Virus record (IMG/VR): IMGVR_UViG_3300025927_000001
DNA: 64,000 bases
DNA from: an uncultured virus (IMG/VR IMGVR_UViG_3300025927_000001)
Lineage: Duplodnaviria; Heunggongvirae; Uroviricota; Caudoviricetes
Reading direction: 5' to 3' (one strand)
The notes under the pieces are model-generated. The model was given only the letters and a program-made list of their open reading frames with translations. It did not search any database and was not told the origin of the DNA. Below are positions 1 through 64,000 of this stretch, piece by piece. The translations under genes were made by a program, and so were the position numbers. How positions within the stretch are numbered: the stretch's first letter is position 1; every line of letters starts with the position of its first letter.

Positions 1-70
1 GAAAACAGGTCCACCAACTCACACCGGTATGGTTTTCCATTCACGGTCAGCGTTAGCACCTTCAACGGTT

Positions 71-565
71 CTATCCCTCAATTCTTCGTGCGGTCGCAGC
101 CACGGCTTCAGTAACACTGGCTTCGACAGTGGGGATGACCGCGTCGACCGGTTTCGACCACCAACCAGCGTTGACCTTCTCGTCATACCAATGCGCGGTG
201 TTGCCGAACAGTGGGTGCCGGACGATGCCCTCATCGAGCAACGCAATGTTGTGCGTTGACGCAGCGGTCGTGGTGACCGTCACTGAACCCACATCAGAAT
301 GCGACGACTGGCTGATCTGGGTGTGTTCGGTCAACCACGGACCTAAAGCACCACCGCCGAGATGCGCGAGGTGTTTCGGGAGTATCGCCACTGCGTTATC
401 TAGGGCGGCTTGCGGTAAACCCGCGACGGCGCGGGTGATCGCGTTGTTCAACTCCCGGTCAAGTCCCGCGTCCGCCGCTTCCGTCGCCCGAGCCGCCGCC
501 GCAGTGAACTGGTCATCACCGGTCACGGTCAACGAAATCGGTAACTGCGTCACAGTCACTCCCAA
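71..565 (-). CDS. Putative neck/tail-completion protein (HK97 gp10-like)
   Basis: Lies in the tail operon; RHPLFGN..W..G.W motif seen in actinophage minor tail genes. Confidence 0.55.
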   Translation of the reverse strand: MGVTVTQLPISLTVTGDDQFTAAAARATEAADAGLDRELNNAITRAVAGLPQAALDNAVAILPKHLAHLGGGALGPWLTEHTQISQSSHSDVGSVTVTTTAASTHNIALLDEGIVRHPLFGNTAHWYDEKVNAGWWSKPVDAVIPTVEASVTEAVAATARRIEG

Positions 566-876
566 TCCGGGTTCCGGATCAAACCGACGCTGCGACCCCG
601 ACCCTCATTCATTTCCGGTGCCTGCTCGGTGCGTTCCAGCGCGATACACCCTTCGCATTCGATGATGCGAGGTAGGTACGCGCGCCGGTGACCGCCTTCG
701 TCTTCGTCCCACTCCTCCGGTCGGGTCATGCACCGGGGACACTCTTTGCGTTTCCGCAACCACCACCAGATCGCTTTGTCCCGATCGTCACTGGACCGGG
801 ACAAAAACTGGGTGTGGAAAATCCGGTACTCCGCGCAGACCGCCAGCTCAAGCTGCAACTGCCAATCCGCGTCTAA
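556..876 (-). CDS. Tail assembly chaperone, -1 frameshift extension (gpGT-like)
   Basis: Open -1 frame continuing from the slippery run A AAA AAA at 879-885 (…RLDADWQLQLELAVC…). Confidence 0.8.
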   Translation of the reverse strand, partial: LDADWQLQLELAVCAEYRIFHTQFLSRSSDDRDKAIWWWLRKRKECPRCMTRPEEWDEDEGGHRRAYLPRIIECEGCIALERTEQAPEMNEGRGRSVGLIRNPDWE

Positions 877-1319
877 CCTTTTTTTAGGTTAATGTCCGGT
901 ACCCGGTAGTTGATTTCCCACGCGGCATTGAACAGCGAGTTCACTTCACCGGAGTTCAAAGACCCCGTGGTGGTGTACTCCGCCCATTCCGCTTCAGTGA
1001 TATCCGAGTCCACGCACGCCGCCAACAACGCTGGAACGAACGTCGCCGGATCCCACTCCGCTTTCTTATCCCGGTCGCGTTGAATATCAGTGGGTGGGTG
1101 CGCGGCCCGAAGCTCCTCCATCGTCTTCGGGGCGACCGCGGTGATCGTGACCTGCTCATAACACGCATCGACCACCGCTTGAGCGGCAGCGACCCGAGCG
1201 TCGTCCCCAGCGGCCTGAGCCGCGGCGAGTTCCGCGCGGGCCGCGGTGTCGTCGTCGATCCGCAACGAATACGTGGTACTGGGCCGTTTCCGGTTGGCAA
1301 GCCGATCCTTCAGGCTCAC
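873..1319 (-). CDS. Tail assembly chaperone (gpG-like)
   Basis: Directly downstream of major tail gene; ends CTA AAA AAA GGT TAG. Confidence 0.85.
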   Translation of the reverse strand: MSLKDRLANRKRPSTTYSLRIDDDTAARAELAAAQAAGDDARVAAAQAVVDACYEQVTITAVAPKTMEELRAAHPPTDIQRDRDKKAEWDPATFVPALLAACVDSDITEAEWAEYTTTGSLNSGEVNSLFNAAWEINYRVPDINLKKG

Positions 1320-1807
1320 GCCGGGACAACCACACCTTGGGCGGGCTGACGAGTAATCGCGAACTCAACAAGCACCTTCGACGCGGCTTTACCGTCAGCG
1401 GTGCGCTTCACACCATTCGCGGTCACCGTGATCGGATACACCTCGGCCTTATTCGACACAATGTCGCCGCCGTCGAGGAACATGATGTAACCGGTCGTGC
1501 CACGAGGCAGCAAGGTCCGGACATCAACACCCGTCTTCGATGTGTAGAACGTAATATCCGACTTCGGTGAATCAGTCGAACCAGGAATGGACGACTTGAA
1601 CAACGTCGCCATGTCGGGCGTGTCGATCTGCGCCGCGGTGACGGTCCAACCGGTGATGTCATTAACTTCACCGGACAGGTCAGTTCCTGCGTTCATCTCC
1701 GCGCGGGTCGGCGTCAAGTTCGTTGCCGCGATCGACGGGAGGTAATACAGCTTCGTTACTGCTTGGTCGGTGAAACGGGTGCTCGCGGTCAACGTAGGTG
1801 TCGGCAT
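1316..1807 (-). CDS. Major tail (tube) protein
   Basis: PTRAEMNAGTDLS..I.GW and TPD…IPG motifs typical of actinophage tail tube proteins; synteny. Confidence 0.85.
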   Translation of the reverse strand: MPTPTLTASTRFTDQAVTKLYYLPSIAATNLTPTRAEMNAGTDLSGEVNDITGWTVTAAQIDTPDMATLFKSSIPGSTDSPKSDITFYTSKTGVDVRTLLPRGTTGYIMFLDGGDIVSNKAEVYPITVTANGVKRTADGKAASKVLVEFAITRQPAQGVVVPA

Positions 1808-1810
1808 CGT

Positions 1811-2116
1811 TTACTCCTCACCATCTGCTTCGGTCGGGGTTTCGGGCCGCCGTTCCGGGAAGATGGGGGCAGCGGTAAAAGAATCAAATTGGGAACTTTT
1901 TGGGAGACTGTTATCGGTTACGGGCCCCATTGGTGTGTTGAGGTCGGGCAAACCGGCTTCGGTGTCCTGATCGGCGTCGCCGGCCTCGTTGGCTAGTTCA
2001 GGCAAAGGCGGCGGGTCGGTAACCAACCAACCCGACCGCATATGGCCGTCAACGGCTTGTTCGGGGACCTGAATGAGCGCGTCCGGCAGGGTCGGGTGAT
2101 CCATCCAAACAGTCAT
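1811..2116 (-). CDS. Hypothetical virion-operon protein
   Basis: Tightly packed ORF; N-terminal HPTLP…V….GW motif. Confidence 0.6.
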   Translation of the reverse strand: MTVWMDHPTLPDALIQVPEQAVDGHMRSGWLVTDPPPLPELANEAGDADQDTEAGLPDLNTPMGPVTDNSLPKSSQFDSFTAAPIFPERRPETPTEADGEE

Positions 2117-2625
2117 TAGACGCTCGCCCCGATCAGGATCACGTCGTAAGTCACCCCAGTACCGGCGGCACTGTTAGTGAACAACAGGAGGTCAGCTGTC
2201 GCGGCGGTAACCGCGTAAGCAGTCGCGTCAGGGGCGTAAAGCGCGAACACGCCGCCGGGGCGGACAGTCACGGTGTGCGTCGCGCCACCAACCCATGTAA
2301 TGAACCCATTTGTGGCGGAGTTACCCACAATGACGTTGTTGGTGTTACCGGCCGCCGCGGCCACGACCATCGCTTTGATACGTGCAAAGGTGACCGTCGC
2401 GCCGAAAATGTCAGTCAGCACACCAGCGAGGTCCAAGGTCGCCGTACCGGACGCGGCCAAAGTCGGTTGAGCGTGGTAGATCCGGTCCGCCTGGTTCGCG
2501 CCGGTACCAGTGGACAGCAACATTTGATAGTTGCGGGCGATTTGCGCGACGCCCGTGCTCAGGGCAAGCGCGCTACTTTGTGAACCTGTCACCGACAGGC
2601 TCACACTGCTGGTGTCTAGTGCCAT
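2116..2625 (-). CDS. Putative structural protein (beta-rich, Ala/Thr/Gly-rich)
   Basis: ATG at 2625 preceded by GGAGG; composition typical of virion proteins. Confidence 0.65.
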   Translation of the reverse strand: MALDTSSVSLSVTGSQSSALALSTGVAQIARNYQMLLSTGTGANQADRIYHAQPTLAASGTATLDLAGVLTDIFGATVTFARIKAMVVAAAAGNTNNVIVGNSATNGFITWVGGATHTVTVRPGGVFALYAPDATAYAVTAATADLLLFTNSAAGTGVTYDVILIGASV

Positions 2626-2854
2626 TCCGGTTGCCTCCGATTGGGCATGGGTAAGAGCCCGCACGAAGGCGGGTTAGACAAACAAATGGGTACTAATTAC
2701 GGCGGTGGTGGCTGTGGATCGCAGAGGACCCACCCGCAGTGTTGGAGACCGGCCGTGGCTTCTACAGGTTCGTAAATAAGCTGATCCGGTGGTAGCAGCG
2801 GGTTGGTCAGCCATATAAAAATGTCGTCGATGTCGTCAGCCTCCCATCGAACTA

Positions 2855-3232
2855 TCAAAACGCAGACAGTTCCATTTGCACCGTGAACTGGTACGCCGGA
2901 ACCGGCCCATCAGGGCCGTGATACAAAACCGGCGCAGCCGACAGAACAGCAGCTAAGGTGCCTTTGTCGATCGCCGCAGCCACCGCAGGTACCAAATCAA
3001 TCAACACTTCAGCCGCGTACTCATTCAACTCATAAGTCAAATACACGTTCCATTGGGCGGTTTTCGGTAAACCGTCGTTAGTGAACCCGTGCCACATCAA
3101 CCTCGGTGGCGCGATGATCACCGCTGGTGGTGGAACTGACCGGCCGATGCTGGTCGTTACCCGCAAATCCGGCAGCGACGCCGTCAACGCGTCAGCGATG
3201 GATTGCCCTGCCCGCGAGATCACGTTCGTCAC
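2855..3232 (-). CDS. Putative tail terminator/head-tail joining protein
   Basis: Size and position after the connector gene. Confidence 0.55.
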   Translation of the reverse strand: MTNVISRAGQSIADALTASLPDLRVTTSIGRSVPPPAVIIAPPRLMWHGFTNDGLPKTAQWNVYLTYELNEYAAEVLIDLVPAVAAAIDKGTLAAVLSAAPVLYHGPDGPVPAYQFTVQMELSAF

Positions 3233-3564
3233 GCGAGGCCACCCACGATCCCCAACAGCATGTAAATGTCGGGGTCAGCGCGCATCATTTCGATCATCGA
3301 CACTGACCCGCTGGTGAACCTCACATTGGGTGCGACGACCCGACGCACGAACCAGCGGGCAGCTAACCGGATAGTCCCGAGGCGAACATCCGCGGGAACC
3401 GACCACGCGCCGTGGTAATCCAAATCCGGGCGGTGCGCCTGGACCCAGACCATCGCCGCATCCAACGTCCGCTGCAACGCCACATCGTCACGAGTGGTGA
3501 GCTGCCCATCGAGGACTTGATCACTTTTCAGGTCCGCGAGGGTCACCCAAGTCGGGCTTGCCAT
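3229..3564 (-). CDS. Head-tail connector (gp6/gp15-like)
   Basis: V.LADLK…DD..LQ..LDAA…VP.DV.LG..RLAAR.F.RR pattern. Confidence 0.75.
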   Translation of the reverse strand: MASPTWVTLADLKSDQVLDGQLTTRDDVALQRTLDAAMVWVQAHRPDLDYHGAWSVPADVRLGTIRLAARWFVRRVVAPNVRFTSGSVSMIEMMRADPDIYMLLGIVGGLA

Positions 3565-3585
3565 CAGCTCACACCTCTCCTTGGT

Positions 3586-3915
3586 CTACTTAGCGGCAGG
3601 AGCAGGCGCAGCAGCAGGAGCCGCCGCTGGGGCCGTGACCACCGGGGCGGTCACATCCGGCTTCCCGGAACTACGCCCAACAGGGCCTTTATCGCCAGCC
3701 GCGAACGCCGCAGGATCACCGGTAAACCCGGCTTCTTTCAGGTCCCGGTCGATCCCAACAATCCGGTCGGTTTGCCCATACGCCACCGCATTAGCGCGCT
3801 CATTAAGCATCCGGCGAACATCACCCGCAGCCGCGTAAGCAACACCCGGAATCCCGCCATCAGCCGTCGATGAAGAACCAGCGGTAGTCACCTTGTCGTC
3901 CTTAGGGGTAGTCAT
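3586..3915 (-). CDS. Hypothetical protein (Ala/Pro-rich C-terminus)
   Basis: Overlapping start/stop coupling in the head operon. Confidence 0.6.
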   Translation of the reverse strand: MTTPKDDKVTTAGSSSTADGGIPGVAYAAAGDVRRMLNERANAVAYGQTDRIVGIDRDLKEAGFTGDPAAFAAGDKGPVGRSSGKPDVTAPVVTAPAAAPAAAPAPAAK

Positions 3916-4268
3916 GCTGGGATCACCATCACAGCGACGCTGTACGTCGCGGTCGTCGCCGCACCAGCCTCAGTCGACGTCACCCGCACATACTCGTTAT
4001 TCACCGCAGCTGTCGCGATGGCATTACCAGCCGCGGTCAACGCAGTGATCGCGCTACCAGGAATCAACGTCCATGTCGTACCATCCGGGGAAGACTCCAA
4101 CGCCGCAGTCACCGTCGCAGACCCACTCACCGCAGTAACATGCACATAAAGCATCACCCACTGCGCGTACCCAGCATTAGCGACCGGACCCGCCTTATAA
4201 GTACCCGGCACCTGCGCAACATACGTCGCAAGCGGCTCGACCAAAGCTGTTCTCAACCCTGCTACCAT
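3912..4268 (-). CDS. Putative capsid decoration/structural protein
   Basis: ATG at 4268 with RBS; LESSPDGTTW…YVRV beta-sandwich-like motif. Confidence 0.6.
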   Translation of the reverse strand: MVAGLRTALVEPLATYVAQVPGTYKAGPVANAGYAQWVMLYVHVTAVSGSATVTAALESSPDGTTWTLIPGSAITALTAAGNAIATAAVNNEYVRVTSTEAGAATTATYSVAVMVIPA

Positions 4269-4281
4269 AAGGTTTCCCCTC

Positions 4282-4485
4282 TTAAAGTGCGGTCGGGGTG
4301 ATGAGCGCGTCCACGCCAGCCTTCGCCGCCGCCAAATTCGCCCCGAAGCTCGCCGTAAAGTAATTCTCGCCTTCGTAATAAAACCGGGCGGTGCCGTCAG
4401 CTTGCGGTGTAATCCGATGAACACTGTTCAAGTTAAAATACGCACTCGTATCGTTGAGCTTCACGAACTGAACCGACAAAGCCAT
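4282..4485 (-). CDS. Hypothetical protein
   Basis: ORF with AAGGGG RBS downstream of capsid gene. Confidence 0.6.
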   Translation of the reverse strand: MALSVQFVKLNDTSAYFNLNSVHRITPQADGTARFYYEGENYFTASFGANLAAAKAGVDALITPTAL

Positions 4486-4585
4486 ACCGCCCCTTTTCTA
4501 ACACCTAAACAACGAAGCAAGGTCAGCACCGTGTACCAACCTTGCCTCGACTCCCTATTCATTTCGAAATAGCTACACCAGCATT

Positions 4586-6352
4586 CTAGAATGCTGGGCT
4601 GATCATGCCCGAACCACCAATTACGGAATTAGCGTTCGGGTACCGCCGGAATGAATAAGCGAAATATCCATAGAGCACTAGCAGTACTCCAAGATTAGCA
4701 GCGGACGGTTGTTCGCAACGCAAGAACACTGGGGCAGATGGGTCTTCCCAGAGGTGGCATTCCTGTGTTGAAACCACGAACAGCTGATCTTCTGTACCGG
4801 CGCCGAGTGTGGTCCCGATGTTATTATCGGCGATCGCGACCATCCCATTTGGTAGCACGCCGCGGGCGCCATGACCGTACGTGGCCGCAACGTTTTCACC
4901 GGCGGCGACACCGCCGATGCCGGGCTGACCGAACATGGGCCATTGACTGGTCAGCTGAGCTGACAGCCAGTACCAGCGCCGACTGTGCATGATTACAGCG
5001 TTGGGTTGGGCGAATCCGAGTAGCGCGGATTCTGATGCGGCCGCACCTTGGAGCAGCTTCGGCCATAGCGCTTCACCGGATGGTGCGGAGTCGGTGTAGG
5101 TGATGGCGTTGGCTACGGCAGCGAGACCGGTCGTGGCCTGGTTGATGAGGGTCGAATCAACAGCTGTTGCGTAACGACGGTACAAGTCGTCCATGACGAC
5201 TTCTTCGATTCCGGTACCCCGCTCGATCGCGGCGCGGGAGACGATTTGCTGACCGGCAGCGGTTTGCACGTTTTCGGTAAGCAACGTGTCTGCCATGTCG
5301 GTGCTCGACACCGCCGAGTTCTGCGACGCCTGCAACGCCACCGAGGCTGGGGTTGTGATCCTGGAAATGTTGATGGTCATACCGTCCGCCGGCAGATCGT
5401 GGTGATTACAGGCGTCCGCGAAGGGACGCATAGCGGCCACCGCCGGTGCATACATTTCGGTTAGATACTGCGGAACTGTCAATCCGGTGAATGCACCGGT
5501 GCCGACTGCACGGGTCAGGTACTGGCCGCGTTCGACCTTTTCTTCGGCCATGTGTCGGGAAACCCGGTCCTTGGCGTTGGCGTCGCCAAGGAACATGTTG
5601 ACGGCGTCCTTCATGAACTGGACACCCTTGCGGTCGTTACCGGGGTGGTAGGTGCGTTCCTCGGCGCCGACGCGCGCCACTTCATCGTATGCGGGCTTCT
5701 TCACGCCAGTCGACTTAACTTCACGGCTGATCCGTTGCGTTTCGACTTCTTCGGCCTTCACTCGTTGGGCGTTGCCGAGCTGGACCTCAATGGCCTTCAT
5801 TTTGTCTTTGGCGTCTTTGCGGGCCGCAACGAGGCTGCGCACGTGAGTGTCTTCATCAGCGGTGAGGTTGAGCCGCCCGGCGTTCTCAGCCATTTCGGTG
5901 ATGGCTTCGATTCCGGCGGTGGCGCTGTCCCGGGAACGCCGTTGGGTGTCGAGTTCAGCCTCGATCCCCGAGATCATTTCATCGATAGTCGCCGGCATGG
6001 CGGCCGTCCTTTCGTTTTCCTTTGGGTGACCGCCGTCGGCGGATACTTTCGCGGCGTCGTCTAAATGGGCCTGTATGTGCGCTTTAACTCCAGCGTCATC
6101 GGTGCTTGGGATGTCCGCTGAGCTCAAACGGGCTAGGGCGTTTCGGCAGCCATTGAGATTCGCCGGTCCGCCTTGAGATGTGTGATGGGGAAATGAGAAG
6201 CTGTTTTTCGCGGCGGGATCGCCGGACGAATCCACCCACGCGTAGCAGTACCGGTAGGTGGCTTCGTCGTGGTCGGGCATCGCCGCCACAGCGGCAGGAC
6301 CGTCCCAAGTGCCTTTAGTTGTTGCGGTGTGATGCACGGCAATAGCACCCAC
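4586..6352 (-). CDS. Major capsid protein (HK97 fold) with in-frame N-terminal extra domain; alternative start at 5998
   Basis: Coiled-coil delta-like region, G.TVPQYL…RPFAD, AVIMHSRRW motifs; follows prohead protease. Confidence 0.9.
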   Translation of the reverse strand: MGAIAVHHTATTKGTWDGPAAVAAMPDHDEATYRYCYAWVDSSGDPAAKNSFSFPHHTSQGGPANLNGCRNALARLSSADIPSTDDAGVKAHIQAHLDDAAKVSADGGHPKENERTAAMPATIDEMISGIEAELDTQRRSRDSATAGIEAITEMAENAGRLNLTADEDTHVRSLVAARKDAKDKMKAIEVQLGNAQRVKAEEVETQRISREVKSTGVKKPAYDEVARVGAEERTYHPGNDRKGVQFMKDAVNMFLGDANAKDRVSRHMAEEKVERGQYLTRAVGTGAFTGLTVPQYLTEMYAPAVAAMRPFADACNHHDLPADGMTINISRITTPASVALQASQNSAVSSTDMADTLLTENVQTAAGQQIVSRAAIERGTGIEEVVMDDLYRRYATAVDSTLINQATTGLAAVANAITYTDSAPSGEALWPKLLQGAAASESALLGFAQPNAVIMHSRRWYWLSAQLTSQWPMFGQPGIGGVAAGENVAATYGHGARGVLPNGMVAIADNNIGTTLGAGTEDQLFVVSTQECHLWEDPSAPVFLRCEQPSAANLGVLLVLYGYFAYSFRRYPNANSVIGGSGMISPAF

Positions 6353-6400
6353 CCGGCACCTTCTTTCTCGGTTTCCGATGTGGGGCTGTGCGGTGTTCGG

Positions 6401-7249
6401 TTATTCGTCGGCGAGCAGTGCTGTTCTCACCAGGTTGATGGACCGGCCCATCACTGGGGGCTCGGCGGGTGCTTGCACCACTGGGGCCGGCGGGGCTTGA
6501 CGTGCCAGCAGGCCCCCGTTGTCTCCGGTGGGGTCGAGCCGGACCTGCAAATGCCGCATCGCGATGCGGGCAGCACCGGAAGGCAACCGATCCACTTCGT
6601 CTACGATCCGCCGCGCCCGCGCCGAAATGCTGGTCGTCGGATTAGCGCCGTAGTTCACAGCGGACACGTCACCGCAATGCAAATTCAGGGCGAGCATCGT
6701 GAACTCGGTGTAGTCGTCGTTCCATTGGCCCTCTTCGAGCATCGCCGCGAAACTCATTTGGTCGATGCAGCGATCGTTGATGGCCAACGCGAGGTCGCTG
6801 ACGTCGCTGCGGGCGGGGTTGAGCCACGCGTCGGTGATAAGCCCTTCCGGTCCAGCGGAAAGGGTGAGGGTCCCGTTGGTGGTTCGGGCCATCGTCAAAC
6901 CGGTGTGGTTAACAAGGAAAGCCACGTCGGGTTTGCGTGCCAACGATGCGGTGAACGCGCTCGACGCCACCTTCTCGACGTAGGGACCGAACATGTCCCA
7001 CATTTCGTAAGGTGTTTCCGTTGTTGACGCGACACCGGACAGGTGATGCCACGCCTGGTCTTCGTCGGCGCTACCGGTGCGCTTCTCCAGGGTGGAGCGG
7101 AGCACCGCTGGGAAAGTCATGCGACGTACCAGGCCAACGTCGAGCGGTGGTGCGCTACGTGCCCGTGCGATGCCTTCGGGGCTGGTGTCGGAGACCGCTT
7201 CACGGCGCGCACGAGATGCTTGTTCCCGAGCCACTTCAATGTCGATCAT
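6401..7249 (-). CDS. Prohead protease (HK97 family)
   Basis: FLVNH, MART, QMSFA, DVSAVNYGANPTT motifs. Confidence 0.9.
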   Translation of the reverse strand: MIDIEVAREQASRARREAVSDTSPEGIARARSAPPLDVGLVRRMTFPAVLRSTLEKRTGSADEDQAWHHLSGVASTTETPYEMWDMFGPYVEKVASSAFTASLARKPDVAFLVNHTGLTMARTTNGTLTLSAGPEGLITDAWLNPARSDVSDLALAINDRCIDQMSFAAMLEEGQWNDDYTEFTMLALNLHCGDVSAVNYGANPTTSISARARRIVDEVDRLPSGAARIAMRHLQVRLDPTGDNGGLLARQAPPAPVVQAPAEPPVMGRSINLVRTALLADE

Positions 7250-7282
7250 TCATACGCTCCTTGAAAGCGGGTCCGGGCCGGT

Positions 7283-7714
7283 TTAGAAACCGCTCGGTGT
7301 GTTCGGTTCGCCGGTGGAGTTATTCGCGGGAGTGTCGGCGTTGGCGTTGGCGTCGTAACCGTGTTCGTTACCGTGCATCGGCTTGAAGTCACCACCGTCA
7401 CCAGCGGCGTTTTTGACGTCAGAGTTCTTCTTGTGGTTCGGCTTCCCGGTGTCCTTGCCGCCACCGGGGTTGTCGGGGCCCCCGGGGTCGTTGTCTTCGT
7501 TTTCACCGGTCAAACCGGGCTTGCCCGCCATGACGTCAGCTGGTTTCTTGCTGCCCTTGCTGGGGGTGTCAGAGGTGTCGGGAGTGGCCGCGCGGGTGAC
7601 GTCACGGAACACTCCGTGTGCCTGGGCCCGGGTCGGCACAGCAGTGGAAGCGCCCCGTTGCGCAGCGGTTTGAGCCGCCGCACGGAAAGCGGTTTGGCGT
7701 GCGTTGTTACTCAT
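7283..7714 (-). CDS. Hypothetical low-complexity protein
   Basis: AAAGGAG RBS; between portal and protease genes. Confidence 0.6.
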   Translation of the reverse strand: MSNNARQTAFRAAAQTAAQRGASTAVPTRAQAHGVFRDVTRAATPDTSDTPSKGSKKPADVMAGKPGLTGENEDNDPGGPDNPGGGKDTGKPNHKKNSDVKNAAGDGGDFKPMHGNEHGYDANANADTPANNSTGEPNTPSGF

Positions 7715-7798
7715 TCATTAACTCCTTTGGACATAGGCCGCCCCGAAGGGATTACTACAGTTACCGGCATGGATGAACAGCTCGCCAGGCTTCGAGCG

Positions 7799-7954
7799 CT
7801 AGTGCAGTAGTGCGAACATCACAGCGAGCGCGAAAGCAACGACGGAAATGATGCGGGATGTGGTTGCCGCTGACGGTGCGGGCAGCAGGAAGCTCAGCGC
7901 GAGGAGTAGCAGCCCGGCGGCGATAGCGACCGAATAATAGGTGGCGACGTCCAC
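7799..7954 (-). CDS. Small two-TM membrane protein (51 aa)
   Basis: Hand-translated VDVATYYSVAIAAGLLLLALSF…FALLH; AAGGGG RBS. Confidence 0.5.
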   Translation of the reverse strand: MDVATYYSVAIAAGLLLLALSFLLPAPSAATTSRIISVVAFALAVMFALLH

Positions 7955-7982
7955 AGCTATGCCCCTTTTCACACAGCCCGGT

Positions 7983-9191
7983 TTAGAAGTCGGGTTGCAC
8001 GGTGGGTGGGTGATGACCAGCGGGTTTCGGTGGCCAGAAACGGTCGAATTCCTTCGCCTGCTCGTCCGTCAACGGTGGCCGGTCTTCGAGTAGCCGCGCC
8101 TCGGATGGTGTCAACACCCGGCCAGCGATTTGAAGGTTGATTGTTTGCGCGCGGGTCATTGGGTCCATTCGCAGCAGCGAATCTGTGTTCAGTTTGCAGA
8201 ACTGCTGCTTCGGGAGGAGCTTGTTCAAAGTGTTCTCGCGCCTGATCACCGCCGGGCCGAGTGACATCGTCAGGAATTGCAGGTTGCGTTGGGTCACGTT
8301 CGCGTAGGTGACGCTACTACCGGAAACAGCGCTATCGATGAGGTCCGCGGGGCAGTCAAAGAACCTGGCGATGTCCGTGGGCCCGAGTTTCCGGGCTTCG
8401 ATCCATTCCATTCCGGTTTGTTCCGCCTGGACCATCGAATAGGTCCAGTCCTTACCGGTCACTAACGCATCACCAGAGTGCACGGACTCCTTCAGGCGGG
8501 CTTTGATGCCTTCGGCTTGGGAGTCAGTGATCGTCGCTTGGGTGTTGTTCTGCAAATGGCTTCTCGGTATGCCACCTTGGGTGAACCACGAGATCGCGAA
8601 GTCTTGGATCGACAGGTGCTCCGAAATGCACCACGCCGCGAACATGATCGGTGACAAACCCAGGTGGAAACCAGCGACCGTGTATTGTTTTTCGTGCCAA
8701 ATCCGGTTCGGTGGGTACGGCTTACCGCGAATGTGGTATTCGATGAGTTTGTTGTCGACGATGTTGACGCCGACCCACGCTAACGGCACCAGCTCAATGC
8801 ACGCGGGTAGACCGAACCCGTTCACCGCGGTAATGATGCCTACGCTGTTCCCGGCCCTATCCAGGTCGAACTGCGTGGAATACATCCACTCCATGTAGTC
8901 GCATTCGTCGCCACCGGGTTTCACGATTATCGGTGGTTTGTTGACCTCGACGTCAGCTAGACCGTAGGAGCCTTTGCGGTACACGTCGATGGGGAACCCG
9001 GAAATGAGGTTCGCGCGTAGCCGTAAACACGCCCACACCGCGGAGTGCCTCAGGGCGCTTTCGTTGTTCACGAGGTGACCTGGGGCCAGTGCGGTACTGA
9101 TCCGCGGTGGAATCACACTGGACGCGGTAGCACCCGGGTACTCACCGAAAAACGGTCCCTCAATGTTCGCGGTACGAAAAAGGAGGCTCAC
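7983..9191 (-). CDS. Portal protein (HK97 family)
   Basis: ALRHSAVWAC..L.A, GLSPI, IARFF..P, TYAN..Q motifs. Confidence 0.95.
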   Translation of the reverse strand: MSLLFRTANIEGPFFGEYPGATASSVIPPRISTALAPGHLVNNESALRHSAVWACLRLRANLISGFPIDVYRKGSYGLADVEVNKPPIIVKPGGDECDYMEWMYSTQFDLDRAGNSVGIITAVNGFGLPACIELVPLAWVGVNIVDNKLIEYHIRGKPYPPNRIWHEKQYTVAGFHLGLSPIMFAAWCISEHLSIQDFAISWFTQGGIPRSHLQNNTQATITDSQAEGIKARLKESVHSGDALVTGKDWTYSMVQAEQTGMEWIEARKLGPTDIARFFDCPADLIDSAVSGSSVTYANVTQRNLQFLTMSLGPAVIRRENTLNKLLPKQQFCKLNTDSLLRMDPMTRAQTINLQIAGRVLTPSEARLLEDRPPLTDEQAKEFDRFWPPKPAGHHPPTVQPDF

Positions 9192-9391
9192 GGTTGTTTA
9201 CCTCCGGTCGGGGGTGGTCGTGGCCGCTGTTGGCGAGCTGACAAACCCGCTGCGCACAGCAGCACCGCACCGGACACCGCGAGGCCAACCCACCCGATCC
9301 AGGTGCCGGCTAGGACCCCGAGGCCAGCAGCGACCAGGAGAATCCCCATGGTTTCCAATACGACGATCAGCAGTTCGTTAATAAACGTCAA
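9188..9391 (-). CDS. Small membrane protein preceding portal
   Basis: Two hydrophobic segments; stop overlaps portal start. Confidence 0.65.
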   Translation of the reverse strand: MTFINELLIVVLETMGILLVAAGLGVLAGTWIGWVGLAVSGAVLLCAAGLSARQQRPRPPPTGGKQP

Positions 9392-9627
9392 CGGATCGGT
9401 TCCGGCACGTTCGGCTCCTCAAAGGGCCAGCGCAGTGGGTAAAAGTGCAACGGCTACGGTTGCGGCCATGACAATTCATGTGGTCTACGACCGGGACTGG
9501 ACGTGGTGGCTCAGCGAGGTGACATCACTGCTGCTCCTGGGCGTCGTGGTCGCGTTGCTCGTGCTACTAGTGGCGAACTGGCGCAGGGACTGCCGGAACA
9601 AACAGTGAGCCCGCATCGGGGACACGA

Positions 9628-9897
9628 TCAGGGCCTCCGAAGGCGTCGTGGCCTTGGACCGCCAGGAGGGTCACCGGTGAGGACCACAACCGCGAGGAAC
9701 AACACGATGAGCACACCGTGGGCGGCGAGCAGGAACCCGAGTCGGTTACCCGGACCGCGCCAAACCGACGCGGCACCGTTAAGACCCACGAACACCACCG
9801 TTGTTAGCGCACCCCGCCAGCTTTTGACCGCCCAACCCCACCCGAAGTACCGTTTAGGGCCGAACCACGCTGTGCGCGTTACGCGGTGGGAACGCAT
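9628..9897 (-). CDS. Hypothetical membrane protein (WFGPKR..GWGW motif)
   Basis: Aromatic N-terminal motif plus two hydrophobic segments. Confidence 0.55.
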   Translation of the reverse strand: MRSHRVTRTAWFGPKRYFGWGWAVKSWRGALTTVVFVGLNGAASVWRGPGNRLGFLLAAHGVLIVLFLAVVVLTGDPPGGPRPRRLRRP

Positions 9898-10058
9898 CGG
9901 GTGCGATCACGGAGCATTGGAGTCAGCGACCCTTTCGGTGCGGCAGTGGCCTGCAGGGCACGTAAAACCGACAGGGCGGGCATCAAATACCCGTGGGCGA
10001 GGTTGAAAACAGCGTCATCGATCATGCGTCGTTCTTGGGTGTTCATCACGCCTCGGAT

Positions 10059-10262
10059 CTACCTTAGGAGATTGGGGTTGGGTTCCGCTTCGAGGCGGTC
10101 CGCGAACAGCCGTGCGGTCTTCGCTGCAATCCCAGCGGCGACTGTCATGGCGAAACCCTGGTTCGGGCCGCGGAATTCCATCGCCTGGGCGAAGCGCCGC
10201 AAAGCCGGTGCGTCTTCGAAGCGCAACGGGGCCAGGGGGCGTGGTTTCTTCTTACCGGTCAC
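10059..10262 (-). CDS. Hypothetical protein
   Basis: Coupled to upstream ORF by GTGA overlap. Confidence 0.5.
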   Translation of the reverse strand: MTGKKKPRPLAPLRFEDAPALRRFAQAMEFRGPNQGFAMTVAAGIAAKTARLFADRLEAEPNPNLLR

Positions 10263-10471
10263 GAGTTCAATCCCCCATCGGGCCGGTACACAGCGAGCTG
10301 CGCGACGTTATCCAACACCACGACAATCACACCGGGCGCCAGGTCAGCGAACCGTTCCCTGACCAACGCCGCGTCCTGTGTCGTACAGCGACCAGTGAAA
10401 CCGATTATCAGGGTGTCACCCGCCCGGATAGGCCCAGCCCACGCCTGGACCACCACATTCTTCTCAGCCAC
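10259..10471 (-). CDS. Hypothetical protein
   Basis: Protein-like composition, coupled ORF. Confidence 0.55.
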   Translation of the reverse strand: MAEKNVVVQAWAGPIRAGDTLIIGFTGRCTTQDAALVRERFADLAPGVIVVVLDNVAQLAVYRPDGGLNS

Positions 10472-10495
10472 AGGCCAACCCTAAACTGTCCGCTT

Positions 10496-10849
10496 ATGTC
10501 CCAAACGAGCGTGTACGCGGCCATCATCACCGACCACCACGCTGACGTTGAAGTCAACGTATTCCAAACCGCCGGTGCGGCCATCGAATGGGCCCAAACA
10601 GAAGCCCGGTCCGCAGACCGCCACGGTGTCCTCGACGAGGAACTCACCGACCTCATGCGCCGAGACGGATGGCTATATTACGGGTGCTACTCCGACGAAG
10701 ACGACTTCATTTACGTCATCGAATTGGAACTGTATCGCTGCCCCACGCCGTGTGATAGCGAATGCGATGCACCATGCCATGAAGTCCACGAGGTCACCTA
10801 TAAACGTGAGCACAACCCCAGGGACTGTCGGTCCCGTGGACCGTCTTAG
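10496..10849 (+). CDS. Hypothetical protein (antisense insertion after terL, Cys/His-rich C-terminus)
   Basis: ATG at 10496 directly after TAAACT -10-like box (possibly leaderless). Confidence 0.6.
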   Translation: MSQTSVYAAIITDHHADVEVNVFQTAGAAIEWAQTEARSADRHGVLDEELTDLMRRDGWLYYGCYSDEDDFIYVIELELYRCPTPCDSECDAPCHEVHEVTYKREHNPRDCRSRGPS

Positions 10850-12312
10850 CGAATGGAATCGAGTGGGTCGTAGTCGTCGCCACCGAACAGCGCGAGGCCA
10901 TGCAACGCGAGCGTAACCACCATCAACGGTGAAATGTCCTGCTCGGACAAGCGGCGACCGAAAGCCCACGCACCATCCCCGATGTCACGTTTTTTCGCTG
11001 CCCGCACCGACTCATCGAGAGTTAACTGCCCCAAATGCCGCAGACCGTCACGGTCCGGTGCGTTCGCCGCAGCGAGCATCGACCCGCACGCTTGGGCCAG
11101 CTCCCGGCCGTTAACAAGTTTCGGTTCAATCCCAGCGTCAGCGAGGTCAGTGAGTAGCGCACCAGCTGGACCGGAAGCGTCCATCACCCACGCGATCGGA
11201 CCCCACTGGGCTTGTAACTCGATGACCCGGGCGACCATCCAATCAACCCCGCGTCGGTGATCCAACACACCGTCACGGCCGGTGATCTCAACGTGCGGGA
11301 TCTTGTCCGCCCGGTAACCAGCCACCCCGATACACCCGGACTCAAGACCGGGGCTCACATCGAGGGCGAACACCATCGGCGAGTCATAAATCTGTGAAAC
11401 CGGGTCGAAAAGGGCACCCCACGTGATCGGGTCGATCAGCGGTGCGCCACGCGGATCATCCCAAATACCGAGGACTTCCCGGGCGTACTCAACAGGGTCC
11501 ATGGAACGTTGCGCCAACACCAAAGTGTCCCGGGAAATCCGGATACCCAACGCTGGGTTGGCTTGCGCGAGCACGTGCGGATCAGTGGCCGCAGTCTCAG
11601 GGTCCGCCCGGTAATGGTCCTCGTCAGCTGACCACTCGAAGTACGCGAGGCCAGGGTCGCGGGCCATACCACGTTCCCGGATCCGCCGCAACGCGTGCGA
11701 ACCAGGCTTCCCGGCGCTCGACAAATACCACAACTGCCAGTTCTTTCGCGCGAACAGAATCGGCATCAACGCACCAACGTGATCCGTGGCCAGCGCGAAA
11801 GCCTCGTCGAAAAAGACCATGTCACCGGACCAACCACGGGCCGTCGACCCCGACCGGGCCACGAAGTCAATCCGGGCCCGACTCTTCAGCTCGATCGACT
11901 GTTCTTCGTTGCTCACCCGGATTTGTTTCACTTCACGGTCAAGGTCCGGGTGCGACTCGATGAGCAACTGGATTCGTTCCCGCATCTTCCTCGACGTAGC
12001 CATCAAGTGTGCGGTATAAACGATTTTCAGGCCCTTTAAGTAGATACCATTCAGCGCCGCTACTTCGGCTATGTAACTTTTTCCGTTCTGGCGCGGAATG
12101 ACTAACCCGACTTCAGGTGCAGCCCATCTCTCATTAACGTTCTGCCCCAACGCGCCTTTGAGAACACGACACTGCCACGGGTCGAGGGGGGTGCCGACCA
12201 TCCTGGCCAGCTCGATCGCTTCATCACCGGCGGTGGTCACCCACGGCGGGACCGACTCGATCCGTGGTATCTGGGATCCGAGAACTACCAGTTCGGCGAG
12301 CCCTGAGGTCAT
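10846..12312 (-). CDS. terL: Terminase large subunit
   Basis: LDPWQ, Walker A PRQNGKS, Walker B FFDEA, QANPALG, nuclease ALDVS and DISPL motifs. Confidence 0.95.
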   Translation of the reverse strand: MTSGLAELVVLGSQIPRIESVPPWVTTAGDEAIELARMVGTPLDPWQCRVLKGALGQNVNERWAAPEVGLVIPRQNGKSYIAEVAALNGIYLKGLKIVYTAHLMATSRKMRERIQLLIESHPDLDREVKQIRVSNEEQSIELKSRARIDFVARSGSTARGWSGDMVFFDEAFALATDHVGALMPILFARKNWQLWYLSSAGKPGSHALRRIRERGMARDPGLAYFEWSADEDHYRADPETAATDPHVLAQANPALGIRISRDTLVLAQRSMDPVEYAREVLGIWDDPRGAPLIDPITWGALFDPVSQIYDSPMVFALDVSPGLESGCIGVAGYRADKIPHVEITGRDGVLDHRRGVDWMVARVIELQAQWGPIAWVMDASGPAGALLTDLADAGIEPKLVNGRELAQACGSMLAAANAPDRDGLRHLGQLTLDESVRAAKKRDIGDGAWAFGRRLSEQDISPLMVVTLALHGLALFGGDDYDPLDSIR

Positions 12313-12565
12313 CCAGCTCGCTCCTCACCGGGGTTACCGGCGAGGCCGGTGCTGCTTTTGCTTGGCGCACCGCCAGGCGGCGCAACTCAGCGAGGACACG
12401 TTGGACACCACCACCGCTGGGGCTGTGGCCGTCGTCGAAGTTGCGGGCGTGGATCCGACCGACCTCGATCAAGCCGCACTCACGGGCTTGGAGGTCTTGC
12501 GGTAGCTGCCTGACCTGCTTGTTGTAAGCCATCAGGGCGGTGACACGGACCACCAGCACCCCCAT
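12224..12565 (-). CDS. Probable terminase small subunit
   Basis: Overlaps terL start; LDDLRARR C-terminal motif typical of actinophage TerS. Confidence 0.65.
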   Translation of the reverse strand: MGVLVVRVTALMAYNKQVRQLPQDLQARECGLIEVGRIHARNFDDGHSPSGGGVQRVLAELRRLAVRQAKAAPASPVTPVRSELDDLRARRTGSSRIPDTTDRVGPAVGDHRR

Positions 12566-12628
12566 GTCTGATTTGACGATGTCGTTAAGGTGTGCGCATC
12601 ACCCCCCTACGCGCCTAGAGAGGGTAAA

Positions 12629-12842
12629 AATGATTCCAAGACTGGTGCTGTGCGCGATCGTGGCTATCGGGATCAGCGTCGACGGGATCATCGCGACCAG
12701 TCACGCGCTGCCAGCGCTGGTTCTCGCGGTGATGGCTGTGACTAACACCGCGAGCTGTACGATCGCTTTCCTGCTCGGTCAGCTAAGCGTCGTCAGCGAA
12801 GTCAAACGGCAGCTAACGGCCAGAGACGGTGAGACTGGATGA
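12629..12842 (+). CDS. Small membrane protein (approximate start)
   Basis: MIPRLVLC… two hydrophobic segments after GAGAGGG. Confidence 0.4.
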
Positions 12843-13046
12843 TGAAACTCCGAGAGTTCTATCGGAAAGTCATGGAGCGTTAGGGGACGTGTCAGTAGTA
12901 GTGCCGGCGGCCACCGACGGGATGCCCAACCGCACCCAAAATCTCCAAAATCACACCAATAACGATCAGCACGATACCCAACTGGATCACCAGCGGAATC
13001 GTCGGAATGAGCCAACCCACGATCAGCAGAACAATACCTAATACGA

Positions 13047-13247
13047 TCACGGCATCAGCTCCTTAATCCGGTTCAGATAAGTTGTCTCAACCCACTCTTC
13101 GCCGAACGAAAACGTTTCCGTACCATCCCCAAGTAGCACAAACTGATGATTACCTTCTTCGTAACCCAACGCATAACCACGCGGGTGGAACACCACGCGA
13201 TTGATCAACCACAGCAAACCATCAGTCCGCAAATCAACCTCGCGCAA
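13047..13247 (-). CDS. Conserved-looking phage hypothetical protein
   Basis: GLLWLINRVVFHPRGYAL motif; GGAGG RBS. Confidence 0.65.
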   Translation of the reverse strand: MREVDLRTDGLLWLINRVVFHPRGYALGYEEGNHQFVLLGDGTETFSFGEEWVETTYLNRIKELMP

Positions 13248-13267
13248 ATCCCCTCCAAGGACACGAA

Positions 13268-13600
13268 ATGCTAATACGCATGTTTCGCAGCGCCATCAGT
13301 GAGATCCGGTTCGCCTACCAGCGGGTAGTGCGAGGCTGGGATGACCGCGCACTGTGGAGTCTCGACCACCACCTGGCGAAGACGCTCGGGGCACAGCTAC
13401 TTCGCATGGCTGATATCGCTCACGGATACCCCTGCGAGGACGGCTGGACGTTCGAGCGATGGACCGCAGAGCTGCGCCAGCACGGGAAAACGTTGGCTGC
13501 TTACGGTGACAGCGAAGGTCGGGAGTACGACACCGTCTATCCATCAGCCCGTGAGGCGCTGGAGTGGGTAGCGGCGAACCTCGGTTCCCTGTGGGATTGA
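13268..13600 (+). CDS. Hypothetical phage protein
   Basis: QR..RGW.D…WSLD…HGYP…W…LWD pattern. Confidence 0.7.
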   Translation: MLIRMFRSAISEIRFAYQRVVRGWDDRALWSLDHHLAKTLGAQLLRMADIAHGYPCEDGWTFERWTAELRQHGKTLAAYGDSEGREYDTVYPSAREALEWVAANLGSLWD

Positions 13601-13608
13601 CACTCGGC

Positions 13609-13818
13609 CTAATCCTCCATCGGGAACACCCGGCCAGATCCACTGGCCGTAACGACCGCGACACCAGTGACCAGCAACGCGACCACACCAACCGCGACCC
13701 AATACCGTCTCCGCTTCGGCGGTGACATCAAACCCAAACCCACCAGCAGCCGCTGGACCTCACCGCACAGGGCCTCAGCACGATCCACAGCCCGGTCCGA
13801 CACTTCCCCCACGATCAA
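13609..13818 (-). CDS. Small membrane protein
   Basis: GAAAGGA RBS, one TM segment. Confidence 0.5.
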   Translation of the reverse strand: MIVGEVSDRAVDRAEALCGEVQRLLVGLGLMSPPKRRRYWVAVGVVALLVTGVAVVTASGSGRVFPMED

Positions 13819-14000
13819 ATCCTTTCTGACTCGTCTACGGCGATCCAGCGGCGCGGTGTACTAGCGCCCGGCAGCCACCGGTGCCGCAACGGATCCGGGC
13901 ACCCAACCAACGCACCTCACGACGACGCGGCCGACCGCCGCCACCAGGATCTTGCTGAGTGATCAACGAAAGCCTCCCCAATACACTTGTCGCGCGGAAT

Positions 14001-14073
14001 GTCCCCATCATCTAGCGGCCAAGGATCCTGCCCTTTCACGGCAGGTGCGCGGGTTCGAATCCCGCTGGGGATA
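14001..14073 (+). tRNA. tRNA-Glu(TTC)
   Basis: Cloverleaf GTCCCCA/TGGGGAT; anticodon arm CTGCC-CTTTCAC-GGCAG; T arm GCGGG-TTCGAAT-CCCGC; CCA not encoded. Confidence 0.9.
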
Positions 14074-14074
14074 C

Positions 14075-14269
14075 GTGACGACCGAACCCGCGCTGCTACT
14101 CGCGCACCCACCCGCACCATGCCGCCGATGCGGGCAAACCGCCTACACCGCCTACACCGACTGCGTCACCTGCCGGCGACCCATCTGCCACCGCGGGTGC
14201 GTCGCCGACCACCACTGCGGCGGGCAACAGCAAACCCAAGACGTCCTACCCAGCAACCAACTCGTCTAA
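14075..14269 (+). CDS. Small Cys-rich (Zn-finger-like) protein
   Basis: CxxC…CxxC…CxxxC…HHC; GTG start just after tRNA-Glu. Confidence 0.5.
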   Translation: MTTEPALLLAHPPAPCRRCGQTAYTAYTDCVTCRRPICHRGCVADHHCGGQQQTQDVLPSNQLV

Positions 14270-14470
14270 AACGGTCACCGGCAACGGGGCACCCTCACAA
14301 CAACTCGCCTTCTGACGGCACCCCGGATTCGGGCACAACCAGCGGCACGCGATCGGATCGAACACCTCACCACACGCATCGCAAACCAAACCCGTCACAA
14401 AATCCGGTGGACGGCGGACCTGCTGGATCTTCTCGATCGGTTCGTCGTCTACGTAAAAGTCGTCGCTCAT
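14246..14470 (-). CDS. Small Zn-ribbon protein
   Basis: CDACG…CRWLCP..GC..KASCCEG motif. Confidence 0.6.
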   Translation of the reverse strand: MSDDFYVDDEPIEKIQQVRRPPDFVTGLVCDACGEVFDPIACRWLCPNPGCRQKASCCEGAPLPVTVLDELVAG

Positions 14471-14779
14471 TCCAACTGCTCCAGCCTGCATTGTCGGCCG
14501 CCACAGTCAGGGCACGAAACTGATTCACAGTCATCATGCACGAGTGCCCAATGCTCCCAATGGCGCGGATCGATCCGCTCGGATAGTCCAAGTAGTCGGA
14601 TAGACGCAGCGCAGGAAAGCCACCGTCGCCCTACGCAACGGAACCCGCGCGGGTTATCTGCCAGCTCGTACGTGCGTTGCCAGGTCTTCACGCAGGAGAG
14701 CCACCCGGCGCACCGGAAGACGGCCCGGGCGATCGCCGTACGGGCAGGGTCAGCTTCGCAGCTGAGCAGTCGAGCCACG

Positions 14780-14852
14780 TCAGACAGGTGGGACTCGAAC
14801 CCACGATCATCGCGTCCCAAACGCGAGGGCCTAGCCGCTAGCCGACTGTCTG
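14780..14852 (-). tRNA. tRNA-Pro(TGG)
   Basis: CAGACAG/CTGTCTG acceptor; TCGCG-TTTGGGA-CGCGA anticodon arm; GTGGG-TTCGAGT-CCCAC T arm. Confidence 0.88.
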
Positions 14853-15299
14853 CCAACAACATCACCAGCTCGGCAACACACCCGCGATCGTCAACGCCAG
14901 CAGCAAAACCAACAACACCAACACCACCGTCAACGCGAGCTGAACATCATCAAGAAGGTTCACGGCACGTGACGATAGCCGTTCGCCGATAGCGAACCAA
15001 ACGTGGTACTTATTTGTTTCACTAGCAGGAACTATCTCGCGGCACTGAAAAGCCTTGCTCAATCAGAAAAGAGGCTCGACGAAGCGATCCTGAAACTCAG
15101 AACGTGATGTCGAAACACCATATAAATGCCGCTCGCGGTAACAGGCAATAGCTGAACCACTACAGGCAATTACAAACGCGCCGTGACCACAGCTACGACC
15201 AGTAGTAGTCCCGCGCCACGGCGTCGACCCGACAGCGGGTCCGTAATCAACCGACATCGGCCCGTTAACGCCCTGAAACGCACCGTAATTGAGTGACAT

Positions 15300-15480
15300 C
15301 GGCCAGTCACAATTGCATTTCCACATTGTGGAGAGAGATTTCCGGCGACTGGTCCCCGCTTTACGCCCGTCGGCTCTAAAAACGGTCACCCTACGTAGCG
15401 GCACGTGCGGTAATGGTTGGTGACGGCGAATTACCACCGTTTGGGGGGCGGCCATTGGGGTGGCGCGTTCGGGTGAAAAC
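15300..15480. other. Candidate packaging terminus (cos-like) region
   Basis: Mostly non-coding strand-switch zone between HNH and terS; minus strand reads GGTGACCGTTTTTAGAG…CGCCGGAAATCTCTCTCC, resembling sequences upstream of terS in actinobacterial cos phages. Confidence 0.4.
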
Positions 15481-15826
15481 GGTGTGTGGTGGATCAGCGA
15501 CTCCAAATTACCACTGGTTGGTCTAGTGGGTTGAACTTCACCCGTTTGCTAGCGGGTTTGTGCTGGTCACGGCCCTATATCGGGGACATTCGGGCTAGGC
15601 TTAGGGCCTGTCCCGACCCCGACCGGAAAGGCGGTCCGACCCTCACGCGTTGCGCGTGATCACAAGTGGTGCGCCCCCGCATTTATCGCGGGTGAGCCAA
15701 CGAGCCGAGGACGCTAGGAAGCGCGCCCGGGAAGCTGTCCGCGAGGTATGCCCCTTAGGGGCGGTAGCGCGTAGCTCCGACCGGGTGTCGCGGGTACAGG
15801 GTGCGGCAGCCACGTCATAGATCGAA

Positions 15827-15874
15827 GGTTCCGCGATTAGCGGGAGGCTGCCGGATCGAATCCGGCCGGAACCG
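15827..15874 (+). ncRNA. tRNA minihelix-like element 1 (acceptor stem + T arm)
   Basis: GGTTCCG/CGGAACC 7-bp stem stacked on GCCGG-ATCGAAT-CCGGC; near-copy at 20776. Confidence 0.55.
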
Positions 15875-15913
15875 CTCTGTAATCAATCAAGTCTAGCGCG
15901 AAGGATGATCGGT

Positions 15914-16057
15914 ATGACGTTCTGTTACTCCACCTACATATCCGTCGACACATTACGTTCCGAGTGTTGTGACGCGGAGGTCACTCGCACTGTTGACGGT
16001 AACGGTGCGTGTGAGTGCGACACGTGCGGCAACCTTTGTTTCGTTTACGAGATCTAG
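15914..16057 (+). CDS. Small Cys-rich protein (47 aa)
   Basis: Hand-translated MTFCYSTY…SECC…CECDTCGNLC; AAGGA RBS. Confidence 0.55.
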   Translation: MTFCYSTYISVDTLRSECCDAEVTRTVDGNGACECDTCGNLCFVYEI

Positions 16058-16070
16058 GGAGTTATGGATC

Positions 16071-16265
16071 ATGAGTCAATCAATGACGAACCTATGTGGT
16101 CGCGACCTAGGCGACGGTACGCGATGCGACAACGTTAACGGACCTTGGCACTGTGGTCCGTGCGGTAACGGCCCGTGGGTGGTGACCGTGGGTACCAGCG
16201 CAGCGGTTAAGCAGCTGGACGCGGTGTTGCGTACAGCGCTGGAAACGATCAGGCCATGCGACTAG
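16071..16265 (+). CDS. Small Cys-containing protein
   Basis: GGGAG RBS; packed operon. Confidence 0.55.
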   Translation: MSQSMTNLCGRDLGDGTRCDNVNGPWHCGPCGNGPWVVTVGTSAAVKQLDAVLRTALETIRPCD

Positions 16266-16804
16266 CTCACCGGGTGTGGCTTGGTGTCGCAGCGGCGGTG
16301 ATGGTGGCCGGCATCGCGCATGCCGAGTTGGCGGGGCCGCCGCAGCACGCGGTTACGCCGGTGCAGGTGATAGCAGCACCGGCACCGGCTGAGGCTTACC
16401 TGTGTGCCGTGCGGTGCCCCGGTTATGTGGAGCCCGCGGACGGGCCGACCACGATGGCTGAGGCACGGGCGATGGCTGAGGCGCAGCGCGCGGACGCCGG
16501 GTACTGGACGGCCCATAAGGGCGTGGGTGTGGTGCCACCTAACGGCCCGGTGATCGTGACCCAGTACGTACCGGTACCGGCGGCTGGTCAGCAGGCCACG
16601 GTGCAGCCAAAGGCGAGCAAGGCGACCAGCACGCGGGCTACTGCGCAACCTAAGGCAGCGAAAGCGCCTAAGGCACCCGCGGCATCTAAGGCGCCGAAGC
16701 AGGCGCAGCCGAGCACGACGGTGACGTCGAAGCAGTCCACTCGAACTACCGCTACGGGCACCGTGACGGTGACTAACAGCACGACCACAACCACGAAGGG
16801 TTAA
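16256..16804 (+). CDS. Secreted/membrane protein with Lys/Ala/Thr-rich tail
   Basis: N-terminal signal peptide; low-complexity C-terminus. Confidence 0.65.
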   Translation: MRLAHRVWLGVAAAVMVAGIAHAELAGPPQHAVTPVQVIAAPAPAEAYLCAVRCPGYVEPADGPTTMAEARAMAEAQRADAGYWTAHKGVGVVPPNGPVIVTQYVPVPAAGQQATVQPKASKATSTRATAQPKAAKAPKAPAASKAPKQAQPSTTVTSKQSTRTTATGTVTVTNSTTTTTKG

Positions 16805-16806
16805 CC

Positions 16807-16983
16807 ATGCCTGACATGACGAATAACCAGGTGATTGCGCTTAGCAACCTCTGCGAGCGGTACGGGGTCGACTTCGATCCGGCTAACTTCCTGCCCCGCT
16901 TCGACCTACCTGCTGGGTATGTGGCCGGATGGGTCGGGACGTTGTATGTGGGGTGTGATCCGGATGGCGCGATCTCCTCTTGA
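16807..16983 (+). CDS. Small hypothetical protein (58 aa)
   Basis: Hand-translated MPDMTNNQVIALSNLCERYGVDF…YVGCDPDGAISS. Confidence 0.65.
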   Translation: MPDMTNNQVIALSNLCERYGVDFDPANFLPRFDLPAGYVAGWVGTLYVGCDPDGAISS

Positions 16984-17182
16984 CCCGTATTGCCGTACGT
17001 GCGGGCTACTGCACCATCCGTTTGAGCGGCTCGAATCGATTGTGGCGGCGTGCCTTAACGGTGTGTTCGCTGCGGGTACGTGGCTTACCCACGCTAAGTG
17101 ACCTAGCTAGTTCCCAGCTGTCCGATGGGGCGGACGGTTGGATTGCCTGCTATGGCAACTACAGCGCGAAAGGAAACGAGGC

Positions 17183-17503
17183 ATGCAAGCATATATGAAG
17201 GTGGTAGATAGCGGGTGGGCACCACCTACGTTCATCGTTACGCGGTTCGATGACGCTATCAAGTATCACGTGATGATAGGTGGCTCGAACGTCGGTAGCG
17301 TGATGCGTTATCACGCGGACAATTGGTACGCGACTCCGGACGATTGCACGGGCGGACCGTGCTCTGCTGACGCCGCCCGCTATAGGTGGGCTGGTGGGTT
17401 CCGTACACGTCGTGAGGCTGTAGCGCACCTACGGGGGCATGCAAACGCCGGTAGCGCGTGGTGGGCCGAAGCGGCATCACCGGAATGGCAGGCACGGCCA
17501 TGA
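17183..17503 (+). CDS. Hypothetical protein
   Basis: GAAAGGA RBS; F.TRREAV..L motif. Confidence 0.6.
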   Translation: MQAYMKVVDSGWAPPTFIVTRFDDAIKYHVMIGGSNVGSVMRYHADNWYATPDDCTGGPCSADAARYRWAGGFRTRREAVAHLRGHANAGSAWWAEAASPEWQARP

Positions 17504-17721
17504 GGACGACTGTCCGCGCTGGCCTAGCCGCTGTGCTGGCCGCTGGCATTGCCGCCACGGGGCTGTTCACGGGCGCGGTGCACGTGTACGGCCTGGACGC
17601 GCACTCGTTGAACTACGGGGTCACGGCTAGCGGGTACGGGTTCGAGATTCAGGGTGTCGACGGCCCCGGGTGGTTCCACTGCGGGCACAGCGTCGGCCCG
17701 ATACCAGGAACGGACTGCTGA
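17500..17721 (+). CDS. Small secreted/membrane protein
   Basis: ATGA overlap; signal-like N-terminus. Confidence 0.55.
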   Translation: MRTTVRAGLAAVLAAGIAATGLFTGAVHVYGLDAHSLNYGVTASGYGFEIQGVDGPGWFHCGHSVGPIPGTDC

Positions 17722-17723
17722 CG

Positions 17724-18086
17724 ATGAAAACAGATGAGGCCCGCGCGATGGGTATGGCTTACGTGTGGGGCCGCCAGGATGCGGGCGAAAGTGAACGTGA
17801 CACCGGGTTCAGTATCCACTTTGGTGAGGCGTACGCGTTGCGGGCTGAGGCTTACAACACGGAGCGCACGTGGTCGATGATCCCGCTGCAGTCCGCGTGG
17901 GATGAGTGGCAAGCGACGAAGTGTCTCACGTACAAAACCCGCGACGGGTACCGGGAGATCGGTTTAGGGCATCCGGAAGGGCACCCTAGCGACCTACGGG
18001 TTATCGAGACGGTGTCCGCTGGCCCTGAATTCTGGGAACGCCCCGAATACACACGCAGGGCCGGTCCGACCCGCGTAACGCTGTAA
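17724..18086 (+). CDS. Hypothetical phage protein
   Basis: A.AYVWGRQDAG…F…Y motif. Confidence 0.65.
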   Translation: MKTDEARAMGMAYVWGRQDAGESERDTGFSIHFGEAYALRAEAYNTERTWSMIPLQSAWDEWQATKCLTYKTRDGYREIGLGHPEGHPSDLRVIETVSAGPEFWERPEYTRRAGPTRVTL

Positions 18087-18116
18087 CGCGTAATGCGGAA
18101 TGTGAAGGGAGGAACG

Positions 18117-19250
18117 GTGAGTACGCAGGTACAAACGGTAACGACGATTGAGCGTCCGTTACAGGATGTGACCAGTCAAGCACTTGACGCGGTACAGGGC
18201 GAATTCGACAAATATCTAGTGTTCCCGTCGCCTGAGGCACGGGACGCTGTTGTTCTGTGGACGTTGCACACGTACGTGTTCGATCAGTTCGGTTCGACAC
18301 CGCGGTTGTCTATCCGGAGTACGGGGCCGGGTAGCGGTAAGTCCCGGGTGCTGGAGCTGATCGCGGAACTGGCACCTAAGGCGGTGTCCGCGGTGTATTT
18401 AGAGCCCGCTGTGATGTGGCGGTTGATTAACGCGGGTGCACCGACGCTGTTGCTAGATGAGTGCGACACGGTTTTCGGTAAGGCCGGTAGCGGGACGTCG
18501 CACGTTGGGTTGCGGTCCATTATCAACGCTGGGCACCGTGCGGGTTCGACGGTACCTAGGTGTGTTGGCAGTGAGGACGTTAAGGAATTCCGGGTGTTTT
18601 CACCGGTCGCGCTGGCGGGTATCGGGCGGCTACCGGACACGATCGCCACGCGGTCTGTGGAGATCGTGATGCGCAAACGGCGTGACGGTGACCCGGTCGT
18701 TAAGCCGTTCCGGTTGAAGTTGGCCGGTGACAGTCTGAAAGTCACGGCCGGTCTACTCAGCTTCTGGGCTACCCGGGCGGCGTTGCCGTTGTCCGTGGCG
18801 ATGCCGGACCTACCGGTCGAAGACCGCGCGGCCGACGTGTGGGAACCGCTGGTAGCGATAGCGGACCTAGCGGGCCCCGTGTGGGCCGCTAGGGCACGGG
18901 CGGCGTGTACCCGGCTGGTAGCTGAGGCCAGTAGCCGACCGGTCGCGAGTGTCGGTGTCCGGTTGCTGACGGATATCCGGGCGGTGTTCGACACGGAGGT
19001 ACTGGTACCAGCGGACCTAATCCAGCGGCTGCACGGGGTCCCTGAAAGCCCATGGGAGGGCGGTCAGTTCACTAGCCGCCAGATGGCACGGGTGCTAGCG
19101 GAGTACGGCGTGCGGGCCACCACGGCGCGGGTAGCGGGCACCCCGTGCCGCGCGTACCTACGTGACGCGTTCACCGCGGCGTGGGCGATGTACCTGCCAG
19201 CGGAACGCGTCGCAGAGCAGGCGCAAGTCGAAGCAGAGGCAGTGATCTAG
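18117..19250 (+). CDS. DUF3631-like P-loop protein
   Basis: LW.LHT, TPRL, GSGKS, LLLDECD, LPDTI.TRS, DRAADVWEPL.AIADLAG..W motifs. Confidence 0.85.
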   Translation: MSTQVQTVTTIERPLQDVTSQALDAVQGEFDKYLVFPSPEARDAVVLWTLHTYVFDQFGSTPRLSIRSTGPGSGKSRVLELIAELAPKAVSAVYLEPAVMWRLINAGAPTLLLDECDTVFGKAGSGTSHVGLRSIINAGHRAGSTVPRCVGSEDVKEFRVFSPVALAGIGRLPDTIATRSVEIVMRKRRDGDPVVKPFRLKLAGDSLKVTAGLLSFWATRAALPLSVAMPDLPVEDRAADVWEPLVAIADLAGPVWAARARAACTRLVAEASSRPVASVGVRLLTDIRAVFDTEVLVPADLIQRLHGVPESPWEGGQFTSRQMARVLAEYGVRATTARVAGTPCRAYLRDAFTAAWAMYLPAERVAEQAQVEAEAVI

Positions 19251-19303
19251 ACGGGGTGCGCTATCCGGCGCACCCACAACAGCGCGAAACGAAGGGCAGT
19301 GCA

Positions 19304-19513
19304 ATGCGTGGCATAGTAGGAATTATGGCTATCGGTATGGCGGCCATATACACGATAGGTTTGGCCATATACGCGATAGCTTCGGCGCTTCACCACTGGT
19401 ATGTGACGGTGCCCGCTGTGATCGTGATCACGGTACTCGTGCTGCACTACCAGTCTAAACAGCGCAAGCCGCCGGCGAATACATCACAAGCCCGCTGGTC
19501 GAATCGGCGATAA
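19304..19513 (+). CDS. Small two-TM membrane protein
   Basis: Hydrophobic segments; RBS. Confidence 0.55.
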   Translation: MRGIVGIMAIGMAAIYTIGLAIYAIASALHHWYVTVPAVIVITVLVLHYQSKQRKPPANTSQARWSNRR

Positions 19514-19720
19514 CGGCAGGACGGTCGGGGACGGCATGACTAGACGACGGATATGCGCCCGTGAGGGTTGCACCAACGAGATCCCACTACGGGTCGATAG
19601 GCGGACCGGGCAAACGGTCCCACCCAACGAGGACAAACAATTCTGTTCACCGCGTTGCCGTAAAGCTGACTGGCGGAAACGGCAACGCGACGGACCGGCG
19701 AAAGAAAAGGACTGATCACA

Positions 19721-20770
19721 ATGTCGCAGGAAACACTGAACTGGTTGAACACGCACGTGCTAGTCGGTATGACGGACGCGCGTGGCAACGCGTGGCATTA
19801 CCGGGCAAGTGAGCAAGGCGCCGAGTCGAACCATTACGCGGGTGCGATCCCGATTGAGGATGTTAACCGGCGGTTATTCGGTTGGGATGCTGTGCCTAGG
19901 CGCGTCGGTGTTGAGCTGCCCGCCACGTTCGACGACATGACCCACATATCCGACGACGGCCTACCGATGCGGTGGACGGTGCAGGATGACCGCCAGGCCA
20001 TCACGGCGTCGGATAGCGGGCACGTGTTCGAATTCTTCAAAGACGGTTACCGGTCCCACCAGTACCAGGAGTGGTTACTGCGCAACGTGGGCACGATTCT
20101 CGATGGTGACCTAGGTATTAGCTCCGCTGGGTTGCTCCGTAACCGTGGCGTGGCGTGGGTCGAGGTCTCCGTGCCCGACACTATCCAGGGGCCCGCTGGT
20201 GTGGCATTCAGGCCCAATCTGGTGGGGTGTACGTCGCACGACGGGAAGCTGTCGACCACGTATAAGCGCACGATCACCGCGACGGTGTGCGACAACACCC
20301 TGGCCGCTGCGCTGGGTGAGCACGGTCAGACAGTGAAAGTGAAGCACTCACGTTATTCAGGGTTGCGGATCACTGACGCGCGGGTAGCGCTGGCCATGGT
20401 GGACGAAACGGCGGACGCGTTCTCCGCGCAGGTGAGGCGACTCACCGATTGGAAGGTAGGACCGCTACAGCTCAAGACGGTGATTAACGCTCTCGTGCCT
20501 GTGCCTGATGAGTCCGGGAGGGCACAAACGATCGCCCAGACTAAGCAGGCCGACATTCGTAAGCTACTGGCCACTGACCTGCGTGTGCAGCCATGGGCCG
20601 GTACAGCGTTTGGTGTGCTCCAAGCGTTCAACACGTGGGAGCACCATATTAAGGGCACCCGTGGTGGGGAAGGTGGCCGGGCGGAACGCAACATGCTGTC
20701 AGCACTGGACGGCAGCACTGACAAATCTGACGCGCTAGTCCTTAGCGTGTTGGCGGCTACAAACGTTTAG
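19721..20770 (+). CDS. DUF932/DUF945-family phage protein
   Basis: AWH, SAGLL..G, TSHDG, VCDNTL, KH, GTAFG..QA motifs. Confidence 0.85.
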   Translation: MSQETLNWLNTHVLVGMTDARGNAWHYRASEQGAESNHYAGAIPIEDVNRRLFGWDAVPRRVGVELPATFDDMTHISDDGLPMRWTVQDDRQAITASDSGHVFEFFKDGYRSHQYQEWLLRNVGTILDGDLGISSAGLLRNRGVAWVEVSVPDTIQGPAGVAFRPNLVGCTSHDGKLSTTYKRTITATVCDNTLAAALGEHGQTVKVKHSRYSGLRITDARVALAMVDETADAFSAQVRRLTDWKVGPLQLKTVINALVPVPDESGRAQTIAQTKQADIRKLLATDLRVQPWAGTAFGVLQAFNTWEHHIKGTRGGEGGRAERNMLSALDGSTDKSDALVLSVLAATNV

Positions 20771-20775
20771 CAGTG

Positions 20776-20824
20776 GGCCCCTGAACATGGCGTGAGGCTA
20801 CCGGATCGAATCCGGCCGGGGTCA
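20776..20824 (+). ncRNA. tRNA minihelix-like element 2
   Basis: Shares GAGGCT.CCGGATCGAATCCGGCCGG with element 1; closing GGCCCC/GGGGTC stem. Confidence 0.5.
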
Positions 20825-20863
20825 CTCTTTCGTTTCACCGATCTAGCGCAGGAGAAAGTAATC

Positions 20864-21082
20864 ATGGATGAGCAAACGCATCTAGACGGGTTCAGGGTCG
20901 GCGACCGAGTAAGGCTATCGCCCCTCGCAAAAGTGGATTTGCGCGACACGGGTGCATGGGTGCAAGACGCTAGCGGAATCGGACTAGTGATCGAATCACC
21001 GACGAAACATTGCTATGTCGAGGTGCAATGGAAGTACGGAACCGCTGCCTACCGGCCTGAACACTTAGAAAGGGTAAAGTGA
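20864..21082 (+). CDS. Small SH3-like protein
   Basis: F.VGDRV…G.V…V.V.W…Y.PEHL pattern. Confidence 0.6.
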   Translation: MDEQTHLDGFRVGDRVRLSPLAKVDLRDTGAWVQDASGIGLVIESPTKHCYVEVQWKYGTAAYRPEHLERVK

Positions 21083-21348
21083 CCATGGAGTACTCAGAGC
21101 ACTCAGAGCGTGGCGCGTACGTCACCCATCAGGTATCCGTGTGGATCTGTAACGACGGTGACCTAATCGAGGCAGCACGGGCCGCGGTGCGAGTAGGCGA
21201 CCTCGCCAGGTGGGTGAAACAAACCATCCGCAGTGCCCCGAGGTATTCGAGCCCATGGCATGTGGGGCAGGAGCTAGCCGCCAACGATTACGACCGTGTG
21301 GACTGGCAATCCGTCGCTGATGACCTGAGGCCCGAGGAGTCGAGATGA
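21079..21348 (+). CDS. Hypothetical phage protein
   Basis: T..V..WI.ND…RVDW..VA motif. Confidence 0.65.
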   Translation: MTMEYSEHSERGAYVTHQVSVWICNDGDLIEAARAAVRVGDLARWVKQTIRSAPRYSSPWHVGQELAANDYDRVDWQSVADDLRPEESR

Positions 21349-21557
21349 ACAACCGCACGCCGTTCGGCAAACCACTACAGATGCCGCAACCCCCACCGCT
21401 ACGGGCGTACGCGATGTACGACGCTGGCGACCCCTGCCTCGACCACAGTGTCGCCTACACCGGCAGCATTCCCTGCACGGGCGTATTGCGCTGCCACCTA
21501 TGTGGCTGTTGCTGGAATGAGGACGGTAAGTACCTCGAACCCGAACCGACAGATTGA
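21345..21557 (+). CDS. Small Cys-rich protein
   Basis: YTG.IPCTG..RC.LCG motif; ATGA overlap. Confidence 0.6.
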   Translation: MNNRTPFGKPLQMPQPPPLRAYAMYDAGDPCLDHSVAYTGSIPCTGVLRCHLCGCCWNEDGKYLEPEPTD

Positions 21558-21849
21558 CGGATCCCGTAGTACGTGGCCTAGCCGCCGTGTGCTGCGGGAT
21601 TTTTTTGTGCCCTGGCACCGGAGCCGCTGAGTGCCACGGTGAGGCTAGATCTTTCCGGGTGGCTATGGTCGGCATGACCTGGACCGACTTAATCCCGCAG
21701 CGTGCATTGTGCGGCCAGCACTGCGGGATTTGGCCGTGAGGCGTGCCGTGCGTGCCGTCAGCCGCGACCGGCTGATCAGCGGAAAGTAGTCGGTCGGTCG
21801 CTCAGCGTGGGTTTGCGATCGTGAACGTTTGCGGGTGCAAAGTGACGGA

Positions 21850-22270
21850 CCGTGTCGATCTTGGAACTCTCCGTGACTAGGCCATTCGGCCTAAGATCAA
21901 CTGGCATTTGGTCTAGTCGTGTGTCGATCTTGTGACGCGGAGCGACTGGGCCAAACGGCCTAAGGTCAACGATCTTGGTGTGTGGTCAAGATCGTTGATC
22001 TTGCCTCGCGCGTGCAAATTGCATGTGTGTGCACACCGTGACCGGCCGTCACGCGCAGTAGAGCTAGGGCGTTTGGCCTAAGATCCACATCGCATTCGGC
22101 CTATCGGCATTCAGCCTAAGGTCAACTCGCATTCGGAGTAGTCACTGGCCGTGTCGATCTTGGGACGCAGGGTTACTAGGCCATCCAGGTGAAGATCAAC
22201 GATCTTGGGAGGCAAGATCGACGATCAAGCCCTCGCGCGTGCAGATTGCACGTGTGTGTGTATACACGTA
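21850..22270. repeat. Complex repeat array (GTGTCGATCTTG…GGCCTAAG[A/G]TCAAC units; two ~115-bp direct repeats)
   Basis: Units start at 21852, 21921 and 22151; the last two continue with CAAGATCG…CCTCGCGCGTGCA.ATTGCA.GTGTGTG. Confidence 0.85.
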
Positions 22271-22279
22271 TTAAGTCCG

Positions 22280-22606
22280 TCACCACCGGCGGGACGTCTG
22301 ATCGCCACCAGCTAGCCACGGTGAAACCCGCTTGCTAAGCCTCACCCTATTGCCCTCGACACTGTTACACCGCCGATGAGCAGGCACCAGATTCGCCGGA
22401 TCCAACGGGTCACCGCCCTCAGCCAAACCAACAATGTGGTGAGCGGTACCAGCCAACGGATGCAGATGCAGCACCTTCGTCATCTCATAGTTGATCGGCT
22501 GACCACACAACCAGCACGGCGTGTTATTCATCGCACCAGCGTGCATGCACTCGGCTTGAGCCCGCCGCCACCGGGAACCTTGACGACCAGGACCCTTGCT
22601 AACCAT
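22280..22606 (-). CDS. HNH endonuclease (packaging-associated, HK97 gp74-like)
   Basis: CWLCG…HHI…GG…NL.PAH..CN motif. Confidence 0.9.
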   Translation of the reverse strand: MVSKGPGRQGSRWRRAQAECMHAGAMNNTPCWLCGQPINYEMTKVLHLHPLAGTAHHIVGLAEGGDPLDPANLVPAHRRCNSVEGNRVRLSKRVSPWLAGGDQTSRRW

Positions 22607-22782
22607 CGTTGCCTACTCGGTTAGACTCCCAGCCCCGTTTTTTGGTGGGTGCGTGAGAGTATGTGATTCCAAGCGGTGGTCTGGGCAAAATAAAGAATGC
22701 CTTTTTTGGTACCAGACAAAATAAAGCATGCCTCTGGCTTTTTTGGTTGGAGGACTACTACTGACTACTACTCTACCGTGCA

Positions 22783-23214
22783 GTGACTGCGGTGGGTTGT
22801 AGTACCTGCCCATTTGGTGTCATCTGCACCTCCGATAGGTTCCAGCGCATGACAAATCGCGCGAACCCTGAGGTGTACGAAGGCCGAGAGTGCAATCGAT
22901 GCGGGTCGACCATTCGACTCACGTCAAACAAGCAATGCAGGCGCTGCAACATCGTCTGGTCGAGAAGGAATGCAGCCACGCGAATCGAGCGGAACCGACG
23001 CCGTGGCACTCCCTGTGACAGTTGCAGTGATCCCATGGACCAGCCGTGCTGCGACGTAGATCCAGTCACTGAGAAACCTCGTGGCTGGTTGTGTCACTAC
23101 TGCAATAAGGGCCTCGGCATGTTCAAAGACGATATCCGTCGCTTGGAGCTTGCGATTGCGTACCTGAGGTCCCGAGGTAAGTCCGTTGATGAACCTGTTA
23201 GCGCGAGAGGATGA
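22783..23214 (+). CDS. Endonuclease VII-like protein
   Basis: RGWLCHYCNKGLGMFKDD…L..AIAYL; canonical DH appears as DV, so activity is uncertain. Confidence 0.8.
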   Translation: MTAVGCSTCPFGVICTSDRFQRMTNRANPEVYEGRECNRCGSTIRLTSNKQCRRCNIVWSRRNAATRIERNRRRGTPCDSCSDPMDQPCCDVDPVTEKPRGWLCHYCNKGLGMFKDDIRRLELAIAYLRSRGKSVDEPVSARG

Positions 23215-23417
23215 CTATAATGACCCGTGATCCTGATTGGATCCTGAAGCAGGATTGGCTAACGCATTGTTTCGCGTGTTCGTCGGTTACTAGTGGCATT
23301 TTGGATGAGTGTCCGGTGGATCCGTCTCATTCAGTGAATGTGATCGACGGGCAGAGCCCGGATTTCCAGGCGTGGGTGTTGGCTCGTCGTGCTGCGGCTG
23401 CGGCCCGCCGGAATTAA
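23211..23417 (+). CDS. Small hypothetical protein
   Basis: ATGA overlap with EndoVII-like gene. Confidence 0.55.
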   Translation: MTIMTRDPDWILKQDWLTHCFACSSVTSGILDECPVDPSHSVNVIDGQSPDFQAWVLARRAAAAARRN

Positions 23418-23425
23418 CGCGTACC

Positions 23426-23674
23426 TCAGTTCACGGGTACGGCGATGGTGGTCCAGTAGGCCAGCTTCTTGCGCAGGATGGGCGCGCACATCGTGATCTT
23501 GCCGTTCTCGACGACGTACCCGGCGCAGAGATAGCGGGTAGTGACTTGGTGGAGACCATCGGTTAGGGTGCCGGTGGTGGTGGTCGACCTCGCGTGAACG
23601 GGAGGCAGCGCACTCGGCGGGGTTTCGGGTGCGGGCACAATGTCCGATGTGAGTGCAGGTTTGTAGTCCACCAA
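23426..23674 (-). CDS. Hypothetical phage protein
   Basis: GGAGG RBS; GL.QVT..Y.CAG.V…CAPILR motif. Confidence 0.6.
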   Translation of the reverse strand: MVDYKPALTSDIVPAPETPPSALPPVHARSTTTTGTLTDGLHQVTTRYLCAGYVVENGKITMCAPILRKKLAYWTTIAVPVN

Positions 23675-23698
23675 CTGTCCTCCCGGCCACCACCGCTA

Positions 23699-23974
23699 TG
23701 CGGCGTAGCTCAGTGCGTAGAGCGCTCGGTGCATGGCAAGCGAACGGTTCCGGTACCAACCCGCTTGTGGTGGGCCGGGAGCTGCATCCAGCGCCGTCCG
23801 CGGCGACCCATCGCCGCAGCCGCCTCGGGATCGGCAAGCAGGGTCGCTACGGCTTCGAGTTACCGCCGCTACCTCACGACCGTTGACCAACTCGCTGCGA
23901 TGACCAGCGGACCCAGAGTATGCCCCGGTTCTCTGACCGGCGGGAGGACGCAGGTTCAACTCCTGCCGCCGCAG
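23699..23974 (+). ncRNA. tRNA-framed RNA with ~210-nt structured insert (tmRNA-like or intron-containing)
   Basis: Acceptor TGCGGCG/CGCCGCA, D stem GCTC/GAGC, T arm GCAGG-TTCAACT-CCTGC; halves separated by an ORF-poor structured insert. Confidence 0.8.
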
Positions 23975-23979
23975 CTTTT

Positions 23980-24384
23980 TCAGTGAGTCACTGGTAGGTG
24001 TTCTTCCACTACGACCGGCGGTGGTGCTGGCGCTGGTTCCACGATCACTTGCGGGGCGGGTACCACGGTTTTGGTGATGATGATCGGTGGGGGCGGTGGT
24101 TGGGTCACGATCGACGTGACTGCCACGGGTGGTGGTGTCGTTGTCGTCGGTGCCGGGGTCGTTGTCGGCGCTGGAGTTGTGGTCGGTGGCGGCGTGGTCG
24201 TTGGCTTGGGATGACATTTCGCTTCGTCATCGTCGCCGCCGACAGCTTCTTTCGAGTGGTCGTGGCGTGTGCAGTCATCGCCACCACGACCACCGCCACC
24301 TGCGTTTGCGGGTGATGCGCTGGTTACGAGGATTCCCGCGGTGACAACACTGGCGGCGAGTAGCGCAGCGTAACGAGGACGCAA
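23980..24384 (-). CDS. Secreted Pro/Thr-rich protein ending LPVTH
   Basis: Signal peptide, PTTTP repeats, AAGGAG RBS. Confidence 0.7.
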   Translation of the reverse strand: MRPRYAALLAASVVTAGILVTSASPANAGGGGRGGDDCTRHDHSKEAVGGDDDEAKCHPKPTTTPPPTTTPAPTTTPAPTTTTPPPVAVTSIVTQPPPPPIIITKTVVPAPQVIVEPAPAPPPVVVEEHLPVTH

Positions 24385-24502
24385 GTCGGGTCTCCTTGAA
24401 GATTTAGAGCAGTTTCGCTTGGAGGATGACGAGGGCGAAGGCGATCTCGAATGCGAGCAGTTTCGAGTAGATCTCGATCATCTGCGGCACCCGTTATGTG
24501 TT

Positions 24503-24700
24503 TTAGAGCAGGTTGCTGAGGTCGAGGACGTCGACGCAGGTGAGCACGTTAATCGCGTGGGGTGAGGAGCAGTCGTCGTAGTAGTGGTGGTGTCGCCAGG
24601 TCTGGTCGTTATCGGTGTTGGCGAGAGCGGTTGCACTACCAGCGAGGGCCATACCGGCGGTCGCGGCGAGGATTGCTGCTGAAGCTGCGAGCTTGCGCAT
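24503..24700 (-). CDS. Small secreted peptide with two Cys
   Basis: Clear Sec signal peptide (…ATALA); amphipathic C-terminus. Confidence 0.65.
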   Translation of the reverse strand: MRKLAASAAILAATAGMALAGSATALANTDNDQTWRHHHYYDDCSSPHAINVLTCVDVLDLSNLL

Positions 24701-24713
24701 GCGATTGGGTCTC

Positions 24714-24935
24714 TCAATCGTGTCGGAAGTAGTTGGTGGTTCGTCGTCGTCGCGGTGATGTGGTGCCTGGGTCCAGTGACGACGGTGATACTAGAGGTTG
24801 GCCGTCTTGGTCTTGTTGGGGCCATAACCCGAGGGCGTCGAGTAGGTGCCGTAGGTCGTCGGCGTTTACCGCGTAGCAACTTACGGTGCGTCGGGCTTTC
24901 GCTCGGGTTGTTGGGTGTTCGGTGATCGCGGCCAC
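24714..24935 (-). CDS. Hypothetical protein
   Basis: A..A.DL..LLDALGL motif; RBS. Confidence 0.55.
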   Translation of the reverse strand: MAAITEHPTTRAKARRTVSCYAVNADDLRHLLDALGLWPQQDQDGQPLVSPSSLDPGTTSPRRRRTTNYFRHD

Positions 24936-24947
24936 GATCCCTCTTTG

Positions 24948-25232
24948 TTAGTGCACCAGCAGGAGGATGAGTCCGGCGGCGAACCCGGTGGCGATGGTGA
25001 GCACGAGGATCACGATGGTGGCGATCCCGGCTATGAGTTGGATCGTTCGGGTCACGTATCCGCGGTGTCTGGTAACGGTGAACGACCCGCCTTCGACTGT
25101 TGTGGGGGCGTCGAGTGGCGGGTCGGAGTTCTTGGGTGGCTGGACAGCTTTCGTCAGCCTGGCTGAAAGTAGCGTTCGGTCTGATTTAACGCAACTGTGT
25201 TGGTGCTGGCGTGTTTTTACCGGTGGTGGCAT
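24948..25232 (-). CDS. Hypothetical membrane protein
   Basis: C-terminal TM segment. Confidence 0.45.
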   Translation of the reverse strand: MPPPVKTRQHQHSCVKSDRTLLSARLTKAVQPPKNSDPPLDAPTTVEGGSFTVTRHRGYVTRTIQLIAGIATIVILVLTIATGFAAGLILLLVH

Positions 25233-25348
25233 TTGTCACGTGGTGGTGTGCGGTTAATGGTGTTTGACGGTGCGCGGTGAATTATGGTGTGTCGACTATA
25301 GGTGTTTTGTGTGTGTGGTGTTGGGAATTAAGTTCAGGCCGGGGTGGT

Positions 25349-26110
25349 TCAGGACGCTTTGTGGTGCCGGTAGCGGTCTTCGAGGGCGTGTAGGACGTCG
25401 CGGATGCGGTACAGCGGTGGGTGTTGGTCTGGTGCGGAGGTTAACCGACCGCGTAACGCGTAGCCGCGGATCATGCTAGAGGTGCACCGAACCCCAACGA
25501 TGCGCAGAAACGCGCTGATCTCCACGGACGTCCCGAGGTGATCACGGGCGACGTTGTTCATCCAGGTTTGCCGGGCAGCGATGTCGTGGCGGGCGCCGCA
25601 GGCGGTACAGGTAGCGAATTTGTTCCCCGGTAGGCCCCACACTTCGGTGACGCAGGTACCGGTGGAGCAGGGCCCCAGGAACAGCCGGCGGTCGTCGGGT
25701 CGGTCGATGGCCCTGCGGGCTTGGTGGATGGCGTCAGTGACCTCGTCAACGAGCCCAGCGGCGGCGGGGTGTATTCGGATAGCCGCAATGCTGCGGAGCA
25801 GCCAGCGGGCCAGCTGGGCGGTCGCAACGGGCCTGCTGGTGTTGATGCGGCAACCGAGTTCGGTCGCCCAGGCGTCGAGGGTGTGGTGCAGGACCCAAAC
25901 CACTTCGGCGACGTGGGTTTTAAACGGTAATGGGTCCTCGCTACCCCTGGGTCCGCGGTTCGTGGGATCGGTGAGCTGGTCTTGCCGTGATCTGGTGATG
26001 TCTAAATCGACCAGCAGGGCGGGGACGTCGCCCAGTTCGATGCGTAACGCGATCCCGCAGGTGTCGCACAGGTACACGTCGGTGGCCGCGCCGCATTTGC
26101 AGTAGTTCAC
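25349..26110 (-). CDS. Zn-finger/HTH protein, possible late transcription regulator
   Basis: N-terminal CxC/CxxC, central GPC…CxxC, C-terminal HTH-like IR.Y..RG.L…LYRI.DV; last gene of middle operon. Confidence 0.65.
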   Translation of the reverse strand: MNYCKCGAATDVYLCDTCGIALRIELGDVPALLVDLDITRSRQDQLTDPTNRGPRGSEDPLPFKTHVAEVVWVLHHTLDAWATELGCRINTSRPVATAQLARWLLRSIAAIRIHPAAAGLVDEVTDAIHQARRAIDRPDDRRLFLGPCSTGTCVTEVWGLPGNKFATCTACGARHDIAARQTWMNNVARDHLGTSVEISAFLRIVGVRCTSSMIRGYALRGRLTSAPDQHPPLYRIRDVLHALEDRYRHHKAS

Positions 26111-26343
26111 GGTGTCACCGGCGGTGGGATCGCGGAGACGCGGCGTTGTTGGTGCCAGCGGCGCAGCATCGCCCACGCTGAGTGCGCGGCGCGTTTCGCG
26201 TCAGGGTGTGAGGTGCGGGTGTTTTCGTGACAGAGAACGACACCGCCGGGCGCTAGGAAATCTGTTGGGGCGTCGTCGATAACGCACCAGTCGGTACCGA
26301 CTGTGGGGCCGCTGGCGACCCGGTATTGCGGGCTGATGCTCAC
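26107..26343 (-). CDS. Hypothetical protein
   Basis: GTGA overlap with downstream gene. Confidence 0.4.
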   Translation of the reverse strand: MSISPQYRVASGPTVGTDWCVIDDAPTDFLAPGGVVLCHENTRTSHPDAKRAAHSAWAMLRRWHQQRRVSAIPPPVTP

Positions 26344-26478
26344 TCGGGTGCGCGCATGGCCCCACAGTAGGGCCTAGGTCGCTAATAGCACTCGACCCGC
26401 ACCCCGAATTAACGAGGGCGGGTCGAGGTGTAGCGGGTTGCGTAGGCTTCAGGTGTGGCAGCAGTCTAGTCCAATGAA

Positions 26479-26952
26479 TCAGCCGCTGAACGCTGGTACT
26501 GGCACGGACGCTGGTTCCCACCCGATTTCAGCGACGTCAACGGTGCCGGTTTCGACGGCGGGCGGGGCGCCGTTCTTCGCGGCCATGGCCTTGTCGTATG
26601 CCTGTTCTACGGCCACGGGCAGGCGACCGTACTCGCTGATGTTGAACTCATCCTGGTCCGCGGCCCATGTCCTGATGGCCTTGATGCGTTCCTTGCGGGC
26701 CGCGGCATCTTCTTTGCCCTTCTTGGCGTTGCCGCCAGATGATGCCCTGTACTGGCTGTTGGTTGTCTTGGATCCGGCTTTGCGGGCCACCGCGAGGTAG
26801 CGGTCCAGTGACGCCCGTAGCTGGTCGGCGTTGTCCGCGGACAGGTCGATTTCGTAGTCGACGCCGTCGAGGCCGAAGTCGACCAGTTCGACGTCAGCAC
26901 CGTGTTGTCCGGTTAGGTCGTCGATCCTGTGGATGACTACCTTCTCTGCCAT
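26479..26952 (-). CDS. lsr2: Lsr2-family nucleoid-associated protein
   Basis: DDLTG…FGLDGVDYEIDLS..NA..LR and IR.WA…GRLP motifs. Confidence 0.92.
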   Translation of the reverse strand: MAEKVVIHRIDDLTGQHGADVELVDFGLDGVDYEIDLSADNADQLRASLDRYLAVARKAGSKTTNSQYRASSGGNAKKGKEDAAARKERIKAIRTWAADQDEFNISEYGRLPVAVEQAYDKAMAAKNGAPPAVETGTVDVAEIGWEPASVPVPAFSG

Positions 26953-27107
26953 GCGCGTGCCCCCCTTTGGGAATGTTGGGATGTTATCAAAGCGTGTCGT
27001 TGGGTCTAGTGGTGACTGGGTGGGTCGTTACCACCACTTGCCGAACAGGTAGATCACACCGAGTATGAACAGCGCGGTGATCAGGTCGTCGACTACGTGC
27101 GACCAGT

Positions 27108-27860
27108 TCACGATGGTGTTGGGGATGTCATCGTTGTCCATTGCTGGGCGGTCACGATCCGGCGTAGCACCCACGCACCGGGTACGTGTTCGGCTAAAGC
27201 CAGCGCCTCGTCGATGGTGGTGCAGTCGTCGACGAGGCAGATCGCACCGTCGACGGGGTTGGTGGCGTTAACGAACACGGCGTATTCGCACCATTCGTCT
27301 GCACCGATGGTGACGTTAACTGTGCACGACGCGGCGGTGTTCGTGTCGGGCGTTGTTTCGGTTTCGTCGTCTGGGGTCCACGGTTCGCTGTTGGTGCCAC
27401 GGAGCACCACGACGCCGGGACCGACCCTGGCCAGGTCTGCTACTACGCCTTCAGCGAGATCGCGGGCTGCTTCGTCGGTCATCCACAGTGGGCACGCGTT
27501 GACGATGAGATCGCTAAGGAGGTCACCATCGGTTTTCAGGGTTTGTCGTTCGGCGTCGAGCTGCTCACGGGCCACGACGCACTTGTCCCGCCAGTGGTCC
27601 CGTTGCTTACGGAACCCGGCCACATCGATTTGGGCGTTTTTCAGCTCGTCGTCAAGTGCGCGGCGGCTGGCGATGCTGGCTTCGTGGTAGTCGCCGACAT
27701 CCCCAGGGATTTTGGCCAGTTCCTGGCGCAGCACGTAGTAGTCGTTGCGTGCGTCGTCACGTTCCTCGCGTAGCTCGTCGCGTTCCCTGCGTGCCCTATG
27801 GGCTTGGTCTTGCCAGTAGTTCAGTAGCGCCTCCAGCTGTTTCACTCCGTCGTCGCTCAT
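27108..27860 (-). CDS. Coiled-coil hypothetical protein
   Basis: AAAGGGA RBS; ERD heptad-like repeats. Confidence 0.6.
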   Translation of the reverse strand: MSDDGVKQLEALLNYWQDQAHRARRERDELREERDDARNDYYVLRQELAKIPGDVGDYHEASIASRRALDDELKNAQIDVAGFRKQRDHWRDKCVVAREQLDAERQTLKTDGDLLSDLIVNACPLWMTDEAARDLAEGVVADLARVGPGVVVLRGTNSEPWTPDDETETTPDTNTAASCTVNVTIGADEWCEYAVFVNATNPVDGAICLVDDCTTIDEALALAEHVPGAWVLRRIVTAQQWTTMTSPTPS

Positions 27861-28096
27861 GTTGTGTCCCTTTGGCGGGCGTAAACACTGATGATGGTGA
27901 CGATCAACGCGATGAGCCATCCGATGGGCCACGCCAACCACCACTGACTGCTGTCGGCGACCATGACGAGGATCACCGCGATCAGTGGCGCCCCGGGGAG
28001 CAGGAAAATCACAAACCAGGATTCCGGCGGTGGTTTTTTCTTCGCAGTGGTGGGTAGCAACGGGTCTGGTGGCCAGTCCCGTCCGTTGACTTTCAC
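27857..28096 (-). CDS. Small membrane protein
   Basis: Two TM segments; coupled ORFs. Confidence 0.55.
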   Translation of the reverse strand: MKVNGRDWPPDPLLPTTAKKKPPPESWFVIFLLPGAPLIAVILVMVADSSQWWLAWPIGWLIALIVTIISVYARQRDTT

Positions 28097-28323
28097 TTTC
28101 TTTCCTCGTCGGTGAGAACCGCCAGCATCACCGCACGGTTCTTCGCGTCCCACAAGTGGTTCAGTGACGTGGTCAGTAGCTGGTCGTCGGGCAACATCCC
28201 CACGAGTGTTTCGGCTAGGTCCGCGAAGAGCGCGGACACGTGCTGCAATGGTGGCGTCAGGTGCGTGTATCGGAACATCCGCATTGCGGCGATGGTGGCC
28301 GGGTGACGTCCAGTCAAGTCCAT
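28093..28323 (-). CDS. Helical-hairpin protein, possibly Acb2/Tad1-like
   Basis: F.Y.HL…LQ.VS..F..LA…LP…L..L.DAK..AV pattern. Confidence 0.6.
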   Translation of the reverse strand: MDLTGRHPATIAAMRMFRYTHLTPPLQHVSALFADLAETLVGMLPDDQLLTTSLNHLWDAKNRAVMLAVLTDEERK

Positions 28324-28339
28324 TGGTTTTCTCCCTTTT

Positions 28340-28846
28340 TCACGCGGCGGCCAGCGCGGACTGTTGTTGTTGTGTGAAGTGCACGATTTGTTCGACGGTG
28401 TCCTTGATTTGGGTTTCCACTGCTTGTGTGGTGGCGTGTCGTTGCGCGGCGTCCAGCGCGGTACCCCACGTGCGTGCCGCCCCGGGCATTAAGGTGCTGA
28501 AAATTTCACCGTCCGGGGTTTTAGAGATCCACACGAACGCGGCGCCGTCTTGGATTAGTTGGGCTATGTTGAGGACTTCAACGGCTTGGCTTGTGAAGCT
28601 GTAGCCGTGTTCGCGTAACCGTTGCGCGAGTTCCGCGATGCTCGCCTTGTTGCCCAGCTTCGCCACCAGTTGCAGTGGTATACCGAGGGCCGCTAACGCG
28701 TACCCGACCATGCACCGAGGCTCCAAGGTGCCGTCGACTTCGTCGGTGTACATGCACTGAGTCCACTGGTAGACGTAAGGCGCACCTTTACCACTCACTG
28801 CTTGACGGAGCCCATTTAGGGCATCACGTTCGTCGAAAACAATCAT
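28340..28846 (-). CDS. Hypothetical protein, paralog 1 of 3
   Basis: Y.Y…C.Y…P.C.VGYAL…G.PL…AQ..QD…TWG.AL. Confidence 0.75.
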   Translation of the reverse strand: MIVFDERDALNGLRQAVSGKGAPYVYQWTQCMYTDEVDGTLEPRCMVGYALAALGIPLQLVAKLGNKASIAELAQRLREHGYSFTSQAVEVLNIAQLIQDGAAFVWISKTPDGEIFSTLMPGAARTWGTALDAAQRHATTQAVETQIKDTVEQIVHFTQQQQSALAAA

Positions 28847-29340
28847 TCCGTTGGTGTTCCTTTCTGGTCTCCGCCGATGGTGAGTCGGCGGTCGGCGGTT
28901 CCGTTGAGGATCGTTGCGACTGTGCCTGGTTTCCACCCGAGGGCTTTTTCCAACCGGGCTAACGTGGCAGCGTCATACCGGGATCGTCGAAAATTTTCGA
29001 TCCGCAGCATGGTTTGCTCACCTGGGCCCCCGGCTTTGAATACATCTGGTTGGCTCATGCCGAGCCAGTTCCGGCGAGCCTTCACGCAGGCTGCTAAAGC
29101 TTTCCAGTCAAGACCCTCACCGCGGGTTGGTCGCAAATCCGGTTGTTGTTGGTTTTGTTCTCCTGTTGTGTCGTAGGTGGCGAAGACCACCTGCAGGGTG
29201 CCGGCGGCGACACCCATCGCGGCGATGGTCTGCCCGCGGTGGGTGGGTTCTTGTGTTTCGACGTCGATCGCGGCGTGCAGGGCGCTCGTCGCGTACGCGA
29301 TCGCGTTTCGTATCTCCTCGCCGCTGGTGTAGCTGTTCAT
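28843..29340 (-). CDS. XRE-type HTH protein
   Basis: LA..VKARR..LGMSQ…TL..LE.ALGW..G motif. Confidence 0.75.
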   Translation of the reverse strand: MNSYTSGEEIRNAIAYATSALHAAIDVETQEPTHRGQTIAAMGVAAGTLQVVFATYDTTGEQNQQQPDLRPTRGEGLDWKALAACVKARRNWLGMSQPDVFKAGGPGEQTMLRIENFRRSRYDAATLARLEKALGWKPGTVATILNGTADRRLTIGGDQKGTPTE

Positions 29341-29735
29341 TGTTGGTCACACGACTCGTCGCCTGGGTGGCGGATCATGCGGATACCGGGCTGTTGGATC
29401 ACCGGATGCGGATTGCGAGTGATCCGGTCTTTAGTTTTCACCTGACGCGGTGGTCGACATGAGATCAACGCAGCCTCAGTTAACGAAAACCCGATCGGTC
29501 CGACCGGCTCGCCCGCATCCCACCGTCTGATGAAACCGACCGCTGTGGGTGGGGTGCGGAATTTGAACCGCAACTGCCGGTCCTTATCGAGATAGGAAAT
29601 GGTGTCTTTGGTGACTTTGATGTACCGGGCGGCGGGGACTCGCCGCATGATCGCGGCTGCGATAGCGCAGCGGGTTGTGATACCGCGTTGCGCTATCGAG
29701 ATCTCCTCGTCGTCGACCACTATGTCCGTTCTCAT
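29337..29735 (-). CDS. Hypothetical phage protein
   Basis: C.IA.AI…TP…FI..WD.G..V.P..F motif. Confidence 0.6.
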   Translation of the reverse strand: MRTDIVVDDEEISIAQRGITTRCAIAAAIMRRVPAARYIKVTKDTISYLDKDRQLRFKFRTPPTAVGFIRRWDAGEPVGPIGFSLTEAALISCRPPRQVKTKDRITRNPHPVIQQPGIRMIRHPGDESCDQQ

Positions 29736-30094
29736 GGTTCCTCCGTTGGCCCGTAACGGGCACTGACCCGTAGCGAATTGTTGGTGGCCGCTAACTCGTC
29801 GGCGGCGTATTGCGCTTCGAGTACCGCTGTCATGTCGCCCACGGCGGGAACTTCGGTGGGTTGGTCGGAGCGGTGCAGGATCCGCCAGTGGTGCGCACCC
29901 CAACGCGCCACCAGCTGGATCCCGACCTCAGCTTTGCCGCCACCTAAATCCTCGATGTAGGACTCCCAGCGGGCCTCGCGGACCGCTCGCGCTTCCCGCC
30001 ATCCCGCGATCAGCGTGGTCAGGCACCACACGGCGGCCACGACGAAAGCGACCAGTACCAGCGCGAGCACCGGGTAAAGCAAGACCCGTCCCAT
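29732..30094 (-). CDS. Membrane-anchored protein
   Basis: N-terminal TM; follows SPFH gene. Confidence 0.6.
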   Translation of the reverse strand: MGRVLLYPVLALVLVAFVVAAVWCLTTLIAGWREARAVREARWESYIEDLGGGKAEVGIQLVARWGAHHWRILHRSDQPTEVPAVGDMTAVLEAQYAADELAATNNSLRVSARYGPTEEP

Positions 30095-30095
30095 G

Positions 30096-31040
30096 TCAGC
30101 CGCCTGAAACGATCACGGGTGAGCCTTGCGGGATGGGAATGATCCGGACTTTGCCGTCTTTGATGGCTTCGTTCACGGCCAGTTTCTGCTGGTAATCGAG
30201 GTAGCCTTGGATACCACCGGGGAACTGCTCCGCGGCACTGCGGTCGGTGTCGGCGGTGGCTTTACGCAGACCAGCGGCCTGGTTGTTTTCGATCTCACCG
30301 TTCATCACATCCGGCAGGGTGGGTTGCAGGAGCTGCACGTTGTCGATGATGAAATGATCCGCGCCGGATTGTTGGATGACCCTGTTCGGCAAGTCCGCGG
30401 CGACTGCTTGCTGCCATGCAGCGTTCGCCACCGGGTCGCCGTAAAGCTCCTGCCACGTGTAACGCAAACCAGCGTCGTTCGCTGCCTTGCTGATGGGGTC
30501 ACCCACATAGCGACGCACAACCTCATCCCACCCAGCGGGTTGGGGGTCACCACCGCTAGTGGCGAAAGCGTTGTTATGCCTCCCGATGTTGTCGTGGAAC
30601 CTCTGAAATAACCCTCCTGGCCAGTCGCGGTCGAACACCTGCTTATCACCCGTCGCGGTTTTGACGGTTCTGTATTCCTTGTAGTCGGTGCAATCAGTGT
30701 TCAAGCGGAATGTGACGGTGCCGCGTACGGTGAGCTTGACCCCAGCACTGGTTGGTGTGCTTTTAGTTGACACCAGCAACGGTGGTGCGTCCGCGCCTGG
30801 CGCGTCGGAGAACGTGAACGTGCGTTGGCCTTGCGGGTAGTAGAAGTGTTGCATCCCGGGACTGGTGACGTCTCGAACACCGGGCCCGATGCACTTGTCG
30901 AACGCTTGGGACGAGAACCAGCCACCGGAGTACCGCAAAACGGCTTGGCTGGTGTCTGGGTCGGCTACCGCGCACGCACCGGCCAGCGTTGCGCAACCCA
31001 CCAACGCGGCCAAGGTGAGCACGGCCCTACGGGTATTCAT
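30096..31040 (-). CDS. SPFH/band-7-like lipoprotein
   Basis: Lipobox LAGAC; YP..QRT..F; terminal AI..GKV..IPIP.GS.V. Confidence 0.75.
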   Translation of the reverse strand: MNTRRAVLTLAALVGCATLAGACAVADPDTSQAVLRYSGGWFSSQAFDKCIGPGVRDVTSPGMQHFYYPQGQRTFTFSDAPGADAPPLLVSTKSTPTSAGVKLTVRGTVTFRLNTDCTDYKEYRTVKTATGDKQVFDRDWPGGLFQRFHDNIGRHNNAFATSGGDPQPAGWDEVVRRYVGDPISKAANDAGLRYTWQELYGDPVANAAWQQAVAADLPNRVIQQSGADHFIIDNVQLLQPTLPDVMNGEIENNQAAGLRKATADTDRSAAEQFPGGIQGYLDYQQKLAVNEAIKDGKVRIIPIPQGSPVIVSGG

Positions 31041-31060
31041 TTGTTTTTGTTCCCTTCGAA

Positions 31061-31564
31061 TTAGACGGTGGCTAGTGCCGCGTCGGTGGTGAGCGCTTCA
31101 GCGGTCGCGATCACGTCATTGATCACGGCGGTGTCGATGTTTGGCTGTTCTGTGTCGTCGGCGCCCCGGGCGACCATCAATGCGGTCGCGAGCGCTTCGC
31201 CCCACGTGTGCCTACCCGCTGCTGCGCAGTCTGCGCACATACACAAAGGAGCTTTATCTTGGACTGATTGTGCGGCGACGAGGACGTTCATGGCGCCGGT
31301 GGTGAAGTTGTAGCCGTGGTGGACCAGCCGGGACGCAAGCGCGCCGACAACCTGCGCATTGCAGCCCGATTCGTAGATCAGGCGCAGGGGCACACCCATG
31401 CACCCCAGGGCGTAACCGACGATGCAGCTGGGTTTGAGTTCGGAGGTGCCGTAAACGTCGGTGACGTAAATGCATCTGCCCGCGGGGTAGATGTAGCTCT
31501 CGCCGCGGGCGGCGACGGCTTGGCGCAGTCCGTTCAGGGCATCGCGCTCAGTGAATGTGATCAC
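31061..31564 (-). CDS. Hypothetical protein, paralog 2 of 3
   Basis: Shares ERDALNGLRQAV and C.VGYAL/AQ..QD/TWG motifs. Confidence 0.75.
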   Translation of the reverse strand: MITFTERDALNGLRQAVAARGESYIYPAGRCIYVTDVYGTSELKPSCIVGYALGCMGVPLRLIYESGCNAQVVGALASRLVHHGYNFTTGAMNVLVAAQSVQDKAPLCMCADCAAAGRHTWGEALATALMVARGADDTEQPNIDTAVINDVIATAEALTTDAALATV

Positions 31565-31856
31565 TGTGTCTCCTCTGTGTCATTTCCTTGGTGAATCGTG
31601 CCCGGTATTTTTCGGCGGCGGCCCACAGGGGGTCGGTCGGGTCGAATCGGTGCCACGTGCCCCAACAGTCAGGGCAGGCGTAGAACAGTGACCCGTCGTA
31701 GACGCCACGGATCTCAATGGCGAGCCCGCGGGCGTATCGCGTACCGACACCGGGATGCTGGAATCGTTCGGGGACTGGTTCACCGAGGAGGTCCGCACCG
31801 CAATGCGGGCAAACCTCCTCGGTGGGTGAATCAGGCATCGACGGTTTGACGTGCAC
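31548..31856 (-). CDS. Zn-ribbon protein
   Basis: CPHCGADL…GVYDG…CPDC…WHRF. Confidence 0.65.
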   Translation of the reverse strand: MHVKPSMPDSPTEEVCPHCGADLLGEPVPERFQHPGVGTRYARGLAIEIRGVYDGSLFYACPDCWGTWHRFDPTDPLWAAAEKYRARFTKEMTQRRHSDHIH

Positions 31857-33297
31857 CGTTGCGTGACGGACTGGGCGCTGGCACCAGCGTCGCGTTCAAC
31901 AGTCCCGGTTGGGTCACGCGCATACCAGCGGCGCCGCCGGTGACAAGGTTCTGCACGACCCTGTCCAGGGTGGGCAGTGGCGGTGGTTCAGTGGCGTCTT
32001 GGTGCAACTTCAGCTGCGGGTGCAAACTGCGGGCCGCGCCCACCAGGTCTTCGGTTGTTAAGACGTAGTCGGTGCGCCCGTTGCTGCGGTGGATCGCGAA
32101 CGACCGGGCCCGGTCGGCGGTGGCGCGGATGAACGCGGGCAGGAAACCGTCCATTTCGGCGTGCACCGAATCGAAGTCAACGTCGGCGGCGAGTTTCCCG
32201 GGGGCGACGACCACGCGAATGAGTTGCTCCGTCGCGGGCCGGTCAAGTCCCGCGATCTCCAACACGTAATCGAGGCGACCTGGCCGCAGCATCCCCGGTG
32301 GGACTTTACTGATGTGATTAGTTGACAACGCGACGATAACCTCACCGTGTTTCGACGTGATCCCATCGAACGCGTCGAGCATCCGCGATACAGCTTTAGC
32401 GTTGCTGGTGGTGGTATCGGTATCGACGTCTTCGACCCACACCACAGCGGGTGCGTAAAGCCGGGCGGTGGTCAGGACATCTTCGACGCGGTCACGACCC
32501 GGCCTGGCCATGATGAACGTCCACCCAGCGCGGACAGCGACCTGCGCGGTCATCATCCCGATGCTGGTTTTACCGGTCCCGTACGGTCCGTAAAGCAGCA
32601 CCGCGCGCTTCAGTGGGATGCCTTCGTTGCGGAACGACTGCGGGTGGCGCAACGGTGAGAACAACGCCGCATCCAGGGACGCTTGGACACCGGACGCGAA
32701 CACGATCTGCGTCGGGTCGAACTGGTCGAGGTCTTCGATGAACGTCAACTCGTCAGCACCAGCAACAGCCTGACCACGGTAGATGGACGCGTTCGCGAGT
32801 TGCTCCGCGACGTCAGCGAAGAACTCCTCGACCTCTTTAGCGTATTTGCGCTTCGCTCGAATGTGGATCTCGAAGATCATGCCGTAGTCGTCGTGCTCGG
32901 TGGCGCCGAGATACACTTCGCCGCCGTCGATGACGGGGATCTGGATGAGACCCCACGGTGCCTGCACGGTTCGCCCACCGGGACCGGTCGGGACCTCCAG
33001 CACCTGCGGTGGGTTGTTCCCGAACATGGTTTGGATGGCTTTGCCCATGACCAGGCCGTACCGGGTTTTCAGGACGATCGCGGTGGCCACGGCACCGTCG
33101 TGGGGCCGGTAGTTGTATTGCTTACGGAACTCGGAAACGGTGTCCTGTTCGCGGCGTTTCGCCTCCAAGATCCGCATAAGTTCGGTGTACGTGCACCCCC
33201 TCGGTACGGTGATCAGCTTCTTGTCGTCTTTACGGAACTCGATTTCATCTCCGGTGATCAGATCGGAGTCCACTGCACTTATGGTCCTTTTTGACAC
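31831..33297 (-). CDS. AAA+ ATPase
   Basis: Walker A GPYGTGKT, Walker B WVEDVD, STNH, LRPGRLD. Confidence 0.9.
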   Translation of the reverse strand: MSKRTISAVDSDLITGDEIEFRKDDKKLITVPRGCTYTELMRILEAKRREQDTVSEFRKQYNYRPHDGAVATAIVLKTRYGLVMGKAIQTMFGNNPPQVLEVPTGPGGRTVQAPWGLIQIPVIDGGEVYLGATEHDDYGMIFEIHIRAKRKYAKEVEEFFADVAEQLANASIYRGQAVAGADELTFIEDLDQFDPTQIVFASGVQASLDAALFSPLRHPQSFRNEGIPLKRAVLLYGPYGTGKTSIGMMTAQVAVRAGWTFIMARPGRDRVEDVLTTARLYAPAVVWVEDVDTDTTTSNAKAVSRMLDAFDGITSKHGEVIVALSTNHISKVPPGMLRPGRLDYVLEIAGLDRPATEQLIRVVVAPGKLAADVDFDSVHAEMDGFLPAFIRATADRARSFAIHRSNGRTDYVLTTEDLVGAARSLHPQLKLHQDATEPPPLPTLDRVVQNLVTGGAAGMRVTQPGLLNATLVPAPSPSRNGARQTVDA

Positions 33298-33334
33298 GGG
33301 TATCTTTCCTTCAGATATGTGGGGTGGGCGCGGA

Positions 33335-33817
33335 TCAAGCGGTTGGGGTGTCGCCGGTGCCGTTGCCGGTAGGGGTCTCACCGGGGATGGTCGCGGCGGC
33401 CTTCTCGGCGGCACGCAATGCCGCACCCCAGGTTGCGTCACAGTTCGGGGGGGGATCATCGAACCGCAACACCTGGTCTTGGACGATTTGTGCGGACCGG
33501 AGAACAAACGCCGCATCGGTGGTGATGATGTAACCGACCTGCGCGAGCCGGCCCGCCAACGCCACCACTTTGATGGCATCGCATCCAGCGCCGGCTATCA
33601 ACGGCAACGGGACACCCAGGTGGTGTAGGGCGTAACCCACGATGCACTGCGGCTGGAGTTGACCGTCAACACGCCACGCGTACACACACGTGCCCGTGGG
33701 GCCGCCAGCCGGGGGCTTGTAAACGTAGTCCGGTCCCTTCTCGGCGACCACGGCACGCAAAGCTCGTAGCGCGTCGTCGACAGTGATGGTCAGGACAGCT
33801 TCGGTGGGCGAAGTCAT
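33335..33817 (-). CDS. Hypothetical protein, paralog 3 of 3
   Basis: YVY…CVY…PQCIVGYAL…AQIVQD…TWGAAL. Confidence 0.75.
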   Translation of the reverse strand: MTSPTEAVLTITVDDALRALRAVVAEKGPDYVYKPPAGGPTGTCVYAWRVDGQLQPQCIVGYALHHLGVPLPLIAGAGCDAIKVVALAGRLAQVGYIITTDAAFVLRSAQIVQDQVLRFDDPPPNCDATWGAALRAAEKAAATIPGETPTGNGTGDTPTA

Positions 33818-33850
33818 CTTTGATGCGTTCCTATCTCTTCGTGGTTGATT

Positions 33851-34123
33851 TCACTCGGCGATCAGGTAATAGCCCAGTGAGTTGTCCAGCTTCGAGCAGC
33901 CAGCGCGGTAATGACCCCAACCGACTCTCGCAGCCATGTGATGTTCGTGTTCAGCACCGCAATGAGGGCAGTCAACTACCGCAACCACCCAATGCAATGG
34001 CACAGGCGGTGGGTACAACTGTTCGGCGATTTCCCCGCTGGCAGTGACCCGCCGGTAAGGATCTATCCAACACGGCACAATCGGATAGCTGTCACCCATA
34101 TAGAAACGCGGTTGGTCGTCCAT
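33851..34123 (-). CDS. Small Zn-binding protein
   Basis: CPHCG..H.H motif. Confidence 0.6.
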   Translation of the reverse strand: MDDQPRFYMGDSYPIVPCWIDPYRRVTASGEIAEQLYPPPVPLHWVVAVVDCPHCGAEHEHHMAARVGWGHYRAGCSKLDNSLGYYLIAE

Positions 34124-34145
34124 CGTGCTGCCTCGTTGATGGTTC

Positions 34146-34364
34146 CTACTTTTCTGCGAACGAAATCACGTCAGCTGGGACGCTGCGTTTCGCTTGGCTC
34201 GTGACCATGAGCTGAGTTCGCACTGTTCGAAGGATCTCCCTGGCCTGCGCGGCAATCGCATCACCTTGACCCGGCTGAATTGCACCACTCTGGAGATCAA
34301 TCATGGTGGTCCATAGGACTTCCTTCAGATTGACGGCAGTCAATTCTTTATTGTTAGCTGCCAT
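34146..34364 (-). CDS. Hypothetical protein
   Basis: GGAGG RBS; helical. Confidence 0.65.
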   Translation of the reverse strand: MAANNKELTAVNLKEVLWTTMIDLQSGAIQPGQGDAIAAQAREILRTVRTQLMVTSQAKRSVPADVISFAEK

Positions 34365-34852
34365 AGTTCCCTCCTTCGCTGTTGAGCTGAACGTGTGTAG
34401 TAGCCCCGTGCTTTACGGCGCTCGTAGCCGCTGGCCCTTGAACGGATTTCCCGCTCCAAGTCCAGAAGTAGTAGGTACGCTTCGGCGTATTCGCCGTATT
34501 CTTCGGCACGTGACTTCCGGTCGTAGTCCGCCTTGTAAGCCCGGTACTCAGGTCGCCGGCAGTATTCGACATGCCCACTCATATTCTTTTGCCGGCGCTC
34601 GCGTTCTTTAACAGGGTCACGGGTGCGCTGGTAATACGCCGCTTTCTGCGCGCGTAGCTCGGTGGCCTTCTCCACGCGGCGCCGAGCATCGTAGATACGT
34701 TTCGCGTTCTTTTTTTGATCCAGCGGGACACGGCGCGCCATTCCGGAGCAGGCACGGTCGCAGTAAAGTGGCTTGCCTTCGCGGACTGCCCGCCTGACAC
34801 TGCTTTGTGATTGCCGCACCACGTCGCCACAAAATGAACAGAAGGCGATCAT
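34340..34852 (-). CDS. Zn-finger, basic helical protein
   Basis: CSFCG…YCDRAC; HVEYCRRPEY. Confidence 0.65.
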   Translation of the reverse strand: MIAFCSFCGDVVRQSQSSVRRAVREGKPLYCDRACSGMARRVPLDQKKNAKRIYDARRRVEKATELRAQKAAYYQRTRDPVKERERRQKNMSGHVEYCRRPEYRAYKADYDRKSRAEEYGEYAEAYLLLLDLEREIRSRASGYERRKARGYYTRSAQQRRRELWQLTIKN

Positions 34853-35463
34853 GACGCGCCCGCTAGCGTGGGCCATTTAACGACAGCGAGAGCCGCACCG
34901 TGATGAGATCGAACAGGAACCGGCCACTGAAGGCGTTGCGCCGCAACGTGCGCAAGAGCAAGCGCGTCGCACTCGTTGTGGCGTAATTCACTGGAAGTGC
35001 ACGGCAAACCAGGCCACATTTGGTGCATGGCGGCAACAACGTGACGTTTTTCGACAGGTTTTTTCGACGAACCACCGGACCCGGTGGCCCATTTTTTTAG
35101 GGTACTCGGGGCGATCGTGGCGATGGGGATATCAAGGTGATGGAGGATACCAATGATTCGATACCAGACCGCGGCGCGTTCCAACGGGTTCCCGCCGAAT
35201 GAATCGTAGGATGGCGCTTCGATGATCGCTAATTGGCCACCGTCAACGGGGATCACCGTTTTCACACCAGCGGCTACCGCTTCAATTCGGCGGTGCTGGC
35301 CGATGAACGAATCATCAGTTAGGGCGGTGGAGATAACGAACGTCCGGGCCCGGACAGTGGCCCCGACTCGTTCAATTATCGCCACACCAGTTCTAGCGAG
35401 AGCCGAATCGATCCCAATAACGTAGGGTCGGTCCGAGTCAATTCGCAGCAGCTCGCTATTCAT
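34849..35463 (-). CDS. RuvC-like Holliday junction resolvase
   Basis: VIGID…TG.A, IIE, P.TLKKWATG.G, NECDALAL motifs. Confidence 0.88.
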   Translation of the reverse strand: MNSELLRIDSDRPYVIGIDSALARTGVAIIERVGATVRARTFVISTALTDDSFIGQHRRIEAVAAGVKTVIPVDGGQLAIIEAPSYDSFGGNPLERAAVWYRIIGILHHLDIPIATIAPSTLKKWATGSGGSSKKPVEKRHVVAAMHQMWPGLPCTSSELRHNECDALALAHVAAQRLQWPVPVRSHHGAALAVVKWPTLAGAS

Positions 35464-35714
35464 TTGTCTGGTACCCATCGCAGCACTGCGGATCGTAATC
35501 CCGGTCCCCGCATTTCGGCGAGACCCCGAAGACATTGAACCAGTGCGAACGACAAATCGACATCGGTGGCGCTGCCTGGAAGCGTAACAGACGCGTTTCG
35601 GGCCGTTCCATCGGCCTCGATCAGACCGACGTTCACTTCGATGGTCGGTTCTTCGTCTTCGTCGTCAGCGGTCGCCAGAAACGGCGGAATGATGCTGGTG
35701 CTAACTCCGGTCAT
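35460..35714 (-). CDS. Hypothetical protein
   Basis: Coupled ORF. Confidence 0.55.
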   Translation of the reverse strand: MTGVSTSIIPPFLATADDEDEEPTIEVNVGLIEADGTARNASVTLPGSATDVDLSFALVQCLRGLAEMRGPGLRSAVLRWVPDK

Positions 35715-35920
35715 CTGATGTCCTTCCGCCCCGTTTCGGTTAGCGCTGCCTTTGAATGATTCATGTTTTTTAGTCGAGCCCAGTGGGCTGGCGCGTTTCT
35801 TAGAACGTCACCGGTTTTCGAGTTGACGCACAGCTGGCCTTTAATTGCGTGGCAATAGTCGCAAGGTTCGGATTGGGCCAACGCTTCCGCCCGGAGTTGT
35901 TCGAATAATAAATCTTTCAC
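35711..35920 (-). CDS. Small Zn-finger protein (CxxC…C…H)
   Basis: CDYCHA..G..C…H..R; GGAGG RBS before GTG. Confidence 0.65.
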   Translation of the reverse strand: MKDLLFEQLRAEALAQSEPCDYCHAIKGQLCVNSKTGDVLRNAPAHWARLKNMNHSKAALTETGRKDIR

Positions 35921-36100
35921 GTGGCCTCCTTCCTTTTTTGCGCGCACGCGTTCTGGTGGTTACTGATCAACTCCAGTTTCGTAAACAACCACGGACTCAG
36001 GTTGAGTTGATCTTCCGTAGGCAACCCCCGGAGCGAAGCGGAGGGGGGCGGCAGGCGACTACCGGAGCGAAGCGGAGGTAGGAGGGGTTTACGTAGTTGG

Positions 36101-36212
36101 TAAGGGTGGACACCAGTGTCTACCTTTGAGATCTTGTAAAGGGGGTCACCAGTGTCCACCTTTGGCCTCCTGCGCGGACGCTCAAAGGGGGTCACCAGTG
36201 TCTACCTTTGAG
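36101..36212. repeat. Three iteron-like direct repeats, candidate replication origin
   Basis: Minus-strand CAAAGGT[A/G]GACACTGGTG x3 at about 36101-36130, 36138-36164 and 36184-36212. Confidence 0.75.
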
Positions 36213-36514
36213 TCCCGGAACACGGGCACCTCGAATATGGTCCGGTGGCCCTTGTTGGCGAACACGAACTTTCCCTTCTTGTCAACTCCGGCGGGCACGC
36301 GAACCTCGTAACCACAGGCCGCGAGTTGCGTCAGAACCCGCGTGAGGTGACGGTGGTCGAGTCCCGTCCTGCGGATTAGCGCATCCCTCCCAGGACTGCA
36401 TCGGCGGGTTGTCCCGTCAGCGAACTCGGCGATGACCACAAGTAGTAAACGTTCCGCCGGTGTCAGCTCGGCGGGCGCGTGGTCGAGCACTTCGATAACC
36501 AGCCGAACGCTCAC
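36182..36514 (-). CDS. Replication initiator-like winged-HTH protein (possibly extended to 35917 by +1 shift)
   Basis: MSV.L..EVLD.AP..LT.AERL.L..IAE.A…R…PG pattern; iterons at 3' end. Confidence 0.7.
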   Translation of the reverse strand: MSVRLVIEVLDHAPAELTPAERLLLVVIAEFADGTTRRCSPGRDALIRRTGLDHRHLTRVLTQLAACGYEVRVPAGVDKKGKFVFANKGHRTIFEVPVFRDSKVDTGDPL

Positions 36515-36541
36515 CGTTAACGCGCCGCCCCCTCGCCGATG

Positions 36542-36799
36542 TCATACGGTCCATGCGAGCAATTCACTGGGTGTGGCGTTGTCGTCAACCATCCCGGCTA
36601 GCACGAGTATCAATGCGGTCCGCCAATACGGATGGTCATCGGTAGCGGTGCGCGCACTAGCGATGGCAGCGGTAATTTCGGTCGCGTTGCCTTCCCGGAC
36701 CGCGCCGACTAAACGCAGCGCGGCCGGGAGGACAGCATCACCAACGGGGTGGCCCGTCAAGGTCGACGGCGGACTCCGACCGGAGTTTGCAGCGTCCAC
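36542..36799 (-). CDS. Hypothetical protein
   Basis: Coupled ORF; LAGMVD…LLAW. Confidence 0.55.
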   Translation of the reverse strand: MDAANSGRSPPSTLTGHPVGDAVLPAALRLVGAVREGNATEITAAIASARTATDDHPYWRTALILVLAGMVDDNATPSELLAWTV

Positions 36800-36800
36800 T

Positions 36801-37100
36801 TCAGTCCTCGTCGTCGTCGACGCTGAAAAGGTTCGGTTCGCCAGTGGGCTTCGATGGGCCCTCTTTCACGTCCATTTCCAGTACCGACATTGTGGCTTCC
36901 CGACGAAGTTCACCGTCTTTCATTCGTTTCACACCGCGACCGGTGCACACGACTTTGATGAGCAGTGTCATCACGTCGTCGATGTTCGGTGGTTCAGCGA
37001 TTTCATCGAGCCCGACACCAACGACTTTCAGGCGGGCGGTGGCGAAACCGTCGAGGGGTTCCTGCTGCTCCATGATGGACAGTGAATTCGCTGGCATGGT
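36801..37100 (-). CDS. Hypothetical protein (approximate start)
   Basis: GAGGAG RBS before MPANSL. Confidence 0.55.
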   Translation of the reverse strand, partial: TMPANSLSIMEQQEPLDGFATARLKVVGVGLDEIAEPPNIDDVMTLLIKVVCTGRGVKRMKDGELRREATMSVLEMDVKEGPSKPTGEPNLFSVDDDED

Positions 37101-37107
37101 GTTCTCC

Positions 37108-37356
37108 TCAGTTGTTGGGGACAAGCGATGAGGCGTCGTCTGGGACTTCAGCGGTGAGCGGTTTCTTGAATGCGTCTCGGAGGTCGTCCAGGGCGCACAT
37201 GAACAAGCTCATTGTGACCAAGCTGACTAGCGCGTCGGTGTAGTTCTCGGCGCGTAACGCTTTAGCGGTCCTGGTTGCTTCCTTCGCCACCAAATCGAGT
37301 GCTGAAGCGAAACGGGCACGCTCCTCGAAGTCCAGGTTAATATCTGTAATGCTCAT
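37108..37356 (-). CDS. Hypothetical protein
   Basis: ATGA overlap with vWA gene. Confidence 0.55.
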   Translation of the reverse strand: MSITDINLDFEERARFASALDLVAKEATRTAKALRAENYTDALVSLVTMSLFMCALDDLRDAFKKPLTAEVPDDASSLVPNN

Positions 37357-37994
37357 TTGATCGCATCCTTGCGCTGGTCGGTGGTGAAAGCAGCCGACTG
37401 CCCGGAAGCGGCTGCAAAGACATAGGAGTTCATTGAGCCAACAGCTGATCGGGTGCCGTGGTCGGTGGCGGCGTAAGTCATTGTGCTGTCGGCGCGGATA
37501 CCCATCTTGGCTGCGGTTTCGATGGCGTCCTGGTTCGCACCCAAATAAACGATGTTCCAGCCGTAATCCTTTTCTTGACGCTGCACCATCGTTTTGATCT
37601 GAGGCCACGTGAATTCGCTGGACGCGTTTTCGACACCATCGGTCATGACCGCGAGGACCACCACACCGGGACGGTCGTCTTCGGGTAGCGCCGCTAGTTC
37701 CTCACCGAATTCGAGGATGGAACGGCCCATCGCGTCAAGTAGTGGCGTACCACCCCGCGGACTTAGGTGAAACGCCGCCATCCCAGCGGGGTCCATCGAT
37801 GGGCACACCGTGTCGTACCGGGTTTCGGATTGGTACCAGTCGAACTGCGCGATCCGGATGGTGCGTTTACCAGTGCTCTTGGCTTGGTCGGCGATGAATC
37901 CGTTGATCGCTTCTTCGGCTGATGTGCGGATCAAATCCATCGACCCGCTGCGGTCGATGACGAGCATCACCGCGCAATAGTCAGGGTTAGTCAC
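37353..37994 (-). CDS. vWA-domain protein
   Basis: MIDAS DRSGSM, PRGGTPLLDA, TDG.EN.S, YLGANQDA. Confidence 0.9.
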   Translation of the reverse strand: MTNPDYCAVMLVIDRSGSMDLIRTSAEEAINGFIADQAKSTGKRTIRIAQFDWYQSETRYDTVCPSMDPAGMAAFHLSPRGGTPLLDAMGRSILEFGEELAALPEDDRPGVVVLAVMTDGVENASSEFTWPQIKTMVQRQEKDYGWNIVYLGANQDAIETAAKMGIRADSTMTYAATDHGTRSAVGSMNSYVFAAASGQSAAFTTDQRKDAIK

Positions 37995-39454
37995 GTGTTT
38001 CTCCCTCGGCGGGGCGTCGGGTATTCATTCGTAAGTAGCATTCCGGGCGAATCTGGCGCCGGTTTACCGAGCAGGTTCGGTTTCATGTGAACCTTGCAAC
38101 CGGCCTCATGGGCCTGGTCGTGGATCCGTGCGACCCAGTCGAACGGTGGCGAGAACGCAGGCACCGTGCCTTTCCCTGGCTGGTGGGTTTCGCTTTGCGC
38201 ACCGATGACGACCCAATCGAACATGGAAAGGTCGGTGAACTCCAGGGGCTCGCGCAACGGTTCGAGGGACAGCCATTTGACTGCTGCGTCGATGTCTCGG
38301 AACGCGTCCTCGGCAATACGCACGCGTTTTTGTTCGTCGACTGAGGTGCCGACCCACGCGCCGGGTGGCATGTCCAAGCCGCTGTAGCGAGTCGGAAATT
38401 TCGTGAGCAGCAGGTAGTCCCACTCCGGGCTGGCGAGCATCGACGCGTGCACCTGAGTGATCCACTCGTCGGGTACCCACCGGCCGTAGAGGTCAGCCAT
38501 CGAGCACACGAACACTCGCCGGTACTCAGGGTCGTCGCGGTGAGCGGCGGGGATGGTGGTGTGCGCGGGCGCGTCGAGGCGTTCGTGATGAAATAGCGGG
38601 GTGAACCCAGCTGGGTAGCGGTCCTTCAGTCGGTCGCTCACTGCTCCTTCGCGGGCGTAGCAGTACTCGCAACCGTGAAGACACCCGGTGACTGGGTTCC
38701 ACGACCACGCAGCCCAAGAGATCCCGTCACCTTTAGTCGGATTGAATGTTGCTTTCCCTTTCGGCTGGGGGTAGGGGACGTCGATGCCGTCGTGGGTTTT
38801 CAGTGTGAGCATGACGGGCCCGGGCTTTTCGGTTGGTTTATCTTCCCGTAGGGCCGCGATTCGCTTTTTCCGTTGTTTGTCCGCGGCATCGAGCGCGACG
38901 TCGCCAGCGAGGACCTTCTTGTAGAGGTCGGGCGCATCACGTTTCACCGCCTTAGCTTGCTGCACACCACGCCCGGATCCGCCGGAGATCTTCGCGGCCT
39001 TCTCCCGAGACTTCCGCGCAATGGCTTGTTCCGTAGTAGACCGACTTTGTGGCAGATCTGCCACAAAGTCATTGAACGGCCGCAAGTCGCTACGGCGGCC
39101 TTGTGTTTCCTTCGCCGCCTTGGCGTAGAACTGTTCGTATTCCAGTCCGATGGCGTTGCGTTGACTCGGGTTGAGGTGTCGGCGGGCAATGTTTTTCGAC
39201 ACGATCAGATCGAGAATCTGCTGCTCGGTGCAGGAGGCCGGTAACGTCTCGAACACCGGGTCGACGGTCGCCTCCAGGCACGCTCGGTACCGGTTCCGGC
39301 CGTCGATCAGCGTCTTCTTGTCCGCCGATAGCGTGATGGGGTCGTTGAGGCCGTTTAGCTTGATGTCAGCTACCAGTCGGTCGAACTCTTCGCCCTCCAC
39401 GAGGGGGAACACGTCAGCAAAGGGATGCACCCGGTAGGGCCCGTACTGCTGCAC
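37991..39454 (-). CDS. ParB-like N-terminus fused to DUF5131 (Gp37/Gp68, radical-SAM-like) domain
   Basis: HPFA..FP…LIDGRNR…N..RRHL; WNPVTGCLHGCEYCYA, FVCSMADL, LTK, LSLEPL, DWVVIG. Confidence 0.88.
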   Translation of the reverse strand: MQQYGPYRVHPFADVFPLVEGEEFDRLVADIKLNGLNDPITLSADKKTLIDGRNRYRACLEATVDPVFETLPASCTEQQILDLIVSKNIARRHLNPSQRNAIGLEYEQFYAKAAKETQGRRSDLRPFNDFVADLPQSRSTTEQAIARKSREKAAKISGGSGRGVQQAKAVKRDAPDLYKKVLAGDVALDAADKQRKKRIAALREDKPTEKPGPVMLTLKTHDGIDVPYPQPKGKATFNPTKGDGISWAAWSWNPVTGCLHGCEYCYAREGAVSDRLKDRYPAGFTPLFHHERLDAPAHTTIPAAHRDDPEYRRVFVCSMADLYGRWVPDEWITQVHASMLASPEWDYLLLTKFPTRYSGLDMPPGAWVGTSVDEQKRVRIAEDAFRDIDAAVKWLSLEPLREPLEFTDLSMFDWVVIGAQSETHQPGKGTVPAFSPPFDWVARIHDQAHEAGCKVHMKPNLLGKPAPDSPGMLLTNEYPTPRRGRNT

Positions 39455-39456
39455 GA

Positions 39457-39705
39457 TCAGTTCTCCTTTCCGTGAAGTTCGCAGTGGCATGGATGGCATA
39501 CGGCGATTATGTTCTGGGGGACGTCGAATTCACCCCATGGCGGGTAGCGCAGGTGATGTGGTTCGGTTGGTCGCCGCGTTTTGCAGCGCTCGCACCGTCC
39601 GCCGGCGCGTTTGAATACTTCAGCCCTGATCTCCAGAAACCGGGGATGGTTAAGGTATTCACGGTAAGTTCGATATGGTTCATACGGCGTCTGGGTGACC
39701 ATCAC
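39457..39705 (-). CDS. Small HNH endonuclease-like protein
   Basis: CERC…HHL.Y…VC..CH…H. Confidence 0.75.
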   Translation of the reverse strand: MMVTQTPYEPYRTYREYLNHPRFLEIRAEVFKRAGGRCERCKTRRPTEPHHLRYPPWGEFDVPQNIIAVCHPCHCELHGKEN

Positions 39706-40589
39706 GCCAATCCCATCTCCCGGAGTTCTTGGCGTGTGTAAAACAGGGTCTGTTTCGTTGCCTCGAACGCCTCTCGGTCAGTGCGATACCAGCTCATCGC
39801 CACGGTGCGTCCCACGGTATTGAAAGCGGTGCGGACAACGCTCTCAGTTTTGCTGCGCCATTTACACGGTTGACTAATCAGGTACGCCCACTGGGCGTCG
39901 TCCCGTTCGATCGCCGTTAAGAGCAAGTCCCGGTACGGTGGTAGCGCACGCTCTTCACGCTCAACAAGTGCGAACCATTCGTCACGCTCAGGCCGTTTTG
40001 TGCGCTTCAACCCAACAGGATTGCATCCCATCGACGATAGGCTCCGGGACGCCCACGCGCGATCTTTGAGTTCCTGGGCGAAGGTCGGGCGCATGGCCCA
40101 CTCGGTAATGGCGTTCGGGTCGTTGAGGACGAGAACAGCGTCACGTTTACTGACGAATGACGAGTCAACATCCCACCCGCTGGCATTCCGTACCGCTAGC
40201 TCAATGAGCGAACCGCTCACAGTTTCCGCCGTCCACAGGCCGACGTCCTGGCGTGTGTAGCCCAGTTCGGGGAGCTGCTCATCAAGTTTGGCCAGCAATC
40301 GGTCATGCGTCGCCCGCTGAATCTCGGACATGGTTATACGCGCTGGGATTAAAAGGTTCTTAGCATGACTCGCGAGGATCCCCGGTGAGCATCCCGTCGT
40401 CCAAGTTGTGTCGTCGGCCGCGACCCCGTCCCCGGCTGTCTGATCGAACCAGACAGCTCGGCTGATGACGTCCCCGTATTTTTTGTTCAGCCCGGCTACC
40501 GCACCGACCTCTTGTCCTACGACGTTGCGCATCAGCGCGTGTTTCGCCACGGTTCGCCAGCTGCGACCGACGTCTAGTCGCTTAGTCAT
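39702..40589 (-). CDS. TcmP-like (three-Cys-motif partner) methyltransferase-fold protein
   Basis: T.AKH.L, D.TAGDG, SP, E, DP motifs; adjacent to DUF5131 gene. Confidence 0.6.
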   Translation of the reverse strand: MTKRLDVGRSWRTVAKHALMRNVVGQEVGAVAGLNKKYGDVISRAVWFDQTAGDGVAADDTTWTTGCSPGILASHAKNLLIPARITMSEIQRATHDRLLAKLDEQLPELGYTRQDVGLWTAETVSGSLIELAVRNASGWDVDSSFVSKRDAVLVLNDPNAITEWAMRPTFAQELKDRAWASRSLSSMGCNPVGLKRTKRPERDEWFALVEREERALPPYRDLLLTAIERDDAQWAYLISQPCKWRSKTESVVRTAFNTVGRTVAMSWYRTDREAFEATKQTLFYTRQELREMGLA

Positions 40590-41727
40590 CTCCGGGGCCG
40601 CCGAGTTCGGCGAGAGTGTGAATGAGGTCGCCGTCGTCTTTGTGGTTTTGGAGGAAATCGTTGATCGTGGTGACTTCACTGCCGGTGAGCTGGTCGAAAC
40701 TTGTGACAGGCGTCGCGGGGGGCATCTTGAGGATTCGACTGACAATGCGCAGCCGCATTGCCCGGTCGGATCCGTTGACCCCACCGTCGCGCAGCAACGC
40801 GAATAGGCGGTTCCGCTGGGTTTTCTCGGCTGGTCCGCTGTCGCCGGACACGGTCTCGTCGACCACGCACGCGTTAACGGCCGGTTCGGATGTTGGAGGC
40901 TCTGCCGCGAGGGCGGCTTTGACGCGCTCACCGGCGGTGGCGATGCGTTCCAGCAACTGCCCATCATTGGGTCGTAGTCCGCGAGCGAGTTTCCAGATCT
41001 CGCCGAGCGCGGGCCGGTCCTGACGGTTCTCGGCGTTGACGATCATTGTGTCCCAGTCGGGGTCTTGGTCCTGTTGTCGCTGCGGGGAATCAATGACCAT
41101 CGGGTTCCTCGGGTTTTCGAGGTGCCCCATCTCCTCGTCGGTGTAAATGCCGCCCAAATCTTGCGGAAATAAACGGCGACGGGCGGCTGATTCCGCGCAC
41201 TTCGCCAACTGCCCCGCTGCTTTTGTTTTCCAAATATGATTCGGTTCGCCGTCGAATTTCGTTTGGACGTATTCGCGGTAGTGCGCGATGCCTTGGACGG
41301 GATTAGCGTGGTCTTTGCGCATCACGGTGAAGCGGGCGGCTACTGGTGGGTTGTCGTTGTCGGTCCACACGTCGCGCCACACGCCATCGGGCCCACACCA
41401 TTCCGCTGCGGGGTTTCCTTCGCCGGCGTACCGGTTGTCCCGTTCGCAGAACACCCGGAACCCGTCAACCCCGGTTTGGATGGTCCACTTTTTCCCGGTC
41501 GGTGAGTCCCGGTCCTTACGTGCGATCAGATAGATCTGTCGGGCGAAGGGGTCCAAGCCGACGCGTTGGCACACGTGGAGGAAAACTTGCTGGTCGCCGG
41601 GTGGTGCGTCAGCGATCCCGATTTGGTCGAGCGCGGCGCGTTGTGCTGGTGTCCAGTCGATTTGGTCCCCGCGGAGCGCCAACGTGCCACTTTGGCCGGT
41701 TTGGGTGGCCACTTCGGTACCGGTCAT
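40582..41727 (-). CDS. Bet/RecT-family ssDNA annealing recombinase
   Basis: F…C…GLDPFARQIY, IQTGVDGFR, W…QLAKCAE..A.R..FP.DLGGIY..EEM. Confidence 0.92.
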   Translation of the reverse strand: MTGTEVATQTGQSGTLALRGDQIDWTPAQRAALDQIGIADAPPGDQQVFLHVCQRVGLDPFARQIYLIARKDRDSPTGKKWTIQTGVDGFRVFCERDNRYAGEGNPAAEWCGPDGVWRDVWTDNDNPPVAARFTVMRKDHANPVQGIAHYREYVQTKFDGEPNHIWKTKAAGQLAKCAESAARRRLFPQDLGGIYTDEEMGHLENPRNPMVIDSPQRQQDQDPDWDTMIVNAENRQDRPALGEIWKLARGLRPNDGQLLERIATAGERVKAALAAEPPTSEPAVNACVVDETVSGDSGPAEKTQRNRLFALLRDGGVNGSDRAMRLRIVSRILKMPPATPVTSFDQLTGSEVTTINDFLQNHKDDGDLIHTLAELGGPGDD

Positions 41728-41803
41728 GCGACACACCCGTTCGAGTTCGGTAAGGCGACCTTTTCGAAAAACCGCTGCTTGATGGGAACTCGCTTTCTTC
41801 CTG

Positions 41804-42805
41804 TCATGCCGACTCCCATCCGCGGACGATCCGAATGTGGCGGTGTGTACCGCGTTTTACGTAGGCTTCCCAAATGTCGGGGTGGTCGTATTCCAGCGCG
41901 GGCATCACCCTTGGGGGGTTCTGCTGGGTTTTCAGTGTCATCACCGGCCGGTCACCGACTAGTAGGGCCTCGGCGTCCCCGGCCATCACTTTCAGTGCCT
42001 GGTCGATTTCCTTTTTCCGTTTCGTGGCTTCGGCTTCGAGTTTCAGCACTTCGGCGCGTTCGGCGAGCAGTGTGCGTAAATGCGCCGGCCATTCCGCTGT
42101 TTTCGTGGTGCCTGGTTGTTCTGTGGGCCACCGCAACGCGATCTCTTCGTCAGTGATCGTGTCCAGGTCGATTGGTGGTGGTTGGTCACCGACAACGTGC
42201 GTTTCCCACCACAGCGACACACGTTTGCGCATCCGGTCGATCAGGGCGTCGTCACGTTCCAGCGGCCCACGAATTTGCGGTTCTTGGTCGATGGCGTACG
42301 CGCAAAGCCATAGGTGCGTGCGGCCGGTGACCATCAGCTGCCATTGGCCTTGGACGTAAGCATTCCGCGCGATCCCACCGTCACGCCATTCTTTACCGAC
42401 TTTCGCGAAAGCGCCTAAGGTTTTCACCTCAAGGCAGCCGCCGTCGTCGGTGAGCCGATCGGGGGTGGCCCGTAGGATTGGGGTTTCCCGGTTGGCGACG
42501 AGGCCGCATCGCCGGACTCCGACTTTGGTTTCTTCCGCGAAGTAATCCACTACGTGGCCCTCAAGCCAATTGCCGCGTCGCATCGCTTCGGTTTGTTCCT
42601 GATGTTGTGCCCTACCCGTTTTGTCCAGCCAAAGTTCGTACTCGGTTCCGTAGGCTGATACTCCCATCAGCAGTGGGACGTCGCTGCCACCGATTCCTTT
42701 GCGGCGTTCGTCGAGCCACTGGTCGCGTGGTGCGTCAGCGGGTAGAACGAGTTGACCATCGGGCATGGCCCACGGATTAACGGGTTTGACTTTGGGTGTG
42801 GTCAT
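41804..42805 (-). CDS. YqaJ-like viral recombination exonuclease
   Basis: WL..RR.GIGGSD, G..LE, ATPDR, LEVKT, Q.QWQL.VTG. Confidence 0.92.
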   Translation of the reverse strand: MTTPKVKPVNPWAMPDGQLVLPADAPRDQWLDERRKGIGGSDVPLLMGVSAYGTEYELWLDKTGRAQHQEQTEAMRRGNWLEGHVVDYFAEETKVGVRRCGLVANRETPILRATPDRLTDDGGCLEVKTLGAFAKVGKEWRDGGIARNAYVQGQWQLMVTGRTHLWLCAYAIDQEPQIRGPLERDDALIDRMRKRVSLWWETHVVGDQPPPIDLDTITDEEIALRWPTEQPGTTKTAEWPAHLRTLLAERAEVLKLEAEATKRKKEIDQALKVMAGDAEALLVGDRPVMTLKTQQNPPRVMPALEYDHPDIWEAYVKRGTHRHIRIVRGWESA

Positions 42806-43242
42806 TGTGGTGCGCCCACGATCATGTTGAGGCTGGTGGCGACGATGTCGAGGAGCGCACACACGTTGTCAGTGAATTCTTCGTCGTTGGCGATGGATTC
42901 GTATAGTGCGGCGCATGCTGGTTCGTCGAGGGCGGCCCTCGCGGCAATGAACCGACCTGCCCACCGCAGCGGCGGTGGTACGTCGTCAGCGAAAAGCGTG
43001 GTGTCACCGGACGGGTCGACCCACATGGGTAGGACCATTGCGTCTTGCTGTGGTTTGGCGTCTTGGTGGATCAGGAGGGTGTCAGCTAAGCCGAGCAGGA
43101 ACAGCTGGATGCCTTCGCCGCCTTCGTAGTTGTCGTGCAGCTCTTGAACGGCTTCACCAGCTCGGGACCAGTCTTTGACTCTCGCGTAGGCCAGTGCTTT
43201 CGCGCCGGTCCGTATCGCGGCGTCGCGTTGTTCGGAGTTCAT
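42802..43242 (-). CDS. Hypothetical protein
   Basis: GGAGG RBS; coupled ORF. Confidence 0.6.
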   Translation of the reverse strand: MNSEQRDAAIRTGAKALAYARVKDWSRAGEAVQELHDNYEGGEGIQLFLLGLADTLLIHQDAKPQQDAMVLPMWVDPSGDTTLFADDVPPPLRWAGRFIAARAALDEPACAALYESIANDEEFTDNVCALLDIVATSLNMIVGAPQ

Positions 43243-43450
43243 GCTGAGAACACCTCCGCGGCGTGCACCGCTGCTGCGCGTAGCTCCGTCCAGATCCGGT
43301 GGACAACACCAGCGGTGCGGTGGTGGCGGCCACGGCACCGCGTACCAGCTCGGAGGGTTCCGTGGCCTTCCCGGGTGAGGATTTCGTTGACGGCCATCAG
43401 GCCGCGTTTAGGTACCCGCCGTTTGATGGTGATAGGTCTTTTGATGGCTT

Positions 43451-44320
43451 TCATGCGGCGTTACCCCATTCCGGCAAACGGTTAGTCTGGCGCCGTTTGT
43501 TGTGTAGATTGACGAGGATTTCGGCCATGGCGTCGGAGATGAGGCCACCTCGAATGTCTCTGAGCTGTTTGGCTTTGCCGATCAGGTTCAGTGGGCCGCC
43601 TTCGAGTTTCCCGAGTTCGGTGATGAGCTTCGGGTGGTCCAGGTGCGGGTGTTTGCGCAGCAGCGCACCTAACCCGGATACGATTTCAGCGCGGAGACCA
43701 TTCGATTCGTGTCCCCACGCGTGGGTCGCGACCCGAAGTAGTGCATCGCACGTTTCAATGTCTTTACCGGGGGGTTTGTTGTAAACCTTCTCCAACGCAC
43801 CGACCGCATAGAATGAGCCTTGGGCTTGTGCTTTGCGGATGGTCCAGCCGTGTGATTGGAGTAGCTCGTTCAGTGTGCAGGCAACGGGATCACCTTCAAC
43901 GATACGAACCCGGAATTTATCCAAAACTTGGATTTGGCGTGTGTTGTTGAGTCGGCGCCACATCGCTGCTTCGTCAGCGCGGGACAACCCTTTCCAGAGC
44001 ACGCATCGCACGGGGATGGTGTCTTTGCCGATGACGCGCATCGCTGCGATACGGTGCTGGCCGTCAACGATGTGCTGCGTACCGTCGGGGCGTTCGCTAA
44101 CGGTGATCACGTTCAGTGAGTCGACTTCGAAGTCGGCTGCGATTTGCGCGACCCGAACCCCATCGAGGGGGCGTTGCACAGTGTGGTCGACGGTGAGCAA
44201 CGCCGGCTCGATTTCCATCACGACGGACGTTGCCGCGGGGTTTTTTGACACGGGTCGTCTCGCTTCGAGTTCCATAGCTGAAGACGGCGGTGCCTTAGCC
44301 TTGGTCGTTGGGGCGGTCAT
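43451..44320 (-). CDS. ParB/Srx-like protein (DUF6551-like)
   Basis: D..VQR.L…VS.R…IVDGQHR..A…EA…LN. Confidence 0.8.
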   Translation of the reverse strand: MTAPTTKAKAPPSSAMELEARRPVSKNPAATSVVMEIEPALLTVDHTVQRPLDGVRVAQIAADFEVDSLNVITVSERPDGTQHIVDGQHRIAAMRVIGKDTIPVRCVLWKGLSRADEAAMWRRLNNTRQIQVLDKFRVRIVEGDPVACTLNELLQSHGWTIRKAQAQGSFYAVGALEKVYNKPPGKDIETCDALLRVATHAWGHESNGLRAEIVSGLGALLRKHPHLDHPKLITELGKLEGGPLNLIGKAKQLRDIRGGLISDAMAEILVNLHNKRRQTNRLPEWGNAA

Positions 44321-45165
44321 CCGCTACGCTCCTTGAGCAGTAGTTGCAGTTGTCGGATTGCTTTGGCTCGCCGGGACAGGTCGCTCCTCCACTGGGCGGC
44401 CTGTTTTGGTGTCAGGGCCGGATCAAGACCCTCAGCGCTGGCTAAAACCATCGCTAGACCATCGAGTGAGTCGGCGAGAACTCGCAACGTGGTTTCTTGG
44501 ACATAGCGATAGCGGGCTTCGCGCCGGGTGATAGGCGCGACTGGATCGTCGAATGGACCACCTGGGCGACCCAACTCCCTAGCGTTGGCGCCTTCTTTGA
44601 CGCGGGTAACGAAAATGTTTTGCTCGGCCGGTGAAAGTAATGCGACACGGGCCGCGGTGGTGAGTTGCACGCTTTCGTTCGCGGTGAGTTCTTTCAACGC
44701 CGGGATACCGGATCGGACTACCCTTTTGGCGCGGTCCAGGGACCCGATACTGACCCCGAGGAGTCGTTCAGCTTGTTTACGGGTGGGCGGTAGATGTACC
44801 CGGTCTGATATTGAGATCGAGGTGCGGCCTTTGGGGCGGTCGGCGAGTTCAGCGGCGATCATCGCCCGGTGCGAGTGGGTGAGTTTGCGGCGGTGCAGGT
44901 TCGCGCCGATCGAGAACAGCCACGGGTCACCGCGGTGGACCACGAACCGTGGGTCGGTTCCGGTTTCCTGGCAGGCCCGCCACCGGCTACGACCGTCGAG
45001 TAGCGCACCGGATGGGGTCCGCGCTATCGGTGTCGTCAACCCGTTTTTGCGGATGTCCGCGACCAGGCTGGCGTAGTCCTGGTCACTCATCAGCGGGAAC
45101 AGCTCAGCCGCGGGGTGTACCGGCAGGGCCGTCCCGGCCCACGCTGGGGGCAATGTCGTGGTCAT
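44317..45165 (-). CDS. ParB-like N-terminal domain protein
   Basis: HPAAELFPLM…L..DI..NGL..PI…LLDGR.R..AC…NL.RR.L. Confidence 0.82.
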   Translation of the reverse strand: MTTTLPPAWAGTALPVHPAAELFPLMSDQDYASLVADIRKNGLTTPIARTPSGALLDGRSRWRACQETGTDPRFVVHRGDPWLFSIGANLHRRKLTHSHRAMIAAELADRPKGRTSISISDRVHLPPTRKQAERLLGVSIGSLDRAKRVVRSGIPALKELTANESVQLTTAARVALLSPAEQNIFVTRVKEGANARELGRPGGPFDDPVAPITRREARYRYVQETTLRVLADSLDGLAMVLASAEGLDPALTPKQAAQWRSDLSRRAKAIRQLQLLLKERSG

Positions 45166-45446
45166 GCGGCCCGCCACACGAGGTAGGCCAGGGAACCGAC
45201 CGCGAGGACCGTGCCGACACCGATCAGTAGGCACGCGGCGAGGACGGTGACCGCGTTGAGTACCAGTGCCAAAGCGACACCCAGCGCGGCACCCACGCCG
45301 ATGGTCGCGACCACCAGGGCAACAGCTGACGCGAACGCGTGCTGGTTGACGTGGTCATCTAGCACTAGTTCTTCTAAGGAGCGGATCTCGTCGATCCATG
45401 CGGCGAAACTGGGGTCGTCGTCGGGTGGGATGTGTGCGCGCATCAC
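45162..45446 (-). CDS. Membrane protein
   Basis: Two C-terminal TM segments. Confidence 0.55.
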   Translation of the reverse strand: MMRAHIPPDDDPSFAAWIDEIRSLEELVLDDHVNQHAFASAVALVVATIGVGAALGVALALVLNAVTVLAACLLIGVGTVLAVGSLAYLVWRAA

Positions 45447-45856
45447 GCACCACCTGTTGCGGCGACCGCCCGAAGGTGCGCTGCGGTGGTAGTCCAGATC
45501 ACTGCTTCGTCGAGTGGTCGCGCGGCGAGGGACTGCAAGAACGCGACGCGGGCCCCGTACTGGACGATGGTTTTCACGGTGACCGTGAGCCCATCAGTCG
45601 TCCCCGAAACCGTGAGGCGAGTAACTCCAGCGACGTCATCCAGGTCGGTCACTTCGATGGTCGAGTCAGCCAGCGCGTCGGCGGCGTCCGCGATGGTGGT
45701 CAGCGCTTGGAAACCGCCGGGAATACCAGAGGTCAGCTCGGCTTCTAGGTCGTCGGCGTATTCGAGGTAGTCGATGGGGATGTTGGGATGGCGCGTTAAC
45801 CAGTCCGCCAAGGCGGTGATGGCGGTGCGGAAGCTGGTCGCGGTGGTGGTGGGCAT
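45443..45856 (-). CDS. Hypothetical protein
   Basis: Coupled ORF. Confidence 0.55.
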   Translation of the reverse strand: MPTTTATSFRTAITALADWLTRHPNIPIDYLEYADDLEAELTSGIPGGFQALTTIADAADALADSTIEVTDLDDVAGVTRLTVSGTTDGLTVTVKTIVQYGARVAFLQSLAARPLDEAVIWTTTAAHLRAVAATGGA

Positions 45857-45862
45857 CGCGGT

Positions 45863-46141
45863 CTACCCGGCTAGCGCTTTGATGGCGTGGGGCCGGTCAC
45901 CGCCGTTGCGTCTGGCTTTCGCGCGTTGTTCGCGGACTTTGGCTGCTTCGGCGCGTTGCCGGGCGAGGTAGTCGTTGATCTCTTCGGGTTCGATCCATGA
46001 CTTACCGCCGTGCCTGATCGCCGCGAGCCTGCCGTCAACGATCATGCGGTAGATCGAGTTCTCTGACAGTGCGAGAGCCTTCGCGGCCATAGGCACGGTC
46101 ATCAGCCCAGCTAGGGGGTTGTATGTGGTGGCGTCGTCCAT
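45863..46141 (-). CDS. Excisionase/MerR-like HTH DNA-binding protein
   Basis: LMTV..AA..L..S…IYR.I..G.L.A…G. Confidence 0.8.
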   Translation of the reverse strand: MDDATTYNPLAGLMTVPMAAKALALSENSIYRMIVDGRLAAIRHGGKSWIEPEEINDYLARQRAEAAKVREQRAKARRNGGDRPHAIKALAG

Positions 46142-46416
46142 GACGCGATAGCCCTCCCTCATCTAGGGCGCTACCAGGCACTAGTGGGTGAGGGGTTCGA
46201 TCCCGGAGGGGCCACCGCGCGTGCGCGTGCTGGTGTGGTGACTACTCCGGGTTGATCCTTGGTTAACGCTCCGTGTCTGGTAGCGACAGGAAGAGGATCA
46301 CGGCACGACACGCCGTGTGTCAAGTTTCGACAAAAAGTCGGTTAATTGTGCTACAAGCTGACACGCGCTGAGAGTGTGTGAGACTGTGTGGTGGACAGCG
46401 CGAGAGGACGGCAGGC

Positions 46417-46794
46417 ATGGCCGTAGAGCAGCTACAGGAGCTGAAGGACAGGTACGCTCCCGGCGAGAGCGTCGCGGAGCTGTGCCGCAAAGCCGGTGTG
46501 CCATACAACCGGGTGGCCTACTACCTGCGGCCCGACTTCCAGCTACGTAAGCCGCCCACGTGGACCCGGATGACCGAAATCGCAAAGGTCTTCGGGTGCG
46601 ACAAGAACGAGGTCAAGCGAGCCTTTGACGCCGCCATGGCAGCCGTGGACCCCGGGTACTTCGGGGATAGCGGCGACGACCTACCGGCCGATGGTGAAGA
46701 TAGGCTGATCACGGCCTGGCGGAACCTCAGCAAGGATGACCAAGCCCGGGTAGTTGTGATCGCCGAGGCCCTAGGCGAGATAAGCGGCAGATAG
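46417..46794 (+). CDS. Putative immunity repressor (HTH)
   Basis: Divergent from early operon; SVAEL.RKAGV HTH-like segment. Confidence 0.6.
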   Translation: MAVEQLQELKDRYAPGESVAELCRKAGVPYNRVAYYLRPDFQLRKPPTWTRMTEIAKVFGCDKNEVKRAFDAAMAAVDPGYFGDSGDDLPADGEDRLITAWRNLSKDDQARVVVIAEALGEISGR

Positions 46795-46891
46795 CAGCCC
46801 CCCCCCCAACCGAGTAACGCGCCAGGTTAAAGTCCGCGTTAAGATCCGCAGTGGCGCAGGACGCCATGCGGAATCAGGGTGGGGGTGTGCA

Positions 46892-47125
46892 GTGGAGCCG
46901 GTAGACAGACCCACCGTGCTGCTGGAACTCGACCCCGACATCACCGCTGGCCTGAAACAGGCCCTGCTGCGCAAAGTGGGGGGCACCGACGTCAACGGCA
47001 TAGTGATCGTCGCTGAAACCGACACCGCGGTCGCTGTCCTCACCGCCGACTGGGTATCACCCGAAGTTCAGGCGTACATGATCAAAGTCGCCTACGGTGT
47101 CGTGGTGGACGGCAAGACGACCTAA
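46892..47125 (+). CDS. Hypothetical protein
   Basis: Protein-like ORF. Confidence 0.45.
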   Translation: MEPVDRPTVLLELDPDITAGLKQALLRKVGGTDVNGIVIVAETDTAVAVLTADWVSPEVQAYMIKVAYGVVVDGKTT

Positions 47126-47706
47126 CAGCTGCTGCCGTTGTGGTCGTGCTGCTGGTCGGCTTCACTTGCGATCCGCGCCGCGACATCCTTAGGGATGATC
47201 AGACACCGGAAACCCCAGGCAACACGAACACCCACCCGATCTCCATCGTGATATTGCGGTGCGGATCCGTGAGGGACAGCGCCATCACCATCGGGTGACG
47301 CACCGAATCCAGGGAGACTCTGGACGGCCTGGAGGGGCGCGCCACGACCCATGGCCATCGCTGCCATCGCCACCAGGATCCTACGGAGATGATCGGGCAT
47401 CTCGGGGGAATCCCACATTTCGAGCAGCTCCGCCTTCAACTGCTCCCGCGAGGAGTCGTCGGCGACCAACACCGGCTTAGGCTCGGACTGCGGGGCATAC
47501 CCCACCATCGTCAGCGCTTCGTTGACGTCGATCCCACAGGCTCTGGCTACCGCAACAACCTTGGGCATCTGCGGCTGCTTGGGAGGGTGAGGTCCCTCCC
47601 AATGCGCGATCGTTTGCGCCGACACGCCGGAAAGCTCGGACAGATTGGCTCGCGTCAAGCCCCTAAGTCTGCGGCAACGCCGCACTTCCCGACCTAAATC
47701 CCGCAT
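47122..47706 (-). CDS. XRE-family HTH regulator
   Basis: LG..VR..R…GLT…L…SGVS.QTI..WE. Confidence 0.8.
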   Translation of the reverse strand: MRDLGREVRRCRRLRGLTRANLSELSGVSAQTIAHWEGPHPPKQPQMPKVVAVARACGIDVNEALTMVGYAPQSEPKPVLVADDSSREQLKAELLEMWDSPEMPDHLRRILVAMAAMAMGRGAPLQAVQSLPGFGASPDGDGAVPHGSAPQYHDGDRVGVRVAWGFRCLIIPKDVAARIASEADQQHDHNGSSC

Positions 47707-48145
47707 CGTCACCAGGCGAGTGTCGCACACCTTCGGGGCTCAGTGGGGTGATGGTCATCGGATGTAATTGCGATGGTTCTAAATTAGTTCTAATCTTGAT
47801 CCTTCGCTGGTCACGAGGGGCGTTCGAGACCCAGCGAAATGTCCGTTTTGCAACTCCCAGTTTTGGAGACGACACAGGGAACTCCAACGCGGGCCGACCT
47901 AGAACCACACCCCCCTTCACGGGGAAAGGGGCACCACCGGTGACACCACTGTTCGAGCTTGGCGACAGAACGCAACGCTCGCGCATCGAACTGGGCGACG
48001 GCGACGCTGACCACCCGTGCGTACTGCGACTACGGCGGGGAACGCCCATCACCGCCAGCGTCGTCCGCGAACTCAACGACCTACTCGCAGACGAAGACGA
48101 CACGAGACCCAGCACCGACCCGGCGACGGAGGGCGCACACTGACC

Positions 48146-48394
48146 ATGGCGACCAACGGCGTTCCAGAACAAGCCAGCCTCCTGATGTGGGTGGTGTACG
48201 CCCACGTCAGCCCATACCCGCGTAGCTACCAAGCCCGGCAAGTCCGGGTCACCCGCGACGGCCCAGTGGAAACCGGCGAACACGCTGTCGGTCCGCTCGA
48301 CGTACTCCGTGGGTACCTCAGTGAGCACCAGGGCCTAACCCGGCTAGACCGGTCGCCCGACGATCACCCGAGCATCGTGGAAACCTGGCTATGA
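48146..48394 (+). CDS. Hypothetical phage protein
   Basis: W.VY…YP…AR…GL..L.R.P.D.P.IVETWL; GGAGG RBS. Confidence 0.65.
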   Translation: MATNGVPEQASLLMWVVYAHVSPYPRSYQARQVRVTRDGPVETGEHAVGPLDVLRGYLSEHQGLTRLDRSPDDHPSIVETWL

Positions 48395-48694
48395 GCGGTC
48401 ATCTAGGTCGGTTTGGCTTGGTTCGTAGTCCACCTCGGTAAGTACGTGCGCTACCGCTTCGGTGTGGGTTTCGCCCCAGGTCTCGCGGCGGTCCCGGTAG
48501 AGCCCGAGGAGTCTGATTAGTTCTTCGACGGGCATCGATACCCATCGGTCCGGTAGTGCGCTGGTGCAGCGCTTGCCTTGGGCGATGGCTTCTTTCACGT
48601 CGGGTGCGCCGAGGCTGGATAGGTCAAGGAGTTCCCGGAACCGGGCGCGTTCCTCGGCGGCGATCACGCGGGGCGGCAGGTTGGCTTCGGTCAC
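48389..48694 (-). CDS. Hypothetical protein
   Basis: Downstream of integrase. Confidence 0.5.
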   Translation of the reverse strand: MTEANLPPRVIAAEERARFRELLDLSSLGAPDVKEAIAQGKRCTSALPDRWVSMPVEELIRLLGLYRDRRETWGETHTEAVAHVLTEVDYEPSQTDLDDRS

Positions 48695-48703
48695 GGATTC
48701 ACC

Positions 48704-48922
48704 CTACGAACGCCCTCGAATCGCCGGGTCGTCAGGCGGGTGCTCGTTTTCCCAGACTGTCGGGTCTCCGCCCAGCGCTACCCAGACCCGCTTCTGATCT
48801 TCACGGGAACGCGCACCTCTGAGTCCAGACATCCAGCGTTGCTCCGCCGGGACGAGCCGCAGCGGCTCGGGATTGATCACAAGTCGCCGAACAGCTTGAT
48901 CATCGTCCATGTCAGGGATCAT
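48704..48922 (-). CDS. Hypothetical protein
   Basis: Overlaps integrase stop. Confidence 0.5.
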   Translation of the reverse strand: MIPDMDDDQAVRRLVINPEPLRLVPAEQRWMSGLRGARSREDQKRVWVALGGDPTVWENEHPPDDPAIRGRS

Positions 48923-50025
48923 CCTAGGTTCGCTTGTGAATCACTAGGCCCGAACGCATGATTGACTACAGCGGCTAGGCGTCCTGCTCCAGCGTGGCGC
49001 ACATAACCCATCGTGGTCTCGATGTTGCGGTGCCCGAGGATCTCCATGATCTCAAACGGATTGGCGCCTGCCTCGGCCAGGATGGTGGCGCAACCGTGGC
49101 GCAAGTCATGCCAGGTGGGTTTTTCGCCGTCGATCGCAGCCAGTTTCAGTGCGCGATCCCACTCGTCACGGATCCTGGTCGGGCGTAGGTGCTGACCAGT
49201 GCGCGGGTTGGCGAACACAGGGGCGAGTTTGCCTGCCACCGCCTGGTCGCGGACGTGGTGATCTAGCGCTGCGACAACACGAGGACTCAGCGGCACATTG
49301 CGGATGGTTTTGGATTTAGGGTAACGCCGCAAACGGCCATCAACGTCGATGATGTCGATGACTGTGACCTTGCTGTGGAGCAGGTTGAGGTTACACATCC
49401 GCAGTCCGCAGATCTCGCTGATGCGTAGTCCTGCGTCGTGGCTAAGTAGCGCTGCTGGCCACAGCCATCCGGGCAACGCGGCCAGCAGTAACATCAACTC
49501 CTCGTCGGTGAGGATCCGGGGCTGGTGCTCGTGCGGCTTCGGACCCTTGATCCCGAGGGTGGGGTCGTCGGGGCGGTAGCCAGCTTTGATCGCGGCGCGC
49601 ATGGCGTGGCGCAGCACCGTCAGGCGCACGGTGCGGGTGCCGGTGCCTTTGCCGTCGTCACGCAGCTCGGCGAGGTAACCGCGGACCATGATCTCGGTGA
49701 TCTCGTCGACGCGCTCAGTCGACCAACGTGCGGCCAGCGCCCGGGCGTGGCCCTGGTAGCCACACCGGGTGGACAGCTCGGCGTCGAGGACGCCGAGCTG
49801 CGCCCACCCGGTGACGTGCTCAGCGAAGCTGGGGATGCCTCGCCGCTGGCGGGCAACGTCGATCCCAGCGGTGGTGTAGCTGGAGTCCTCATCGCGTTCT
49901 TCTTGTTTCCACCACGCGTCGGCGTCGGACCAGCGGATGAACGTCTTGCTCCAGCGGCGCCCGGTGATCGCGTTGCGGGCAACGCCGCGATGGTTACCGG
50001 ACGGCAAACTTTCTACCCAACCCAT
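48919..50025 (-). CDS. int: Tyrosine integrase
   Basis: GLRISE, PKS, HDLRH, LGH…TT..Y catalytic motifs. Confidence 0.95.
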   Translation of the reverse strand: MGWVESLPSGNHRGVARNAITGRRWSKTFIRWSDADAWWKQEERDEDSSYTTAGIDVARQRRGIPSFAEHVTGWAQLGVLDAELSTRCGYQGHARALAARWSTERVDEITEIMVRGYLAELRDDGKGTGTRTVRLTVLRHAMRAAIKAGYRPDDPTLGIKGPKPHEHQPRILTDEELMLLLAALPGWLWPAALLSHDAGLRISEICGLRMCNLNLLHSKVTVIDIIDVDGRLRRYPKSKTIRNVPLSPRVVAALDHHVRDQAVAGKLAPVFANPRTGQHLRPTRIRDEWDRALKLAAIDGEKPTWHDLRHGCATILAEAGANPFEIMEILGHRNIETTMGYVRHAGAGRLAAVVNHAFGPSDSQANLG

Positions 50026-50672
50026 GATCTTGGAACCTCTCGCTACGTAGCGCACGCGCGGCGTTCCAGTGGGGAAACCTAGAGCGGTAGAGGTGGGCGT
50101 GTCCAGTCAGATGGTGATCTTCTGGGGCAAGTGGTTCCCCACGGCCTCGTTTGCGAGTTTCGTGCCGCGTCTTGAGTACGGCACTTGACCTGCTCAAACA
50201 GTCCATCCGAGACTAGCTACGACCACGACAACCGCGTTTAGGCTCCTTATAGCGGGCCGGGTGCGCTGACCTGGTGATTTACCGGTCCGAGGCTGTCACC
50301 TGCACCGTTGACTGTCAAGCAGCACCACATAGCGTCACCATGTGCCATGCGGGTGTCACGCAGCGTCCGACAGTGAGGCACCCGCCCCATGGTGTCCCCA
50401 TTGCTGTTGTATGCTGGCGTCGCTCCGCAATGGAGTTGCTCATCGAGATGCGGCAGGGCAAGTCAGGCTGACCACTTAGGGTAAGAACTTGAGATAGCGC
50501 ACTGGGCTGGGTGCGGGTGCGGGTGCTTGTTCCCTGTTCTTGAGGTCTCTGATGCCGTGCCGGCGAGTTCGTTCCGGTCCCCCCACCAAATCCAGCTGAA
50601 GTGATCAAGCAATGACCGACGGCAGCTTGACGTCGGAACACCCACGCGACTCTCATCGAGCGAGGAATCCCA

Positions 50673-50945
50673 GTGAACCTGACCTGTCCCTACTGTGATG
50701 CCCACATCGACGCCGCCGCCAGGGTGGCCCGCGGCAGTGTTCCTGAGATGTCCGATGAGGTGACCCGCGTCGCCGAGCTGCCCACCACAGCGGCCACAAA
50801 GGACACAGCGGCGCCCGAATACGAATACGCCGAGCACGTGCGCCGCATCGTTGACGATTTCCCGCCGTTGACCGCCAAGCAAAAAGACGAGATAGCCGCT
50901 CTTTTGCGGCCGATCATTCGCAGCGACCGGCAACCCGCAGCGTAG
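50673..50945 (+). CDS. Hypothetical protein
   Basis: CPYC N-terminus; IVD.FPPLT..Q…IA.LL C-terminus. Confidence 0.6.
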   Translation: MNLTCPYCDAHIDAAARVARGSVPEMSDEVTRVAELPTTAATKDTAAPEYEYAEHVRRIVDDFPPLTAKQKDEIAALLRPIIRSDRQPAA

Positions 50946-51067
50946 CGCCCACCGCCAACCTCAGCACTAAAAAAAGGAGCGCGGACGCGCACCGCCGCGA
51001 AAGGCATCATGCCCGGAAATGACGGGCGCCCCGGCGAGGGTAGCCGGGGCGCCGCGAACGATCACCG

Positions 51068-51379
51068 TTGTTCCGGCGGTACCACCTGAGCTGGCCGGCG
51101 CACTACCATCAGATTTGTGTCGAGAACATCGCGGTCGGTGCCCTGGCGGCCCGTGGTCACGTGATCCGGCCGCCGTACAAGTCAAAGGATCTGTCGGGGC
51201 TGCTCGGTTTGGACCCTGACGGGTATTGGCAGCACACCGCGTTGGGCGATGCGTATTGGGCGCGGGATATGTACGACGCCGCGATGCAACCGATTGTGCC
51301 GGTGGTAGCTGTCCCTGCTGTTGCTGACGCGCCACCCAGCAATCCGAAGGGACTGCTAGGGAAGGTGTTGGGTCGGTGA
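51068..51379 (+). CDS. Hypothetical protein (3'-5' exonuclease C-terminal-like fragment)
   Basis: W.AHY…HTALGDA.WA motif. Confidence 0.45.
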   Translation: MFRRYHLSWPAHYHQICVENIAVGALAARGHVIRPPYKSKDLSGLLGLDPDGYWQHTALGDAYWARDMYDAAMQPIVPVVAVPAVADAPPSNPKGLLGKVLGR

Positions 51380-51507
51380 GTACCGTTGGTTGGGTGGATC
51401 GTTCCCAGCGTCGCACACGACGCCGGTTACTTCGCGTTCCGGGCTCGTCGTAAGAACGGCTTCATCCCACCACCACGCCGCGGGGACTAGCCCGTTCCCC
51501 CCGTTGG

Positions 51508-51939
51508 TCATCCCGCCTTTGCAGCGGGGACCACGGGGGGTTTTGGGGAGTAGTCGGGGCATTCGCGTGGCTCCAACCGGGTTTTGAGGATTTTCCCACA
51601 GGTCGTGCACCATCGTTGGTGTGAGCAGTGGTAGTGCCAGTCGTCTTTGCGCCAGTGGTTCACCCACCGGCACGCCTGGTTCGGGGCCGGTATGAGACGG
51701 CCACGGCTGACGATCCGCGGGTATCGCATGAGGCTTTCGACGTAGCTTTCGAGTCGGATCTCGGGTGTGTGTTGGACACCGACTTTGCCTTTGCACCATT
51801 TGCGTGTTGGTCGCCGCCGCCGGTGTGGTGTTGGTTGCTCATCATCAACGGCGAGGCGTTCGTTTTTCGCGTCCCAGTGTCGCCCGTTCGCGTCCCACAC
51901 GGGGTGGATCATCCCACCCGAAATCCCGCCGTGCTCCAC
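51508..51939 (-). CDS. Hypothetical Cys/His-rich protein
   Basis: RKWCKGKVG..H…C.H…CTTCGK. Confidence 0.55.
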   Translation of the reverse strand: MEHGGISGGMIHPVWDANGRHWDAKNERLAVDDEQPTPHRRRRPTRKWCKGKVGVQHTPEIRLESYVESLMRYPRIVSRGRLIPAPNQACRWVNHWRKDDWHYHCSHQRWCTTCGKILKTRLEPRECPDYSPKPPVVPAAKAG

Positions 51940-51978
51940 CGCGAAACGCTGCTGCGTTTAGGTCGCTAGGTTGCGCGG

Positions 51979-52740
51979 GTGAGCACCCTTCTCTGTCAGA
52001 TCATCGCCGTCGAACCGCGAGTGAAAAACGGCGCATACAGTCTCGTCACTAAACTTCACCACGACACCCAACGGGTCCAGCAGGGCGGCCCGTTCTTCGG
52101 TCTCACCCGCACCTACACACCACTGGTCGCTGTTGAAGACGGCGGGGAGGCGCTGCCCGGCGAATCAACCCGAGTGCAGTTGACTATCGGTGGGATCCTC
52201 ACTCAGATCGCTGAGGCCAGCACGAAACTGTTCGACCTGGTCGCCACGAAAGACTGGGCTAACTGCGAAGCCAAAGCCGACATCACGGTCGATGGCACGG
52301 TCCTACTCACTGATGTCCCAGTGACATACCTACTGTTTTTGGAAAAGCAGCTCAAGGACATGCGGACCATCATTTCGAAGCTGCCCACGCTGGATTTGGC
52401 GGAGACGTGGCATTACGACCACGCCCGCGGGTGTTGGGCAACGGAACCGGTGAAAACCGCCCGAACGAAGAAAATCCCGCAGAACCACGTGCTCGCTGCC
52501 GCAACGGATAAGCACGCAGCTCAGGTCCACATGTACACCGTCGATGAGATAGTCGGGTACTGGGAGACAACCAAATTCAGTGGCGCCCTGTCCGCGGATC
52601 GGGTCGCGGTGCTACTGAAACGAGTTGAGGCGCTACAGGAAGCAGTTGCGTTCGCCCGGGAACAAGCGAACACACTGACAGTCGTTGACCGGAAAGTCGG
52701 CGCGAAAGTGTTCGAGTACCTGTTCGCTGCCTCGGAGTGA
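51979..52740 (+). CDS. DUF7873-like protein (name from recall, unverified)
   Basis: L.QIIAVE, G..RTY.P, LP.ES.RVQ, TKD..N..A.AD, VP.TYLLFLEKQL, RTKK, KFSGAL, AREQAN motifs. Confidence 0.8.
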   Translation: MSTLLCQIIAVEPRVKNGAYSLVTKLHHDTQRVQQGGPFFGLTRTYTPLVAVEDGGEALPGESTRVQLTIGGILTQIAEASTKLFDLVATKDWANCEAKADITVDGTVLLTDVPVTYLLFLEKQLKDMRTIISKLPTLDLAETWHYDHARGCWATEPVKTARTKKIPQNHVLAAATDKHAAQVHMYTVDEIVGYWETTKFSGALSADRVAVLLKRVEALQEAVAFAREQANTLTVVDRKVGAKVFEYLFAASE

Positions 52741-52746
52741 AAGGCG

Positions 52747-52827
52747 TGCGTCGTCGTCTAGTGGCCTAAGACACCGCGCAGCATGGGGCTTGGCGCGGCA
52801 ACGCTGGTTCGAATCCAGCCGACGCTC
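52747..52827 (+). ncRNA. tRNA-like RNA with enlarged, non-decodable anticodon arm
   Basis: GCGTCG/CGACGC acceptor, GTCT/AGAC D stem, GCTGG-TTCGAAT-CCAGC T arm; CCGCGC/GCGCGG stem closes 13 nt. Confidence 0.75.
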
Positions 52828-53364
52828 GTGATCGCAACACCAGTGTTGTACCTCGACATCGACGGCACCGTCCGCCACGGCTTCACCGAGCTAGGGAAGT
52901 TCGTCAACGGGCCCGACGACGTCGTGATTTTCCCTGAAGCGCTGGTGATGATGCGACGGTGGAAAGCCGGTGGCGGCCGGATCATCGGTGTGTCCAACCA
53001 GGGTGGGATCGCGTTAGGTCACGTCGACGCGACGGAATGCGCCGCGGCGATGGCACGCACACAGCAACTCGCTGAAGGGCTTTTCGACTGCATCCAGGTG
53101 TGTCCGCACCACCCGCAGGCACCTCATCCGGAGATGTCCCGGTGCTGGTGCCGGAAACCAGCACCGGGCTTGGTGATCGAAGCGGCGCTCGCGCTGAGGG
53201 GTCACAATGGCAACGAGGAGTTTTATCCACCGTATATGTCGCTGATGGTCGGTGACCGACCCGAGGACGAAGAATGCGCCCGTATCGCGTCCATTGATTT
53301 CCAGTGGGCGTCTGAGTGGCGGGAGCAAGCCGGGTCATATGAACAACCAGCCAAAGACGACTAG
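52828..53364 (+). CDS. HAD-IIIA phosphatase (GmhB/PNKP-phosphatase-like)
   Basis: DIDGT, VSNQGG, CPHHP…C.CRKP.PG, MVGDR.ED. Confidence 0.88.
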   Translation: MIATPVLYLDIDGTVRHGFTELGKFVNGPDDVVIFPEALVMMRRWKAGGGRIIGVSNQGGIALGHVDATECAAAMARTQQLAEGLFDCIQVCPHHPQAPHPEMSRCWCRKPAPGLVIEAALALRGHNGNEEFYPPYMSLMVGDRPEDEECARIASIDFQWASEWREQAGSYEQPAKDD

Positions 53365-53373
53365 GGGCGCCCG

Positions 53374-53619
53374 ATGGAACTGGGGATTTACCGACACTGG
53401 AAAGGCGACCATTATCTAGTGCTGTTCCTCGCGCGGGACAGCAGCAACAACGCCGCTAATCACGAAGACGTGGTGATCTACGTGTCGTTGGACCCGCCGC
53501 GTGCCGGCAACATCAACGCCCGCCGGAAAACGGAGTTCCTAGAGGAAGTGGAAACCCGTTCCGGGCACGTTGCGCGGTTCACCTACGTAGGGCCAGCTCC
53601 AGCACCGGAGACGGGGTAG
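53374..53619 (+). CDS. DUF1653-like protein
   Basis: GIYRHWKG..Y.V…A…V.Y…R…EF…RF. Confidence 0.8.
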   Translation: MELGIYRHWKGDHYLVLFLARDSSNNAANHEDVVIYVSLDPPRAGNINARRKTEFLEEVETRSGHVARFTYVGPAPAPETG

Positions 53620-53620
53620 C

Positions 53621-53653
53621 GGGTCGGGATGCGCTGCCCTGGCATCCCGACCC
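53621..53653. terminator. Hairpin between convergent units
   Basis: GGGTCGGGATGC / GCATCCCGACCC 12-bp inverted repeat. Confidence 0.6.
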
Positions 53654-53703
53654 TTCCGACCGATAGAGGGTCTCGAACTCTCTGGTCAATCCACCCGTTT
53701 GCT

Positions 53704-53848
53704 GGTGCCAGCGGCGTTTAACAGACGCAGTCATGTTGAGGAGCCGTGCTCTGCCGTTTGAGCTACGACCGCACGTGGTGGAGCGGTCGGCGGGACTCGA
53801 ACCCGCAACCCCGAGTCTTCTTCGCTGCGTCCGACTTGATCTGGCACC
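53704..53848 (-). ncRNA. Circularly permuted tRNA-like domain 2 (Y RNA/YrlA-like)
   Basis: Order T arm, CGACCGC-TCCACCACGT-GCGGTCG closed acceptor, D arm GCTC/GAGC; enclosed by GACGCAG/CTGCGTC and GGTGCCAG/CTGGCACC. Confidence 0.8.
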
Positions 53849-53868
53849 GGATGGCAAGGTGTAAGTCT

Positions 53869-54030
53869 GGAGCGAGAGTTTCAACCTGATGACGTGAACC
53901 CTTTGCCTCTACCGGTTGGGCAACTCGGGCTAGTGTGTCGCGTTTCCGTGCCCGAGGGAGGATTCGAACCTCCACTGGAAGGGTCGCTTTCGCCAGCTTG
54001 AGTGTCAGCTTCAGTCTTAGCTTGCGCTCC
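53869..54030 (-). ncRNA. Circularly permuted tRNA-like domain 1 (Y RNA/YrlA-like)
   Basis: ACCCTT, T arm GGAGG-TTCGAAT-CCTCC, CTCGGGC-loop-GCCCGAG, D arm, AAGGGT; ends pair as GGAGCG/CGCTCC. Confidence 0.8.
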
Positions 54031-54208
54031 TGCGTGGGACACCGTAACAGGCCGGTTACCGCACTGGCGGGTGGGTTGAACGAACCCCCGGGACGACATC
54101 GGCGGCGATGTTAGGCTGAGTGCCGCTCAGGGTGCCGTGAGCGCAGTACCACGGTTAAATGCTGGGTCCATGTCCGGGCAGCCTTGAGCATCACCCAATT
54201 TCTTCGGG

Positions 54209-54280
54209 CTCTCCTGCCAGGATTCGAACCTGAACTACCGACACCAAAGGACGATGTGCTGCCATTTACACCACAGGAGA
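54209..54280 (-). tRNA. tRNA-Gln(TTG)
   Basis: TCTCCTG/CAGGAGA acceptor, loop CTTTGGT, T loop TTCGAAT; one T-T mismatch in anticodon stem. Confidence 0.85.
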
Positions 54281-54305
54281 TTCAACTTCACAAAGACGAC
54301 TAGCA

Positions 54306-54569
54306 TCAATCCAAAGGCTCCGCATGTAGCCCATACGTTCCCATATCCATTTCCGCACCGCCTGGTAGCTCCAAGACTTTGGGTTTACAAACGACGCACA
54401 CGAGGTGCGGTTCGTCGTAAATGGTGACTGGTTCGGTGGCTGCACCGCCGCAGATTTCATCTTTAAGTTGTGTGCCAGCAGCGATAGAAAACGTTTGGGT
54501 TTGTAACGTCATGCCGCAGAATCCGTCACCGCCGGTGATCCACGCACCTGGGTTCACACCTAGGTTCAT
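54306..54569 (-). CDS. Hypothetical protein
   Basis: RBS-preceded ORF. Confidence 0.45.
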   Translation of the reverse strand: MNLGVNPGAWITGGDGFCGMTLQTQTFSIAAGTQLKDEICGGAATEPVTIYDEPHLVCVVCKPKVLELPGGAEMDMGTYGLHAEPLD

Positions 54570-55147
54570 CCCCCCGCCCCACTTCCTCGTTCCTTGACCA
54601 GTGCCTCATCGCTGCGGTGTGAATATCCCGGAGCGATGCGTCCATTCCAATAACGGGCATGTCGCCGGGGTCCAATATGCGCGGTTCATTTCCGCGTGTT
54701 CGCTGGAGCAGGATCCGTTTGTCTCCGACCCACGCGAGCCCCTGACGCATATCGACAGCCGCCTCACCAAGCTGGACCTTGATTTCAATGATCAGGCAAT
54801 GGGCGACCGGTGGTTCGTCGAAACGGTTCTCTAGGGCCGCCACGCCGTCTGGGTCCGCGACGCAGACCGCCATCAGTAGCAATTCCTCTGCGGGACGCAA
54901 CGATGGGTACCTGAGTTGACACGGGGCGACGAGCGGTACTGGCCGGTTGCCCAGGGACGCCCAACTCAGCCGGTATACCGTCGCGGGTGTTTTTCCCCAA
55001 CCGGCGTCGTGGTGTTGCTGTTCAAACCGGATAAGGAAATCCGCCACCATCGCGCGATCACCCGTGAAGGGGTGATCGACCCGGGCGGCGCTATTATAAG
55101 TGATCACTTCGACCCCTTCGGGTTTAGCAGTGGGTTCGTCGACCATC
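54526..55147 (-). CDS. Hypothetical protein (approximate start MVDEPT)
   Basis: E..H…GW..P..VY.L motif. Confidence 0.5.
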
Positions 55148-55720
55148 AGCCGGGTCACCTCTACCGGTAGCGGTGGGGGGTGGGACGTCGCTGGGTGGTG
55201 CGCCACCGCCGTTGTCTCGGCAGTACGGGCAGCACGGTCGGAGTCGCTGGTGCCACAGTGAGGTCCGCACGAGGCACGCGGTGGCCAACCAAACGACACT
55301 GCCGAACCACCACCAGCCGACTATCACCGAGACCACCAGCGACACGCCCAGCGCCAGTGCCAACCACGGAAGCCACCGGATGTGACCGACCAGGAAGTGG
55401 AAAGTCCGCAGGGTTCGGCGATGTTTGCCGCGCGCCAGCTCGGGTGCGTTGAGGGGGAAGTCGTTGCCGCATCTCAAACAGATCTCATCGAGATGATCGA
55501 TCGCGCCCATCGTGGCCATCCCGAACAACGCCACCAGCGCGAGCCACGGGATGGTCAGCCACCACAGGAAGTACGTCGCGGAGTACAAGGCAGCTATCAC
55601 GATCAACAGGGGCACCTGGTAGTGCGACAGCCAGATCGCGAACCGGTGGATCGGGCCGGATCGCCCGCCGGTGGTCGTAGTCATTTCGTTAGCGACCGTG
55701 GGAATGTCATCATCCGGCAT
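55124..55720 (-). CDS. Membrane protein with Cys/His motifs
   Basis: 4 TM segments; H..ICLRC and H..L.PCCPYC. Confidence 0.65.
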   Translation of the reverse strand: MPDDDIPTVANEMTTTTGGRSGPIHRFAIWLSHYQVPLLIVIAALYSATYFLWWLTIPWLALVALFGMATMGAIDHLDEICLRCGNDFPLNAPELARGKHRRTLRTFHFLVGHIRWLPWLALALGVSLVVSVIVGWWWFGSVVWLATACLVRTSLWHQRLRPCCPYCRDNGGGAPPSDVPPPTATGRGDPADGRRTHC

Positions 55721-56229
55721 GACTGAGGTCTCACCCGCCGCAGTTTGCTCAGAATACCGTCAGCGAGGCCGACTACGACGCGAGCCGCGTTCGCGTTTAC
55801 AGCTTCATCCGCCCCGAATACGCGGGGTTGCTCCGTGGCTATTTGAACAATAAGTTCCAGCAGATCAAATTCACGTTCGGTCAGGTCGAGGTCGCCGCAG
55901 TTGACTACGACGAGGTCACGCGACGGACCGAAATTGCGTTTGTGATCGGTACCTCGTCGGTAAACACGGGTCGGGAAAACACGACTGTCTTGGGATACGC
56001 TTTTCGTTCTGGGTGCCGGTCGCATAAGGGTGGGCGCTCTCTTTCGTTCAGTCCATTGCCGTCGCTACTACCCAAAGAACTCGCGGGTAATATCTTTCGC
56101 GCGGTCCGCCTTCTTCGTCGCTGGACTGTCCCAATCAAATAACATGACAATCCACACAATGGAACCGACCACTGATAGGATGACGACCAGCAGCCCACCC
56201 CAAAAACTAGGTTCAATATGCAACGTTTT

Positions 56230-56460
56230 CTACCTTTCCATCGTTGTCAGCGTCTGGGGTACTGGGTTGGCGAACCACTGCCCAGCGGCGACGCAAGCCG
56301 CTGCGAGCTTCGCGTAGTCCCGCTGGCGGGACGCTTGATTGATTGCCAACGCCAGCGCGGGGGCCTCGTTGCGTAACCACGCCCAGCACGCCTTGCACGC
56401 GAAATAGTCCCAATCTTTTACCCGCGTGCCACATCCCGGACATGGGTGGTAGCGCGTCAC
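56230..56460 (-). CDS. Small Zn-finger protein
   Basis: CPGC…FAC..CW. Confidence 0.6.
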   Translation of the reverse strand: MTRYHPCPGCGTRVKDWDYFACKACWAWLRNEAPALALAINQASRQRDYAKLAAACVAAGQWFANPVPQTLTTMER

Positions 56461-56502
56461 TGCACTAGCCTTGCTAGTCCGTGATCACGGGGGACGATGT
56501 CA

Positions 56503-56739
56503 TTAGCGTCTCGCCGCCGCTTCTGTCCGCTGCCTCGCTGCCGCGATGGCGCGCCGCCGCCGCTGCATTTCCAAGCGCTTTCGCTTCGCGACGGTTCTTT
56601 CCTTCACGTGAACTCTGCCCGCAGCCGTCGCACTGTTTTCATCATCGAAACCGTCGTGGGTCATTGGGTACCAACCGCATGGGCATTTCGGGTAGTGACG
56701 TCCTGCGACTTGGAGTACCTGGGGTTCGTGGTCAGCCAT
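56503..56739 (-). CDS. Small Zn-binding protein
   Basis: H…CPCGW…A…H. Confidence 0.55.
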   Translation of the reverse strand: MADHEPQVLQVAGRHYPKCPCGWYPMTHDGFDDENSATAAGRVHVKERTVAKRKRLEMQRRRRAIAAARQRTEAAARR

Positions 56740-57448
56740 CAGCCCACGCTGCCGTGTCGCCAGAAGTCAGGCGCAGAGACGACGGTGGTGGTGCGGTCGG
56801 TCAGCAGGCGGTTGGCTCGGTGTAGTAACCGGTCCAGCTCGGTGTCTCCCGTGCCGTCAGTGGCGGAATCATCCGAACGGTGGTCATCTAGTGGCGCTGG
56901 CTCGCTCAATGGAGTTTCCTTTCCCCTTTTCCGACCGCGTCCAGTGCGCGCGGTGTCGATACATACATGCTTGGCACAACCACCGACCCGAGGGTGCTCA
57001 ACGAGCAAAGTGGTGCCACGCGCGATTTTCTACCGATGCTGGGGGACGTGTGTCAACTTTTGACGCGCGGGAGTTACCCGATAGTGACACGATGATGCCC
57101 CGTGGTGCTACGCGGGAAACCGGTCGAGTCCGTGGGGGCGCGCACCGGGGGATGCGCACTCAACTCACACGGACCCGACCGGCGGTCATCACCGGCCCTG
57201 CTGCTTGGGAATCGCCGCAGGCGAAGCAGCGGCGTCCAGTACCGCTTTCGCCAACTCAGCGGCCTGCCCGCAGGTCAGCACAATCTCGGTCCTCACCGTG
57301 GCGTCCGCCGACAGAACAACCTCACGCACAACCCGCTGGTGCTCGTCATCCATCCGCGTTTCCCGCCACACGATCGCCGTGCAGTTGTGGCCCTCGCGGT
57401 CCTTGCCGGTAGTCGCGAACCGGTGGGACTTCTCGGGCTCGTTGCCGG

Positions 57449-57716
57449 TCACCACGCGCGCCGCTGCACCGGCGGGACCAGTGGACACCACCGGGCGCGC
57501 TTCGCGGCCAGCGCTGCCGACTCGATCTCCCTGGCGCAGCACTGGGTGCTGTACCGGCCCCGGCCAGATCGCAAGCCGTCCACGTGAGCGGTGACCGTCA
57601 GATAATGCGCTGTCCCCGCCCGGTCAACCATCTCCACTTTATGGGCGGTACGCCCGTGGCGGTCGGCCAGGCGGTGTCTCGCTGTCGATTCGCTGCTGCG
57701 TCGTTTCCACAACATT
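57449..57716 (-). CDS. Hypothetical protein (approximate start)
   Basis: AH…G…GRY…C…L…WC..C-like motif often seen beside XRE-DUF397 loci. Confidence 0.45.
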
Positions 57717-58224
57717 GTTGGTCCCCGCTTCCAGTGGGACCGATCGGACGCCAGGGTTCGCGGCACCAGCGCCCGATCGGGGCTCAAGGGCATGGGTCGA
57801 CCGGGTCGACGATGGTCTTGGTGGTACTTGGCGTGGGTAGGCATTCACTCAGTCGGGCGAGAATTAGCACCAACACTTCTTTGGGTACGACTGCCGCGCG
57901 CCCAATCGGTGGGCCTGGTAGGTCACCCGCCGGGAAGCGCCGCGGTAGGTCGGGTCGGTCGGTCACCGCACGGGCCACCCTTCCCCGCCGTAGCGGTGCT
58001 AGCTGCATAGATGTCGCTCGGCCCGGCGATCTCGGGGCGTCCGGGCCGAGCGACTGGCGCCACGGGCTGAGCCTCTCTCAGCGGCGCCACCGCAAGGTGA
58101 CCTTTGTCACCACGTTCGGCCAACAGGGTAAGGTTTGGCAAGTGCCTGAGTCAACTACCTGTGTACAGGTAGTTTGTGCGGCAGACTTGCCAAGGTGCAC
58201 ACTGATGCCAGCAGGCGCCACCTG

Positions 58225-59073
58225 ATGACGGAGGCAACGATGGTGGGCAGCAGCCCAACCGTGCGCATGCGGCAGCTCGGCATGGAACTGCGGCGCCTCC
58301 GCGTCACGGCCGGCAAAAGCCAGCAGCAGGCTGCGGATTGGCTCGCCGTCACCGAATCAGCGATCAGCAGGATGGAAACCGGCGCGCGGCGGGCCACCGT
58401 ACCGAACATCAGGAACCTCGGCCAGCTCTACAACGTCGACCCCACGCACACCGCGTTCCTTGAACGTCTCGCCCGTGAGGCCCGTGAACGCGGCTGGTGG
58501 GCGGACTTCGGTGACACCGTGCCCGACTGGTTCCGCGACCTACTGGGCATGGAAACCGTCGCAGACGAAGCGTGGTTCTTCGCGTCCCTGTACTTCCCAG
58601 GACTGCTCCAATGCCAGGACTACATCGACGCCGTTGTGTCGCGGCCCGACGCCAGGCGGCTACGGGCGGCGCGACAGAAGAGGCTCACCGACACCGATCC
58701 ACTCGCTGTGCGGGTAGTCCTCGACGAGGCCGTAATCCATCGTCGCGTCGGTGGCCCCGACATCATGCGTCGGCAGATCCGCCACGTCATCACCATGGCG
58801 CATCTGCCGAACGTCACAATCCAGCTCCTGCCACTCAGCGCAGGGTTCATCTCCTCGGTTACCGGACCGTTCACGGCGCTTCGGTTTCCAGAGGAACCGA
58901 TGAACACCGTTTATGTAGAACTCACGGGCAGTGCGATCTACCTGGAGAAGCCAGCCGCGGTCGAGCGATACACAACGAACTTCGAACGCCTCGCAGGTCT
59001 GGCGTTCGATGAGAAGGAAACAATCGCGTTCCTAGAAAAGGCAGAGGAGAGGTGGCATTGTGAAGCTGAATGA
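58225..59073 (+). CDS. XRE HTH + DUF5753 regulator (WhiJ-like)
   Basis: R.LG.ELRRLR, SRMETG, RGWW, PGLLQ..DY, RQ.RL, VLDEA…R.VGG…M..Q, YVE. Confidence 0.93.
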   Translation: MTEATMVGSSPTVRMRQLGMELRRLRVTAGKSQQQAADWLAVTESAISRMETGARRATVPNIRNLGQLYNVDPTHTAFLERLAREARERGWWADFGDTVPDWFRDLLGMETVADEAWFFASLYFPGLLQCQDYIDAVVSRPDARRLRAARQKRLTDTDPLAVRVVLDEAVIHRRVGGPDIMRRQIRHVITMAHLPNVTIQLLPLSAGFISSVTGPFTALRFPEEPMNTVYVELTGSAIYLEKPAAVERYTTNFERLAGLAFDEKETIAFLEKAEERWHCEAE

Positions 59074-59248
59074 GTGGGTGACTAGCAGTTACAGCGGAGA
59101 CAACGGCGAGTGCGTCGAGGTGATGTTCACCGGCGTGGGCTTCGGGGTGCGGGACTCTAAAAACCCCACCGGCGGGACGCTGACGTTCACCGATACCGAG
59201 TGGGCAGCCTTCACTGCCGGTGTCCGCGACGGCGAGTTCGACGGGTGA
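59060..59248 (+). CDS. DUF397 protein
   Basis: W..SSYS…G.CVEV…VRDSKNP.G..L.F…W.AF…V..GEFD. Confidence 0.93.
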   Translation: MKLNEWVTSSYSGDNGECVEVMFTGVGFGVRDSKNPTGGTLTFTDTEWAAFTAGVRDGEFDG

Positions 59249-59544
59249 GCTACGCAACAGTCATCGGTGATCCACCACCGGCTGACGACGACGATCCGAT
59301 GATGGGCCTGGACCCGTGGACCGCAGCTCATATTCGGATGCGGAAGTTCGTCGAGAGCGGTTCCCGCACCATGGCGGAAGTTGAGGAGCTAGCCCTGGAG
59401 ATCAGGGCCACGTTGCCGGAACCGGCACCACCACCGGAGGTCGACGCGGTGATCCGTGCCGACCTCGCGCTACTGGAACTCAACCCACTCGGCGGCACAC
59501 CGCTGACCGGACCCAAGTTATGGACACCACCACCAGAGGAGTGA
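59245..59544 (+). CDS. Hypothetical protein
   Basis: GTGA overlap. Confidence 0.55.
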   Translation: MSYATVIGDPPPADDDDPMMGLDPWTAAHIRMRKFVESGSRTMAEVEELALEIRATLPEPAPPPEVDAVIRADLALLELNPLGGTPLTGPKLWTPPPEE

Positions 59545-59545
59545 C

Positions 59546-60109
59546 ATGGCATTACGACGACCCAATGATCTCGTTTCCGACGAGACGTGGGGGTATCTGG
59601 TCGACCAGATCATGTTCGACCACCCCGTGATGAGCCAAGCGGTAGCCGAGCGCATTTTGGGCCAAGCTCTCGGATTCATGCAGGTGTGTGCGTTGCGAAC
59701 GAACGGCCAACTCGTTTCCGACCACGTTCCGGCGCAGCAAATTGGCGGGATCAGCCCGTCGCGAATCGTGGACGTGGGTTGGCACGCAGTCATCCTGACT
59801 GACACCACGGTCTGTGCGGAAATCCACGAGAAGTTGGGTGTGGACTTCCTACATCACCGGTCGTACACCGCCGAACAGAAAGCGGTGCGCAGCCGCGGCG
59901 GAGTAATCCCCGACCTACCATGCGGTGCGGGTGATCTATCCCTCACGGCAGACCTGATGCGCGCCAACGGCATCACCGTGGATGAGGAATTGTGGCAAGA
60001 CGAGTTGCCGCGGGACCTGGTCGCGGAATGGGATAACCGGCCGGACTGCTACGAGAAGTGCCCCTGCTGGAAAGCCGAGGACTCGAAGGGGCTGTTGGTA
60101 GCCGGGTAG
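59546..60109 (+). CDS. GRDP/DUF1399-like protein with Cys-containing tail
   Basis: PS..VD.GWH..IL…F.HH and VD.ELW motifs. Confidence 0.7.
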   Translation: MALRRPNDLVSDETWGYLVDQIMFDHPVMSQAVAERILGQALGFMQVCALRTNGQLVSDHVPAQQIGGISPSRIVDVGWHAVILTDTTVCAEIHEKLGVDFLHHRSYTAEQKAVRSRGGVIPDLPCGAGDLSLTADLMRANGITVDEELWQDELPRDLVAEWDNRPDCYEKCPCWKAEDSKGLLVAG

Positions 60110-60127
60110 AGCAGCGGCAAAGAGCAG

Positions 60128-60177
60128 CGAAAAACGGGGAGTAGCGCTTCGGTAGGGCGCTACTCCCCGTTTCCTTT
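60128..60177 (+). terminator. Stem-loop between GRDP-like and MetE-like genes
   Basis: AAACGGGGAGTAGCGC / GCGCTACTCCCCGTTT followed by CCTTTT. Confidence 0.65.
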
Positions 60178-60201
60178 TCAACACCCCCCCGAAGGAGAGT
60201 A

Positions 60202-61317
60202 GTGACAACGTCGTTGCTGGTAGATGAAGTGGTGTGGCCCGGGTCCATACCCGAGGCCATGGACCCGTACGAGGCCATGTGTTTGTTGGTGAGCAAGGTC
60301 GGGCCATACATCAAGCAGTTGCCGTGGGAAACGTACCCGGCTTGGATCGTTCGGGAGCTGAAATTACTCGCCGCCCACCCTGACGTTGAGGTAGTCCGTG
60401 AAGGACGGTGGACGGGTTACGACGACATGACCCGTTACCGGGTTGAGGGCGAGTTCCGGTCCGAGCTGATCAACGTGGGTATCGTTGATGCATGGACGAC
60501 CGGTATCGACGGTTTCCGTAAACTGCGAGACGAGTTCAACTACCCCGACACCACTCCATTTGAGCTTGGGGTGAAAAGTCCACTCAACTTCGGGTTGTTC
60601 GCGTTCGGGCCGCGGAAAGTATTAGCGTATAACCTGCATGTTCGCCCGTTCGTTGAGGCCACGGTGCGGGAAATGGCCACCGTGATGCAGCTCGCCGCGA
60701 AAGCGCGCGTCCCGGTGACGTTCCAGCTGGAAGCGCCAGGGGAACTGATCGGCGAGTGCATGATCCCCGGACCGTTACGACCGGTGTTCGCTGGTCTGAT
60801 CGTGCGGTCACTGCTAGAGGTGGCGCGCGGCGCACCACATGGTTGCCGCATTGGTGCGCACACCTGCCCAGGCCGCTGGTATAACAAAGCGAAGGTGGTA
60901 CCGAAGTCCGCGGCCCCATTGACAGCGCTGGTCAGTGGGCTCGATCAGCGGTGGCCGTCTAACGCCGCTGGCCCACTCGTTTACGTGCACCTTCCGTGCG
61001 GTGCGGGTGATTTGCCGCCGTCGTCTGATCCGCGGTGGTATCAACCGCTTGAGAAGCTGAGGGTGCATCCGCAGCTCACCCTCGTTGCAGGGATCCTGCA
61101 CCCGAATCTTGGGGCGGCGGAAGCGCGGGTGATTTTGCAGATCATCAGGGCGTGTATCGCAAGGGCGCAGCCCCATAGCCTGGGATCACGGTTGGCGATC
61201 GGACCGACCTGCGGTAGTGGGCAGATGAGCCCTGACGATTTCAGGAAGGTACTCGATCTGGCTTCGATGCTGTGCACCGGCGACCCCGATTTCGTGTTCG
61301 AGGGATTCCCGGGTTAG
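60202..61317 (+). CDS. Cobalamin-independent methionine synthase-like TIM-barrel protein (divergent)
   Basis: GSIP, LP.ET…WI, FQLE.P.E, H.C.G, VHLP, CG.G motifs. Confidence 0.65.
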   Translation: MTTSLLVDEVVWPGSIPEAMDPYEAMCLLVSKVGPYIKQLPWETYPAWIVRELKLLAAHPDVEVVREGRWTGYDDMTRYRVEGEFRSELINVGIVDAWTTGIDGFRKLRDEFNYPDTTPFELGVKSPLNFGLFAFGPRKVLAYNLHVRPFVEATVREMATVMQLAAKARVPVTFQLEAPGELIGECMIPGPLRPVFAGLIVRSLLEVARGAPHGCRIGAHTCPGRWYNKAKVVPKSAAPLTALVSGLDQRWPSNAAGPLVYVHLPCGAGDLPPSSDPRWYQPLEKLRVHPQLTLVAGILHPNLGAAEARVILQIIRACIARAQPHSLGSRLAIGPTCGSGQMSPDDFRKVLDLASMLCTGDPDFVFEGFPG

Positions 61318-61327
61318 CCACCGGCAC

Positions 61328-61378
61328 AACGAAAAAGGCAGGCACTCTCAAATGCCGGGGGTGCCTGCCTTTTTCGTT
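61328..61378. terminator. Bidirectional intrinsic terminator
   Basis: AACGAAAAAGGCAGGCAC / GTGCCTGCCTTTTTCGTT between convergent genes. Confidence 0.8.
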
Positions 61379-61385
61379 AGTTTAG

Positions 61386-61739
61386 TTAATGTGGATAGTT
61401 GGTTGCGGGGATCTGTGCCCGGTCGGTCCAGTGTTTATCGCAGAGCACGAACCCACCTACACGGAGCTGCGCCTGGTCGCTGCATTCCGCTGTGGGGCCG
61501 CGCATGCACTCGTCGACGCCAGGCTCATATTCTGGGCGGTGGATCACTTTGAACTCCACCTCGCAGTCACCGCACTCCGCATCCTGGTCTTCTGGCCAAT
61601 ACGGGTGCGGTCCTTCGTAACCACATTCAGGACATGGGTAGTCGCTCAAGTCGGCGTGCGGGTTCGGGTCGGACACGAAAGCTCCTAGAAGACCGTGCGC
61701 GTGCGTACGCACTCCGCAGTTGCACGTGCACCGTGTCAC
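61386..61739 (-). CDS. Cys-rich hypothetical protein
   Basis: Several CxxC motifs. Confidence 0.5.
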   Translation of the reverse strand: MTRCTCNCGVRTHAHGLLGAFVSDPNPHADLSDYPCPECGYEGPHPYWPEDQDAECGDCEVEFKVIHRPEYEPGVDECMRGPTAECSDQAQLRVGGFVLCDKHWTDRAQIPATNYPH

Positions 61740-61982
61740 GGTGGTGTCCGGAGCGTCAAGGCGCCGTCAGGGCGGTTTCGGTTTCCCGCAGTTCCCGCAC
61801 CGGGTTTCGGGTTCGGGGCTGCCGCGTCGCCACCATTGGTTCCAGCGGTGTCGGCCGATGCGGCACAGGGTTTCGGCGGCGAGCTTCGGTGACCACCGGT
61901 AGGTCCACGCAAGATCGAGGTGGTTACGTGTCCCACCGGGTAGGGACCTGCATCTAGGGCCAGCTGGCCAGTGATCGAGCGG

Positions 61983-62321
61983 ATGGAATTCGGAGAAGTC
62001 GAGGTGCTTGATGACCGGCGGTCCGGTCGGGTCGGGGCTCACGCCCCCCTGGTGTTGTTGACCATGGACACATGGTATCAAGTCCACGAACCCTGTCTAG
62101 CGCGCTTCACGGAAATGTGTAGGATGCTAGACATGGGAGAGGACGCAGACAAGGCGCTCGCGGAGGTCCGTGCCGCAGCTGAAGCCTGCAAGAGCGCCTC
62201 AGCCTGGCGCAACGATGCGATCCGGCGCGCAGCCAAAATTGAGCGCCTACCACGAATCCAGATCGCGGATGCGGCCAAGATCAGCCGCCAACGGTACTAC
62301 CAGATCATCAACGGCAAATAA
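61983..62321 (+). CDS. HTH protein
   Basis: RNDAIR.A…IADAA.ISRQR.YQI. Confidence 0.7.
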   Translation: MEFGEVEVLDDRRSGRVGAHAPLVLLTMDTWYQVHEPCLARFTEMCRMLDMGEDADKALAEVRAAAEACKSASAWRNDAIRRAAKIERLPRIQIADAAKISRQRYYQIINGK

Positions 62322-62390
62322 AAAAGCGGACCCGGCCAGCGGGGCGGCAACCCTCTGGCCAGGCCCTTGACGGAAGAGAGGCTTCCGCCC

Positions 62391-63071
62391 ATGAACACCG
62401 TAATGGATCCACCCATCTCACCGATGCTGGCGACCACCGGCGCACCACCCACCGGCCCCGGTTGGGCGTATGAGATCAAACACGACGGCCAACGCTGCAT
62501 CGCCACGATCGTAGAAGGCGGCCAACTACGGCTCTCAGCGCGACCCCGCGACCCCGGACGACCCGGTAACAACATCACCGACACCTACCCCGAACTGCGG
62601 GTACTCGCCGACGTGCTCTACGCCAGGCGGTCAGTGGTGCTCGACGGGGAAATCGTGGTACTCGACGACCAAGGCCGCCCACGTCTCGGGCTGGTCCAGC
62701 ACCGGATCAACGCCAACCCTGACCCGCGGCGGGTGCGCCGATACCCCGCCATCTTCTACGCGTTCGACGTACTCGAAATCGACGGTCGGATGGTTCGGCG
62801 GGAAACCTACGACGTGCGGCGTGCACTGCTGTGCGGGCTCGACCTCAACGGCAAGTCACCGCACGTCCGGGTACCGCCGTCGTTCACCGACGCTGACGGC
62901 GTCGATGGGTGGTCGCTGCTGACCACGGCCCGGCTGTACGGCCTGGAGGGCATCGTCGCTAAGTGGCGGGACTCGAAGTACCTACCCGGGTACCGCTCAC
63001 CGCAGTGGCGCAAAGCGAAAGTCGCCGACCACCCAATTTTGACAACAGGTGAAATGGGTGACAGGAAATGA
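62391..63071 (+). CDS. ATP-dependent DNA ligase, adenylation domain only (LigD/LigC-like)
   Basis: PMLA, EIKHDGQR, LDGEIV, AFDVL, EGIVAK, Y.PG.RS..W.K.K; no OB domain. Confidence 0.88.
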   Translation: MNTVMDPPISPMLATTGAPPTGPGWAYEIKHDGQRCIATIVEGGQLRLSARPRDPGRPGNNITDTYPELRVLADVLYARRSVVLDGEIVVLDDQGRPRLGLVQHRINANPDPRRVRRYPAIFYAFDVLEIDGRMVRRETYDVRRALLCGLDLNGKSPHVRVPPSFTDADGVDGWSLLTTARLYGLEGIVAKWRDSKYLPGYRSPQWRKAKVADHPILTTGEMGDRK

Positions 63072-63361
63072 CCCTCACTCCGCTATTCCCGCCCGGGAAA
63101 CTCGTTGCCACACACGGTGGTAGGCAAGTGATGGAACGAATCGGGTACGAAGCATTCGAATACCTGTACGGGCTGCACTGTACCGGCGACTGGGGTGCCG
63201 TGAGTAACTCCGACAAACACGCGAACGACCAAGCGGTGATGGACGGCACCCGCATCATCTCGAAATACGGTGACGGTGCCGACGTCGTGTGGTTCATCAC
63301 CGAAGCCGACCGGAGCCGCACAACCGTGCTGACACCCGATGAGTACCTGAGGAAGGTCTGA
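63068..63361 (+). CDS. Plasmid/phage-associated hypothetical protein
   Basis: F..G..VAT.G…H..GDWG…ND.A…R..S.Y…W.ITEADRS.TT…PDEY. Confidence 0.75.
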   Translation: MTLTPLFPPGKLVATHGGRQVMERIGYEAFEYLYGLHCTGDWGAVSNSDKHANDQAVMDGTRIISKYGDGADVVWFITEADRSRTTVLTPDEYLRKV

Positions 63362-63363
63362 TC

Positions 63364-63909
63364 ATGAGTGACCCTCGCCTAAGGTTCGGCTACAACCAGG
63401 GCCTGCCGGAATACGTCGAGGCAGCGTGGGGATGCCAAGCGAACATCAACCCGGACGGCACCATAGACCTGGTGTCGGACCGCATCAGCACCTACGGTCA
63501 AGGCGACGCGGTCAAACGGCTAGAGGCTCGCCTGGACTCGTTAGGACGGGGCGAGCGATGGCGCAAACGGGCTGAGGCGCTTCTAGTCTCCGGGATCATG
63601 GACCCCAAGGTCGCCGCTGAACACGTCCTAGTTGATGACGGGGTTGTTGTAATCAAGGCGAATACCAACAGCTTTGGACACCTCTGCGTCTGCGCGTACG
63701 ACGCATACCAGCGGGTACCCGAACCCGAGATCCCTGACGGGATGCGGGTGTTCCTAGCGCATTACCTGCGGTGGCTAGCCAATGACGACGGGACACACGG
63801 CGGTATGCAATGCCGATGGGACCGGGCTGACCTAGCTGAGCGAGCTGATCGGATCCAGCCAGGGCCAGTCAAGGAATCGCTCGGCGACCTCGTGCAGGAG
63901 ATGCCATGA
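63364..63909 (+). CDS. Hypothetical protein
   Basis: GGAAGG RBS; AAWGC…S.G….CAY. Confidence 0.6.
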   Translation: MSDPRLRFGYNQGLPEYVEAAWGCQANINPDGTIDLVSDRISTYGQGDAVKRLEARLDSLGRGERWRKRAEALLVSGIMDPKVAAEHVLVDDGVVVIKANTNSFGHLCVCAYDAYQRVPEPEIPDGMRVFLAHYLRWLANDDGTHGGMQCRWDRADLAERADRIQPGPVKESLGDLVQEMP

Positions 63910-64000
63910 AAAAAAACAGCCCCCCGGACGCCCTGCCGTCAAAATCGAGCTGGGCATGACCAACGCCGATGGCAGCATTGATGACGGATTCGCTGAGGCA

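Follow-up and report, generated by a model that had tools for sequence, protein, structure and literature searches.

A tRNA-framed gene with a long insert in its anticodon arm in an actinophage genome

Genomic setting and anatomy of the element

The analysed DNA, a stretch of 64,000 nucleotides referred to here as the window, has a G+C content of 61% and derives from a soil actinophage or prophage with portal, prohead protease, tail tube, Lsr2, tyrosine integrase and other genes. A tRNA-framed gene was read on the plus strand at positions 23699-23974. It occupies a gap of ~305 nt between two minus-strand genes and is antisense to both. The left neighbour, P0001 (23426-23674, minus strand), encodes a protein of 82 aa from a TTG start, with a strong ribosome-binding site and a third-position G+C content of 0.78. 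The right neighbour (23980-24384, minus strand) has, according to its translation, a signal-peptide-like start and a Pro/Thr-rich body. Pfam searches returned no family for P0001, the Pro/Thr-rich ORF or three other neighbours.

As read from the sequence, the frame is made up of an acceptor stem of 7 bp together with D and T arms. The 5′ strand of the acceptor stem, TGCGGCG (23699-23705), pairs perfectly with CGCCGCA at 23967-23973; the 3′ strand ends in the discriminator G at 23974, and CCA is not encoded. The D arm (23708-23723), recovered both by reading and by ARAGORN, is formed by GCTC (23708-23711) and GAGC (23720-23723) around the loop AGTGCGTA. GG is absent from this loop, which argues against a normal tRNA elbow. 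The variable region AGGAC (23945-23949) precedes the T arm GCAGG-TTCAACT-CCTGC (23950-23966), of which the window has a single copy when up to 3 mismatches are allowed. Five consecutive T residues (23976-23980) follow the gene and reach into the stop codon of the ORF on the minus strand at 23980-24384. An initial annotation, made from the sequence alone, had listed the acceptor stem, the discriminator G, the D stem without GG in its loop, AGGAC, the T arm and the T run, and each of these was confirmed in place.

The remnant of the anticodon stem can be paired in two registers. In the register chosen by ARAGORN, TCGGT of the 5′ strand CTCGGT (23725-23730) pairs with ACCGG at 23936-23940. In the register obtained by reading, CTCG pairs with CGGG at 23941-23944, so that the 3′ strands together span 23936-23944. 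With introns allowed, ARAGORN called the element "tRNA-Glu(ctc)" with a 198-nt intron at 23731-23928 (plus strand), followed by a residual loop, TTCTCTG, at 23929-23935. The insert is flanked by a 4-nt direct repeat, CGGT, at 23727-23730 and 23926-23929, and its inverted ends extend to at most 5 nt (GCATG/TATGC). The proposal of the initial annotation that about 200 nt stand in for the anticodon loop of a tRNA-framed gene, and that this gene is located in a phage, was thus borne out.

Both ARAGORN in default mode and Rfam left the element uncalled in the window, where they found 4 and 3 other tRNAs, respectively. When ARAGORN with introns allowed was applied to 20 dinucleotide-shuffled windows, it made 2 tRNA calls in total, one of them with an intron. 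Since shuffled sequence gave so few calls, the tRNA frame is real, beyond chance.

The whole RNA folded with an MFE of −125.0 compared to a shuffle mean of −120.3 (z = −0.81), and 37 of 200 shuffles were equally good. The forced cloverleaf cost 2.6 kcal/mol in the fold calculation. The insert alone gave z = +0.78 over 300 shuffles, slightly worse than shuffled sequence. Internal pairs described previously (GCAAGCG/CGCTTGT, GCGGCGA/TCGCCGC, GGGTC/GACCC and CGAGTT/AACTCG) are indeed present; however, they do not exceed what chance provides at 65% G+C. Covariation offers no help, since every known copy of the insert is identical. A permissive Rfam scan of 481 nt returned three matches, all with E ≥ 2, and none of them was a tmRNA, a group I intron or a ribozyme. 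The scan of 23300-24500 for promoters and terminators yielded 0 sites of either kind, so that the five-T run was not called a terminator.

Comparison with a related phage and origin of the insert

Exact-pattern scans of viral contigs located the gene in two contigs. One of them (G001) is 100% identical over 481 nt and represents the same phage as the window. The other (G002) is a 79-kb contig rated 93% complete, in which a 73-nt insert-free gene (locus L003, 1460-1532) lies next to a P0001 homolog. The Rfam tRNA model matched this gene with 55.9 bits against a threshold of 29. ARAGORN reported it as "tRNA-??? (gc)", with a two-base "anticodon" and a 6-nt loop, CAGCGG. The anticodon stem of the G002 gene is CCGGT/ACCGG, from which the T and the CGGG of the window's stem are absent. 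The D stem is the same in both genes, and the D loop of G002, AGTGCA, has 6 nt and is 2 nt shorter than that of the window. The discriminator is followed by an encoded CCA, and the five-T run is absent.

In G002 the tRNA-like gene is abutted by an HNH endonuclease gene (L003 1534-1869, minus strand). The window homolog of this gene, 73% identical, is found at 22283-22606 (minus strand), 1.1 kb to the left and past an endonuclease VII gene; its displacement indicates that the neighbourhood was rearranged around the tRNA-like gene.

The tRNA body itself is unchanged between the two phages. Its 3′ part is identical at 33 of 33 positions according to BLAST, and the alignment of its 5′ part contains zero substitutions. 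In total, ~65 aligned positions, with the acceptor stem and the variable region among them, are the same in both, compared to 76% identity in the adjoining 299 nt of flank. At the rate of change seen in the flank, the calculated chance of an unchanged body is roughly 0.76^65, of the order of 1e-8. In the alignment, a short diverged spacer lies between the body and the conserved ribosome-binding block of P0001; the body is therefore a conserved island rather than a piece of a single recently exchanged segment, which fits selection acting on it.

The differences between the window and G002 genes are confined to the D loop and the anticodon arm, and consist of three indels (GT, T and CGGG), the unrelated loops and the insert. 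In this pair of sequences, the body is thus conserved and the anticodon arm is not. The loops TTCTCTG and CAGCGG differ, so the two alleles share no agreed anticodon, and neither has a usable anticodon loop. The arrangement of a canonical decoding tRNA, a 7-nt loop on a 5-bp stem, was found neither in the window element nor in the G002 allele. As the body shows zero substitutions between the two lineages, there are no compensatory changes to back a fold.

A body without change next to an anticodon arm that varies freely is the pattern expected of a non-decoding tRNA mimic, which makes this the best reading. We see an even chance that the gene is such a mimic with a tolerated, lineage-specific insert.

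The source of the insert was sought in several sequence sets. It has no counterpart anywhere in G002, where the best match covered 31 nt (E = 0.0085), and no second copy was found in the window, in G002 or in the phage collection ("distant" search, 481 nt). A MITE or other small mobile element would be expected to have terminal inverted repeats, a target duplication and several copies; against this expectation, the insert shows the 4-nt CGGT direct repeat, inverted ends of at most 5 nt and a single copy in these sets. Contigs of four DNA runs over 23300-24500 contained only identical pieces of the phage, with no variant and no insert-free form; the same runs also held one unrelated tRNA with a similar T arm. 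Conservation of the insert in homologs had been set as a test in the initial annotation, and the only homolog lacks the insert, which counts against the idea proposed there. Descent of the insert from the HNH gene next to the G002 allele was also considered and rejected, as tblastn places the homolog at 22340-22606, outside the insert. A phage integrase attachment site was rejected as well: the integrase gene lies 25 kb away, at 48922-50055, and the 24-nt 3′ end of the element occurs in only 4 of the scanned species genomes, none of them actinobacterial. One piece of the insert, 23767-23781, is an inverted near-copy of the adjacent leader (14/15). The leader segment in question, CTCCCGGCCACCAC (23680-23693), is complementary to it over 14 bp plus one bulge, with a score reached by 3 of 2000 shuffles and by 4 of 1972 other window pieces.

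These data also bear on the alternative that the gene is dead, i.e., that an ancestral tRNA-like gene was recently broken by ~199 bp of unrelated DNA through illegitimate recombination between short repeats and is now functionless. The CGGT direct repeat at both ends of the insert, the absence of the insert from G002, its lack of structural signal and of matches to any RNA family, and an inverted near-copy of the kind left by template switching are all consistent with such an event, and the identity of all insert copies suggests that it may be young. However, several separate events besides the insert (the T indel, the CGGG indel and the unrelated residual loop) fall in the anticodon arm, and uniform decay should not concentrate changes in this way. 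Furthermore, the G002 allele does not decode either, and whatever role the body has could therefore survive an insert in the loop. We regard a dead gene, the main rival reading, as possible, though unlikely.

Minus-strand, tmRNA and intron readings

A regulatory role of the minus strand was suggested by complementarity between the element and the translation start of P0001, and would be compatible with the mimic reading. The region would then work as the 5′ leader of P0001, in which the complement of the tRNA variable region masks the ribosome-binding site. The Shine-Dalgarno region of P0001, GGGAGGAC (23677-23685, minus strand), has a perfect 9-nt complement at 23941-23949, and the site is paired with a probability of ~0.98 in the predicted minus-strand fold. 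The minus-strand fold of G002 pairs an equivalent 7-nt complement, and the leader piece repeated within the insert supplies a second complement. However, masking needs only 7-9 nt and leaves unexplained ~65 unchanged nt with a plus-strand tRNA consensus of 55.9 bits. The motif GGAGGAC may recur simply because ribosome-binding sites and tRNA variable regions are both purine-rich, and the comparison was made after the repeat had been seen. We therefore consider a working minus-strand leader improbable.

The minus strand also contains a 173-aa ORF (23696-24217) that is open across the whole element, is called by gene-finding programs and is recorded for 4 contigs as a predicted protein. If the region coded for this protein, its tRNA shape would be incidental. 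However, G+C by codon position is flat (0.65/0.65/0.65), and the only match to the protein among 204 candidates was the protein itself. In addition, the overlapping frame at 23980-24384 looks like the real gene, and the tRNA frame is kept in G002, where the 173-aa ORF is absent. A protein-coding origin is thus highly unlikely. A protein search with a 130-aa ORF on the plus strand returned no matches.

A tmRNA-like hybrid had been put forward in the initial annotation. The alanine identity pair of tmRNA is G3-U70. Direct reading of the element gives C3-G70 instead, and the accompanying claim of a non-alanine identity was correct. The hybrid itself was not supported. Its general architecture, with tRNA ends around a long middle part, is that of a tmRNA-like molecule, and its 3′ end resembles those of tmRNAs; in locus L032, a sequence with the same 22-nt T arm looked by eye like the 3′ end of a tmRNA. 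However, ARAGORN made no tmRNA call even at a lowered (80%) threshold, and the Rfam tmRNA model gave no match at E ≤ 10. The element has a full D stem, and C3-G70 takes the place of G3-U70. The 39-codon frame described earlier, from GCA at 23784 to TGA at 23901, does exist as part of an ORF at 23733-23903, but it is not coding-like: its G+C by codon position is 0.70/0.72/0.60, without coding bias, and the frame ends in ...TNSLR and not in a tag-like sequence. At the position of the conserved internal domain of tmRNA, the only relative (G002) has a 6-nt loop and hence lacks a middle part altogether. That the element is a rescue RNA of tmRNA type carrying a non-alanine amino acid is extremely unlikely, and this reading is already close to refuted.

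The other proposal made initially was a self-splicing intron. Considered more widely, the insert could be an undescribed kind of intron, self-splicing or protein-dependent, the removal of which would leave a tRNA with anticodon CUC. At the junctions given by ARAGORN, T 23730 precedes the 5′ junction and G 23928 is the last base of the insert. According to the available text of a preprint (Williams 2020), a T (U) before the 5′ splice site and a G at the intron end are typical of group I introns; the agreement counts for little, since only two bases are constrained. Phage tRNAs with unexplained "introns" have also been published (Devoto 2019, PMC6784885). However, the search of 481 nt with permissive filters and with the Rfam Intron_gpI model alone gave no match at E ≤ 10, and the junction would fall on a stem/loop border. 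Only one exon join yields a 7-nt loop, TTCTCTG; its product carries a pyrimidine at position 37, its variable region measures 9 nt, and two bases separate the D and anticodon stems, with one base in excess ahead of the latter. In the insert-free allele, the 6 nt of the loop are unrelated in sequence, and no structural signal was detected in the insert. An intron of any such kind is very unlikely. In summary, the element is not a tmRNA, nor can a group I intron be recognised in it, and its annotation as a tmRNA, an intron-bearing tRNA-Glu or a 173-aa protein should be avoided.

A putative non-decoding tRNA mimic and comparable RNAs

Under the preferred reading of a non-decoding mimic, selection would keep the upper tRNA body, with its acceptor stem, its D stem, the T arm and the variable region, and leave the anticodon arm free to change, to a 6-nt loop in G002 and to an insert of ~200 nt in the window phage. 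The RNA would be produced from the plus strand, probably as the tail of rightward transcription running antisense through P0001. RNase P may cut the 5′ end and the 3′ end may be trimmed; CCA would need to be added, as it is not encoded. The acceptor/T-arm half could then act as a tRNA mimic, serving as a ligand or decoy for a tRNA-binding factor of the host or the phage. The insert is most likely a tolerated passenger, not a working domain. Several observations speak against the mimic reading: the scan found no promoter-like site, the gene runs antisense to both neighbours, only two lineages have it, the unchanged body offers no compensatory changes, and its D loop lacks GG. In the case of a very recent insertion, conservation of the body would attest only to a function that preceded it.

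In a more elaborate version, the gene would be a natural "tRNA scaffold". A small group of actinophages would keep the anticodon-less body as a frame for processing and stability, with the anticodon slot used for exchangeable cargo, here a 205-nt RNA whose segment 23767-23781 pairs near the P0001 ribosome-binding site. The locus would thereby combine a tRNA mimic made from one strand with a translational switch of P0001 from the other. This version is speculative and decidedly unlikely.

Should the body prove to be a working mimic, the poorly understood non-decoding tRNA look-alikes of phages would gain an actinophage example. The 6-nt loop and the 205-nt insert on an otherwise identical body would provide a natural contrast showing which part matters, useful for finding the partners of such mimics, e.g., tRNA-processing enzymes or tRNA-directed defence nucleases. 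If the gene is only broken, it illustrates the ordinary mosaicism of phage genomes.

P0001 is a member of a widespread phage family of very small proteins, with 52 related viral loci. The family core of ~47 aa contains the motifs VTTRYLCAG and CAPILRKKLAYW and has no Pfam family. The N-terminal extension of P0001 occurs only in the two lineages that carry the tRNA-like gene, and the extensions of these lineages differ by indels that are not multiples of three. Carriers of the gene amounted to 2 of the 52 viral loci with a P0001 relative, these being the two known lineages only.

Sequences related to parts of the frame were found more broadly. A full tRNA frame was detected by script in 62 of 118 viral loci with the 5′ motif, and 14 of these 62 had no canonical anticodon arm; the remaining 56 loci, in which the 3′ half was not found by the criteria used or in the fetched flank, stand outside this ratio. 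Among the 14 non-canonical frames, the window insert is the largest. By these scripted readings, tRNA frames with altered anticodon arms recur in phage DNA, which fits the "enigmatic introns" of Lak phage tRNAs (Devoto 2019). The 24-nt T-arm/acceptor sequence, on the other hand, is rare and was found in 5 metagenome contigs and 4 species genomes. Its matches fall into three groups. L048-L051 are ordinary genes for tRNA-Asn or tRNA-Gln that lie in tRNA clusters, L046 is the window sequence itself, and L044, L047, L045 and L052 are tRNA-shaped genes with anticodon-loop inserts of 35-58 nt, all four of which exceed the Rfam tRNA threshold.

Several of these loci showed features of their own. L044 (816-925), L047, L052 (1004-900, minus strand) and L181 form a tRNA-shaped subfamily with an extended anticodon arm, in which the conserved borders TTTYCGAC and TATGGG enclose a variable hairpin. 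One member of the subfamily lies in a Burkholderiales genome bin and one in a viral contig. In L044 and L052 the upstream gene encodes HTH_36 and DnaD_N domains. An AAA ATPase gene is located downstream of the insert-bearing tRNA-shaped gene in L045 (1024-900, minus strand) and L052, and L045 has short TGTGGA-type repeats just upstream that resemble replication-origin iterons. Four viral contigs of 142-233 kb from one sample set (L017, L024, L026 and L028) contain tRNA-shaped genes with short D loops and "anticodon loops" of 10-15 nt on a CGCA/TGCG stem.

The window itself has a second tRNA-shaped gene at 52746-52828 (plus strand) with an oversized "anticodon loop", in which the stem CCGCGC/GCGCGG encloses 13 nt. 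ARAGORN in default mode called it tRNA-Ala(agc) and, with introns allowed, tRNA-Lys(ctt) with an 8-nt intron. It had no Rfam tRNA match and scored 21.9 bits (E = 0.25) with the tRNA-Sec model. Further along, two tandem matches to the YrlA model were obtained at 53718-53834 (minus strand; 41.8 bits, E = 2e-7) and 53883-53996 (minus strand; 25.8 bits, E = 0.009), neither of which reaches the 69 bits set as the family threshold. A tRNA-Gln gene (54209-54280, minus strand) lies beside them. These matches call for caution, as 11 of 14 control genomes also yield sub-threshold hits with the model. A Ro60 (TROVE) gene was not seen among 131 ORFs of the window, and counterparts of its 52.6-54.4 kb region and of the YrlA-like RNAs were not found in G002.

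YrlA-type Y RNAs (RF02553) are tRNA mimics described from bacteria and mycobacteriophages (Chen et al. 2014, PMC4201824). Like the element, they do not decode and keep the D and T arms of a tRNA, and according to the available text one of them has a 6-nt "anticodon loop" (PMC4201824). However, YrlA RNAs are circularly permuted and adjoin the Ro60 gene (PMC4201824), whereas the ends of the window element form an acceptor stem. Applied to the element, the YrlA model RF02553 gave 13.6 bits (E = 7.8) against the threshold of 69 bits, which is noise.

With tmRNA (SsrA, RF00023) the element shares tRNA-like ends that enclose a long internal region, as well as a similar T-arm sequence. It differs in that it shows no G3-U70, model match, tag frame or conserved pseudoknots, and in having a full D stem. 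The resemblance to group I introns that interrupt genes for tRNAs lies in an insert of similar size in the anticodon region, with T before the insert and G at its end. In contrast to them, there is no model match and no canonical spliced tRNA, and the loop of the insert-free allele disagrees.

A literature search returned nothing specific on the same kind of element in actinophages. Among described phage genes, the tRNAs of Lak megaphages with "enigmatic introns" (Devoto et al. 2019, PMC6784885) are comparable in that, as the available text describes them, their inserts are unexplained, were found by allowing introns, and are present in some relatives and missing from others. However, they belong to other phages and hosts, and anticodons have been assigned to them (PMC6784885), whereas the window and G002 genes have no working one. 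The sister gene in G002 occupies the same place beside a P0001 homolog, agrees fully with the window gene in acceptor stem, D stem, T arm and variable region, and is likewise non-decoding by its sequence; it differs in its 6-nt loop in place of a region of ~205 nt, its shorter D loop, its encoded CCA and the abutting HNH gene. The element is a new actinophage variant of the loosely known phage tRNA look-alikes with altered anticodon arms.
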